64,000 bases of DNA, taken from positions 60,946,001 to 61,010,000 of the forward strand of contig NC_073386.1 of the NCBI RefSeq assembly GCF_028641065.1. The letters run 5' to 3'. The stretch is from Leucoraja erinacea. Its lineage: Eukaryota. Shown here in pieces: positions 1 through 64,000 of this stretch. The stretch's first letter is position 1. The number at the start of each line of letters is the position of its first letter. A program made the position numbers and the translations under genes. Below the pieces are notes generated by a model that ran no database searches, had not been told where the DNA came from, and worked only from the letters and a program-made list of their open reading frames with translations.

Positions 1-17
1 GGGGGGGGGGGGGGGGG

Positions 18-470
18 TGGAAGAAGAAAGGAAGAGGAGGAGCCAGAGGGCTGAGGGAGAGATGAGAAGGGGAGGAGACAGTAAGGACTGCCTGAAATTA
101 GGAAAGTCAATGTTCATACCACTGAGGTACAAATATGAGGTGCTGCTCCTCCAGTGTACGGTGGGCCTCACTCTGGCCATGGAGGAGGGCCCAGGACAGA
201 AAGGTTGGATTTGGAATGGGAGGGGGAGTTGAAGTGCTGAGCCACCGGGAGATCAGGTTGGTTATTGTAAACCGAGCGGAGGTGTTCGGTGAAGAGATCG
301 CCAAGCCTATGTTTGGTCTCGCCAATGCAGAGCAGCTGACATCTAGAGCAGCGGATGCAATAGATGTGGTTGGTGGAGGTGCAGGTGAACCTCTGCCGCA
401 CCTGGAACAACTGCTTGGGTCCTTGAATGGAGTTGAGGGGGGAGGTAAAGCGGCACGTGTAGCATTTCTG
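18..470 (-). mobile_element. Penelope-like element, GIY-YIG endonuclease fragment
   Basis: FTCTSTNHIYCIRCSRCQLLCIGETKHRLGDLFTEHLRSV...VAQHFN. Confidence 0.85.
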
Positions 471-1980
471 GAGAGAGGAATGGGTGAGACCCTTCTTGGG
501 CTAAGAACTCCTTCGACCTTCCACAACTATGTTCGCGAACTCCTCCGAGAATGTCTATGAATTCCCACGACTATTTCGATGCCCTTCTTACGAGTAAAAT
601 ATTGCAATTTTTATCATCCCGACCATTTTTTTACTCATGGACATTTTTTATCGGGCTGGCAAAAACGTCCCGACTTACCTGATGCCACGAGTACCTACGG
701 CTGGCATAACGAGCCACTAAGATATATCCATGAACTCCTACGACTTCCTACGGATTTGTTACGAACTTTCTGCGAGTTTGAATCAAGGGGAAAACTAGGG
801 AGAATTTGTGCATAACTTGTGAAAGTGGGACAGGCCCTTTAGGAGGGAGAGATACTTCAGCCATGATAGAATGGCGGAGTAGACTTGAGGAGCCAAATGG
901 CCTAAGTCATTTCGTATCACATGACCTTTTGTCCAAATTCTCCATCAAATGTTATTTCATAAATTTCTGTTGGATTTCACTCATTAAACTTACTTAGTGC
1001 CAGTGCATTTCTTTTATTGCAGACAAAAAGCTCTGCATGCATATCAATCATAGGACCAAGGTGAGGGGAGATATTTAATTAGGACCCAAGGACCTGAGGA
1101 GCAAGAGAGTGGTGAGTGTATGGAACGTGCTGCCAGACGAGGTAGTTGAGGCAGGAACTATAAGAATATTTAAAAGACAGGTATGGGGATGGTCACATGC
1201 ATGTTAAATGGGACTAGCTTAGACAGCATGGACAAGGACTAGAGGTCGTAGCCTCAGAATTAAAGGACGTTCCTTTAGGAAGGAGATGAGGAGGAATTTC
1301 TTTAGTCAGAGGGTGGTGAACCTGTGGAGTTCTTATTATATACAGTATGTTTCCATACTGTACGATTCTAGGACTCTGCAAAGGAGGATCGCAGGCAATG
1401 AGGTACAAAACAGTCTTGTGTAGGAAGGACCTAGTTTACACCGAAGATAGACACAAAATGCTGGAGTAACTCAGCGGGACAGGCAGCACCTCTGGAGAGA
1501 AGGAATGGGTGACGATTCGGGTCGAGACCTTCCTTCAGTCTGTCCTCATCCCAGGAGCCAATGACACAGTGAATATCTGAAGCAGAATGCTGGTTGAGCG
1601 GTAATTAGTACAGGAGTAAGACATTTATATTAGGATCTCTTGAAACTCGATTGCAGCTGAGGTGATCACTGTAAAATTATGTTATAATGAGGCAGATAAC
1701 AATGCCATTGGCAGATTAACAGGTTTGATTATAACAGGTTAGCTCTGACATTATTGACTGTTCAAGGCTTTGTGGGGTTTATTATTAATTATCCAATCTC
1801 TTTCAAATAACCATTATTCTAAAAATACATAATCACATATCTAAAACGACTGTTTTTTTTAATTAAATGCTGCTTCGAAGCACAGTTTATCAATTTGCAT
1901 GTGCATTGCATTGAATATGTTGTTGTAAGAAGTGTCGGTGAGATGGGGTGAGACTGGCCCAGAGGCAATGCAGCAAAGGG

Positions 1981-2243
1981 CACAGAGTGTTGGAGTAACT
2001 CAGTGGGTCAGGCAGCATCTGTGGAGAACATGGATAGGTGACGTTTCACAGAGTGCTGGAGTAAACTCAGCGGGTCAGGCAGCATCTGTGGAGAACATGG
2101 ATAGGAGACGTTTCACAGAGTGCTGGAGTAACTCAGCGGGTCAGGCAACATCTCTGGAGAACATGGATCGGTGATGTTTCACAGTGCTGGAGTAACTCAG
2201 TGGGTAAGACAGCATCTCCAGAGATCAAGGATAGGTGACGTTT
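1981..2243. repeat. ~66-bp tandem array (x4) derived from the Penelope terminal repeat
   Basis: CACAGAGTGCTGGAGTAACTCAGCGGGTCAGGCAGCATCT.TGGAGAACATGGATAGGTGACGTTT repeated. Confidence 0.9.
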
Positions 2244-2362
2244 AGGGTTGAGACCCTTCTTTAGACCAAAGGAAATGGACTGCAACAGTAGCTGATGGTA
2301 GGCACAAAATGTTGGAATAACTCAGCGGGGACAGGCAGCATCTCTGGAGAGAAGGAATGGCA

Positions 2363-2390
2363 GACATTTCGGGTCGAGACCCTTCTTCAG
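2363..2390 (-). ncRNA. Minimal hammerhead-ribozyme-like motif
   Basis: CUGAAGA-A-GGGUC-UC-GACCC-GAAA-UG-UC. Confidence 0.55.
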
Positions 2391-3046
2391 ACTGCAGCTG
2401 ATGCTGTTTGAAGTAGAATGGTTTCACAAAGGAGAAAATTATAATTCATTAAACATTCTTCCTGTAAATGTTCCCCTTTTTCCATTCTTACATGTTGATA
2501 TTAATGAACTACAAGCTGGCATATCATGCATTGAAGTATTTTACATTCAAAGGCTGTAATTAAGCCTTAGACATCTGCCTGCAGTCTGGAGACCACTTGA
2601 CAACGATTCACTATTTATATCCTGTACGGTTTGATAATTTGTAGGTTTGAGCTAATCTTTGCGTTCAACCTTACTTTGATCAGAGTCAAATTTATTTTGT
2701 TTTCTCCAGACATTACTGATGTATCTGGTAACCTTAATGTAAATCTTGGAGCCCTTGGCTACATTTTCAGTTCAAAGCCGTCCTTTGTATAGATTTCAAT
2801 GCACAGCATACCACAGCAACGGAATACGAGAGACGGAAGGGCTTTATTTGTTGATAAAGTACTGACTGAATTGTAATTGTAAGGCAAACAGTATTAACCG
2901 GCACACATTGGGAGGAACACAAAAATACTTTCTTTGGAATCTGGTGCAGAATTTGATTTCCACTAACAAAAAAATATTGCATTTACTAAATGAACTGCAG
3001 CTGAATCCATGCAAGTGAGGTTTCTCTCTGCTGATGTGTAGCTGAG

Positions 3047-3553
3047 AACATAGAAACATAGAATATAGGTGCAGGAGTAGGCCATTCGGCCCTTCGAGCC
3101 TGCACCGCCATTCAATATGATCATGGCTGATCATCCAACTCAGTATCCCGTACCTGCCTTCTCTCCATACCTCCTGATCCCTTTAGCCACAAGGGCCACA
3201 TCTATCTCCCTTTTAAATATAGCTAATGAACTGGCCTCATTTACGTTCTGTGGCAGAAAATTCCAGAGATTCACCACTCTCTGTGTGAAAAAAGTTTTCT
3301 CAACTCGGTCCTAAAGGATTTCCCCCTTATCCTTAAACTATGACCCCTTGTTCCGGACTTCCCCAACATCGGGAACAATCTTCCTGCATCTACCCTGTCC
3401 GACCCCTTAAGAATTTTGTAAGTTTCTATACGATCCCCCCTCAATCTCCTAAATTCTAGAGAGTATAAACCAAGTCTATCCAGTCTTTCTTCATAAGACA
3501 GTCCTGACATCCCAGGAATCAGTGTGGTGAACCTTCTCTGCACTCCCTCTATG
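3047..3553 (-). mobile_element. CR1 3' end
   Basis: RLGLYSLEFRRLRGD, 3' UTR and tail. Similar short ends at 45727-46041, 38508-38972 and 24430-24650. Confidence 0.85.
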
Positions 3554-4324
3554 AACAATTGTTTTGTTTTTAATTTACTGATACAGCATGGTAACAGGCC
3601 CTACTGCCACCGAGTCCGCACCGACCAGGGATTCCTGCACATTAACACTACCTACACATGCAAGGAACAATTTACACTCACTGTATGGTCTCAGAGTTAA
3701 GGCCCATAGACTCTGGGCAACAACACCTCTGTACACAGCCCTCTCAGATAGCCCTAGAGAGTCGCCAGTGAAACTGATTGCTGTAGGACTCTGAGAGAAG
3801 CAAAGGATAGGGGATCAGACGAGGGAAAATGATGGTTCCAATGCACTTTTATGGAGCAACGAGTATTTAGTTTAGTTTAGTGTATTGTCAGCGGTAACGA
3901 GGTACAGTGAAAAGTTGTTTGATTGGGTGCTAATCAGTCAGCTGAAAGACTATACATGATCACACAAAGCTGCCTCCCATCCATTGACTCCATTTATACC
4001 TCACGCTGCCGCGGCAAGGCCAGAAGCAAATACGAAGACGAGTCTATCTTCTCCTGGCCACGCCATCTTCTCCGCTCTCCCATCAGGCAATAGGTACAGA
4101 AGTATGAAAACGCACACCTCCAGGTAACCTACAAACTTGTACGTCATTGGAGTGTGGGAGGGGGAAACCAAAGATCTCGAAGAAAGCCCACACAGTCACG
4201 GGGGAGAACGTACAAACTCCGTACAGACAGCACCAATAGTCAGGATCGCACCCGGGTATCTGGCGCTGCAAGCACTGTAAGGCTGCAACTCTACCGCTGC
4301 GCCACCGTGCCACCCAATTGTGTG

Positions 4325-5590
4325 TAGAACTCGACTCCATCCCCCGGTCCAATACCTCCCCACCTCTGTCCAAGACGCCCTTCGTCTCCTCAATGACTTC
4401 CGTTTTCCAGGCCCCCACTCCCTCATCTTTATTATGGATGTCCAGTCACTCTTGCACTTTCATCCCCCACCTGGAGGGTGGACTGCAGAACCATCCAATT
4501 TCCATCCACCACTACTCTCCTCCGCCTAGCAGAGCTGGTCCTTAACCTCAACAACTCCTCCCACTTCCTCCAAATCCAAGGCGTAGCTATGGGCACTCGC
4601 GTGGGCCCCAGCTCTTTGTAGGGTACGTTGAACAATCCCATTGGCCCTAACCCCAAACTCTACCTCGGCTGCATTAATGGCTGCATTGGTGCTACCTCTT
4701 GCACCCATGCAGAACTCACCAACTTCATCAACTTCACCACTAATTTCCATCCGGCACTCAAATCCACTAAGACCATCTCCCACACCTCTCTCCCATTTCC
4801 AGATCTCACCGTCTCCACCACAGGAAACAAACTATTGACTGACATCTACTACAAACCCACTGACTCCCATAGCTATCTAGACTACATTTCTTCCCACACT
4901 GCTTCCTGTAAAGACTCTATCCTCTAGTCCCAATTCTTGTGCCCAGGATGAGGTGCTCCATACCCGGGCATCGGAGATGTCCTCATTCTTTAGGGAACGA
5001 TGGTTCCCCTCTTCCATTATAGATGAGGCTCTCACTAGGGTCTCCTCGATATCCCACAGCTCTGCTCTTGCTCCCCCTCCCCCCATTCGTAACAAGGACA
5101 GAGTCCCCCTTGTCCTCACCTTCCACCCCACTAACCGTAGCATAAATCATATAATACTCCAACCTTTTCTCCACCTCCACCGGGATCCCACCACTGGCCA
5201 CATCTTCCCATCACCCCTTTCTGCTTTCCGCGGAGACCGTTCCCTCCGCAACTCCCTGGTCAACCCCTCCCCAGGTACTTCCCCTGCAAACCGCAGGAGA
5301 TGCAACACCTGTCCCCTTTAACCCCCTCCTCGACTCCATCCAATAACCTCATCAGTCTTTCCAGATGAGGCAGAGCTTCACTTGTACCTCCTCCAAACTC
5401 ATCTACTGTATCCGCTGTTCCAGGTGTCAACTTCTCTACAGCGGCGAGGACCAAACGCAGGCTCGGCGATCGTTTTGCTGAACTACTCTGCCTAAACCTA
5501 CCTGATCAACACTTTAACTCTCACCTTCCAGTCCCCCCTCTAACCTTTCTGTCCTGGGCCTCCTCCACTGTCAGAGTGAGGCCCAGCACA
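4325..5590 (+). mobile_element. Degenerate Penelope-like element (RT C-terminal part plus GIY-YIG)
   Basis: QGVAMGT, TDIYYKPTDSHSYLDY, PLVLTFHP and IYCIRC motifs. Confidence 0.85.
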
Positions 5591-7034
5591 GATGCTGCCT
5601 GGCCGCTGAGTTCTTCCAGCACGTTGTGCTTGTTTGCTTTGTACTTTCTCCCTGTGATCTCGTGGGTTTTCTCCGGGTGCTCTGGTTTCCTCCCACATTC
5701 CAAAGTCGGGAAGGATGGAGGCTTCTGTAAATTGTCCCTAGTGCGTTGAATAGAACCTGTGTACGGGGGGTGAACTGCTGTGGTCGGCACGGACTCGGCG
5801 GGCCAAAGGGCTTGTTTCCGCGCTGTATCTCTAAATTAAATAAAACTAAACTGTTCAATGTTTAATGCCCTCTGTGGATTACACAGACATCAGGCAGGCA
5901 GGAGAATGGGGTTAGGAGGGAAAGGTAGATCAGCCGTGATTGAATGACAGAGTAGACCTGATGGGCCGAAAGGGCCAAATTCTACTCCTATCACTTATGA
6001 TCTTATGATCTTATATCGCAGGCTTGCAGATAGATACGGCAGTACGGCTGCAGGGATCTCCGTTAATCCTGCATTATACACAATGCAATGTGAGTATGGT
6101 GCTTGCTGGGAGACCACAAATCCTATTCCTTTTCTCCAGAGATGCTGCCTGACCCGCTGAGTTACTCCAGCACTCTGTGCCTCTCTCAACTCTGGCACCT
6201 GGCTCTGTCGGCCGTGGCTCCACACAGCCACCTGCTGGTGGCAGGCAGCATGACAAGCAAAAACCATCGGACACTCAAAGGGGGTAACATCCAGATCACC
6301 TGATACAGCGGGGACTGAAGGAGGGTCAACCCAAAAGGTCGTCTGTCCATTCCCTCCATAGATGCTGTCTGACCTGCTCAGTCATAGTCATAGAGCCAAT
6401 ACAGTATGGAAACAGGCCTTCGGCCCAACTTACCCACACAGACCAAAGATGCCCCATCTATACTTGTCCCAAACTGACCATGCCTCTAAACCTTTCCTAT
6501 CCATATACCTGTCCCAAGAGTCTTTTAAAAAAGTTGTTAACATCTTTAATTTTATGTTACTAGGACTTTACCTTGCCCTGAATGTTATCCCCTTAATCCT
6601 GTTTCTATGCAATGTGGACGGCTTATTTGTAACCAGGTTCAGTCTAGTTTATAGTCACGTGTACCGAGGTACAGTGAAAAGCTTTTGTTGCGTGCTAACC
6701 AGTCAGCGGGAAACACTATACATGATTACAATTGAGCCATTCATAGTGTATACATGATAAAGGAATAACGGTTTAATACAAGGTAAAACTAGCAAAGTCT
6801 GATCAAAGGTAGTCCCAAGGGTCACCAATGAGGCAGATAGTAGTTCAGGATTGCTCTCTGGTTGTGGTAGGTTGGTTCAGTTGCCTGATGACAGCTGGGA
6901 AGAAACTGCCTCTGAATCTGGAGGTGTGCGTTTTTCACACTTCCGTATCTTGTGGCCTGATGGTGGAATTCTCTGCCTCAGAGGGCGATTTCTCTGGATG
7001 CTTTCAAGAGAGAGCAGGATAGGACTCTTAAGAT

Positions 7035-7537
7035 AGAAATATTACCATCTGGTTTGGGGAATTGCTCTGCCCAGGACAAGAAGGCTCTGCAGAGAGTAGT
7101 GTGTTCGGCCGAACGCACTATGGGAACTTCACTCACCCCCCTGCAGGAACTATACAACAGGAGGTGCAACTCCAGAGCCAATAAAATCATGGGAGACCCC
7201 CTCCACCCCTGCAACGAACTGTTCCAGCTGCTACGGTCAGGCAAACGCCTCCGTTGCCATGCTGTGAGAACGGAGAGAGGTTGAGAAGGAGTTTCTTCCC
7301 AGAGGCCATTCGGACTGTAAACTCCTATCTCACCAGGGACTAACTCTACTGAACATTTTTCCTTCCACCCACAATATTTAACGTAAAAGAATATGTGATT
7401 CTGTTTGTAGTTTGTTTGGTTGTTTGTGTTGTTTGTCTTTTTTGTGCACAATGTCCGCGAGCATTGCCATTTTTCATTTCACTGCACATCTCGTATGTGT
7501 GATGTGACGAATAAACTTGACTTGACTTGACTTGACT
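7035..7537 (+). mobile_element. Rex/Babar- or L2-like LINE 3' end
   Basis: WFGNCSAQDKKALQRVV...LFQLLRSGKR motif and (CTTGA)n tail. Confidence 0.7.
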
Positions 7538-9143
7538 AAAGATAGCGGAGTCATGGGATATGGGGGTGAAGGCAGGAAAGGGGTACTGATTGAGGATGCC
7601 TCAGCCATGATCACATTGAATGGCGGTGCTGGCTCGAAGGGCCAAATGGCTGACTCCTGCACCTATTGTCTATTGTCTATTGGGAGAGGGGAGGAGAGGG
7701 AGTGGCCACGGGTGTGGACTCATCCTGATTATGCCGCTGGCCTTGCCACGGCAGCGTGAGGTATAAATGGAATCAATGTAAGGGAGGTTGGTTTGTGTGA
7801 TCATGTATAGTCTTTCAGCTGACTGGTTAGAACACAATAAAGCAACTTTTTCACTGACCTCATTACCGGTGACAATAAACTAAACTAAGCTAAACACTCG
7901 TTGTTCCACAATAAGCCATCGGAACCCGCATTTTGCTCGGTCTGATCCCATTATCCTTTGCTTCTTTCAGGATTCCTACAGCAATCCAGTTCACTATCGA
8001 CTCTCTAGGGCAATCTGTGAGGGCTGTGTACAGAGGTGTTGTTTCCCCCCCAGAGTCTATGGGCCTTAACTCTGAGACCATACATTGATAGTTCAAGTCT
8101 TGACAAGTGAGAGTGCCTCAACATCAAACAATCCCTCTCACAGTCTGTATGTCTCAACCACAGTCACACGCAGCGACTGCAAGGTGCAGGCACAACGTAC
8201 ACATCAGGTCGACATTGGCACACACATCATCACATGTTGTATAGTTACAGCTAGAATGATTTGGCCAGAAACATTCAGACTAGGATCCAACTACTGACTG
8301 CAGCAGATGGAGTCGTCTGGGATTATATCAATATTTAACATACGGAGTGTTTGCCACCTTAAAAAAATAAAATATTGTTTCTACTTCTCATAGCAGAAGG
8401 CACAGTCGATGGAATATGCCCTCGTGGACACAAGGAAATGCAGACACTGGAATCTTGCAGGGAACATAGAAATGCTGGAGTAACTCAATGGGTCATGGCA
8501 GCATCTTTGAACGACCTAGGACATGCTTGGGATCCCAGCCCATCTTACAAAGACTGGCGCGATTAGGAAATATGGCCTCATAAACTCCACGACCCTGGTT
8601 CAATTCTGACCTCTGACGGGCTGCCGTCAGTGTGGAGTTTGCAGGGGTCACCATGGTGACCGCATGGGGACTGTGACTGAGTGGGACCAAGGATCTGCAT
8701 TTGTAACCTCACGCTGCTCGGCAAGGCCAGCAGCATAATCAAGGACGAGTCCACACCCTGGCCATTCCCTCTTCTCCCTCTCCCATCAGGCAAAGGGTAT
8801 AGACGTGGTGAAAACGCACACCTCCAGATTCAGGGACAGTTCTTCCCAGCTGTTATCAGGCAACTGAATCAGCCTACCACAACCAGAGAGCAGTGCTGGA
8901 TAATATCTACCTCATTGGTGACTCCTCGGACTATCCTTGAAACGGAATGTTGCTGGCTTTACCTGCACTAAACGTTTATTCCCTTGTCATATCTGTACAT
9001 TGTAAAATGGCTCGATGGTAATCATGTATTGTCTTTCTGTATGGACTCGGTTAACACGCAACAACAGCTTTTCACTGTACCTCGGTACACGTGACAATAA
9101 ACTAAATGGAACTGAACTGTTTCTATGCATCTATCCATCCTAA

Positions 9144-9381
9144 AGGGCCTGTCCCACTTTCACGACCTAATTCATCATGCTAGAAAAAACGCCGTCCACG
9201 ACCTACTGAGGTCATGAAGTACCTACGACTTGCATTCACGGCCTGCTACGACCTAGCTACGACTCTACGGCTCCTACAACCCCCAGTTTTTTGTTTTTGC
9301 TTGCGAGTATGAGTCAAGGGAAGACTCGGCAGGGGTCTTTTTTTTCGTGAATTAGGTCGGTGAAAAAGTGGGACAGGCCCT
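9144..9381. mobile_element. PIF/Harbinger-type MITE
   Basis: TIR AGGGCCTGTCCCACTT at both ends with a TAA target duplication. Confidence 0.85.
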
Positions 9382-10023
9382 TAAAGGCCCAACATCGCCT
9401 AGTTAATCAATAACATTTACCCAAAGCAGTCACTAAATGACGTCCAAGAGACATACCCCAGCTCAACGCAAGTAAAGCCATACCAATTCAACAACAACAG
9501 ATCACAGAACCCGAATTGTTCGAACAAAAAAGCTAGAGTAACTCAGCGGGTCAAACAACATCTCCGGATAGAACGGATAGTGGACGTTTAGGGGTCGAGG
9601 ACACTTCCACAGACCTTTGAACCCGACCTTTGACCAGGGTTTCAATACATGGTTAACTTTGCTTCCAGTCGACGTTATACATACGTAATTATAGAGAAGG
9701 ATCACAGCGGGCAACAAAAACATCGACTTGTTTTTCCAGATCAGTTACTATCCTGGTTGCATCTGGAAAATCGTTGTGAAACTACAATGTGGAACAGATT
9801 TCCGTGAGAAATTTCGTGATTTGAACTTGATGTCTAAAAATGTGCTTGTCTCCATACTGTCCCGAAATTCTGCTCTCGGGCATATCAAAAAAAAAACATG
9901 TACACCAAAACAATGTTCTACTTGTCTACTGGTAAACGAACATATATGTGCTGATTCCGACACTTTGTAACATCGGTCTAACTAAGGTGACATTTGACAT
10001 TGCTTAGATAGACAATACTGTAA

Positions 10024-10352
10024 AGTGCTGGAGTAATTCAGCGGGTCAGGCAGCATCTGTGGAGAACATGGATAGGGGACGTTTCACAGAGTGCTGGAGT
10101 AACTCAGCGGGTCAGGCAGCATCTCTGGAGAACATGAATAGGTGACGTTTCACAGAGTGCTGGAGTAACTCAGCGGGTCAGGCAGGCAGCATCTCTGTAG
10201 AACATTGGATAGGTGATGTTTCACAGAGTGCTGGAGTAACTCAGGGGGTTCAGGCAGCATCTGTGGAGAACATGGATAGGTGGACGTTTCACAGAGTGCT
10301 GGAGGTAAATCAGCGGGCAGCAGCATCTCTGGGAGAACCTGGATAGGCTGAC
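10024..10352. repeat. ~66-bp tandem array (x5), same unit
   Basis: Same unit as 1981-2243. Confidence 0.9.
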
Positions 10353-11110
10353 GATAGGACCTGGTCCGATCTGGAACAAAATATTTGAAATCTTCACAAA
10401 ATTATTTAAAATAAAACTTGTACCCAAAAAGCAGAAGAATGGATCTTTTTGGTTTGGAATATCGGTAAGGTAATCCAAGAATTAAAGAGTTTCAAAAGAA
10501 CTTACTAATCGGGCTAATAATGGGAAAAAAGCTTGTTTTTTTATACTTCAAATTTTTTTGGAAAAATGCGCCAATACTAACAATAAAAATGGGGATTCAA
10601 ACATGTTCGAAAACACTACACTTGGAAGAGATGAGACTCCTCATAGCAGGCCAAGCAGATCACTTTCCAAAAGACGTGGTCTGCATTTATGGAAAACTAT
10701 TACAAGCATAAGGTGCAATAGTCATTTAAAATAAAATGGTACCAGGATCTGGTAACGGGGTGGTAATAAAATAAATTAAAAAAAGAAAAACACGGTTGTA
10801 TAATCCTATTTTTGCGGAGTTTTGTGTATACAATAGAGCGATTGTTTTTCGTTTTTTTTCTTTCTTTCTAGGGTCTATTTCCTTTCTTTACTCCTTCTCG
10901 ATACTCTTCACCTAAGGGGCTTTCTTTTCCCAACACTTTTCCTCGCACCCTTCACGACTCTTGCTCACTTCCTTATTTCGTTTATTTTATCTTTTTTAAA
11001 GCTTCGAAAAAAAACGAAGTGGTATACAACAAATGTAATAAAAGATATATCTGATGTGTAGTATTGTAAGTTACGGTAATTCTAATAAAAAAATCAAATA
11101 TATATATATT
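10350..11110 (+). mobile_element. Second, indel-rich copy of the same L1 3' end
   Basis: Collinear with 19585-20280. Confidence 0.85.
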
Positions 11111-11320
11111 TTGTTTTTTTAAAGGATTTACCTGGTTACCCTTGTTGGACAGCACCCCTCCCCCCCCACCACGTCGGGTCACCCTTTGTATCGGCTGTCT
11201 GTCCGACATCACGACCGCAGCCACCCACAAGCCTGACCATCCTCGACGTACAGATGCGTGATGGAATAACAGGGCGGCACAGTGGCGTAGGGGTAGTGCT
11301 ACTGCCTCTCAGCGCCAGTA

Positions 11321-11351
<31 letters not shown>

Positions 11352-12979
11352 CCGGATTCCAGCCCGACTACAGGTGGCTGTCTGTACGGAGTTGTACGTT
11401 CTCCCGTCACACTGCGTGAATTTCTCCGACATCTTCTGTCCTTCCAGACTTAAAGAATTAAAGGTTTTATGCTGGCTTGTTGTAGATGGAAATTGTCCTA
11501 GTGTGTGACTAGGGTAGTGTTAATGTGAGGCGACGCGCTGCATCGCCTGGGTGTGGACTCGATGGGGCCGAATGGGTCCGTCGTTCGCGCTGTTTTCTGA
11601 ACTAAAACGGACCCCACGTTTGGCACTATGACCAACATTTTGCAAGAATATATTATTGAACTTTTCGTGTTTATACTATATTATCATACGGGAAAACTGT
11701 GTTTACAACCCATAACAGGCTGTCAGTAAGAATTTCATTTATTCTAATTTCGGGGACATAGGACAAGGTAAACACTCTTGGACCCTTGACTTGTGGACCT
11801 CTACTCTCAGTATCAAGAAGGGTTCTGAACCCGAAACGTCACACGGGTCTGTATCCAGAGATGCCTGTCTGGCCCCGCTGAGTTACTCTAGCATTTTGTG
11901 TCTATTTTTTCTCTTGGTTGTAAAACCCGCATCTGCAGTTCATTTTATACACTGTTGAAATCCCTCTATAAAATCTACACGCGTGCAGGACTCCGCAAAG
12001 CGTTCTTTAGGAGGCTCCTTAAACCTCACGTGCCCCCTACAGTGTGGTGATATTAAAAATGATTTTTAATGCCAAAAATCTTGAGACTACGTCATTATAA
12101 GTAGTTTAACGAGTTAAATGAAGTTAAGCACAGGAGAAGAGCCCTTAGTTGCTGGAATTTCAAGGCCTCTTGGCCCACATGTTGAAATAACCCATTAGAT
12201 CTTCGTATCATTAGAGTGAGGCAGTGTGGGGACACAGGCGACTTGGTCCAATTGCACACAAACGGGCCAACATGTCCAATATACATAGTCCACCGGCCTG
12301 CGTGTTTGGGCCATATCCCTTCCTAACCCTGTCCTATCCATGTACTCGTCAACGTGTTGGGATAGTCCCCAGACTCAACTACTTACTAAGAACAGCATGT
12401 TCCATTACACACACTACCCTTAGTGGGACAAAGGTAACCCTCCGGGGTCCTATATCAATCTTTCCCCCCTCACCTTAAACCTTATGCCATCAGGTGCTTG
12501 ATTGCCCTACTCTAGCCAAGCGGCTCTGTGCGTTTACCAGATCTATTCCTTGATTGATTTTGTACAACATAATGAAATAAACTCAGCCTGGCTGCCCTCT
12601 CGCCCTTCCTCTCCTCTCTGCTGGGGTGAAAAAACAAGAGGCACAGGCAACCAGAAGGTGAATCGATGTGAGTGTAATAATCTCCTCTCCGCGCGCGTGG
12701 ATAGTTGATCCTTCCACAGATAAACTAGGGTTTACAATGGAGAGTAGTGAGTGTTGTGGAGTCAAAACATTTCACACTAACCTAAAACCTTCTCTGTAAG
12801 GGCCAAAGATTCATATGCAGCAGAGACGAGGACTATCCGCGCTCAGTGGCGAAACTAGCTCAGAGAAACAGGAGATATTATGGGCAGATATGTAAAAACA
12901 CATGGCCGAGGCATGAGAAATCATCTCACACAAACCTGTTTGGGTTTGTTGAAGCGGGTGCCCACGAAGCAGTTTCAGT

Positions 12980-13790
12980 TAGTTTAGGAAGGAATAGGTG
13001 ACGTTCGGACAGAAGAAAGCTGGGTTCTGAAACGTCCACCAAATCTTTCCCCTAGAGATGTGCATGGGGCGTTTAGAATAATGAATCCAGTTGTTGTGTC
13101 CTATCTTCAGCAATTGATTGGGTCCCTGTTTGGGACGAAACGGAGGGACTTGAGGCTCTGGTGGGGGCTGGAGTTGTGAGAGAACTGGAGTGCAGGTGAA
13201 GGAGAGGCAATGGGGGCCCTTAGGAATGGAAAGTATTGAAGAGTTGAAGGGTGTGTGGGATGTCGTGGATGTAGGTGGGAAGGACATGGGGGGGGGATGG
13301 GCTGGAGTCAAGGTGCGTGCAGTTGAGTTCAGTGGGGCAGGAGCAGGAGTCAGGCAGAGATGACGGGTCAGCCAGAGCAGTTCTGTTTTGTGGGTTTTGG
13401 GGAGAAGATTTAGAGCAGCAGGCCATGCAGGGATTGGGAAACGATAGGTTGGAGGCTGTTGGAAGACAGATCATCAGAGGTGATGAGATCAGACACAGTC
13501 TGAGAGACGAGAGATGAGGTGCTCATCTGTGGCCATCATGGTCCAAGGATAAGGAGGAGGAGGTGTCTGAGAGTTGTCGCCTGGCCTCGCCCAGTGGAGG
13601 TCAGCATGCCCAGACTAATGTCAGGGTCGCTGCTGAGTGAGTGGGGGGTTGTATATTCAGAGGGGGTTAGGTTCGAGTAGGGAAGGGCTGTGGGAAAGTG
13701 AGATAGTTGATGTCACGCTGGCAATTGGAAAGAAAAATGTAGAGAGTGGGTAGAAGGCCCTGGGGGGGAGGAGGGGTCCAGGAGGAATTC
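12980..13790 (-). mobile_element. Highly degenerate Penelope-like RT fragment
   Basis: Reverse complement resembles the 4900-5400 Penelope segment (PLVL..H, HIFPS-like). Confidence 0.5.
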
Positions 13791-14408
13791 CTCTCTCCAT
13801 TTTCCCCCTCTAGAAAACGCCCCTATGGTCTCCTCCGCCTACAGAAAAGACACAGGGAAGTCTTTTTTTGTGTTGCAGTTTTAATTTTAGTTTACAGCAT
13901 GGAAACAGGCCCTTTGGCCCACCAGGTGCAGACCAGCCATCGATCACCCTTTCACTAGCACTCTCCTACACACATAAGGGACAATTTACATGAAGCCAAT
14001 TAACCTACAAACCTGTACGTCTTTGGGATGTGGGAGGAAACCGGAGAAAAACCCACGGCAGGTCACGGGGAGAACGTACAAACTCCGTACAGACAGCACC
14101 CGTGGTCAGGATCAAAACCTGGGGTCCTGTTGACTGCAAGGTAACAGCTCTAAAACCGCTGCGCCACCGTGCTGAGTCCAATGAACTTCATGCCAAGCAA
14201 GACTTTTTGTTTGTTTCCAATTGCAGCAGGTTTTCGCATTGAAGATGTATGTAGGGGTGAATTCTGCCTTGCATTTGGCCAGGCTAGTGTGGTAGAATGA
14301 GACTGGGACAATGATCCACTCTGGTGTTCCCCAGTGTGAGTCATGTTATGTCTGTTGCGGGGAAGAAGCATGCATGAAACATCGACATCTTTAAACCAGG
14401 ACTTGTGT

Positions 14409-14508
14409 NNNNNNNNNNNNNNNNNNNNNNNNNNNNNNNNNNNNNNNNNNNNNNNNNNNNNNNNNNNNNNNNNNNNNNNNNNNNNNNNNNNNNNNNNNNN
14501 NNNNNNNN
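14409..14508. other. Assembly gap (100 N); other gaps at 57104-57368 and 62428-62706
   Basis: Runs of N. Confidence 1.
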
Positions 14509-14654
14509 AGACATCACAAACTTTATATGGGATTATAAATCCCCCAGAATACAAAGAGCACACCTTAGTAAACCAAAAGAGAAGGGTGGTCTAGCGCTCC
14601 CTAACTTTATGTACTATAATTGGGTGGTAAATATTAAAAATATGATTCACCTGC
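14509..14654 (+). mobile_element. L1-clade ORF2 fragment, left part of the copy split by the CR1
   Basis: FIWDYKSPRI...KPKEKGGLALPNFMYYNW motif. Confidence 0.8.
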
Positions 14655-17600
14655 TATAACCATATAACCATATAACCATATAACAATTACAGCACGGAAA
14701 CAGGCCATCTCGACCCTTCTAGTCCGTGCCGAACACATAATCTCCCCTAGTCCCATATACCTGCGCTCAGACCATAACCCTCCATTCCTTCCCATCCATA
14801 TAACTATCCAATTTATTTTTAAATGATAAAAACGAACCTGCCTCCACCACCTTCACTGGAAGCTCATTCCACACAGCTACCACTCTCTGAGTAAAGAAGT
14901 TCCCCCTCACGTTACCCCTAAACTTCAGTCCCTTAATTCTCAAGTCATGTCCCTTGTTTGAATCTTCCCTACTCTCAGTGGGAAAAGCTTTTCCACGTCA
15001 ACTCTGTCTATCCCTCTCATCATTTAAAAAACCTCTATCAAGTCCCCCCTTAACCTTCTGTGCTCCAAAGAATAAAGTCCTAACTTGTTCAACCTTTCTC
15101 TGTAACTTAGTTGCTGAAACCCAGGCAACATTCTAGTAAATCTCCTCTGTACTCTCTCTTTTGTTGACATCCTTCCTATAATTAGGTGACCAAAATTGTA
15201 CTCCAGAATTGGCCTCAACAATGCCTTGTACAATTTTAACATTACATCCCAACTTCTATACTCAATGCTCTGATTTATAAAGGCCAGCACACCAAAAGCT
15301 TTCTTTACCACCCTATCTACATGAGATTCCACTTTCAGGGAACTGTGCACAGTTATTCCCAGATCCCTGTGTTCACCTACATTCTTCAATTCCCTACCAT
15401 TTACCATGTACGTCCTATTTTGATTTGTCCTGCCAAGATGTAGCACCTCACACTTATCAGCATTAAACTCCATCTGCCATCTTTCAGCCCACTCTTCCAA
15501 CTGGCATAAATCTCTCTGTAGACTTTGAAACTCTACTTCATTACCCGCAACCCCACCTATCTTAGTATCATCTGCATACTTACTAATCCAATTTACCACA
15601 CCATCATCCAGATCATTGATGTACATGACAAACAACAGTGGACCCAACACAGATCCCTGTGGCACCCCACTCGTCACTGGCCTCCAACCTGACAAACAAC
15701 CATCCACCATTACTCTCTGGCATCTCCCATTCAGCCACTGTTGAATCCATCTTGCTACTCCACCATTAATACCCAACCATTGAACCTTCTTAACCAACCT
15801 TCCATGAGGAACCTTGTCAAAGGCCTTACTGAAGTCCATATACACAACATCCACTGCTTTACCCTCATCAATTTCCCGAGTAACATCTTCAAAAAATTCA
15901 AGAAGATTAGTTAAACATGACCTTCCAGGCACAAATCCATGTTGACTGTTCCTAATCAGACCCTCTTTATCCAGATGTTTATATATATTATCTCTAAGTA
16001 TTCTTTCCATTAATTTGCCCACCACTGACGTCAAACTAACAGGTCTATAATTGCTAGGTTTACTCTTAGACCCCTTTTTAAACAATGGAACAACATGCGC
16101 AGTACGCCAATCCTCCGGCACTATTCCCGTTTCTAATGACATTTGAAATATTTCTGCCATAGCCCCTGCTATTTCTACACAAACTTTCCTCAATGTCCTA
16201 GGGAATATCCTGTCCAGACCTGGAGACTTATCCACTTTTATATTTCTCAAAAGTGTCAGTACTTCTTTTACTTTGAACCTCATAGTTTCCATAGCTACTC
16301 TACTTGTTTCCCTTACCTCACATAATTCAATATCCTTCTCCTTGGTGAATACCGAAGAAAAGAAACTGTTCAATATCTCCCCCATCTCTTTTGGCTCTGC
16401 AGATAGATGTCCACTCTGACTCTCTAATGGACCAATTTTATCCCTCGTTATCCTTTTGCTATTAATATAGCGGTAGAAACCCTTCGGATTTACTTTTACC
16501 TTACTTGCCAAAGCAACCTCATATCTTCTTTTAGCTTTTCTAATTTCTTTCTTAAGATTCTTTTTACATTCTTTATACTCCTCCAGCACCTCATTTACTC
16601 CACGCTGAATATAATTATTGTAGATTTCCCTCTTTTTCCGAACCAAGTGTCCAATTTCCCTTGAAAACCATGGCTCTTTACAATTTTTACGATTTCCTTT
16701 CAACCGAACAGGGACATAAAGATTCTGTACTCTTAAAATTTCACCTTTAAATGTACTCCATTTCTCTTCCACATCTTTCCCATAAAACAAACTGTCCCAA
16801 TTTACTCCTTTTAAATCCTTTCGCATCTCCTCAAAGTTAGCCTTTCTCCAATCAAAAATCTCAACCCTAGGTCCAGTTTTGTCCCTCTCCATAATTATAT
16901 TGAAACTAATGGTATTGTGATCACTTGACCCGAACTGTTCCCCAACGCATACCTCTGCCACCTGACCCATCTCATTTCCTAACAGGAGGTCCAGTACCGC
17001 CCTTTCTCTAATAGGTACTTCTATGTATTGTTGCAAAAAACTATCCTGCACACATTTTACAAACTCCAACCCATCCAGCCCATTTACAGAATGTGTTTCC
17101 CAGTCTATGTGTGGAAAATTGAAATCTCCCACAATCACTGCCTTGTGCTTACTACTAATATCTGCAATCTCCTTACATATTTGCTCTTCCAATTCTCGCT
17201 CCCCATTTGGCGGTCTATAATACTCCCCTATAAGTGTTGCTACCCCTTTCCCATTTCTCAGTTCCACCCAAATAGCCTCCCTAGACGAGCCCTCTAATCT
17301 ATCCTGCCAAAGCACTGCTGTAATATCTTCCCTGATAAGCAATGCAACACCTCCACCTCTTGCCCCTCCAATTCTATCACACCTGAAGCAACGAAATCCT
17401 GGAATATTTAGTTTCCAATCACAGCCCTCCTGCAACCATGTTTCACTGATCGCCACAACATCATACTTCCAGGTGTCAATCCAGGCTCTAAGTTCATCCA
17501 CTTTTCTTACAATGCTCCTAGCATTAAAATATACACATTTAAGAAACCCACCCTCTCTTATTCTCTGATTATTTTCTTTTTCTACTCTCTCCCCTACATT

Positions 17601-18893
17601 TTGGGTCAGAGTGCTACCATTCTCTGCCCCCTGCTTCACACACTGACTGCTAGCTTTCCCAATTTGAGTCCCTCCCCCCAACCATACTAGTTTAAAGTCT
17701 CCCCAGTAGCCTTTGCAAATCTCCCCGCCAGGATATTGGTCCCCCTTGAGTTCAAGTGCACCCCGTCCTTTCTGTACAGGTCGCACCTTCCCCTAAAGAG
17801 GTCCCATTGATCCAGAAACTTGAATCCATACCCACTGCACCAGTCCTTCATCCACTCATTTATCCTCCACCTCGCTCCATTCCTACTCTCACTGTCGCGT
17901 GGCACAGGCAGTAATCCTGAGATTGTTACCTTTCTAGTCCTTCTCCTTAACTCTCTACCTAACTCCCTAAATTCTTCTTTCAGGACCTCTTCTCTTTTTT
18001 TTACCTATGTCGTTGGTACCTATATGCACCACAACCTCAGGCTCCTCTCCCTCCCATTTCAGGATTTCTTGGACACGTTCAGACACATCCCTGACCCTGG
18101 CACCAGGGAGGCAAACTACCATCCGGGACTCCTGTCTGCGTCCACAGAATCGCCTATGCGACCCCCTGACTATAGAGTCCCCTATTACAATTGCCCTCCT
18201 CTTCTTTTCCTTACCCTTCTGAGCAACAGGACCGGTCTTTGTGCCAGAGGCCCGGCCGCTGTCGCTGCCCCCAGGTAGGCTGTCTCCCCCACCCTTACTC
18301 AAGCATGAGTACTTATTTTCAAGGTGTACAGCCACCGGGGTACTCACCAGTCCCTGCCTCTGCCCGTTGCCCTTCCTAACTGTGACCCAGTTTTCTGTCT
18401 CCCGTGGTCTTGGAGTGACCACCTCCCTGTAACTCCTTTCTATGACCTCCTCGCTCTCCCTGAGCAGGCAGAGGTCATCGAGTTGCTGTTCTAGGTTCCT
18501 GACACGGTCCCTTAGGAGCCCCATCTCGACGCACCTTGCGCAGATGTGGAAGTCTGGAGGGCACTCCGACTACATGACCTCCCACATCTGACATCCAGAA
18601 CAGTAAACTGCCCTGGCCTTCATTCTCCCCCTTATCCAAATACAATAAAGCCTTACCGGGATACAAGCCAATCAGCTGCTTCCTCTGGTCCTCTTCCACC
18701 AATCAGAGGCTTCCACCAGAATCAGAATCCTTCTCTGGAAGTGAGATGGAACGTTGCAGATTTGGGTAACTCACAGCTCCAGGTAAGTCCTCCTCTCGCC
18801 AACGGCTCCCCGGGCCTCTGTAGAAGCAAACCCCGCGCTGTTTTTATACTCACAGCTCCAGGTAACTCCTCCTCTCACCAACGGCTCCCCGGA
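14655..18893 (-). mobile_element. Near full-length CR1 LINE
   Basis: ORF1 ~17687-18600 has SGNH/esterase motifs (VIGDSIVR, VVHIGTND, DGVHLN) and a frameshift. ORF2 15024-17786 has APE endonuclease (YFNARS, SETW, GDFN, SDH) and RT (GVPQGSVLGP, YADD). The 3' end is an 8-bp (TATAACCA)n tail and the 5' UTR has a direct repeat. Confidence 0.95.
15024..17786 (-). CDS. CR1 ORF2, endonuclease-reverse transcriptase, with a C-terminal lesion
   Basis: 920-aa ORF with EN and RT motifs; out-of-frame patch EYNFGHLIIGRMSTK near the C-terminus. Confidence 0.9.
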   Translation of the reverse strand: MRPVQKGRGALELKGDQYPGGEICKGYWGDFKLVWLGGGTQIGKASSQCVKQGAENGSTLTQNVGERVEKENNQRIREGGFLKCVYFNARSIVRKVDELRAWIDTWKYDVVAISETWLQEGCDWKLNIPGFRCFRCDRIGGARGGGVALLIREDITAVLWQDRLEGSSREAIWVELRNGKGVATLIGEYYRPPNGERELEEQICKEIADISSKHKAVIVGDFNFPHIDWETHSVNGLDGLEFVKCVQDSFLQQYIEVPIRERAVLDLLLGNEMGQVAEVCVGEQFGSSDHNTISFNIIMERDKTGPRVEIFDWRKANFEEMRKDLKGVNWDSLFYGKDVEEKWSTFKGEILRVQNLYVPVRLKGNRKNCKEPWFSREIGHLVRKKREIYNNYIQRGVNEVLEEYKECKKNLKKEIRKAKRRYEVALASKVKVNPKGFYRYINSKRITRDKIGPLESQSGHLSAEPKEMGEILNSFFSSVFTKEKDIELCEVRETSRVAMETMRFKVKEVLTLLRNIKVDKSPGLDRIFPRTLRKVCVEIAGAMAEIFQMSLETGIVPEDWRTAHVVPLFKKGSKSKPSNYRPVSLTSVVGKLMERILRDNIYKHLDKEGLIRNSQHGFVPGRSCLTNLLEFFEDVTREIDEGKAVDVVYMDFSKAFDKVPHGRLVKKVQWLGINGGVARWIQQWLNGRCQRVMVDGCLSGWRPVTSGVPQGSVLGPLLFVMYINDLDDGVVNWISKYADDTKIGGVAGNEVEFQSLQRDLCQLEEWAERWQMEFNADKCEVLHLGRTNQNRTYMVNGRELKNVGEHRDLGITVHSSLKVESHVDRVVKKAFGVLAFINQSIEYRSWDVMLKLYKALLRPILEYNFGHLIIGRMSTKERVQRRFTRMLPGFQQLSYRERLNKLGLYSLEHRRLRGDLIEVF

Positions 18894-20310
18894 ATTTGAA
18901 TAACAAAAATTATAATAAAAATCCAATGATACATAGTACAATTAGAACTTGGAAACAAATAAAACAGAACTTAAAATTAAGAAATCTATCTCTGCTAATG
19001 CCAATAGCCAATAACCCTTCGTTTAAACCCTCAATTATAGATAAATCATTTACCCAATGGGAAAGAACGGGAATCAAAACGCTCGGAGACGTATGAATTA
19101 GGGAAATTATTACCATTTCAACAATTACAACTGAAATATAACTTGAAAAATAATCAATATTTTAAATATCTTCAAATCCGTGATTATCTGAAAAAATATA
19201 CAAAAGACTATTATAATATGCCCCCAGACTTATCAGATGAAGCCATGAAGATAAAGGCTGAATCAGCAAATCTAATATCGTACTTATATAATATTATATT
19301 GAATATAGAAATACCTACAACAGATAATATTAGAAGAGACTGGGAACAAGAACTAGCTATAAAAATTTCAAAAGAGAGCTGGGATAAACACTTATTATAT
19401 GTGCATAAATGCTCGATCAACGTACGACATACTCTAATCCAATATAAAACATTACATAGACTATATTATTCAAAAACTAAAATAAATAAACTTTTCCCCA
19501 ATGTCTCACGCATTTGTGATAAATGTCAGTTACAAGAAGCTAACATAGCGCACTCTTTTGTTTTATGTATAAAAATTCAAAAATTCTGGAACAAAATATT
19601 TGAAATCTTTACAAAATTATTTAAAACAAAACTACTACCCAAAGTAGAATGGATCATTTTTGGAATATCGTAAGGTAACCCAGAATTAAATATGTTTCAA
19701 AAGAACTTACTTAATTATGGGCTAACAATGGGAAAAAAGCTTATACTTAAATTTTGGAAAAATGCTCCAATACCAACAACAAAAATGTGGATTTCAAACA
19801 TGTTCGAAACACTACACTTGGAAGAGATGAGACTCCTCCTAGCAGGCAAAGCAGATCACTTCCAAAAGACGTGGTCTGCATTTATGGAACTATTACAAGC
19901 ATAAGCTGCAATAATAAGTTAAAACATAAAGGCTACCAGGACCTGGTAACGGGGGGTATAAAATAATTTTAAAATAAAAACACGGTTGGTATATCCTTTT
20001 TTGCGGAGTTTTTTGTTACAATAGAGCGATTGATTTTCCTTTCTTCTTTTTTTTCTTTTCTTTCTAGGGTCTTATTTATTTTCTTTACTTCCTTCTCTAA
20101 TTCCTTACCTAAGGGGTTCCTTTCTCCCAACACTTTCCTGCACCTTCACAATTCTTGCTTACTTTCCTTACTTCTTTTGTTTCTATCTTTTTTAAAGCTT
20201 AAAAAATGAAGTGGTACAACATAATGTAATAAGATATATCTGATGTGTATTATTGTAATTTACTGTACTGCTAATAAAAATAAAATAAAAATAAATAAAT
20301 AAATAAATAA
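18894..20310 (+). mobile_element. L1-clade LINE 3' portion with 3' UTR and A-rich tail
   Basis: FKYLQIRDY, HRLYYS and CDKC...H...C zinc-knuckle region; pyrimidine-rich UTR; (TAAA)n tail. Confidence 0.85.
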
Positions 20311-23180
20311 ACTTTATTCGGCACAGTCATCACAGGCATATGATACAACAGATCAAAACATAATCAGAAATTACACTATATCAAATAATCATTATAGTAC
20401 AAATGTGCATTCATTGTTTACAATACTCTCAACCCCACGCGGTGACCAGCGCCCACGGAATACCTCCAGAGTACCCGTGGACACCGCGTGTTCCCTCTCC
20501 AGGGACACACGTGCACGGACATAGGCCCGAAAGAGGGGCAGGCATCCGACTCTAGCCTGACCCTCGACCGCCCGCTGCCTGGACCCGCCAATGGCCATCT
20601 TGGCCAGGCCCAGGAGCAAACCGACAGGGAAGTCCCACTCCACCCCCCCACTTGGCTCTCCCCACACCCTGCCTTGTGTCCAAACACAAGAATCGTAGGA
20701 CTAAAATGCAACCAGAGCTTGAGGAACAACCCTTTCATATATATAACAATAGGAACAAACTCTCTTCCTGGCTGCAGAAAATACAGGTGGTAGACGAGCC
20801 CATGAACCGACTCTAAAGTTTATTACACGCTACCGCTCTATGCAGCACTCTCCACCCCAGGTCCCCAATGTAAAGGGGGACAACTCCCTTATAGATGGAC
20901 CCCCACTGGGGACCTTTCCCACATTTGGGTGGGAACACAGACTGCCATGGTGTGTCAGGGCGGGAGATGAAGGCAAGGAGGTGCAGAAAGTACAGGAACA
21001 TTCTGTACAGTGAGCGTCTCTTCGCATCACGAAACGGCATGCTGGTCATCTCAGAGAGGCGGCTCAGGTTGTGTGGAGCCGGTTCCCAAGAAATATCCCA
21101 GAGTCGAGGCCCGATGAGCAGATCTGATGATGCGGGTGAAAGCTCATTCAGAACCACTCTAGGCACGCGCCTTTCCTCGACACTCGCCATGACAGAGTGA
21201 GGACCGGCCACTCCCGCAGCCGCAACATCCCCTTCCCCTCGTGGAGTGACACGCTGGCTGAAAACAGCCAAATTCCTCACTCTTAGCACATCCCTGTAGA
21301 AAACAGGCAAGCCCCTTAGGGCGGGTCGACTGATGCCCGCCACCGGGAGCCGTGAGACCCCCCTTAGGCAACGACCCCGACGGAAACAATACGTGGCCAA
21401 AGCATGCCATATGGGGGGGTTCTCTACATACATGTACCTCCGCAGAGTCCTGAGACGGAGAGCCACCACCTGGGTACGCACGCATACCAAGGACTGGCCG
21501 CCCTCCTCTAACGGGAGACTCAGAACCGCTGCGGAAACCCAGTGCTTCCTATTTCCCCAAAAGAAATCCACCAGCTTCCTCTGTAAAGCAGTTACAAATA
21601 TGGAAGGCGGGACAAGAGTAGCCAGCCGGTACCATAACACGGAAGCCACCAGCTGGTTTATGACCAACACCCTCCCCTGAAAGGATAGAACTCCAAGCAG
21701 GCCTGACCAGCGCCCCAGCCGGGCAACCACTTTCGTCTCCAACTCCTGCCAATTTGCCGGCCAATCATCCTCAGTGGGACTCAGGTACACTCCCAGATAG
21801 AGGAGGTGCGTGGTGCTCCACGCAAACATTGCCATCTCCTCTGGCAGGGAGTCCACCTGCCACTGACCCACTAAAAGTTCAGAGCACTTGCTCCAATTAA
21901 TCCTGGCAGAAGATGCATCCGAGAAAATCTTCTGGCAATCACGCATCCTCCGCAGGTCACCAGGATCGGTGAACATAAGGAGTACATCATCGGCATAGGC
22001 CGAAAGAACCAACTCCACCCCTGGGCCCGGTAGGGCCAGGCCTGTCAACCTCCTCCGAAGACACAGGAATGGCTCCACACAGACCGAGAACAACTGACCC
22101 GACATGGGGCACCCCTGACGGACCCCCCTCCCAAAATGAAAGGGAGCCAACAACACACCATTCACCTTCACAAGGCACTCCGCTGCAGCATACAAAAGCC
22201 AGACCCCGGGCCACAAAATGCGGTCCAAATCCAAACGCTTGCAACATCCCGAAGAGGTATTCATGCTCTACCCTATCAAAAGCCTTCTCCTGATCAAGAG
22301 ACAGAAAAGCAGCTGACTGACCAGTACCCTGGGCTAGATGAATCAGGTCCCTAACCAGGTGGATGTTATCCTGAATGGACCGGCCAGGGACTGTATAGGA
22401 CTGGTCAGGATGAATCAGTTGAGACAGCACAGAGCCCATGCAATTCGCCATCGCCCGTGCAAGAAGTTTGTACTCTGTACATAGGAGGGAGACCGGGCAC
22501 CAGTACTTCACCAAGCGGAGTTGCCCCTTCTTGGGCAGCAGGACAACAACTGCTCTACGCCACGAGAGGGGCATCTCCCCTGTCGCCAGGCTCTCCCCCA
22601 GAACCAACATGTTGTCACCCCCAGGATATCCCAGAAAGTTATAACATACTTTACCGTCAACCCATCCAGCCCGGGGGACTTACCCCTCCTGAGCTGATGC
22701 AATGCACGAGTCAACTCCTCCAAAGATAAGGGGCCATCAAGAAGATCGGCCACCTCCCTTTCTACAGTTGGTAGACCCTCCCACAGGTCCTGCTGAGCCT
22801 CCCCGCTGAATCCACCTGCGGAGAACAGGGACCCGTAAAAGGACCTGACCAGGGCACTAATCCTCTCCGGATCAGTGACAGAGGAGCCATCGTCTGCGAG
22901 AATCTCTACGACCTGTTTGCGGGCTCCCCGCCCTTTCTCCAGAGAGAAAAAGAAAGGTGAAGCTCAGTTCAGATCGTGCAGCATCTGGACCCGCAACCTC
23001 ACGTAAGCGCCTCGGGACCGCTCAAGTTGCAGGTTCCTCAAGGCTTCCTTCTTCTCCTGAATTCCGCATTCACAGGAGTCATCACTAAACCGACCCAGGC
23101 GAGACTCTGCGTCCAGTAGCTCCCTCTCAAGCCTCTCGACCGCAGAGTCCTGCCGTCCGGTCGACCCCCACGTGTATTCC
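20311..23180 (-). mobile_element. Tx1-like LINE, 5'-truncated and frameshifted
   Basis: KSPGLDGL, LSLDQEKAFDRV, RGVRQGCPMSG, SAYADDV and EGGQSLV motifs across several frames. Confidence 0.88.
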
Positions 23181-23191
23181 TTATGTGTATT

Positions 23192-23915
23192 CCTTACCTG
23201 AAATTGGAGAGTTCAATGTTCATACCGCTATTTCAGGAAGTCCTTGCTTTCTCACTCTTTCCCCTCCCCTTCCCAGCTCTCCCACAGCCCACAACCCACT
23301 GTCCCCGTCTCTTCCTTTCTTCTCCCCCCCCCCCCCACACTTCAGTCTGAGGAAGGGTCTCGACCTGAAACATCACCTATTCCTTCGCTCCGTAGATGCT
23401 GCCTCACCCACTGAGTTTCTCCAGCATTTTGTCTACCATTCGTGTCTAAACCCATGACTATAAGCTTCAGGGAAGAGCATCTGCTGACTTTACCTGGTCT
23501 TGTTATGTGACTCCAGGCCCCCAGTTATGTAGCCGACCCGTATCAGCTCTGAAATGGCCCTGGGAAACATCCAGTTCAAAGGCAGTTGTGGACGGGAAAT
23601 AAATGTTAGTTCACTTCATTTGCACCTCCTCCAACCTCATCTACTGTATCCACTGTTCAAGGTGTGGACTCTTACACATCTGTGAGACCAAACGTAGACT
23701 GGGCGATCGTTTCGCTGAACACCTTCGCTCAGTCCGCCTGGACCAACCTGATCTCCCGGTTGCCAAACACTTTAATTCCCCATCCCATTCCCACACTGAC
23801 CTGTCTGTCCTGGACCTCCTCCACTGTCAGAGTGAGATGAAACACAAATTGGGGGAACAGCATCTCATATTTCACTTGGACAGCTTACAACCCAGCAGTA
23901 TGAATATTGATTTCA
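23192..23915 (+). mobile_element. Penelope-like fragments: terminal repeat with hammerhead-like motif at 23347-23374 and GIY-YIG at 23606-23915
   Basis: IYCIHCSRCGLLHICETKRRLGDRFAEHLRSV; CTGAGGA...GAAACATC. Confidence 0.8.
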
Positions 23916-25921
23916 TGAATTGTTTCCATGTCCCAGCTACACTAGTCCCACCTGCCTGTGTTTGGCCCACATCCTTCCAACCCTGTCCTATCCATGTACC
24001 TGTCCAACTGTTTCTTAAATATTGGGATAGTCCCAGCCTCAACTACCTCCTCCGTCAGTTCATTCCATACACCCACCACCCTGTGTGGAAAAGTTTACCT
24101 CTCAGATTCCTATTCAATCTTTTCCCCTACACCTTGAACCTATGTCTTCTGGTCCTCGATTCCCCAACTCTGGGTAAAAGACTCTATGCATCTACCCAAT
24201 CTATTCCTCTCATGATTTTGTACACCTCTATAAGATCACCATTCAACCTCCTGCGCTCCAAGGATTAGAATCCCAGCCTACGTAACCTCTCCCTATAGCC
24301 GACCCTGATATCCTGGCAACATCCTCATAAATCTTCTCTGTACCCTTTCCAGCTTGTTGACATCTTCCCAATAACATTGTGCCCAGAACTGAACACAATA
24401 CTCTAAATGTGGTCAATGACATATAATAGACAATAAACAATAGGTGCAGGAATAGGCCATTCGGCCCTTCGAGCCAGGTCTATTGTCGAGCCAGCACCGC
24501 CATTCAATGCGATCATGGCTGATCATCCACAATCAGTAGCCCGTTCCTGCCCTCTCCCCATATCCCCTGACTCCGCCATCTTTAAGAGCTCTCTCTTAAA
24601 AAATATCCAGAGAACCTGCCTCCACCCCCCTCTGAGGCAGAGAATTCGAACATGACCTCTCAACTTCTATACTCAATACACTGACTGATGAATCCAATGT
24701 GTCAAAAGTATTTTTGACCACCCGAACTATCTGCGACTACACCTTCAAGGAACCATGCACCTGTAATCCTAGATCCCTCTGTTCTACAACACTCCCCGGA
24801 GGCCTACCATTGTCTGGTCATGCCCCAATGTCTTTTCCCCGAGGTGTGTTCCTCCAATACCTGGCCCCATGGGCTTTCCTGCAATGTTTGGCCCTCTGAC
24901 CTATGCCATTTGGATCAGGTGCTGGAGTTGACTCTTCAGTATCAGTTGTATTCTTTTCGGAACCTGTTCATGTACTCCTCTCCTGATGCGTTTTAGCCCA
25001 GTATCTGGTGTATTTGGTGCACTCATAGAGTCATAGATTAATACAGTGCGGAAACAGGCCCTTCGGCCCAACATGCCCACACCGGCCAACAATGTCCCAA
25101 CTACCCTAGTCCCACTTGCCTGCACATGGTCCATATCCCTCCAAACCTGTCCTACCCATGTGCCTGTCCAACTGTTTCTTAAACGATGGACTACCTCCTC
25201 TGGCAGTTTGTTCCATACACCCACCAACCTCTGTGTGAAAATGTTACCCCTCGATTCCTTTTAAATCTTTTCCCCTTCACCTTGAACCCATGTCCACTGG
25301 TCCTCGATTCCCCTACTCTGGGTAAAAGACTCTGTGCACCCACCCGATCTATTCCTCTTAAGATTTTGTACATCTCTATAAGATCACCCCTCATCCTCGT
25401 ACGCTCCATAGAATAGAGACCTACCCTGCTCAACCTCTCCCTGTAGCTCACACCCTCGAGTCCTGGCAACATCCTGGCAACATTCTCAGCTGAAGTCCCT
25501 AAAGTGATGAGTAAAATGATGATCAACTCCAAACATTTCATGTTTTTGTTATTTTATTTTATTTATGCAAATGAAAACATGCAGTTCAGCAGAAAAATTA
25601 AAAAATAAGCTGCAGACAATGAGTTAAACAACATCTGCTTTACAAAACCTGATTGAGCAAGTCCCCAAGTATCAGCCCCTCCTCCACCACATTGCTTCAT
25701 GTTTCTTTTCCCCTCTCCATGCCCCCTTCTTGCTCCACAATATCAGCGCATCCCTCCCCCTCCCACACTCCCCTCTTCTCCTTCACTCATCACATTCCCA
25801 TCTTCTCCCCTTTCCCAAACATTAATCCTGCCTTCCTCTCCCACTGCTGCATGCTACCCAATCAAGTGTCTCATACTCTGACATTTTCCCACTGTCATGT
25901 CCTATCCTGCCTTCCCACCCC

Positions 25922-25972
<51 letters not shown>

Positions 25973-26549
25973 CCCCCCCCCACCCCCCACCCCCCGCCCA
26001 CTCGCCCCACCCCCCTCAGTCCCAACCCGTTTCTTCCCCAGCATCCCCAGTGCATTTCCAAGTTTATCTCCTGTAATGAGCGTTTGCAGAGCAGTAGCCT
26101 CAGATTGCCGAGTGAGTGAGTGAAAGACAGGGAGACTCCATTTGTCAACGTCAACAGCTGCATGGTGATCTCTTGAGTGAATGTGGCGTGTGTGTCGGCT
26201 GGTCATTGTTGCACCTGTAATATACACAGGAAAGTTAGATATTGTGTGTGACAAGGTGCAGCACAGATGGTGACCTGCAGGGACAGGCAAACTAAATAAC
26301 AGACAGTCTGTCCTTAACCTCAGAGATGGACCCTCATGGACAGGGGGTCTGCAACATTTCTAGAACCCTCGAGGATTGGTGGTCTGTGCATGTGTGTAGG
26401 AGATGGACCCTCATGGACAGGTGGTCTTTCATTAGTGGCCCAGGTCAACTCTAAGGGATACACAGTCTGAATGCCAGTTGTGGGCTGAAGAGAGGTCCCG
26501 TACTTGGGCACAGTTTCCAGATACGGAGTACCCTGTTAGTTGTAGTTTA

Positions 26550-26848
26550 GTGATACAGCATCAAACAAGCCCTTCAGCCCAGGGAGACTGCGCCGACCAG
26601 CGATCCCTGCACATTAACACTACCCTACACACACTAGGGACAATTTTTTTACATTTACATCAAGCCAATTAACCTACAAACCTGTACATCTTTGGAGTTT
26701 GGGAGGAAACCGAAGATGTCGGAGAAAACCTACGCAGGTCACGGGGAGAACGTACAAACTCCATACAGACTGCACCCGTAGTCAGGATGGAACCCAGATC
26801 TCTGGCACTGTAAGGCAGCAGCTCTATCGCTGTGCCACCGTGCCGCCC
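26550..26848 (-). mobile_element. tRNA-derived SINE (HE1/V-SINE-like)
   Basis: GGGCGGCACGGTGGCACAGCG A-box head and (CTAAA)n-type tail. Other copies at ~4125-4315(-), 11270-11605(+), 13890-14171(-), 38345-38500(+) and 63352-63560(+). Confidence 0.8.
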
Positions 26849-27007
26849 AAAATTTGATATGAATACAACGTTTGTTTGATTTCCTTGTTTGAGCCCAGGG
26901 TCATTGCCCCAAATACCCAACGTTCTATGAATGTTTGCTGTATCAAGGCCCAGAGGACAGGAGTAAAGTGGAAAGGTTCAAAGACCAGGGGGATGTGAAG
27001 GGTCCCA

Positions 27008-30000
27008 TAGAAACATAGAAAATAGGTGCAGGAGGAGGCCATTCGGCCCTTCGAGCCAGCACCGCCATTCATTGTGATCATGGTTGATCACCCCCAATTA
27101 ATAACCCATGCCTGCCTTCCCCCCATATCCCTTGATTCCACCAGCCCCTAGAGCCCTATCTAACTCTCTCTTAAATCCATCCAGTGATTTGGCCTCCTCT
27201 GTGGTAGGGACTTGCACAAATTCACAACTCACTGGGTGAAAGAGTTTATTCTCACCTCAGTTAATGGCCTCCCCATTATGGCCTCCCCATTATTCTCAGA
27301 CTGAGGCCCTTGGGTCTGGACTCGCCCAACATTGGGAACATTTTTTCCTGCATCTAGCTTGTCCAGTACTTTTGTAATTTTATATGTTTCTATAAGATCA
27401 CCCCCTCATCCTTCTAAACACCAGCGTCCTTCCTCAAATTAGGAGACCAAAGCAGTATACAATACTCCAGATGTGGTCTCACCAGAGCCCTATACAACTG
27501 CAGAAGAGCCTCTCTACACCTATACTGAAATCCTCTTGTTATGAAGGCCAACATTCCATTAGCTTTCCTCACGACCTGCTGTACCTGCCCGCCAACTTTC
27601 AGTGACTGGTGTACAAGGACACCCAGGTCTCGCTGTACATCCCCCTTACCTAACCTAACCCCATTGAGTTAATAATCTGCCCCCTTGATTTTGCCGCCAA
27701 AGTGGATAACCTCACATTTATCTATATTATACTGCATCTGCCACGCATCTGCCCACTCACTCAACCTGTCCAGGTCACCCTGCAACCTCCTAACATCCTC
27801 TTCACAGTTCACACTGCCACTCAGCTTTGTGTCATCCGCAAACTTGCTAGTGTTGCTCCTAATTCCCTCTTCCAAATCATTAATATATATGGTAAACAGT
27901 TGCGGCCCCCAACACCAAGCTATGCGGCACTCCACTCGCCACTGCCTGCCATTCTGAAAAGGACCCGTTCTTTAATAGTCTTTGCTTCCGGTCTGCCAAC
28001 CAATTTTCTATCCATGTCAACACCCTACCCCCAATACCATGTGCTCTAATTTTAGTCACCAGTCTCCCATGCGGGACCTTATCAAAGGCTTTCTGAAAGT
28101 CTAGGTACACTACCTCCACTGGCACTCCTTCATCCATTTTACTTGTCACATCCTCAAAAAAATCCAGAAGATTAGTCAAGCATAATTTTCCTTTCATAAA
28201 TCCATGCTGACTTGGACTAATCCTTTTACTGCTATCTAAATGCCCCATTATTAACTCTTTAATAATTGACTCCAGCATCTTTCCCACCACCGAAGTCAGG
28301 CTAACTGGTCTGTAATTCCCCGTTTTCTCTCTCGCTCCTTTCTTGAAAAGTGGGATAACATTAGCTATCCTCCAATCCACAGGAACTGATCCTGAATCTA
28401 TTGAACATTGGAAAATGATCACCAATGCATCCACTATTTCTAGAACCACCTCCCCCCTGGGATGCAGACCATCAGGCCCAGGGGATTTATCATCCTTTAG
28501 TCCCAATTAGCCTATCCAATACTATTTCTCACCTAATGAAAATTTCTTTCATTTCCTCTACCCCCTTAGATCCTCTGTCTTCCATTACTTCTGGGAGATT
28601 GTGTGTGTCTTCCTTAGTGAAGACAGATCCGAAGTACTTGTTCAACTCTTCTGCCATTTCCTTGTTTCCCATAATAATTTCACCCACGTCTGCCTTCATG
28701 GAACCCACATTTGTCTTTGCTACTCTTTTTCCCTTAACATATCAAATAAGCTTTTACTGTCCTTCTTTATATTCCTGGCCAGCTTCCCCTCGTACTTCAT
28801 CTTTTCAGCCCGTATTGCCCGTTTTGTTTCCTTCTATTGTCCTATGAAAGTTTCCCAATCCTCTGGCTTCTGGCTACTCTTTGCTGTGTTATACATCTTT
28901 TATTTTAATTTTATTCCATCCCCAACTTCTCTTGTCAGCCACGGTTGCCTCCTACTCCCCTTAGAATCTTTCTTCCTTTTTGGAATGAAATGATCCTGCA
29001 TCTTCTGGATTATGCCCAGAAATTCCTGCCATTGCTGTTCCACCGTCATTCCTGCTAGGATCCCTTTCCAGTCTGAAGAAGGGTTTCGGCCCGAAACGTT
29101 GCCTATTTCCTTCATTCCATAGATGCTGCTGCACCCGTTGAGTTTCTCCAGCATTTTTGTGTACCTTCGATCTTCCAGCATCTGCAGTTCCATCTTGAAC
29201 CCTTTCCAGTCTACCTTGGCCAGCTCCTCTCTGATGCCTTCATAGTCCCCTTTGTTCAACTACATCACTGACACTTCCGATTTAACCTTCACCTTCTCAA
29301 ATTGCAGATTAAAACTAATCATATTATGATCACTACCTCCAAGCGGTTCCTTTACCTCTCGTTCTCTTATCAAATCTGGTTCATTAGACAACACTAAATC
29401 CAGAAATGCCTTTTCTCTGGTCGGCTCCATTACAAGCTGCTCTAAGAATCCATCTCGGAGGCACTCTACAAACTCTCTTTCTTGGGGTCCTGAACCTAGC
29501 TGATTTTCCCAGTCTACCTGCATATTGAAATCCCCCATCACCACAGTGGCATTACCTTTGTTACATGCCAGTTTTAACTCCTGCTGCAACTTACACCCTA
29601 CATCCAGGCTACTATTTGGGGGATCTGTAGATAACACCAATTAGGGTCTTCTTGCCTTTGTAATTCCTCAACTCAATCCACAGTGACTCTACCTCATCAG
29701 TCCCTATGTCTTCCCTCACAAGGGACTGAATTCCATCCCTCACCAGCAGAGCTACCGCCCTCCTCTGCCCACCTGCCTGACCTTTCTATAGGCTGTATAA
29801 CCCTGAATATTAAGTTCCCAGGCCTGATCCTCCTGCAGCCACTTCTCAGTAATCCCCACCATGTCATATCTACCAACCTCTAACTGAGCCTCAACCTCAT
29901 CTACTTTACCTCTTATACTTCGCTCATTGATATACAATACTTACGCAAGTCACCTTTCACATCGATCCCTATTACACTTGGCCATACTCTCCTATCCCTT

Positions 30001-30063
30001 TACTCCCTTTCCCTTTAACTCCGGCCCTGACTATCCCATTTGACACCCCCCCCCCCCCTTATT
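27008..30063 (-). mobile_element. Degenerate 5'-truncated CR1 immediately downstream of TM1
   Basis: EN (GDFN, SDH) and RT (FADD) fragments, (TAGAAACA)n tail, and GTCCCA at both flanks. Confidence 0.9.
29073..29100 (+). ncRNA. Minimal hammerhead-ribozyme-like motif in a Penelope-derived short repeat inserted into a CR1
   Basis: CUGAAGA-A-GGGU-UUCG-GCCC-GAAA-CG-UU. The insertion (29075-29199) is flanked by a 13-bp duplication CCCTTTCCAGTCT. Confidence 0.6.
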
Positions 30064-30195
30064 GTCCCAGACTGCATCATCTGTTGGCCGTGGTGTGGTG
30101 AGGATTGAAGAGTCAGAGAACACAGTGTAGTGAGGAATGGACGGTCACAGTGTGGGGGGGGGTCATAAAGTATCTTTGTCGTTGGTCATCGTTAC

Positions 30196-30335
30196 CTTGA
30201 CAACAGTGACGAAGGTACTGTAGAGGAAACTGATAATGAACAGGAGGGCGAAGGCAGCAACTGTGAGCACATTGTCATCTCCATCCAAGTCCCCTGGCTC
30301 CACCTTCCCTTCCTCACCTGTCAATTCTGTGCCAG
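30196..30335 (-). CDS. IGHW: IgW transmembrane exon TM1
   Basis: (AGT)ELTGEEGKVEPGDLDGDDNVLTVAAFALLFIISFLYSTFVTVVK: acidic spacer plus the conserved antigen-receptor TM motif. Donor AAG|GTAACG; in-frame acceptors give exon starts at 30335 or 30326. Not in the ORF track. Confidence 0.9.
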
Positions 30336-31922
30336 CTTCAGGACAAATGAGAAGGTGAGACAGTTAGTTTGCCGCCGATGTTTTGTGAAGATCAACAACG
30401 TGTGAATAAAATGAAGGCAACAGGAGGACAGGAAGACAGGAGGCTTGGGTTAGTTCCACCGTTCAATGATATGTGGAGATCTATCACCAGCTCCACTGAG
30501 CTGACTTTCCCCCACATCCATTATCATCTCGTATAGTCAAACTCTGCAATCTCAGATATAAAATCACCTTCACACCTGGAACCAAATGCTAACTGTGGAA
30601 GGCAATTCCAAACTTCCATGAACCTCTGATAGACACAAAAAGCTGGAGTAACTCAGTTGCACAGGCAGTATCTCTGGAGAGAAGGAATGGGTGAGGTGTC
30701 GCATCGAGACCCTTCTTCAGATGCCATGACCCACTTCATGTAGCATGGCTATCTCTAACTTTTAGACCCTGTACTTTGTATAGAGTTGGATTTCCATAAA
30801 TCAGGGAGATCATTTGTAACCCAGGGAGCACTGTATAGAACTAAAAAATAATTCCTCCTCATCTAGTTAGTTTAGTTTATTGTCACGTGCACCAAGGTAC
30901 AGTGAAATGCATTTGTTGCATGCTAACCATTCAGCGGAAAGGCAAAACAAGATTACAAATGAGTCATTCACAGTGTATACATACATGATAAGGGATTAAT
31001 GTTTAGTACAAGGTAAAACCAGTAAAGTCCAATCAAAGATAGTCCAAGGGTCTCCAGTGAGGGAGATAGTAGTTCAGGACCACTCTCTGGATGTGGTGGG
31101 ATGATTCAGTTGCCTGATAACAGCTGGGAAGAAACTGTCCCTGAATGTGGAGGTGTGTAAATAGATCTTCACAGGGTAATCTATTCTGTTAGCTCCCATT
31201 AACTTTGTGAAAACATCAAACAAAACTTCCTTTAGCCTTGTAAATGACAACTTGTTCAGCATCGTGAAAGTAAGCATGCAGGTAGGTACAGCAGGCAGTG
31301 AAGAAAGTGAATGGCATGTTGGCATTCATAACAAGAGGAGTTGAGTATAGGAGCAAACGTCCAGAAGCGAAAAATACTACAAAAAGTTCATTGCCCAGTT
31401 CATCGCTGGCATTGACCTCCCCACCGTCGAAGAGATCTATCATAGTCGCTGCCTCAAAAAGGCAGCCAAAATCATCAAGGACCCACACCATCTTGGCCAC
31501 ACACTCATCTCACCATTGCCATCAGGAAGAAGTTACAGGAGCCTGAAAACTGTAACGTCCAGGTACTGGAACAGCTTCTTCCCTACAGCCATCAAGCTAT
31601 TAAACACAATGAATAAGCTCTGAGCTCCGAACTGCAAAAGACTCTATTATTGTTTGTTATTTGCACTATTTGTTATTTATTAAACTTTTTCTTTTTTTCT
31701 CGTTCCTCGTTATGCACTATGTTTACATATTCACATATTCTGTTGTGCTGCAGCAAGTAAGAATGTCCTTGTCCCGTCTGGGACATATGACAATAAAACA
31801 CTCTTGACTCTTCTTGACTCACTCACACACTGCAACACCTGTCCTTCAGTACTAAACTTGCCTGGGCCTATTTTGTGACGGGGTAAAAGATGTGATGATT
31901 AGAGTGAATCCCAGCACCGTAC

Positions 31923-32201
31923 CTTGAAAGCTTTTCACTTCCCGGCTGATACTGGTGTTCGAGGGGGGATGAGACACTGCACAGCCGAAGACTGAGCCTT
32001 TTTTCCAATCCTCTGAACTCACATTCAGGAAGTGGCTGGCACTGAAAGTCCCCCCTTGCTCCAGAGCAGTCGGTGTAGCGCTGGTGGTGGAGGAGATCGG
32101 GGCTCCGTCTTTCTCCCAAGTGACGTTTATGAGGTCCGGGTAGAAACCAGAGAGCACACACTCGAGGATGGCTGTGTGGCTGCGCTTGGTCTCTTGGTGA
32201 G
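31923..32201 (-). pseudogene. IGHW: Duplicated CH4-like exon (CH4') lacking its splice acceptor and first ~14 codons
   Basis: HQETKRSHTAILECVLSGFYPDLINVTW...FGCAVSHPPS...KSFQ, ~70% aa identity to CH4. Donor G|GTACGG is intact; the ttccag|VEPNKPEVRLLLPA segment is absent. Confidence 0.85.
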
Positions 32202-32224
32202 TAGATGTGAGAACCTCTTCCTCA

Positions 32225-32573
32225 AGGGCCTGTCCCACTTACACAACTTTTTTGGCGACTGCCGGCACCCGTCATAGGTCGTTACAGGTCGCCGAAAAAT
32301 TTAAACATGTTGAAAATCCAGCGGTGACCAGCACAAGGTATGACTATTTGACTCAAGGTACGACTACTCACGACCATACTGGCTTCACCCCGCTACATGT
32401 CACCAGGTTGTTGCCTCCATGGGCGTGAGTAGTCTCCTCAGTCGCCCAAGGAGTCGTAACGCCTTTCAGGTTGCCACTGAATTTTCAACATGTTGAAACT
32501 TTTTGGCGACCTACAATGACCTATGACGGGTGCCGGCCGTCACCGAAAAAGTTGCGTAAGTGGGAAAGGCCCT
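32225..32573. mobile_element. PIF/Harbinger-type MITE between CH3' and CH4'
   Basis: TIR AGGGCCTGTCCCACTT / AAGTGGGAAAGGCCCT with a 3-bp TCA duplication (32222-32224 and 32574-32576). Confidence 0.9.
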
Positions 32574-32619
32574 TCATGGTAACTAATGTTGGCCGTATCA
32601 TTGTCGATCTCTCGCCCAC

Positions 32620-32922
32620 CTTTGGCACTTTCTGTCCGTGCTGACACTGGTGAGGATGATGGAGATCGTTGGGCAGAGCACACAACCTCCACCCCGCTGG
32701 TCCACTCCTCCACACTGCTCCGGAGTTTACTGCTCACTCTGTCTTGGGTACTTTCTCCTCTCGGTTGGTGGGTCACAGCCCCTGTAGTTCTCTCCCTTCC
32801 GCTCACTTGCCAGTAGACTTGGACCTGGCTCAGATCAGCGCCCATTACCACGCACACCACAGTAGCGGTCTTGTTGATCCAAATCTCTTCAGTGGAGGGG
32901 TTTTGGATAAAGACAGACAATT
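32620..32922 (-). CDS. IGHW: Duplicated CH3-like exon (CH3') downstream of the tailpiece
   Basis: Acceptor tttctcatctgcag|, donor G|GTGGGC, 303 nt like CH3, open frame. About 62% aa identity to CH3 (63/101 by hand count). Confidence 0.88.
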
Positions 32923-35900
32923 CTGCAGATGAGAAATAGGAAGCTTACAAACCGGACAAGGTCTGGTGTTGTCGTCACCGATCAACTGGACTCTGACGAC
33001 TTGCATTCATTTTCCAGACTCACTTTATTGACGTGTGCATAAGGAGAGCAGCACAGTCCCACTTACCTGCTGCTCTGAAATTCCATTCAGCATTTATACA
33101 TAGTTTGACCCTTGAAATTATGCGCACACTCTAATTTCTTATAATTGAACACAATACATTTTCCACAACACTTATACAAATACATTAACACTAATGGCCC
33201 TGTCTCACGGTGTGAGTCCACCTACGAGTGATCCCGAGTGAAAGAAAAAATCAAACTCGTGGTTGTCTACGAGATTCCAAGTTTATTTTCACGAGTTTAA
33301 ACGCGTTCCCATGTGTATGTCTAAGTTTGCCATTTACTTCTCATTTCTGCGATGTACCAAGTTACTCTCCCGAGTTACCAAGCTCCTCTCCAGAGTTACT
33401 CTTGAGCTAACAACGACTACCGACGTGTGGAAAAATCATCACATGGTAAAAATGATGTCATGCAGTTTTTTTTCACTCTAAAAAGACCCAGCCAGAAGAA
33501 CGACCTCGACCCGAAACATCACCTATTTCTTTTCTCCAGAGATGCTGCCAGACCAGTTGAGTTAGTCCATCATTTTGTGTCTATCTTTGGTTTAAACTGG
33601 TATCTGCAATTCCTTCCTTCAAACTTTTAGAGCAGTTTGTTTCAAGAAACAACCCTTCCAAAATTGCATTCAAAAGTCCACTTGAACAGCATTTGTCATT
33701 GAAAGGCAGAGGCTGTTTTGTGTCGGGAGGAACTGCAGATGCTGGTTTACACCGAAGATAGATACAAAAAGCTGGAGTAACTCAGCGGGACATGCAGCAT
33801 TTCTGGAGAGAAGGAATGGGTGACGTTTCTGGTCGAGTCCCTTCTTCAGACTGAAAAAACTTTCGATCCTTCTCTCCACAAATGCTGCCGGCTTGGCTGA
33901 GTTACTGCAGCTTTTTGTGTCTAGTAAGATTATTTTATTCCCTTAATTTATCTCTCATCAAAACGTTGGTAAACTTCTAACAAAAAGATTAGGTAAATTG
34001 AACTTTAACGTTATTTTTTCTCCCAACAGCAAGGTCCGTAGACCAGACGGATAGCAGTGTGTGTCTCTCTACTCACCCAGTATGTCCGTCAGAACAGGGA
34101 TCCCACCATTGCGACTTAAACTGTATAAAAAGCAGCGGCTCACAACATTGCTGATTGGGCAGATCTGCTCAGAAACCACCCCTTTCACACTCACCCCAGC
34201 CCTGGAAAACAACATTTTCAGAGCTCTACAGTCACTCAAGCCCGCCAGCGAACCGCTGAATGAAAGACAAAGCTCAGATGTGCTCTTCAGCAGTGGCATC
34301 CCAGAGTTTCCCAGCGCCTGGCCCAAGTTTCAATTTACACTCAGGTAAACTGATTTTTTATTTAAAACCCAAATACAATTGGACCTTAATTGTAAACATG
34401 AGAATGTTTTCCTATATTGTACGGTAGACTATCATCCAGTGTAGACACCATCATTTATTGGAAAAATATGAATATACAAAAACAGGGGTTAGTTAAAAAT
34501 TGGAGTCCTATCCCATCTACAGCTCACGTTCTCTTGCTGTGTTTCTAAGAAAGGTCATTAAGGACTTATGTTATGTGTTTTTGTTGGACTGAAACCAACC
34601 CATTTACAACATAAAGCTGTGGGTAACCTTTTAGGAGAATACTTGTGATGTAACGAACCAGAAATTAATTTATTTTACATAACACACAAAAATAACTCTG
34701 GTCTTAATTACCAATGCAGCTTGTGAACTTATTTGCGGGTGCGGCAGCATCTATGGAGCGAAGGAAATAGGCAACGTTTCAGGCCAAATCCCTTTTTCAG
34801 ACTGAAGAAGTGTTTCAGCCCGAAACGTTGCCTATTTCCTTCACTCCATAGATGCTGCTGCACCCACTGAGTTTCTCCAGCACTTTTGTCTACCTTTGAT
34901 TTTCCATCATCTGCAGTTCCTACTTGAACTTGTGAACTTATTTTGTGAACTTCCCCACTGAATGCTTCCTATCTTTTGCAAGCATATTGCACGGGTTAGT
35001 ACAAATACAGTTAAAACTCTGAATAACAACATGCCATGAAGGAGCTTCCAAAGATTCATTTATCAAGAAGCTAGAGTAACTAAGCACGACAGACGGCATC
35101 TCTGGAGAGAAGGAATAGGTGATGTTTCGGGTCGAGACCCTTCTTCGATTTTAAACCTGCATCTGCAGTTCCTCCCCATTTATAATTTTGACATTTATAA
35201 AATTCCCATTTATAAAATTATAAAATAAAATCCCATTTACAACATTGTTTTGAGCAATTGTTCCCTAACGTGGACAGACTGGATGGAAAGTGATGCCTGA
35301 CAAAAATCCCCTGTATAACGCATCAGTCTTCAATAACTGATGTTAATGTGTCGGATATAAATCCTGAGATCGGACACCTGTCCCATATATATGCTTCTCC
35401 ATAAAAAGTGCATTAACCCAACAGGGATTCATGGCACCGTTTCAATGTGAAAAGGTAAAGTTCTGAAGGGAACTAATTCACTCACAATACAGCTTTCCCA
35501 ACACTGTATGGTTCATTCTTTTTACCACTGTTTCTCAGATCACCGGTGAGTGCTTTTTGCTCTTTAACAGCGAATTATTAGATCACTGTAAAATGTTCCA
35601 TTAAGATCTGACTAATCTTCAACATTTCACTTTTGGCACTCAGGCCAAACCCACGAGTTACTCACGAGTCACTACAGTAAACTCACGGGCTACTACGGTA
35701 TTACAAGGAGTTTAAAAGTTTCACATTTTTCCTTCAAGAGTAAATTTGACTCATGGACATCTTTCAAAATGTTGAACATTTTTCACGAGTTAACAAGTTT
35801 CCCGAGTACCTGCCGTTAGCGTTATGAGTCGCTAAGTTACGTCCACGAGTTCCAACGTTCCCCCTACATTAATTCTACGTGATTACCACGAGTTTGATTT

Positions 35901-36887
35901 GTTTTTAACTCGGGATCACTCGTGGGTGGACTCGCACCGTGAGACAGGGGTTTAACACAAATAAAAATACATGCTGTTCAATTCTTTATTGGTATTTAAT
36001 TTTAGTGCACCATAGAAAGCATTTTATCAGGATGCATCACAGCATGGTTTGGAAAATAGCTCCATCCAAGAAATGGCAGCGAATTGTGGTTGCAGCCCAG
36101 ATCATCACACAAACCAACCTCCCTTCCACTGACTCCATTTACATCTCATGCTGCCTCGGCAAGGCCAGCAGCATAATCAAGGACCAGTTGCACCCTGGCC
36201 ACTCTCTCTTCTCCCCTCTCCCATCAGGAAAATAGGTATTGAAGTGTGAAAACACACACCTCCAGATTCAGGGACAGTTTCGTCCCAGCTGTTATCAAAC
36301 AACTGAACCATCCACTCACCAACTAGATCGCAATCCTGATATATCATCTACCGCACTGGAGACCCTCGCACTATGTTTAATCAGACATTACCTTGCACAA
36401 AACATTCTTCCCTTTATCATGTATTTGTATACTGTGGATGGCTTGATTGTAATTATATAGTCTTTCTGGTGACTGGTTAGCACGCAACAAAAAGCATTTT
36501 CACTGTACCTCGGTCTACGTGACAATAAACTAAACCAAACCAAACATCCCTCGGCCCACACATTAGGCATTGCATCCCCCACCATAGACCTTCCACCATC
36601 GACACTTCACGCTGCCTCAGGAAAGCAGCCAACATCATCAAGGAATCCTCACATCCCAGTCATTGTCTCTACTCCCCTCTCCAGAAGATACAAGAAGCTT
36701 GAAAGCACATAGCAGCAAATTCAAGGACAGATCTACTTTAAGCACCGACAGGCAGATGTTTAATTGTAACATTGGAATAGAAGAGTTACCAATGATGAGT
36801 TGTCTCTTTTATTCAACGTCATCCGTGCACACCCACTGAGGACAGAGACTCCTCAAACAACCATCCCCCTTGTTGGACACAGATGTC

Positions 36888-37070
36888 ATGTGTGGCTCAG
36901 TGGTGAGCAATGTCACCTCATGAAAGCTGCTGTCTTTGGGATGAGGCTTTAAGGAGGTGTTTCTCAGGTATATGTCAGCAATGCCACAACATGACCACAA
37001 GAGTTCTGCTCAGAGTCCTGAGCTAATATTTATCCTGAAACCAAACAGCTAAACACAGGTGGGCTGTGGG
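36888..37070 (+). mobile_element. Ancient Deu-domain SINE remnant
   Basis: gtggctcagtgg head and gagttct...gtcctg..ctaatatttatcc..aaccaa, resembling the Deu-domain consensus from memory. Confidence 0.45.
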
Positions 37071-37465
37071 AGAGCTGGGAAGGGGAGGGGAAAGAGGGAG
37101 AAAGCAAACACTACCCGACGCAGGAGATCTGCCCAGATTTGGTTTGCCGTGTGTGAGCTGGCATCAGGTACATTGTCACAGCTGGGCAAGGAAAGACCAC
37201 GGACTTTGTGTCACCTTGTGTCACCCTGACGGTCACACGGCACAGTGATAATGGAGTTGACGACCACAATCAATCTCTGTCTTCAACTGGTCCAGGCGTG
37301 GGTGTGAGAACACCCAATGGTGGAAGGTTTTGGACACATTGATCCAACAACAACTATTTCTCCCAGAATGTGCTTCTCCTAGAATGTGCACACCTCACAT
37401 CCCAAGCTACCCATGTACTGCCACCCAAAACACAGACACGCACACAAAACCTTTTTCACATCACA

Positions 37466-37471
37466 TTTATT
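37466..37471 (-). terminator. Polyadenylation signal for the long secreted IgW mRNA
   Basis: AATAAA on the minus strand ~295 nt past the tailpiece stop. Confidence 0.6.
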
Positions 37472-37763
37472 GAACTTGTATTGATACATTGACACATACA
37501 TAGATTTAATATCTCGTGTGATCCCATACAGGGTTAAAATCTGTTCAAGCACGGCATAAATAGTTCTGTAAATGTATCCAGAAGCTCAGACATGTGTGGT
37601 GAATCATGGCTGTGGCTTCATTTGTATCTCGTGTGGCATTATGTTTTTAATGATTTACAAAGGTTCACATTTTGATGATGTATTAGGGAACTAACCCATC
37701 ATCCTCTGGGTCAGTTAATACATCCAGAAATGAACAAAACAAGTGTTTGAGAAATGAATCATG

Positions 37764-38149
37764 TTACACACAAGATTTAAAGCTGTCAGTCAGAACAAGT
37801 GAGACATTGACCAGGGTGGGTTTGCTGTGAGATTTATTGATGCTTCTGAATAGACTGGTTGTGATGGATCCATGTCCCACAACACAGGAGAAGGTGGTGC
37901 CACAGTTCCAGTCCTCTGGAGAAACCTTCAACTGACTGGTCATGGTGTTCCACCCATTCCTGGTGTCCTTGGTCACGGGCTGGCTCACGATCCCTGTCTT
38001 CAGAAGGGTGTCGTTGGCCATCCAGGCCACATAGATGTCTGCAGGAGAGAATTTGGTGACCAGGCACGTCAAGGTAGCAGTCTTATCCGTCTCCACCTCA
38101 TCCAATGAAGGGGGGAGGAGGTAGACTTGAGGACGTATCTCAACTCCAT
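37764..38149 (-). CDS. IGHW: IgW CH6 exon with contiguous secretory tailpiece
   Basis: Acceptor tctctctgttcccag|; DGVEIRPQVYLLPPS...LTCLVTKFSPADIYVAW...FSCVVGH...; tailpiece KPTLVNVSLVLTDSFKSCV* with an NxS glycan site and penultimate Cys. Confidence 0.94.
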
Positions 38150-39559
38150 CTGGGAACAGAGAGAACCTGAGTTAGACTGAATCTGTCGATAATTCTGTAC
38201 TTACACAATACATTCCATTCTTATACTGACATGGACCACGTTTACATCCTGAGGGACCTCAGTTCACCTGAAACTAAAGGCTTTTCCTTTCTGCTCATTG
38301 TAGGGATGTATGGAATAGAAATCATGCCTCTGGTGCAATTTACAGGGCGGCATGGTGGCGCAGCGGTAGAATTGCTGCCTACAATGCAAGAGACATGGGG
38401 TTTGATCCCAACTATGGCTGGTGCCTGCATGGAGTTTGTACGTGACCGTGTGGGTTTTCTCCGGGTGCTCAGGTTTCCTCCCACACTACAAAAATGTACA
38501 TGTTCTCTGTATGGCGGGACTGTCATATGCTGAGAAAATGGAGTGGCTGGGCTTGTATACTCTGGAATTTAGATGGATGAGAAGGAATCTGATCGAAACA
38601 TAAGATTATTAAGGGTGTGGACACGTTAGTGGCAGGAAACATGTTCCCGACGTTCAGGGAGTCCAGAACCAGGGGCCACAGTTTAAGAATAAGTGTTAAA
38701 CTATTTTAAACAGAGATGAGGAAACACTTTTTCACACAGAGAGTTGTGAATCTGTGGAATTCTCTGCCTCAGAGGGCGGCGGAGGCCGATTTTCTGGCTA
38801 CTTTCAAGAGAGAGCTAGATAGGGCTCTTAAAGATAGCGGAGTCAGGGGATATGGGGAGAAGGCGGGATCGGGGTACTGATTGGGGATGATCAGCCACGA
38901 TCACATTGAATGGAGGTGCTGGCTCGAAGGGCCAAATGGCCTACTCCTGCACCTATTGTCTATTGTCTATTGTTTGTAGGCTAATTGACTTGGTTTAATT
39001 GTAAATTGTCCTTGGTATGTGATGGGTAATGTTAGTGTGCGGGGATCGCTGGTTGGCGTGGACTTGATGGGCCGAAGGTCGCTGTATCTCTAAACTAAAC
39101 TGAACTATAGCTTCCAGTGAGTTTAAATTGGTTAGTTAATCAACAGGAGCCACTGAATGCTGAGACTCTACAGAAAATGGAACCCAGCCCTTGGACCAGC
39201 CTGTTTCTGCGCTGTCTGTTCCATCTCCCCTTCTGCTTAAATGATTGGCTGGTGTTTGCCTCAAGTTCCCTGCCCTTCCAGTCCTGACTCAGTCTGTATC
39301 TCGGCTTGTGAAAGTTGCAATTCCCTCTCCCTCGATTCTATCTAAGCAACTCACGCTGAGGGAATAAGTGTGGTAATGGGCGAGGCTGTCGTGGTGACTT
39401 GGGATATTAATGATGTGGTTATTCAGCTGAGTTTAATCTTATTTTCACACTCTCTGACCATCTGTAAGTCCACCCAATATCCATTAGATATCCACTGGAG
39501 ATCAGAAAAATCCAAAAGAATCTGAGAAAAACTATGAAATTCTTAATCGGATTGATGAA

Positions 39560-40763
39560 GGGGAGCCAGTATATGTATTGTATCTAGACTTTCAGAAAGC
39601 CTTTGATAAGGTCCCGCACGGGAGACTGGAGACTAAAATTAGAGCACATGGTATTGGGTAGGGTGTTGCCGTAGATAGAAAATTGGTTGGCAGGCAGTAA
39701 GCAAAGAGTAGGAGTGAACAGGTCCTTTTCAGAATAGCAGGCAGTGGCGAGTGGAGTGCCGCAAGGCTCGTTGCTGGGGCCGCAACTGTTTACCATATAT
39801 ATTAATGATTTGGAAGGGGGAATTAGGAGCAACACTAGCAAGTTTGCGGATGACACAAAGCTGGGTGGCAGTGTGAACTGTGAAGAGGATGTTAGGAGGT
39901 TGCAGGGTGACCTGGACAGGTTGAGTGAGTGGGCAGATGCATGGCAGATGCAGTATAATATAGATAAATGTGAGGTTATCCACTTTGGTGGCAAAAACAA
40001 GGGGACAGATTATTATCTCAATGGGGTTAGGTAAGGGGGATGTACAGCGAGACCTGGGTGTCCTTGTACAACGGTCACTGAAAGTTAGCGTGCAGATACA
40101 GCAGGCAGTGAAGAAAGCTAATGGAATGTTGGCCTTCATAACAAGAGGATTTCAGTATAGGAGTAGAGAAGTTCTTCTGCAGTTGTACAGGGCTCTTGTA
40201 CGACCACATCTAGAGTATTGAGTAGAGTTTTGTCTCCTAATTTGTGGAAGGGCATCCTTGTGATTGAGGCAGTGCAGTGTAGGTTCACGAGATTGATCCC
40301 TGGGATGGCGGGACTGTCATCTGAGGAAAGATTGAAAAGACTAGGCTTGTATTCACTGGAGTTTAGAAGAATGAGGTGGGATCTTATAGAAACATATAAA
40401 ATTATAAAAGGACTGGACAAGCTAGAAGCAGGATAAATGTTCCCAATGTTGGGCGAGTCCAGAACTAGGGCTCAGTCTTAGAATCAAGGGGAGGCCATTT
40501 AAGACTGAGGTGAGAAAAAACTTTTTCATCCAGAGAGTTGTGAACTTGTGGAATTCCCTGCCACAGAGGGCAGTGGAGGCCAAATCACTGGATGGATTTA
40601 AGATACAGTTAGATGGAGCTCTAGGGGCTAGTGGAATCAAGGGATATTGGGAGAAGGCAGGCATGGGTTATTGATTGGGGACGATCAGCCATGATCACAA
40701 TGTATGGTGGTGCTGGGTCGTAGGGCCGAATGGCATCCTCCTGCACCTATTTTCTATGTTTCT
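39560..40763 (+). mobile_element. CR1 3' fragment in the CH5-CH6 intron
   Basis: SGVPQGSLLGP, FADD, CR1 3' UTR and tttctatg tail. Confidence 0.9.
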
Positions 40764-41164
40764 ACGAACAGGTGAGGCAGAGGAAGAATGTTTCAGATAT
40801 TGGGGAATCCAGGCCAGGAGATGACAGTCTGAGGTGAAGTTGTGTAGGTGTGAGAGGGGGAGAAATGTCTTCACACAGATATTGGTGAACCTGGACATTC
40901 TCTGCCACAGACAGCACTGAAGCCCAATTATTAGATATATGCAAGAATGAGTTGGATCCAGTTCTTAGGGTAAAGGGATCAAGGGATATGGAGAGAATGC
41001 AGGAAGAGAGTACTGAATATGGATGATCAGCCGTGCTCATATTGAATGTCTGTGCAGGATTGAAGGGCTGAATGGCCTGCTCCTGCAATTATTTTCTATG
41101 CTGGATGTGATAAGTGTGTCCATTTGCTCAGATCAGACTCGCACCAACCTCTGTCAACACGTAC

Positions 41165-41485
41165 CTGTCAGCTTCTTCAAAGATCTGCTCTCCTGTGTTG
41201 GCAAACTCTTGTCCTCCACAACACAGGTGTACAGAGCCCCACTCTCCCACTCTGCAGCGGGGACCGTCAGTCCGCTGGTGATGGTGTCTGTACCTCCGAT
41301 CCTCTCTACACCACGAGTTGTCACCCCGTCTTCTCTCTTCATTTCATTCACTTGCCAGGTGACCCTGAATCCCTCTAAATCACCGTGAACCACCTTACAC
41401 TGAATGGTGGCTGTCTTGTTGATCCAGATCTCTTCGAAGGAAGGTTTGCTTAAAGTGACCGAGGGGCGGGTATCTGAACATTCAT
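41165..41485 (-). CDS. IGHW: IgW CH5 exon
   Basis: Acceptor gatttctcccag|; DECSDTRPSVTLSKPSFEEIWINKTATIQC...W...EWESGALYTCVV...KKLT; donor G|GTACGT. 321 nt. Confidence 0.92.
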
Positions 41486-42112
41486 CTGGGAGAAATCACA
41501 TTTATTATGTCATCGTTCCCTGATGGAGCAGCTTGCCACTGAAGTATTTTGTGCACATCTCCACTGAATGATATGCTGGTCCCATCAACATCAGGGAGAT
41601 TTATCTACATTGGTGTAGGAATGAAGCTTCCTATTGATCCCACAAGGAAACCGTGCTAAACAATGTGAATTAACAAGTTGACTTTTACATTATTTGACAG
41701 TTATGTGATCACTGAACCTGCTACCAGCTATTTACTGAATCAAATGTATAAAATTCCCTCTGAGGAGAGGCAAATCGAGCTAATGTATGAGGTCAAAATG
41801 TTCAGTTCAGTTTAGTTTATTGTCACGTGTACAGAGGTACAGTGAAAAGCTTTTGTTGCGTGCTAACCAGTCAGCGGAAAGTTCTTCACTTTATATTATA
41901 AAATAGAAGCAGCAGCATTATTTTATTTAGTCGCGAGTGGACCGGAGTAGGATGAAGAAAGGTCTCGACTCAAAGCCTCACCTCCCCATGTCCTCCAGGG
42001 ATGCTGCCTGACCTGCTGAGTTACTCCAGCATATTGTGTCCTTTCATTTAGTCACAACTGTTTAAATGCATTTTGTATCCATGAGGTGTAACTAAACTCT
42101 CCTGCTGCTTTG

Positions 42113-42237
42113 TCAGAATGTAGTGTGTTGCAGCCGGCCTGTTCCAGAGGCTGCTACACATTGCCTAGACTGACTGTAGCCACTGGGGCAGGGAGAGAGC
42201 TGCTCTGCTGGACACCCTGTCACAGCTGAGGCACCCA
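42113..42237 (-). CDS. Candidate second interspersed secretory exon after CH4 (VGASAVTGCPAEQLSPCPSGYSQSRQCVAASGTGRLQHTTF*)
   Basis: Pyrimidine tract tctttccctctgcctttgtacttaatgccag|, open in phase 1, 3 Cys, similar length to the first secretory exon, and AATAAA (minus) at 41922-41927. Confidence 0.5.
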
Positions 42238-42481
42238 CTGGCATTAAGTACAAAGGCAGAGGGAAAGACCGTTTTGAAGAAGAGTAATGTGGATCTCCAC
42301 CGTGTCTGGCCTGCCGACTGGCTTGGATTGCCCTCAAGTTACTAAAGCAATGTCAAAGATACAATTATTTCTGTGGCCAGATTCACTTACAAGCCCACAA
42401 CAGGACTGCACCATGTTACAGTGCTGCCCATGTATGGCACAGTTTACAATGTGGAGAATGGAGTGAATCCCAGGAGCCTAC

Positions 42482-42799
42482 CTTGGATGTTCTTCACAAC
42501 CTTCGTGATGATGGTGTTGGAGGCGCGATGATACACTGTACAATTGAAACGTGAGCCTGACTTCCAATCCTCTGTACTCATGGTCAGGAAGTGGCTGGCA
42601 CTGAAAGTGCCCCCCTGCTCCAGAGCAGTTGGTGCAGCACTGGTGTTGTTGGAGATCAGGGCACCGTCTTTACTCCAAGTGACGTTGATGAGGTCTGGGT
42701 AGAATCCAGAGACCACACACTCGAGGGTGACCTTGTGGCTACGCTTGGTCTCTTCGTGTGCTGGAAGCAGCAGTCTGACTTCAGGTTTATTTGGCTCAA
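42482..42799 (-). CDS. IGHW: IgW CH4 exon
   Basis: Acceptor ttttgctctgttccag|; VEPNKPEVRLLLPAHEE...LECVVSGFYPDLINVTW...FNCTVYH...KNIQ; donor G|GTAGGC. 318 nt. Confidence 0.92.
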
Positions 42800-43341
42800 C
42801 TGGAACAGAGCAAAATAAATGTTAAACTCTCTCATAGAGACATAGAGTGATACAGTGTGGAAACAGGCCCTTCAGCCCAACTTGCCCACCCCGGCCAACA
42901 TGTCCCAGCTACATTAGTCTCTCCCGCCGTGCTTGGTACATGTTCCTCAAAACCTGTCCCTGTCTGTTTTTTTAATGTTAGGATAGTCCCTGCCTCAACT
43001 ACCTCCTCTGGCAGCTTGTTTCATACATCCACAACCCTTTGCGTGAAGAAGTTACCCCTCAGATTCCTATTAAATCTTTCCCCCTTCACCTTAAACCTAT
43101 GTCCTCTGGTACTCAATTCACCTACTCTGGGCAAGAGACTCTGTGCATCTATCCAATCTATTTCTCTCATGATTTTATACACCTCAATAAGATATTCCCT
43201 CATCCTCCGACACTCCAAGGAATAGAGTCCCAGCCCACTCAATCTCTCTATAGCTCTCTAGCCCTGGCAACATCCTTGTAAATCCTCTCTGTACCCTCTC
43301 TCTCTCTGTCACAGCCATTTAATCACTGATCTGTTGCCCAC

Positions 43342-43644
43342 CTTTGTTATGGTTGGTCCGCGCTGACACTGGTGAGGATGATGAAGATTGTTGGGCGAAG
43401 CACACAAACTCCACCCCGCTGGTCCACTCCTCGACGCTGGTCCGGAGTTCACTGGTCACAGGGTTTTGGGTGCCTTCATGGCTCGGTGTACGGGTCATAA
43501 CTCCTTCACTTCTCTCCTTTCCTCCCACCTTCCAGGTGAGATGGACCTGGCTCGGATCACTACAGATCACTGAACACACCAGCGTAGCGGTCTTGTTGAT
43601 CCAAATCTCTTTCATGCCAGGATTTTGAATGAAGACGGCCAATG
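43342..43644 (-). CDS. IGHW: IgW CH3 exon
   Basis: Acceptor tttctgatccacag|; ALAVFIQNPGMKEIWINKTATLVC...W...EEWTSGVEFVC...NHNK; donor G|GTGGGC. 303 nt. Confidence 0.9.
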
Positions 43645-43700
43645 CTGTGGATCAGAAATGGAAAAGTTCAGAATTTTAGTTGAGACTCATCTGTTATTAA

Positions 43701-44032
43701 AGGGCCTGTCCCACTTACGCAACTTTTTCGGCGACTGCCGGCACCCGTCATAGGTCGTCGCAGGTCGCCCAAAATGTTCAACATGTTGAAAATCCAGCGG
43801 TGACCAGAACAAGGTACGAACCATTGGGCGACTACTCATGACCATACAGGCTTCACCTATGTCGGCAGGGTGTCACCTGTATGGTCGTGAGTATTCTCCT
43901 CAGATGCCCAAAGAGCCGTAGCGCCGGTCTGGTCGTAGCTGAATTTTCAACGTTAACATTTTTCAGTGACCTGCTGCGACTATGACAGGTGCTGGCAATC
44001 GCAGAATAAATTGCGTAAGTGGCTCAGGCTCT
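43701..44032. mobile_element. PIF/Harbinger-type MITE upstream of CH3, same subfamily as 32225-32573
   Basis: Same TIR and internal sequence, TAA/TTA flanks. Confidence 0.85.
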
Positions 44033-46321
44033 TTATGGAAAGGCAGGGCAGAAATCCAAACAGGTGTCTCATAAAAGAACTTTAAGATGTTTATGACATC
44101 ACATAAAAGACTGATCAATGGCAGATCAAACTATACACTGGCTAGATTTATTGCAAACAGAATAGTAGAAAAACTTGTGTTAAATAGCAGGTTGAGTGTT
44201 TTGACTGAAAAAAACAGAACAAAGGATCCATCAACTGGGATTTGACTCTCTTTCCCATCACCATGATCAGCTGGTACATTACAAGGGCACAATTTGATAT
44301 GTGCTTTGCTTGGAACCCCTACTGCATCGATTAGTAATACTGAGCAACAGGAATGAGAAAAGCAACTTTTTTCCCTGTAGGCCAAGCCTGGGATTCCCTC
44401 AGTTTAAGAATGTCACATGCTGATATCACAGCCTTACTCTGACCATGTGTCTCACCATCTCTGAAACCTTCACCACAAACACAACCTTCAGTAAAGGTGT
44501 CAACTCTGGGCACTCGTAAGCCTGCACTCCTTTCACCTTTGTACCACTTGCTGTGTCACATTGCAGTGTTGCCCACAAACACCAAAACTCACTCAGCCAT
44601 AGACTGGTGTCAGTTTAGTGTGACTGTGCTCCAGTGAAGACTTTGAGGCGTTTCAGTAATTGATAGAAATGATCAGAAATAAATTAGTGGCTGACTCTCC
44701 AGCGACAGCAGAGCAAATCATAAATGGTTAGAAGTATCAAGGTCCCTCTCCTGCTGCAGATTGGGATGAAATTCTGCATTAGATGTATTTTCCCATTTCA
44801 CATCAGAATCATTGGGCGAGGAAGAGAATGATTTATTCATTCATTGCCCCTGACTGGCCTGCACTGCCACTTGTCTTCTGAAGCAGCATCATGAGTCTAG
44901 TTGCACTCAGCTCACTCTTGTGTGTGCACTGTTTACACACTTAGTCACTTGGACCACATGAGCTGATTTTGCTCTCAAACACTTATTGTGGAGTGTGATT
45001 AGGTTTGTGTCAGAATTGAAACTTTCAATGAGCCTGGAGATCAAAGCCTTCAGCTGCGTAGAAAGCAGAGTCTGTCTGACAGGAGACATAACATTTGTCA
45101 ATGTAAGATGTTGTCTATTTCACAACCCCTCCTTCTTTAAGCAAAATGGTGAGCAAATTCCTTTCAAAAATAGTTATGTGCATGGTATTAGTGTGGATGA
45201 CAGTTGTTGCAGTGTCATCAGAAATTTATAAGCCTAGTTTAACAGTGTGCAATGTTTTTGCTTTGTGAATCTTGTTTTAATCAGCAATGTGATATTGTTA
45301 AACATGTGTGTTTGCAAGATGCTCAATCCCGTCCCTTATCAGTGACAGTCGTGTAGTTCCACCATCGCGGTGTCGGGGGGAAACCGCCTCCTATGAAACC
45401 TGGCAGAGTATGGATACTCTCCATCCTGTCAAATGCTGGTATCTTCCACAAGAGACATTTTGTCTTGCTCATCCTTAGATGATTATAACCAAACACGTCC
45501 ATTCCTTGCAACATTCCTTGCATTCCCTGAGTTTCTCCTTTGGACTGAGGTTTGTGTCCCGGAGGTGGGTTAATAAATCTGTGGCAATTTGTGCTAACTA
45601 CAGTTTTCACCCAAAGCCAGTATAGGACAGGAGACCGGTTAGAGCCCTAGATCTTGCCTCACCAGTTTGCATTTATTATAGGGTCATCCTATTTTTTACT
45701 GAGCCACTTTGACATTTCACACCGTTTAGAAACATAGAAACATAGAAATTAGGTGCAGGAGTAGGCCATTCGGCCCTTCGAGCCTGCACCGCCATTTAAT
45801 ATGATCATGGCTGATCATCCAACTCAGTATCCCGTACCTGCATTCTCTCCATACCCTCTGATCCCCTTGGCCACAAGGGCCACATCTAACTCCCTCTTAA
45901 ATATAGCCAATGAACGGGCCTCAACTACCCTCTGTGGCAGAGAGTTCCAGAGATTCACCACTCTCTGTGTGAAAAAAGTTCTCCTCATCTCGGTTTTAAA
46001 GGATTTCCCCCTTATCCTTAAGCTGTGACCCCTTGTCCTGGAGATGTTTACCTTAAACATCTCCTGCCTTTCAATCTATGGGTGGTCCTTGCTGACTAGA
46101 ATCTGAGCATGAATAAATCTGGCCAGTGGCACTGGGATGTGAAGCAACAATGTCTGCAAATGAATGAATACACAGGCAACTAGTGGAAGGGAGAGGGAGA
46201 CAGCTTGAATTGGGTATTCTCCCCACTCTGGTACACTTTGATCCCAGTAGATACCAGGGGTTGGATTTGAATCTTATAAATGGGTAGTAATAATAGAATG
46301 ACAAATTCCATACGCAGCCAA

Positions 46322-46449
46322 TTACTTTATTTCACACTTTCCTGCCCAACAATGATACTGCTGGGTAGAACCATCTGAGAATGTCACTTTGAGATTACTC
46401 TGGTAGATGAACTTCGGCAGACACTTCGAACAGCCGGGACATTCTCCAC
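46322..46449 (-). CDS. IGHW: Cys-rich secretory exon of short-form IgW/IgX (GGECPGCSKCLPKFIYQSNLKVTFSDGSTQQYHCWAGKCEIK*)
   Basis: Acceptor tccatttccag|, phase 1, 5 Cys, stop TAA at 46324-46322. It resembles the skate IgX short-form tail as I recall it. Not in the ORF track. Confidence 0.88.
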
Positions 46450-46687
46450 CTGGAAATGGAAGATTAATTGATTTAAATGTTAAGAGATTTTTACCTCCTG
46501 TGTTGAGGAAAGAGGAGATTCACATATTCCCAGTCTGTGTCCTCAGTATTTATCAGCATAAGATTATGCCGACCACGATAAACTGCTTCACTTTATCCAG
46601 GATCAGACAATACTTTAAAGAGTGTGGAGATGAGTTCAAAAATAATCCAGGCACTGACATTTCAATGAAAGGGAAAGGGCAATCTAC

Positions 46688-47198
46688 AGGTGAGTTGGAC
46701 AGTTTGGGTGAGTGGGCAGATGCATGGCAGATACAGTTTAATGTGGATAAATGTGAGGTAGCAAAAATAGGAAGGCAGATTACTATCTTAATTGGGTCAA
46801 GTTGGGAAATGGGGAAGTACAATGGGATCTCGGGGTTCTTGTTCATCAGTCAATGAAAATAAGCATGCAGGTACTGCAGGGAGTGAAGAAAGCGAATGGC
46901 ATGTTGGCCTTTATAACAAGAGGAGTTGAGTATAGGAGCAAAGAAGTCCTTCTGCAGTTGTACAGGGCCCTAGTAGAGACCACACCTGGAGTATTGTGTG
47001 CAGTTTTGGTCCCCTAATGCGTGGAAGGACATTCTTGCTATTGAGGGAGTGCAGCGTAGGTTCATCAGGTTAATTCCCTGATTGGCGGGACTGTCATGTG
47101 CTGAGAGAATGGAGCGGCTGGGCTTGTATACCCTGGAGTTTAGAAGGATGAGAGGATATCTTATTGAAACATATAAGATTATTAAGGGTTTGGACACT
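46688..47198 (+). mobile_element. Doubly truncated CR1 fragment between CH1 and the short secretory exon
   Basis: EWADAWQ...KKANGMLAFI...LYTLEFRRMRG; it ends abruptly ~47 nt from the CH1 donor. Confidence 0.88.
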
Positions 47199-47245
47199 TT
47201 AGTTCTATCATCAGCTTTAAATGGACAACAAAATCTCACACTAAC

Positions 47246-47551
47246 CTTGAAGCTTCGAGAACGCCGTTATTACCATGTTGTCCGGCTTGGATCCTGCCTT
47301 GCAGTAGTAGGTTTTCCTGTTCCAATCTGCTACAGGGACTCGCAGCAAGCTGCTCATTGTGTACTTGTTGTTTTGTCCCAACACTGGTGGGTAATTTGTG
47401 ATTCCATCGTTGATGACCCCACAGCTGGTGGACCATGTCTGATTGATGACCTCAGGCAGGTAGTCCTTGACCAGACAGAGGATGCTGATCTCTTGTACAG
47501 ATTCTGTGTTGCAGGAAGAGGTGATGTGGACTGAAGGCAAAACCACATCCT
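47246..47551 (-). CDS. IGHW: IgW CH1 exon
   Basis: Acceptor tttccatttcag|; EDVVLPSVHITSSCNTES...ILCLVKDYLPE...W...YYCKAG...KLQ; donor G|GTTAGT. 306 nt, phase 1-1, C1-set motifs, and an N-terminal Cys suitable for light-chain linkage. Confidence 0.93.
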
Positions 47552-48254
47552 CTGAAATGGAAATAAATTAACAGTTGGTCCTATAGTAAATGGATTATTA
47601 CCAGCGCATGCAACAGGTTCATGCTGATTGCTGAGTGAATGCAGGTGATTCAAGCTGAGAGAAGGCCAGGCAGAGCAGACAAATAGTTCCTTTCCCAATC
47701 TCTTTCACACCGTGCATGACCAAGCAGTGAAATGCTGATCTCACACTGGGGAAGCAACATCTGCCAAACCAGAGGGACAAACCGGCCTGTGCTCTGGGTG
47801 ATGTGTCCCAGGTCAGGAACCACATGGTATGGTGCCAGATGGACCATATCTATAACCAGATCTATATCTATAAGCCTGAAGAAAGCACTGCCAGTCAGAA
47901 GCTACATTGTGAGCCACAACCACAGCCGTGTCACCGGACCGTGCGGTGGATGAAGAAGGACTCGCTGGTGCAGAGCAGAGACAATGGCGCCTGGTTTTAA
48001 GTTGAAATAACACAAAGTACTTGAGTAACCCAGCAGACTGAATCAGTCTGAAGAAGATTCCCCACCTCACCTATTGATGTTCTCCAGAGATGCTCCCTGA
48101 CCAGTTGAATTACTCCAGCACTTTGTGTCTTTTTGTGTATTAACCAGTATCTGCGTTCTTTGTTTCAACTACATATACGGGTAATACCTTTCTTGTTTAA
48201 AGCTACATTCGGCAATAATGGATACTATCCCCCCCACACCATGGTCCGTTAATA

Positions 48255-48850
48255 ATGAGGGTTTACTATTCAGAAGTTGGATGTTATACTAGAATGTTAC
48301 AAGAAATCGGTGAGGCTGAATTTTGAATACAATGTTGAGTTTTCATCAAGCTACTCTCGGAAAGATATCATTAGGCTAGAAGAGTGCTGAGAAGATTCAC
48401 AAGTATGTTGCCAGGACTCAAGGACCTGAGCTGGAGGGAAAAGTAGGGCAGGCTCGGACTTTACTCCTTTATACCTCTAGAAGGCAGAAGAGTGATCCTA
48501 TAAAGGTGTATAAAATCATGAGGGGAATAGATAGGGTGAATGCACAGTCTATTACACAGGATAGGGGAATCAAGATATAGGTGTAAGATGTGAGGAACAA
48601 GATTTAATGGGAATGTGTGGGGAACTTTCTCATACACAGGGTGGTGGATATATGGAACAGGCTGCCAGAGGAAACAGTTGAGGCAGGTACGATAACAGCA
48701 TTTAAAAGACACTTGGACAGATACATGGATAGGAAAATTAGAGGACATGAGGTAAACATGGGCAAGTGGGACTAGCATACATGGAACATCAGGCTGCCTT
48801 GCACAAGCTGAGCTGAAGGGCCTGTTTCCGTGCTGTATGACTCCATGTCT
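48255..48850 (+). mobile_element. Old CR1 3' fragment
   Basis: Degenerate ORF2 C-terminus and 3' UTR. Confidence 0.7.
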
Positions 48851-49201
48851 CTGAGTTATTAATGGGCTGGGAAATGCTTTGAGATGTCCTGGGGTTGTGG
48901 AAACCTTCAACAAAATAAAAAAACATCAAATAAAAGTGGAAATAGTGGTTGTCAGATACTGTACTGAAAGAGTTTGATGATAGAGCACTGAAGTGAAAGG
49001 GTGATTCTGCTTCTCTCCCCACAGATGCTGCCTGAGCTGTCGAGTGTTTCGTGCAGGAGGATCAATGATATCAGGCGGCGAGACTTGTAGCTCACAGTGT
49101 TTTCCATCCCGGGATCAGCAGGTGGTGAGTGCAGTTTAATTTGGATCAATGTTCCTAATGTGGTCAGGAGGTGGGTCAGAGACAGGAAAACACATCATAC
49201 T

Positions 49202-49350
49202 AGCAGCTGGGGTGAGGAGCTGGGTGCTGGGGGGAGGAGCTGGGTGCTGGGGGGAGGAGCTGGGGTGCTGGGGGGAGGAGCTGGGTGCTGGGGGGAGGAG
49301 CTGGGTGCTGGGGGGAGGAGCTGGGTGCTGGGGGGAGGAGCTGGGGTGAG
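49202..49350 (+). repeat. G-rich 20-bp tandem repeat (GAGCTGGGTGCTGGGGGGAG)x~6.5 in the JH-CH1 intron
   Basis: Directly visible: 8 AGCT and 6 TGCT motifs in ~150 bp. Confidence 0.95.
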
Positions 49351-50261
49351 AAGGGGCAATAAACTTCCCATCTGGGTTGCCATCCTGGGGGCATTTAGTG
49401 CCGATTGCGTTGCTGGGTCAGGGGTCAGAATTAGGCTCGACTGGGTAAGGACAATAGATCTCCTCCTCTGAGGGACAGCGGGGAAACTGAGAGGTCATCA
49501 TTACTGTGGATTTGTGCACAAAATCCAGGTTACTAACAAAAGAAAATCTGACACTGGTCCAATCTGTCCCAGATTATGAACAAAGTTTAAATTCCACAGT
49601 TGTTACGGAATTAAACTGGGGTCTGATTGTAGCCTGATGCACATCCATTGGATCACTGTAACTGTGGTGTCTCGGACAACATTTTCCCCTCACCAGCGGT
49701 ATGCCGATTCTGCTGTGTGCAGAGTGGATCCATAGTCCCTCCTTTACAACACGGCTCTATTGTGAACATGCCTCACTGCCTGTGAAGCGCTCGGGAACAC
49801 CATGAAAGGTGCTCTGTCAATCACTGAGATTCACTGAGACACCAGCAGCCCTGGTTAATGGAACGAAGCACGTGTTGGACAAACCCAGTCTGTCGGCTGG
49901 CGGAGGAGGGCAGCAAATTAGAGCCGTTCCTCCATCTGTGAACTGGGAAAAAGCAGTTCTTTTGTGCAGCAAAACCCACGTCAAAAACACCAAGCAACTC
50001 GACTCAGAATCTAAACTACAAGCATCAGTGAATTCACAATGAAGAATAAAAGGTATTGACTTACTAAGGATCTCTAAATGTTGAAATTCAATACAAGACG
50101 CAACGAAAACCTGGTGTACTAAACCCCACATCTACAGTAGAACCACGTACAACATTCTCTCATTACTTTCAAATCATTCATTATTGTGAACCTTTGTTTT
50201 TGAACCAGCATCAATGTGATTTACAATCTAGAGAATGTTCTGTGTTCTGAAGCATTTACAC

Positions 50262-50560
50262 AAGGAGTGTTTGACAGAGCAATGTAGAGGGAGCTCGACT
50301 CTGTGTCAAACACACTGTCCCTGCACTGGGAGAGAGTGTAGAGGGAACTTCACTCAGTGACTAACCCGTACCCTGGGTGTGTGTGGAGACAGGTTGGATG
50401 GAGCCTCACTCCTTGTCTAACCTGTGCTGTCCCTTCCCTGGGAGTGTTGGGACAGGAAGATGGAACTTTGTATCTAATCTGTAGCTGACAGCACAGTGAC
50501 ACGGGGAGATTTATTCTGCATTTGACTCATGCTCTGTCTGACCTGGATGTGTTTGATGGG
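50262..50560. repeat. Degenerate ~55-65 bp tandem repeat (GGAGTGTTTGA...GTGTAGAGGGAGCT...ACTCTG) in the JH-CH1 intron
   Basis: Recurring tgtagagggarct...actc and ggagtgtt motifs. Confidence 0.6.
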
Positions 50561-50629
50561 ATCGCTTTGCGAGAGCAGGTACTGGAGTCATAGCGTCATA
50601 GATTAATAGTGTGGAAACAGGCAGATTAA

Positions 50630-51905
50630 TCTCCAAAAGACTGGAGGGTGGCTGATACTGACGCGTAATTGAAGAAGGACATTAGGGCCACGCCAGGGAT
50701 CTACACCAGTGAGCCTGACGTCATTAGTGGGAATGTCCTTAGGGATAGGAACTATCCATATTTGGATAGACACGGACTGATTAGGGATAGTCCTAAATTT
50801 ACAAGATCTAGATCATTTGGGAGGGTGGGCCAAGGATTAGGGACAGCATGGCTTGTGTTGGGGAAATTGTGCCTCATGAACCTGATAAGGTTCAATAAGG
50901 TCTGGCATGGTGGGCTGGCGTGGAAGGTTAGATCTCATGAAACCCAACATGAGCTAAATTCGCTTGGAGGAAGTGGACTACTGCAGGGGTCAGTGCAGAG
51001 ACCACTGTTGTTGGTTATCTACATTAACAGTTTGCCATACAATATAGTGGACATTGATAGTAAGTTTGCAGATGACACCAAAATCAGAGCATGAGTGGAC
51101 AGTGAGAAGGATAAGTTTACAATAAGGTCAAGATCAGTTGGGAAAGGGAGCCAAGGAATGCCAAATGGAATTTAACTCTGACAAGTGAGGGAGTGTTGAA
51201 CTGTGGTAGATCAAACCAGAGCTGGACTTACACAGTAAATGGTAGCGCCTGAAGAGTGTTGTAGAACAGACAGATGTGGAAATGCAGAGGCATGGTTCGC
51301 TGAGAGTGGCGAGTTAGGTGGACAGGGAGCTGAGGTGGCTTTTGTCAGACTGCCTTCAATGGGAAGGGTACTGCGTATAAAAGTTGGGACATGATGATGC
51401 AGCTGTATAAGTCATTGGTGAGACCACGCTTGGAGTAAGTACTGTGTGTAGTTCTGGTCACCCAGCTACAGGATGTCATTATATTGGAGACTTGGAAAAG
51501 ATTCACCAAGATATTGTCTGGACATGTGAGGTTCTGTTTTAGGGAGAGGGAGGATAAGGTGGGTTTTTTCCCCTTTGAGGCAAAGGACACTGGGCAGTAA
51601 CCTTATTGAGGTGAACAAGATCATGAGGGGCATGGATAAGGTGCACGCTCACAGGCTTTGTCCCAGGATAGAGGTTTCTAAAACAAGAGGGCACAGGCGT
51701 AAGGTGAGTGGGGAGAGATTAAAAAGGGGACTTCAGGGGCATTTTTATTCACATTGGGTAGGCAGTATCTGGAATGAGTTGCCAGAGAAAACTATAAAAG
51801 CAGATAGAATTACGAAAAATCCGGTATATGGATGAGAAGGGTATGTGGCCAATGGGCCGAGCCCAGAAAGCCAGCTTGGTCGGCATGCACAAGATGGACT
51901 GAAGG
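50630..51905 (+). mobile_element. Old degenerate CR1 fragment in the JH-CH1 intron
   Basis: SKFADDTKI and ORF2 C-terminal remnants. Confidence 0.75.
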
Positions 51906-52125
51906 CAGATGATGGCGAGACTCAGGGAAAGAACAGCCTGTGGGGCAGTTCAACGTGGTGGGAAATGTACTGTTGCTGGGTAGATTCTAACTCTGGAGGA
52001 TCCCGCCTGTGTCCGGGAAATCCGTTCCAAATATCACACCGAGTTCAGGTCAATTATAGAATTGGCAAAGACCATACATTAATAAAACACAACTGGGTAA
52101 AATGGAATTGAGGAATTGGTCTTAC

Positions 52126-52173
52126 CTGAAGTCACTGTCAGCGAGGTTCCTGCACCCCAGTACTCAAGATAGT
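52126..52173 (-). CDS. IGHJ: JH segment (YLEYWGAGTSLTVTS)
   Basis: WGxG motif and phase-1 donor TCAG|GTAAG. Confidence 0.95.
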
Positions 52174-52212
52174 CACACTGATTCATTTTCCCACTCAGTC
52201 AGTACAATAACT
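52174..52212 (-). promoter_or_regulatory. JH 5' RSS, 23-bp spacer
   Basis: Plus strand: CACACTG (52174-52180), 23 nt, ACAATAACT (52204-52212). Confidence 0.92.
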
Positions 52213-52538
52213 CCACTCGCCCTCCACATCCAATAATCTCAGCAAAGTGTCAACGTGAACTCTGCCCGGACCAGGAGCAGCCGTTTCCTGCATTTCCATC
52301 CCAATCTCCGTCCTTGTTCAACCTCTGGTGTGAATAATAGAGGCATTTTTGCCGTCTGCTGTCACCGGCTCTGGCCGTCCCTCACAAACACAATCGCCTC
52401 CTTTCGGGCTTTTAACCGGCCAGAAATGGACATTTCTTCCCTGCAGTGCGAGCCAGGCTTCAGGGATTTGACTTTGGCAAGCAGCAATGTTCAATGGATG
52501 GAGACAGACTGCGCTGCGGACGCTCATTTGTCGGGGGC

Positions 52539-52604
52539 AGTTTTTGTTCAGCTCTCCACCGCCGTGGGCCAGTATACACGGTGATTCACCGCCGCTCACA
52601 AACT
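52539..52604 (-). other. IGHD: D2 segment (10-nt core TATACTGGCC, 52567-52576) with RSS12 on both sides
   Basis: Plus strand: AGTTTTTGT-12 nt-CGCCGTG-core-CACGGTG-12 nt-TCACAAACT. Both heptamers are variant but keep the essential CAC. Confidence 0.88.
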
Positions 52605-52931
52605 GCGCTACCACATCCAGCCCGAAATCCAACGCTGGCCAGAGTGGACAACGGTTTAATTAAAGCCCCGTCCATGTGTGTCCATGTGTCCCACACAGCA
52701 GTGTCCAGTCTCGACAATTGCAGCCCTGTAGTGGACAGGAGATAACCCAACGCGACTGTCACCGTGCCTCGACCCACAGCGGCTCCTCGCTGTTTGTGTT
52801 CCCACATCTCCAGTGGAACTTGTTCCCTGTGCCAGATGATGCACTCTGGATCTGGTTTATATCCACGGGTCCCGAGGAAAGGCGGCGGCGGCAGCGCCCA
52901 GAGACGTGATTTAAAGCGTTTGGCTGCGGCA

Positions 52932-53010
52932 GGTTTTTGTATTGAGGAAGTCCCATCTCTCACACTGTGCCACCCGTATAGTCACAGTGATTCACCGCCG
53001 TACAATAACC
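52932..53010 (-). other. IGHD: D1 segment (13-nt core ACTATACGGGTGG, 52970-52982) with 5' RSS12 and 3' RSS22
   Basis: Plus strand: GGTTTTTGT-22 nt-CACTGTG-core-CACAGTG-12 nt-ACAATAACC. This is the classic elasmobranch D1 12/22 configuration. Confidence 0.95.
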
Positions 53011-53218
53011 CACATCCTCTCTCACTGTCTCCGAGCCCAGTCACTCCGCACGTCCGACTGTCAACTTGGAGCCCAAGGTCTCTCTCTGTTCATCGATGTT
53101 CCTTCTCGCCCAACCATTGACCGTGTGTCAGAGACGGACACCGGTTCTGATCGACCCGTGACTCCAGATCCACCCACGGCGCTTGGCTCCGAGCTGACGG
53201 CAGGTTCTCTCTCCCCTG

Positions 53219-53257
53219 GGTTGTTGTACCGGCCCGGCCCCGCTTCCTCTCACTGTG
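53219..53257 (-). promoter_or_regulatory. VH 3' recombination signal sequence, 23-bp spacer
   Basis: Minus strand: CACAGTG (53257-53251), 23 nt, ACAACAACC (53227-53219). Confidence 0.95.
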
Positions 53258-53554
53258 TCTGCCGCACAGTAATAGGTGGCCGTGTCGGCCAGACTCAGGC
53301 GGGTCATTTGGAGATAGACGTTGCTGCTGTCCTTGGAAACAGTGAATCGGCCGCTGAAGGCAGGCGCGTATTCTTTGCTGCCATCCCCAACACCACCGCC
53401 ACCCACTCCAGCCCTTTCCCGGGGACTTGTTTCACCCAATGCACGTAGTAGGTGCTGAGGCTGAACCCGCTGGTTACACAGGTCAGTTTGAGGGACTCTC
53501 CGGACTTTGCCACCTCGGTCGGGGTCTGATTCAGCACGACCGCGGATCGAACGC
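53258..53554 (-). pseudogene. IGHV: Germline IgW VH segment with a 1-nt frameshift in CDR2 (real lesion or assembly error)
   Basis: Acceptor ttttattggcag| then [12 protein letters not shown]...[34 protein letters not shown] in one frame, and [42 protein letters not shown] in another. The shift is at TTGGGGAT (~53383-53390). Both Cys and the core Trp are conserved. Confidence 0.92.
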
Positions 53555-53676
53555 CTGCCAATAAAAGAGAAACAAAGTTGAATAAACAGTTGAAGAGGCA
53601 GAGGGTCAAAGAGTGTCCGAGAAGCAGCCCGGCCCCGAGTGGGGGTGACGCCCGCCCGCCGCGGGGGGACACCCAC

Positions 53677-53722
53677 CTGGCAGACAGGACAGAAGGAGAC
53701 AGAGATAAGCAGCGACCCCCAT
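53677..53722 (-). CDS. IGHW: IgW heavy chain leader exon ([16 protein letters not shown])
   Basis: ATG at 53722, hydrophobic signal peptide, 46-nt exon ending in phase-1 donor G|GTGGGT. A 122-nt intron leads to the V exon, which supplies GVRS. Confidence 0.93.
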
Positions 53723-53811
53723 CACTCTGAGCACTGACACACACTTGGACACTCCAGGAATGGGCGGCTTCAGCTCAAGGTCGGCTTTGTCGGGAGCAGC
53801 AGTCAGCGCTG

Positions 53812-53819
53812 TTTAAATA
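53812..53819 (-). promoter_or_regulatory. TATA-like box of the VH promoter
   Basis: TATTTAAA ~90 nt upstream of the leader ATG. Confidence 0.6.
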
Positions 53820-54084
53820 GGAAAGTGAGCTGTGAGTGAGAGACAGAGAGAGAGGTAGCCGCGGTTTCCCCACCCACTGAAACCAGAGGCGCGGCTTCCT
53901 GTCCCTGCCCCCAGCACCCAGTTCAATTCCCCAAAAGGTGTTTGTCTCCACAACAGGTGGAGGGGCAATGATGAGATCCGGATTAAAGATTGATCCCACT
54001 CTGCTCCATCCACTCATTACAATGATGAACACTTTGTGGAGCAAGAGGTCACTCAGATCCCCAGTGAGGGGCTGAGTTAAAAGT

Positions 54085-54405
54085 CGGTGTACAGATATCC
54101 CCCTGAGAGAGTGGGACATCTGTCAATGTAGATATCCCCTGCCTTGGGAGAGAGGGGCTAAATTTCACCGGTCAGTGAACAGATATTCCCCTGAGCGAGT
54201 GGGACTGAGAGACCGGTCAGTGAACAGATATCGTGGTGAGAGAGAGGGACTGAGAGAGACCAGTCAGTGTACAGGTATCGTGGTGAGAGAGAGGGACTGA
54301 GAGACCGGTCAGTGTACAGATATCGTGGTGAGAGAGAGGGACTGAGAGAGACCAGTTAGTGCAGATATCCACATTAATGAGAGGGACTGAGAGACACCAG
54401 TCAGT
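54085..54405. repeat. ~45-bp minisatellite (GAGAGGGACTGAGAGACCGGTCAGTGTACAGATATC) upstream of the VH promoter
   Basis: Five to seven visible units, with related units at 56480-56845 and 57055-57103. Confidence 0.8.
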
Positions 54406-55052
54406 TTGAGTTGAGTTTATTGTCACATGTACCGAGGTACAGTGAAAAGCTTTAGTTGCATGTTAACCAGACAACAGACGGACAATACATGATTACAATT
54501 GAGCACAGTGAGCAGAAACATGATGAAGGGAATAACATGAATAAAGTTCAGTGCAAGATAAAACAAGTAAATTCTGATCAAAGATAGTGCGAGGATCTCC
54601 AATGAGGTAGATAGAGCACAGAAGTCAAGCTACAACAGCCAGTCGTGATGCTATGAATGAAGTCCATCTACGCCTATATCAGCGACAATCTACAACAATG
54701 TATGACCATACCGGTGACATGCTACGATCATACCGGTGACATGCTATGACCATACCAACGACATGCTATGACAGCTGGCGACCATCGGCAACAGTTGATG
54801 TGACTAGCTACACCAGGCTACAACAGTGGCTCCTCCATGAGTCTCCTTTTTCTCCAGGAGACGGCCCACCCAGTGTCTTCGGCTCCTGAAACAGCTCAGG
54901 GGGAAGCCTGGTGAAGTTTCTGAAGGCAGCCTCATCTTCTTGCTGGAGCTCAGTCATCAGGCTGCCATATTGGCCCAACCTGGGTCTCTACAGGGACATG
55001 GGATTCAACCACACACACACATCTTCTTGTACTTCCTCTTCCTCATTCTTCT

Positions 55053-55825
55053 TAGAAACATAGAAACATAGAAAATGGGTGCAGGAGTAGGCCATTCGGC
55101 CCTTCGAGCCTGCACCGACATTCAATATGATCATGGTTGATCATCCAACTCAGTATCCTGTACCTGCCTTCTCTCCATACCCCCTGATCCCTTTAGCCAC
55201 AAGGGTCACATCTAACTCCCTATTAAATATAGCCAACGAACTGGCCTCAACTACCTTCTGCGGCAGAGAATTCCAGAGATTCACCACTCTCTGTGTGAAA
55301 AATGTTTTCCTCATCTTGGTCCTAAAAGATTTCCCCCTTATCCTTAAACTGTGACCCCTTGTTCTGGACTTCCGCAACATCAGGAACAATCTTCCTGCAT
55401 CTAGCCTGTCCATCCCGTTAAGAATTTTGTAAGTTTCTATAAGATGGGATTCAACCACACACACTCAATCTTCTAAATTCTAGTGAGTACAAACCGAGTC
55501 TTTGCAGTCTTTCTTCATATGAAAGTCCTGACATCCCAGGAATCAGTCTGGTGAACCTTCAATGTACTCCTTCTATGGCAAGAATGTATTTCCTCAGATT
55601 TGGAGACCAAAACTGTGTGCAATACTCCAGGTGTGGTCTCACCAAGACCCTATACAACTGTAGTAGAACCTCCCTGCTCCTATACTCAAATCCTTTTGCA
55701 ATGAATGCTAACATACCATTCGCCTTCTTCACTGCCTGCTGCACCTGCATGCCTACTTTTAATGACTGGTGTACCATGACCCCCAGGTCTCGTTGCATCT
55801 CCCCCTTTCCTAATCGGCCACCATT
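55053..55825 (-). mobile_element. CR1 3' fragment
   Basis: ORF2 C-terminus and (TAGAAACA)n tail. Confidence 0.85.
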
Positions 55826-56634
55826 CTTGTCCTTCTGTCTTGCTGATCTTTAAGCATGAGGGCTGCTGCAAGCAGCAGGGCTTCTTCATGTGAGAGCAAT
55901 GTCCTCAGATGTTGGAAACAATACATCCCCTCTTATAATTCCATTGTTTTGGAGGCCAAAATGACATGAATTGTCTTCAGTTGTCTCCGACAGTCGTAAC
56001 TTGTCGTGGCTTGTTGCGGGTGGATGCAAGTTGACCGGTTGTCGCCTGTGTGGTCGTAGATTGTCGTAGGTGGACGTCCCAAGTCACGACGATTGGGTCG
56101 CCGGTTGTCGGTAGCTTGCGTTAGCTTGACTTCGACTCGGTGGTATGTTGTTGGAGTTTGTCGTAGACATTGTTGTGGGGGGGTCAAGTCGCTGGTTTTT
56201 CGGCTGCATTCTACAACTATGACAGTTGCAGGCAGTCGCCTAAGTGGGACATGCCCTTAAATGGCTTAATTGTAATCATGCATTGTCCTTCTGCTGACAG
56301 ATTAACACACAACAAAGGCTTTTCACAATCCCTCTGTACACATGAGAATAAACTAAACTGAACTGAACTGAAGTCAATGATGCAGTTGCAGAGGTGAGTA
56401 CTGACTCCAAGTCCCTCGAGTTTGGTGATGAGCTTGGCTGGTATAATGATCTTAAATGAGCTTGGCTGGTATAATGGTATCAGACTGTAGATATCTCATG
56501 TATGAGTGTACAGATATACCCCTGACAGTGGGACAATGTCCCAAGAGAGAGGTAATGAGTGAGACCGATCCGTTTACAGAAGGTAGAGGGAGCGAGGGAG
56601 AGAGGGGGAGAGGGTGAGAGAGGGGGGTGAGGTG

Positions 56635-56642
<8 letters not shown>

Positions 56643-56700
<58 letters not shown>

Positions 56701-56708
56701 GAGAGAGA
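56643..56708. repeat. (GA)n microsatellite
   Basis: Directly visible. Confidence 0.95.
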
Positions 56709-57949
56709 AACGAAGGGGGAGAGGGAGAGAGAGAAAGAGCACTAGCTGTCAGTGTACAAACATGCCAAGAGAGAGGCATTGAGAGACACTGGTCAGCGTA
56801 CAGATATCCCCATGAGAGAGAGGGATTGGGAGACACCAGTCAATGCAGAACTGAAACATAGATAAATAGGTGCAGGAGTAGGCCATTTGACCCTTCTGAT
56901 CATGGCTGATCATCTAAAATCAGTACCACGTTCCTGCTTTTTCCCCATATTCCTTGATTCATTTAGCACTAAGAGCTAAATCTCTCTCATGAAAACATCC
57001 AGTGAATTGGCCTCCACTGTTGTCTGTAGCAGAGAATTCCACAGATTCACAACTCAGTGTACAGATATCAAGCTGAAAGAGAGGAAGTAAGGTTCACCGG
57101 TCANNNNNNNNNNNNNNNNNNNNNNNNNNNNNNNNNNNNNNNNNNNNNNNNNNNNNNNNNNNNNNNNNNNNNNNNNNNNNNNNNNNNNNNNNNNNNNNNN
57201 NNNNNNNNNNNNNNNNNNNNNNNNNNNNNNNNNNNNNNNNNNNNNNNNNNNNNNNNNNNNNNNNNNNNNNNNNNNNNNNNNNNNNNNNNNNNNNNNNNNN
57301 NNNNNNNNNNNNNNNNNNNNNNNNNNNNNNNNNNNNNNNNNNNNNNNNNNNNNNNNNNNNNNNNNNNNCTGTAAGCAGTGTAAAGTTAGCCCCCTGAGAA
57401 AGATTGACAGGGAGAACCCATGCAGTGAGAGAAAGGGACTGAATTGATAAAACTTATTAGCACAATCTTCTGCCTCCACTAACCTTGGAAGAATCAATGT
57501 GAACCAGAATATCTTGGGTGGAAGGAGGATTATATATTGGTGAGGAATTTTCTCTCCCAGAGATTAAACTGAGTTTCACTCCTGGACAGGTGTCCCCTCA
57601 CTGCTGTTAGAAAACCCTTTGATCTGTGTCAGCTATGGGTCTTTTGATCCATGTTTTCAAGAACAGGAAGTGCAACACTAAGAGAAGCAGTCGCACTGAG
57701 AAACAGGAGGCTGCCCAGTCAAGGGAGCAGCCAAGTGCTCAATGGCAGGAAATCCCAGGGAGAGATGTTCTGTGGAGCATCTGTTCCTACTTCAGAATGG
57801 TCTCACAACAGTTCTAAACCATGCAGCTCCAACAGACATAGAGCAACAAACACAGCTCAATCCAACTCCCATGGCAGCTAAACAGATCTCCTGTTACCCT
57901 TTCAACCTCACTTTTACCATTGCCATGTCCTTTTACAGGAACTTGGGAT

Positions 57950-58682
57950 AGTTAATGGAGATGTCTTGAGGACAGTGCGTATTATGGACATGGAGGTGGT
58001 CGATGTCCTCAGGCGTATGACAGTAGATATGAAGATTGTACAAAACATTGATGTTTGGAATGCATTACCAGGGGACGTTGTGGAAGCAGATACGACAGCA
58101 ATGATTAAAAGGCATTTAGAGATAGATTAGACATTCAGTATTTTCTTTCTCTCGGGGTATGAATGTTTTGGTTCCACTTGTATTCCAAAGTATGTTTTGC
58201 CTCACATCAGTGGTAGGAATGTAATTGGAGAGGATTCTTTGGGATAGGATTTACTACCATTTGGAAGCCAATGGGCTAGTAAGGGACCATCAGCATGGCT
58301 TTGTACGCCACAGATCATGTCTTACTAACTTGAATGATTTTTTTGAGGAAGTGACAAAGGTGATCGATGAAGGTAGGGCAGTGGATGTTGTCCATATGGA
58401 CCATAGTAAGACATTTGAGAAAGTTCTCCATGGTTTGTTGTCCAAGAAGGTCAAAATGCACGGCCTTCAGAGTGATTTTGTGATCTGGGTCAATACCTGT
58501 TTACTGATAGAAGACAGAGGGTTGTGGTGAAGGTCGTTATTCAGAGTGGAAGTCTGTGACCAGCTGAGCTCTGCAGGGATCTGCGGACAGTGAGCAAGGA
58601 TGTTAAAGTATAGATCTGCGAGGAGGATGCTATGAGGCTGCAGGGTGACTTGGATTGGTTGGGTGAGTGGGCAGATGCACTC
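57950..58682 (+). mobile_element. Old CR1 RT fragments
   Basis: QHGFVRHRSCLTNL...AVDVV motif. Confidence 0.7.
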
Positions 58683-59239
58683 TAAAGTATAGACGATATA
58701 TATCAGCTCAGAAATGGGCAAAGAAATGGAAAATTAGGTTTAATCCGACTAAATGCTGAGTTGTTTTTCTAAAAATGACCGATATTCTCCACACTTGCAT
58801 GAAGCACATCTCTGTCTTCAGACTCAGTCCTATTGGTCAGTTATCTTTTCAGTAACGTAAGAATTGTTTATAGGTGTTGGTCTTTAAGTCAGGGACATAT
58901 TTCCATATGTCAAGCAGCCTGCTTGTTCTTTTTAGCAAGTCTGTTCCCTGTGGGATTCCCCCTGTTCAGATTAAGACAAGCTGCCATCTCCAACAGGAAA
59001 TCTGAGGTGAAGGAAATAGTGCCCACATCACTGTCCAGTTTCACACACCCGTCAACAGTCAAAATATGAAACATGTTTCTGGTAAATCAACAGCTGCATG
59101 CAGAGATTGTGTTCAAATTTGTCCCATGCATAGAGGATCATTAAAAAGGTTCTTCACCCCTACAGCCCATCCCCACTTTCTGCTGATCTGTGTTTGAACT
59201 CCATTTATCCACCTTGGATAAATGGAGTCCTTTAATCAC

Positions 59240-61300
59240 CAAAGAAGGTGGTTCAACTGTGGCTAACAAGGAAAATGAGGGATAGTGTTAAATCCAAGGA
59301 AGAGGCATATAAATTGGCTGGAGGAAGCAGCAAACCACAGGATTGGGGGAAATTTAGAATTCAGCAGAGGAGGACAAAAGGGATTAATAAAGAGGGGAAA
59401 AATAGTATGAAAGAAAGCTTGCGGGGAATATCAAAACTGACCGTTAAAACATTTTTTGATACTGTACTGTATGTGAAGAGGAAAAGATTAGTGAAGACAA
59501 ATGTAGGTACCTCAAAGTCAGAAACAGATGAATTTATAATGGGAAACAAGGAAATGGTAGACCAGTTAAACAAGTACTTTGGTTCTGTCTTCACTAAGGA
59601 AGACACAAACAATATCCCAGAAATACTAGGGGACTGAGGATCTGGCGTGATGGAGCAACTGAAGGAAATTGATATTAGTCATGAAATGGTGTTGGGTAAA
59701 CAGTTGGGACTGAAGGCCGATAAATCCAAAGGGCCTGATGGTCTGCATCCCAGAGTACTCAAGGAGGTGGCCATAGAAATTGTGAATGCATTTGTGATCA
59801 TTTTCCAATGTTCTATAGGCTCTGGATCAGTTCCTGAGGACTGGAGGGTAGCTAATGTAACCCCACTTTTTAAGAAAGGAGGGAGAGAGAAAACAGGGAA
59901 TTATAGACCAGTTAGCCTTCCATTGATAGTGGGGAAGATGCTTGAGTCGATTATTAAATATGTAATAGCAGCGCATTTTTAAAGCAGTGACAGGATCGGT
60001 CGAAGTCAGCATGGATTTATGAAGGGGAAATCATGCTTGACTAATTTTCTGGAAATTTTTGAGGATGTAACATCTAGAATGGATAAGGGAGAGCCAATGG
60101 ATGTTGTGTATCTGGACATTCAAAAAGCCTTTGACAAGGCCCACACAAGAGATTTGTGTGCATAATGAGAGCACACAGTATTGGGGGTAGGGTACTGACA
60201 TGGATAGAGAACTGGTTGGCAGACAGGAAGCAAAGAGTAGGAATTAACATGGCCTTTTCAGAATGGCAGGCAATGACAAGTGGGGTGGCGCAAGGCTTGG
60301 TGCTGGGACCCCTATTATTTACAATATAGATTAACAATTTAGACAAGGGAATCAAATGTAACATCTCCACGTTTGCAGATGATACAAAGCTGGGTGGCAG
60401 TGTGAGCTGAGGAGGATGCTAAGAGGCTGCAGGATGACTTGGATAGGTTGGGTTAGTGGGCAGTTGCATTGCAAATGCAGTATAATGTGGATACATGTGA
60501 GGTTATCTACTTTGGTGGTAAGAACAGGAAGGTGGATTATTATCTGAATGGTGTCAGATGAGGAAAAGAGGAAGTGCAGCGAGACCTGGGTTTCCCTGTA
60601 CATCAATCACTGACAGTAAGCATGCAGGAACAGCAGACAGTGAAGAAAGCTAATGGCATTTAAGCCTTCCTACCGAGATGATTTGAGTAAATGAGCAAGG
60701 AGGTCCTACTGCAGTTGTGCAGGGCCCTGGTGAGACCACACCTGGAGTATTATTGTGTGCAGTTTTGGTCTTCTAATTTGTAGAAGGACATTCTTGCTAT
60801 TGAGGGAGTGCAGAGTAGGTTCACCAGGTTAATTCCCAGGATGGCGCGACTGACATATGATGAAAGAATGTGTCGACTGGGCTTGTATTCACTGGAATTT
60901 AGAAAGATGAGAGGGGATCTTATAGAAACATATAAAATTCTTTAGGGATTGGACAGGCTAGATGCAGGAAAAATGCTCCCGATGTTGGGGGAGTCCAGAA
61001 CCAGAGTTTCAGAAAAAGGGGTAGGCCATTTAGGACTGAGATGACGAAAAACTTTTTCACCCATCAAGTTGTGAATCTGTGGAATTCTCTGCCACAGAAG
61101 GCAATGGAGCCCAAATCGCTAGATGTTTTCAAGAGAGTTAGATATAGCTCTTTGGGCTAACGGAATCAAGGGCTATGGGGAAAAACAGGAACAGGTTACT
61201 GATTTTGGATGATCAGCCATGATCATATTGAATGGCAGTACTGGCACAAAGGGCTGAATGGCCTACTCCTGCACCTGTTTTCTATGTTTCTATGTTTCTA
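59240..61300 (+). mobile_element. Degenerate CR1 (3' two-thirds of ORF2 plus tail)
   Basis: NYRPVSL, RT motifs and (TTTCTATG)n tail; a further fragment lies at 61605-61920. Confidence 0.9.
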
Positions 61301-62175
61301 ACATTCTGTCCATGTGGAAACTTTCAACTGAACCCCAGTCTTGACAGCTTCCAGGGGCAGTTCTGGGTTACCAATATCCTGGATGCCATGTTTATGTTTT
61401 TGTCCTTGTTTGGATCCACGGCAGAGGAAGCAGATTCTTCGTCTGCTCCAGTGCATCCAGTGATTATTTTAATCTCCCCAATTGCACCTTCAATTCTCCT
61501 CACCTCAGGGAGCATAGAACCAGACCTGATATTCCAACCACTTCTCTCCCACTGCCACTGTCCCTGGAGGGGATGCACCCGCTGCACCACCTCCAATACA
61601 CACATCCGTCTTCACTAAGGAGGACACAAACAATCTTCCTGATGTACTAGTGGCCAGAGGATCTGGGGTGACAGAGCAACAGAAGGAAATCCACATTAGG
61701 CTGTAAATTATGTTGGGTAGACTGCTAGGACTGAAGGTTGATAAACCCCCAGGGCCTGATGGTCTGCATCCCAGGGCATTTAAGGACGTGGCTCTAGAAA
61801 TCATGGACGCATTGGTGTTCATTTTCCAATGTTCTATAGATTCAGGATCAGTTCCTGTGGATTGGAGGGTAGCTAATGTTATTCCACTTTTTAAGAAAGG
61901 CGGGAGAGAGAAAAATGGAGTTTAGTTTCTCCCGTGCAGATGAGGTGAGAAACGGCGGTGGTCCCAGCACCAACCCCCCTCCCTTTTCCTTCCCCAAGGC
62001 ACGGTACACACCTCCCACCCTCACCACCGGCAGCTCTATGTCCGTCGGTCGTTCTGTCCACACCCCATGGAGTTTTAACCCCGGCCCGTAGCCAGGAACT
62101 GACCGGGTGAGTGGGGGCATCGGTGCCTCATCCGGGGATGAATCTCGGGCTAAGGGTCCGCTTTGATGCCCGACA

Positions 62176-62337
62176 CCCGGGTCACTGACCCTCACCTCCC
62201 CTGGACCCCCGGGTCACTGACCCTCACCTCCCCTGGACCCCCGGGTCACTGACCCTCACCTCCCCCGGACCCTCGGGTCACTGACCCTCACCTCCCCTGG
62301 ACCCCCGGGTCACTGACCCTCACCTCCCCCGGACCCC
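62176..62337. repeat. 32-bp GC-rich tandem repeat x5 (CCCGGGTCACTGACCCTCACCTCCCCTGGACC)
   Basis: Directly visible, next to an assembly gap. Confidence 0.92.
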
Positions 62338-64000
62338 AGCTGGACAAGGAGCACTTGGGCCAGCCCGCATTCCCGGGAGGGAAATGCTCCTCGGGCATCG
62401 CCAAGTCTCCGCTCACTACGGATGTTTNNNNNNNNNNNNNNNNNNNNNNNNNNNNNNNNNNNNNNNNNNNNNNNNNNNNNNNNNNNNNNNNNNNNNNNNN
62501 NNNNNNNNNNNNNNNNNNNNNNNNNNNNNNNNNNNNNNNNNNNNNNNNNNNNNNNNNNNNNNNNNNNNNNNNNNNNNNNNNNNNNNNNNNNNNNNNNNNN
62601 NNNNNNNNNNNNNNNNNNNNNNNNNNNNNNNNNNNNNNNNNNNNNNNNNNNNNNNNNNNNNNNNNNNNNNNNNNNNNNNNNNNNNNNNNNNNNNNNNNNN
62701 NNNNNNAAATGGGACCAGTTTATCCGGATGTTTTCGACCTTTCATTGACACACACACACACACACACACTGGCACACACAAGGTTTAAAGGGATGTAGGC
62801 CAAAAGCAGATAAATGGGACTAGTTTAGATGGGGCATCTTGATCTGCATGAACAAGTTGGGATGAAGGGCCTGTTTCCATGCTGTAAGACTATGACACAT
62901 TGTAGAAAGGGTGTAATTGCTCTGGAGAGTATCCAGGGGCGATTTATGAAGATGTTGGCAGGGCTGGAATTTTTTTTTTCATTTTGGAGAAAGATTTGAT
63001 AACTGGGATTGTAATCTCTGCAGTAACGGAGATGAAGGAAAAACTTAGATGAGGTGAAAAATATTATGAGAATCGGACCTATTTTGCTTAACAAACAGTG
63101 TAGGAAGGAACTGCAGATGCTGTTTTAAACTGAAGATAGACACTAAAAACTAGTAAAACTCAGCAGGACAGGCAGCATCTCTGGAGCGAAAGAATGGGTG
63201 ATGTTTTGGGTCGAGACCTTCAGACTGAAGAGGTTGAAACGCAATGATTTGAGATGTGTGTTATCCAGCTAAGGGCAGAAATCAGAATCACATGTTCATC
63301 TTTATTGACGTGACACCATAATAAACATATTACAGAAAAAATAATTTAATGGTGTGGCACGGTGGCGCAGCTGTAGAGTTGCTGCCTTACTATTACATGG
63401 GTTTTCTCTGGATATTCCGGTTTCTCCCATATCTGAAAGAAGTGCTGGTTTGTAGGTTAATTGGCTTCTGTAAATTGTCCCTGGCGTGATGGATGTAACT
63501 GGTATATGATAGATTGCTGGTCAGTGTGGCCTTGGTGGGCTGAAGTGCCTGTTTCCATTTATATATTTTACATATATATCTTAATTTCATTGAACCATAT
63601 ATGATTGAATATGCGGCATTATTTTCAACTTTTTTCTAAATTCAAAAGGTAAGGATGATTGATTTATTTGTACAGACAGTGGTGGAAGTCCGACTCTTGC
63701 CTTATTTCTCTGTGTTTATCTCTATATATATATATATGCATAACAGCATGAATATAATCTGATTTCCATACATGAATATAATCATTCATGTGCTGCACCA
63801 TGTGCTGTTGATCAGAGCCTGGCTCTATTGTCGAATGTAATCAGGAATGCAATTCAGCCTAACCTTATTCATACCTAATCCAATTTAAAGCATAAATGTT
63901 GCATTCAAGTGTAAGTTAAAAGACTCACTACAGTATGCACCAGATTGCACAATTTAAAGCTGAAAAATGCGAAAGCTCCCTACCCCTACCATGGGGTGGG

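What the first reader, a model, noticed from the sequence alone, without database searches (positions are those of the whole stretch)
46322..47551. CH2 is missing: CH1 is followed directly by the Cys-rich short secretory exon
Seen: only ~800 bp separate the CH1 donor from the short-tail acceptor, and ~510 bp of that is a CR1 piece truncated at both ends. I find no additional Ig C exon there or elsewhere in the window. Established: short IgW/IgX is V-CH1-CH2-tail. Inference: a deletion removed CH2. All junctions are phase 1, so the cluster could still make a Fab-like V-CH1-Cys-tail secreted chain, a 5-C-domain long form and CH2-less membrane forms.
Basis: partly seen in the sequence, partly recalled or inferred. 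Interest (0 to 1): 0.7.

Follow-up and report, generated by a model that had tools for sequence, protein, structure and literature searches.

The report
Skate IgW gene copy lacking CH2
One of three IgW antibody gene copies in this skate genome lacks the exon for its second constant domain through a likely inherited 2.1-kb deletion, so it would make shortened antibody chains, but two further breaks make a decaying spare copy more likely than a new antibody type.

Summary
Confirmed. In this minus-strand IgW (IgX) cluster CH1 (47246-47551) lies 796 nt from the Cys-rich secretory exon (46322-46449), with no CH2 in the window. Both sister clusters of the genome (C944, C909) have CH2; against C944 (97-98% identical, a likely paralogue) exactly 2129 bp are gone, joined at a 3-bp microhomology inside a pre-existing CR1. 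Public contigs support the junction only indirectly. All joins are phase 1, so V-CH1-tail and 5-domain chains would be in frame. Best reading: a real germline deletion in a redundant, likely decaying copy (0.68); a working CH2-less antibody remains possible (0.25). The junction sits flush on a cryptic 23-RSS-like site, and the sister clusters show germline V(D)J joins, so RAG may have cut it (post hoc, about 0.25). No expression shown here. The scan reported CH2-less skate IgW before on two other genomes (unchecked notes).

The parts
53677..53722 (-). Leader exon (ATG at 53722)
   Evidence: matches the leader of P0006/P0005
53258..53554 (-). VH exon; one base short in CDR2 near 53385-53388, giving a stop near 53304-53306 before the RSS
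   Evidence: run X1 holds a window-type CDR2 with one more base, in frame (record 3)
53219..53257 (-). V 23-RSS, intact (heptamer 7/7, nonamer 8/9)
52970..52982 (-). D1 with 12-RSS and 22-RSS
52567..52576 (-). D2 with two 12-RSS
52126..52173 (-). JH (WGAG motif) with 23-RSS and GT donor
47246..47551 (-). CH1 exon, C1-set domain, 87% to little skate IgX cDNA P0006; 4 Cys, one of them private (47423)
47195..47197 (.). Deletion junction: 3-bp microhomology; 2129 bp of C944 (126684-128812) including CH2 are missing here
47195..47233 (+). Cryptic 23-RSS-like site flush with the junction (heptamer 4/7, exact 23 spacer, nonamer 6/9)
   Evidence: post hoc observation
46689..47197 (+). CR1 remnant, antisense to the gene; present longer in C944, absent in C909
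46322..46449 (-). Short secretory exon, 42 codons, 5 Cys, 93% to the tail of P0006; polyA-like hexamers at 45800 and 45677
43342..43644 (-). CH3 exon, open, phase 1
42482..42799 (-). CH4 exon, open, phase 1
41165..41485 (-). CH5 exon, open, phase 1
37764..38149 (-). CH6 exon with long-form secretory tailpiece
32620..32922 (-). Extra CH3-type exon (CH3') behind the secretory end, open
31923..32201 (-). Extra CH4-type exon (CH4'); 58-bp deletion removed its acceptor and first 39 coding bases
30196..30335 (-). TM1 exon, open, phase-1 acceptor; TM2 not located

Best explanation
This IgW cluster lacks CH2 through a 2129-bp deletion that is likely inherited rather than an assembly error, and it is likely a redundant, decaying copy that would at most leak in-frame CH2-less chains. 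Shown: the cluster shares an ~80-kb block with C944; a CR1 inserted between CH2 and the secretory exon before the two split; one deletion then ran from 49 nt behind the CH1 donor into that CR1. Inferred: repair was end-joining at a 3-bp microhomology (about 0.75; RAG cutting about 0.25); the CH1 donor now would splice to the next acceptor in use (tail, CH3, CH3' or TM), all in frame; the tail form would be a Fab-like V-CH1 chain with 5 tail cysteines, still needing a light chain, and the long form would have 5 C domains. Inferred: because other clusters supply normal IgW, the loss was tolerated and further lesions (CH4' acceptor, V frameshift in this haplotype) accumulated.
For: Clean junction with non-homologous ends, no N, 96.5% and 98.4% flanks to C944. 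CH2 in 2 of 3 clusters and in 17 of 17 database proteins with an IgW-type CH1 among 160 examined, including P0005 (Amblyraja), which has the same unusual CH1 end as the window, so absence is derived. C944 is a likely paralogue: both flanks diverge from C10 and its far flank is single-copy. Run X3 holds the window's private CH1 bases (record 14, 1 difference in 117, depth 35 vs 67) and its record 13 ends exactly at 47195, where a simulated k=31 graph forks only if the deleted form is present. Two more lesions: CH4' acceptor loss, absent in the three sister exons aligned, and the V frameshift. The five CH1 changes private to the window after removing shared ones are all replacements but do not exceed neutral expectation (P 0.06 for number, 0.28 for ratio). 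No database protein matches the window's CH1 or V at 100%.
Against: The V frameshift has no independent support: X1 holds the window-type V in frame, and the similar 1-bp loss at the end of C944 CH1 is not listed in 4 of 4 runs, so such indels may be assembly errors. RSS, J, splice sites and all six secreted-form exons are intact and carry 4 replacement and 3 silent private changes outside CH1. No listed contig bridges the junction (tables swamped by CR1). An unchecked note on another genome reports a likely CH1-to-CH3 splice.
Confidence: 0.68

Rival explanations
1. A working CH2-less IgW: the V frameshift is an assembly error or a private allele, the cluster rearranges (or receives a VDJ by intercluster switching) and makes a Fab-like V-CH1-Cys-tail secreted chain, a 5-C long form and a V-CH1-TM receptor that are kept by selection.
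For: All joins phase 1; RSS and J intact; in-frame window-type V in X1; deletion seemingly shared by a second haplotype (X3) and noted on two other genomes (unchecked); CH2 loss is viable elsewhere: IgM1gj (PMC4279169 passage), rodent IgD (PMC5568218 passage); switching between shark clusters.
Against: CH4' acceptor is also lost; 4 of 4 proteins with the tail have CH2 and 0 of 17 lack it; whether X1's in-frame V lies on a CH2-less cluster was not shown (X1 lacks the window's private CH1 bases); no sign of positive selection.
Confidence: 0.25
2. Mechanistic rival for the break: RAG acting in germ cells cut at a cryptic 23-RSS behind CH1 and at a CAC in the CR1 and made a precise hybrid joint, which itself creates the 3-bp CAC overlap.
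For: Both ends start with CAC on the + strand and the kept end has an exact 23 spacer and a 6/9 nonamer; 2.7-3.6% of CAC sites in three regions reach that, 1.4-2.0% with the ACA start. Sister clusters show germline joins (C944 V-D1 and J shortened by 4 nt at its heptamer; C909 D2-J). Germline RAG activity and a germline hybrid joint are described in sharks (PMC2193153 passages; PMC2193156 abstract).
Against: Noticed post hoc; the partner CAC has no nonamer (1/9) so no 12/23 pair; heptamer only 4/7; no N or P bases; 3-bp microhomology is common in ordinary end-joining (own knowledge); the 58-bp deletion has no such signal.
Confidence: 0.25
3. Assembly artefact: a mis-join or collapse between paralogous clusters dropped CH2.
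For: Multi-copy locus with CR1 at the junction; two unsupported 1-bp losses suggest imperfect polishing; no bridging contig listed.
Against: The ends are not copies of a repeat, no gap, no orphan third CH2 in the genome; contig end at exactly 47195 in X3 together with window-private CH1 bases.
Confidence: 0.05

Closest known systems
Skate IgX / elasmobranch IgW short secreted form (P0006 little skate cDNA AAA49546.1; P0009 Raja eglanteria; P0005 Amblyraja model)
   Same: Leader, V-D1-D2-J cluster, CH1 (80-89%) and Cys-rich tail (85-93%)
   Different: All three have CH2 between CH1 and tail; this cluster has none in its DNA
IgW long forms (6 or 8 C domains) and membrane forms (2 or 4 C), made by alternative splicing (PMC4279169, PMC5192425, PMC6795676, passages)
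   Same: CH3-CH6, tailpiece, extra CH3'/CH4' and TM1 are present
   Different: Forms would have 1 or 5 C domains, odd numbers not listed in the passages read; the cause is a genomic deletion, not splicing
Nurse shark IgM1gj and rodent IgD
   Same: Heavy chains that lost the second C domain
   Different: They are expressed and keep Fc domains (and a hinge in rodent IgD, recalled); expression here is not shown and the short form would have no Fc domain
Germline RAG joins in shark and skate Ig clusters (PMC2193156 abstract; PMC2193153 passages)
   Same: Sister clusters carry such joins; the junction lies flush on an RSS-like site
   Different: Known cases use true RSS at V, D, J; here it would be a cryptic site in the C region without a 12-RSS partner

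Membership tests
IgW (IgX) heavy-chain gene cluster | Minilocus V-D-D-J-C with 12/23-compatible RSS | tested here: met
IgW (IgX) heavy-chain gene cluster | C exons orthologous to IgW C domains with long-form tailpiece | tested here: met
   CH1 87% to P0006; CH3-CH6 91-93% to P0003
IgW (IgX) heavy-chain gene cluster | IgW-specific Cys-rich short secretory exon | tested here: met
   93% to P0006 tail
IgW short secreted form (V-CH1-CH2-tail) | CH2 between CH1 and the tail | tested here: not met
Functional IgW cluster | Open V exon | tested here: inconclusive
   frameshift in the assembly; in frame in run X1
Functional IgW cluster | Complete membrane exons | tested here: inconclusive
   TM1 open, TM2 not located, CH4' acceptor lost
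Functional IgW cluster | Rearranged, spliced transcripts | not tested
   no RNA run was laid on the CH1-tail interval; see Tried and rejected
RAG-made hybrid joint | Break exactly at a heptamer border | tested here: met
RAG-made hybrid joint | A 12-RSS and a 23-RSS partner | tested here: not met
   partner CAC has nonamer 1/9
RAG-made hybrid joint | Site is cleaved by RAG | not testable with these tools
   needs a substrate assay
Heavy-chain-only antibody (IgNAR type) | No CH1-type light-chain-binding domain | tested here: not met
   CH1 is present and open

The most novel reading that the evidence does not exclude
RAG, active in skate germ cells, cut a cryptic signal behind CH1 and removed CH2, creating an expressed IgW variant: a natural Fab-like antibody (V-CH1 plus a five-cysteine tail that disulfide-links it into multimers) and a 5-domain long form, i.e. 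germline RAG remodelling a constant region into a new antibody format.
Probability: 0.07. Interest if true: 0.78.

Novelty: new variant of a known kind. Interest (0 to 1): 0.32.

Why it matters
IgW/IgD is the most plastic antibody class and its function is still open. A CH2-less cluster that is expressed would be a natural domain-deletion experiment: it would show whether the Cys-rich tail can work without any Fc domain and what CH2 contributes. If the break was made by RAG it would extend germline RAG activity from V(D)J segments to constant regions. If the copy is simply decaying, it is an ordinary example of birth-and-death turnover among cartilaginous-fish Ig clusters.

Tried and rejected
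No RNA holder listed by the run search; this says nothing on expression. X17 (RNA by guess) gave two V pieces with 4 differences each and nothing across CDR2: uninformative. X3 and X6 show no window-type CDR2: a hole proves nothing. The junction lay was swamped by CR1 contigs (250,102 pieces not shown), so no bridging record was seen, and the CH2 state of X1's cluster is unknown. AlphaFold of P0006 on a 3-sequence alignment gave mean pLDDT 46 and under 50 over the tail: not used; no fold search or complex job was run. P0024 has five C domains but reads as IgNAR (single V, no IgW CH1; label from my recall), so it is not a CH2-less IgW. C944 as an allelic haplotig: rejected on flanks; one flank query was a repeat and uninformative. 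An excess of 1-bp indels as an error signature: 12 indel events, 6 of 1 bp, against 173 private substitutions in 12,657 aligned bases, not decisive. Positive selection on CH1: not significant. TM2 pattern search found no exon shared by the three clusters.

Full report
What the region is. The window (G000:C10:60946001-61010000) holds one unrearranged immunoglobulin heavy-chain cluster on the minus strand: leader, V, D1, D2, J with 12/23-compatible RSS, CH1, a short Cys-rich secretory exon, CH3-CH6 with tailpiece, an extra CH3'/CH4' pair and TM1. CH1 is 87% and the tail 93% identical to the little skate IgX cDNA P0006, so this is IgW. P0001, labelled Leucoraja erinacea by the database, matches the exons of sister cluster C944, so the animal is likely a little skate.

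The observation. The CH1 donor and the tail acceptor are 796 nt apart with no N. CH2 from either sister cluster finds only other C domains in the window at 24-36%. In the genome CH1 and the tail region have 3 copies (C10, C944, C909) but CH2 has 2. All 17 of 17 proteins with an IgW-type CH1 among 160 examined continue into CH2.

The deletion. Against C944 the window lacks exactly 2129 bp (C944:126684-128812), from 49 nt behind the CH1 donor to inside a CR1; the two ends share three bases and nothing else. The CR1 is complete at its 3' end in C944 and absent in C909, so the order is: CR1 insertion, duplication into C10 and C944 copies, deletion. C10 and C944 are collinear over about 80 kb at mostly 95-98% with 88 and 85 private substitutions in 12,657 bases; both flanks diverge and the far C944 flank is single-copy, so C944 is likely a paralogue, not the other allele. 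The Amblyraja model P0005 has the same unusual CH1 end as the window and has CH2, so the loss is derived.

Real or artefact. No listed contig bridges the junction, because CR1 contigs swamped the lay. Indirect support: run X3 holds the window's private CH1 bases at about a third of the depth (record 14, one difference in 117 bases), and its record 13 stops exactly at 47195; a simulated k=31 graph of the three clusters forks there only when the deleted form is included. X3 differs from the window at a few bases, so it is likely another haplotype. Two unchecked notes of this scan report CH2-less skate IgW on other genomes; I could not test them and they may not be independent. I put artefact at 0.05.

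What it would make. Exons are multiples of three with phase-1 ends, so CH1 could join the tail, CH3, CH3' or TM1 in frame. The short product would be V-CH1 plus 42 residues with 5 Cys: Fab-like, light-chain dependent, without an Fc domain; the long product would have 5 C domains. This is inference from anatomy; no transcript was shown. Reviews list 2, 4, 6 or 8 C domains for secreted and 2 or 4 for membrane IgW (PMC4279169, PMC5192425, PMC6795676; passages).

Signs of decay. V is one base short in CDR2 and stops before its RSS, so junctional diversity cannot rescue it. CH4' has lost 58 bp with its acceptor, unlike the three sister exons aligned. Against decay: run X1 holds a window-type CDR2 in frame (record 3, depth 22), so the frameshift is private or an error; the like 1-bp loss in C944 CH1 is not listed in 4 of 4 runs; RSS, J and the secreted-form exons are intact. 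X1 lacks the window's private CH1 bases, so it is a different haplotype or species and its CH2 state is unknown. Shark VDJ can be expressed with the C region of another cluster (PMC4279169 passage), so even a dead V does not silence the C exons. Private CH1 changes (5 replacements, one a new Cys) do not exceed neutral expectation.

How the break arose. The shared three bases read CAC on the + strand, and the kept side is a heptamer-like 7-mer, an exact 23-nt spacer and a 6/9 nonamer; 2.7-3.6% of CAC sites in three regions reach this. The geometry is that of a hybrid joint. Both sister clusters carry germline joins, and germline RAG activity with a hybrid joint is described in sharks (PMC2193153 passages; PMC2193156 abstract). 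But the partner site has no nonamer, and I saw the pattern after the fact; ordinary end-joining stays more likely (about 0.75 to 0.25, my estimate).

Comparison and verdict. It is an IgW cluster by every homology test, not a member of the 2-domain short form, and it resembles IgM1gj and rodent IgD in having lost the second domain. Six searches showed no CH2-less IgW in what I could read, but five primary papers were not held. Best explanation: real germline deletion in a redundant, likely decaying copy (0.68); working CH2-less antibody 0.25; artefact 0.05. New variant of a known kind; interest 0.32.

Noticed in passing
G000:C944 ~135350-134560 (L014): V is joined in the germline into the 3' heptamer of D1, which is left broken, and J is 4 nt shorter right at its heptamer; this cluster likely cannot rearrange normally.
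   Followed up: partly
G000:C909 ~68850-68930 (L018): D2 and J are joined in the germline while V and D1 keep their RSS.
   Followed up: partly
G000:C944:98953-123265: CH3/CH4 are tandemly duplicated (8-C long form) and the membrane-side CH3'/CH4' pair occurs four times.
   Followed up: no
G000:C944 ~128866: CH1 ends one base short (phase change); not listed in 4 of 4 runs laid, so possibly an assembly error.
   Followed up: partly
window 30196-32922: A CH3'/CH4' exon pair lies between the secretory end and TM1 in all three clusters; likely membrane-form domains. In the window CH4' has lost its acceptor.
   Followed up: partly
window 47251-47271: The CH1 3' end resembles Amblyraja P0005 more than the sister clusters although CH3-CH6 are 98-99.7% identical to C944: old polymorphism or patchy gene conversion.
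   Followed up: partly
P0006 versus C10, C944, C909: The published little skate IgX cDNA matches none of the three assembled clusters exactly, while X3's main type shares its tail and CH1 changes; a further cluster or allele is likely missing from the assembly.
   Followed up: partly
window 15024-17792 (-): 922-codon open frame with endonuclease and reverse transcriptase domains, 93-94% like a copy in C909: a young non-LTR element next to 100 N at 14409-14508.
   Followed up: no
G000:C25:22.30-22.98 Mb, C15:44.81 Mb, C1460, C1433, C50: Many other C1-set exons (arrays on C25), probably other Ig or TCR loci.
   Followed up: no
window 47133, 47101, 46874, 46985 (-): The antisense CR1 remnant offers acceptor-like and donor-like sites that could compete with the tail acceptor (simple consensus scan).
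   Followed up: no
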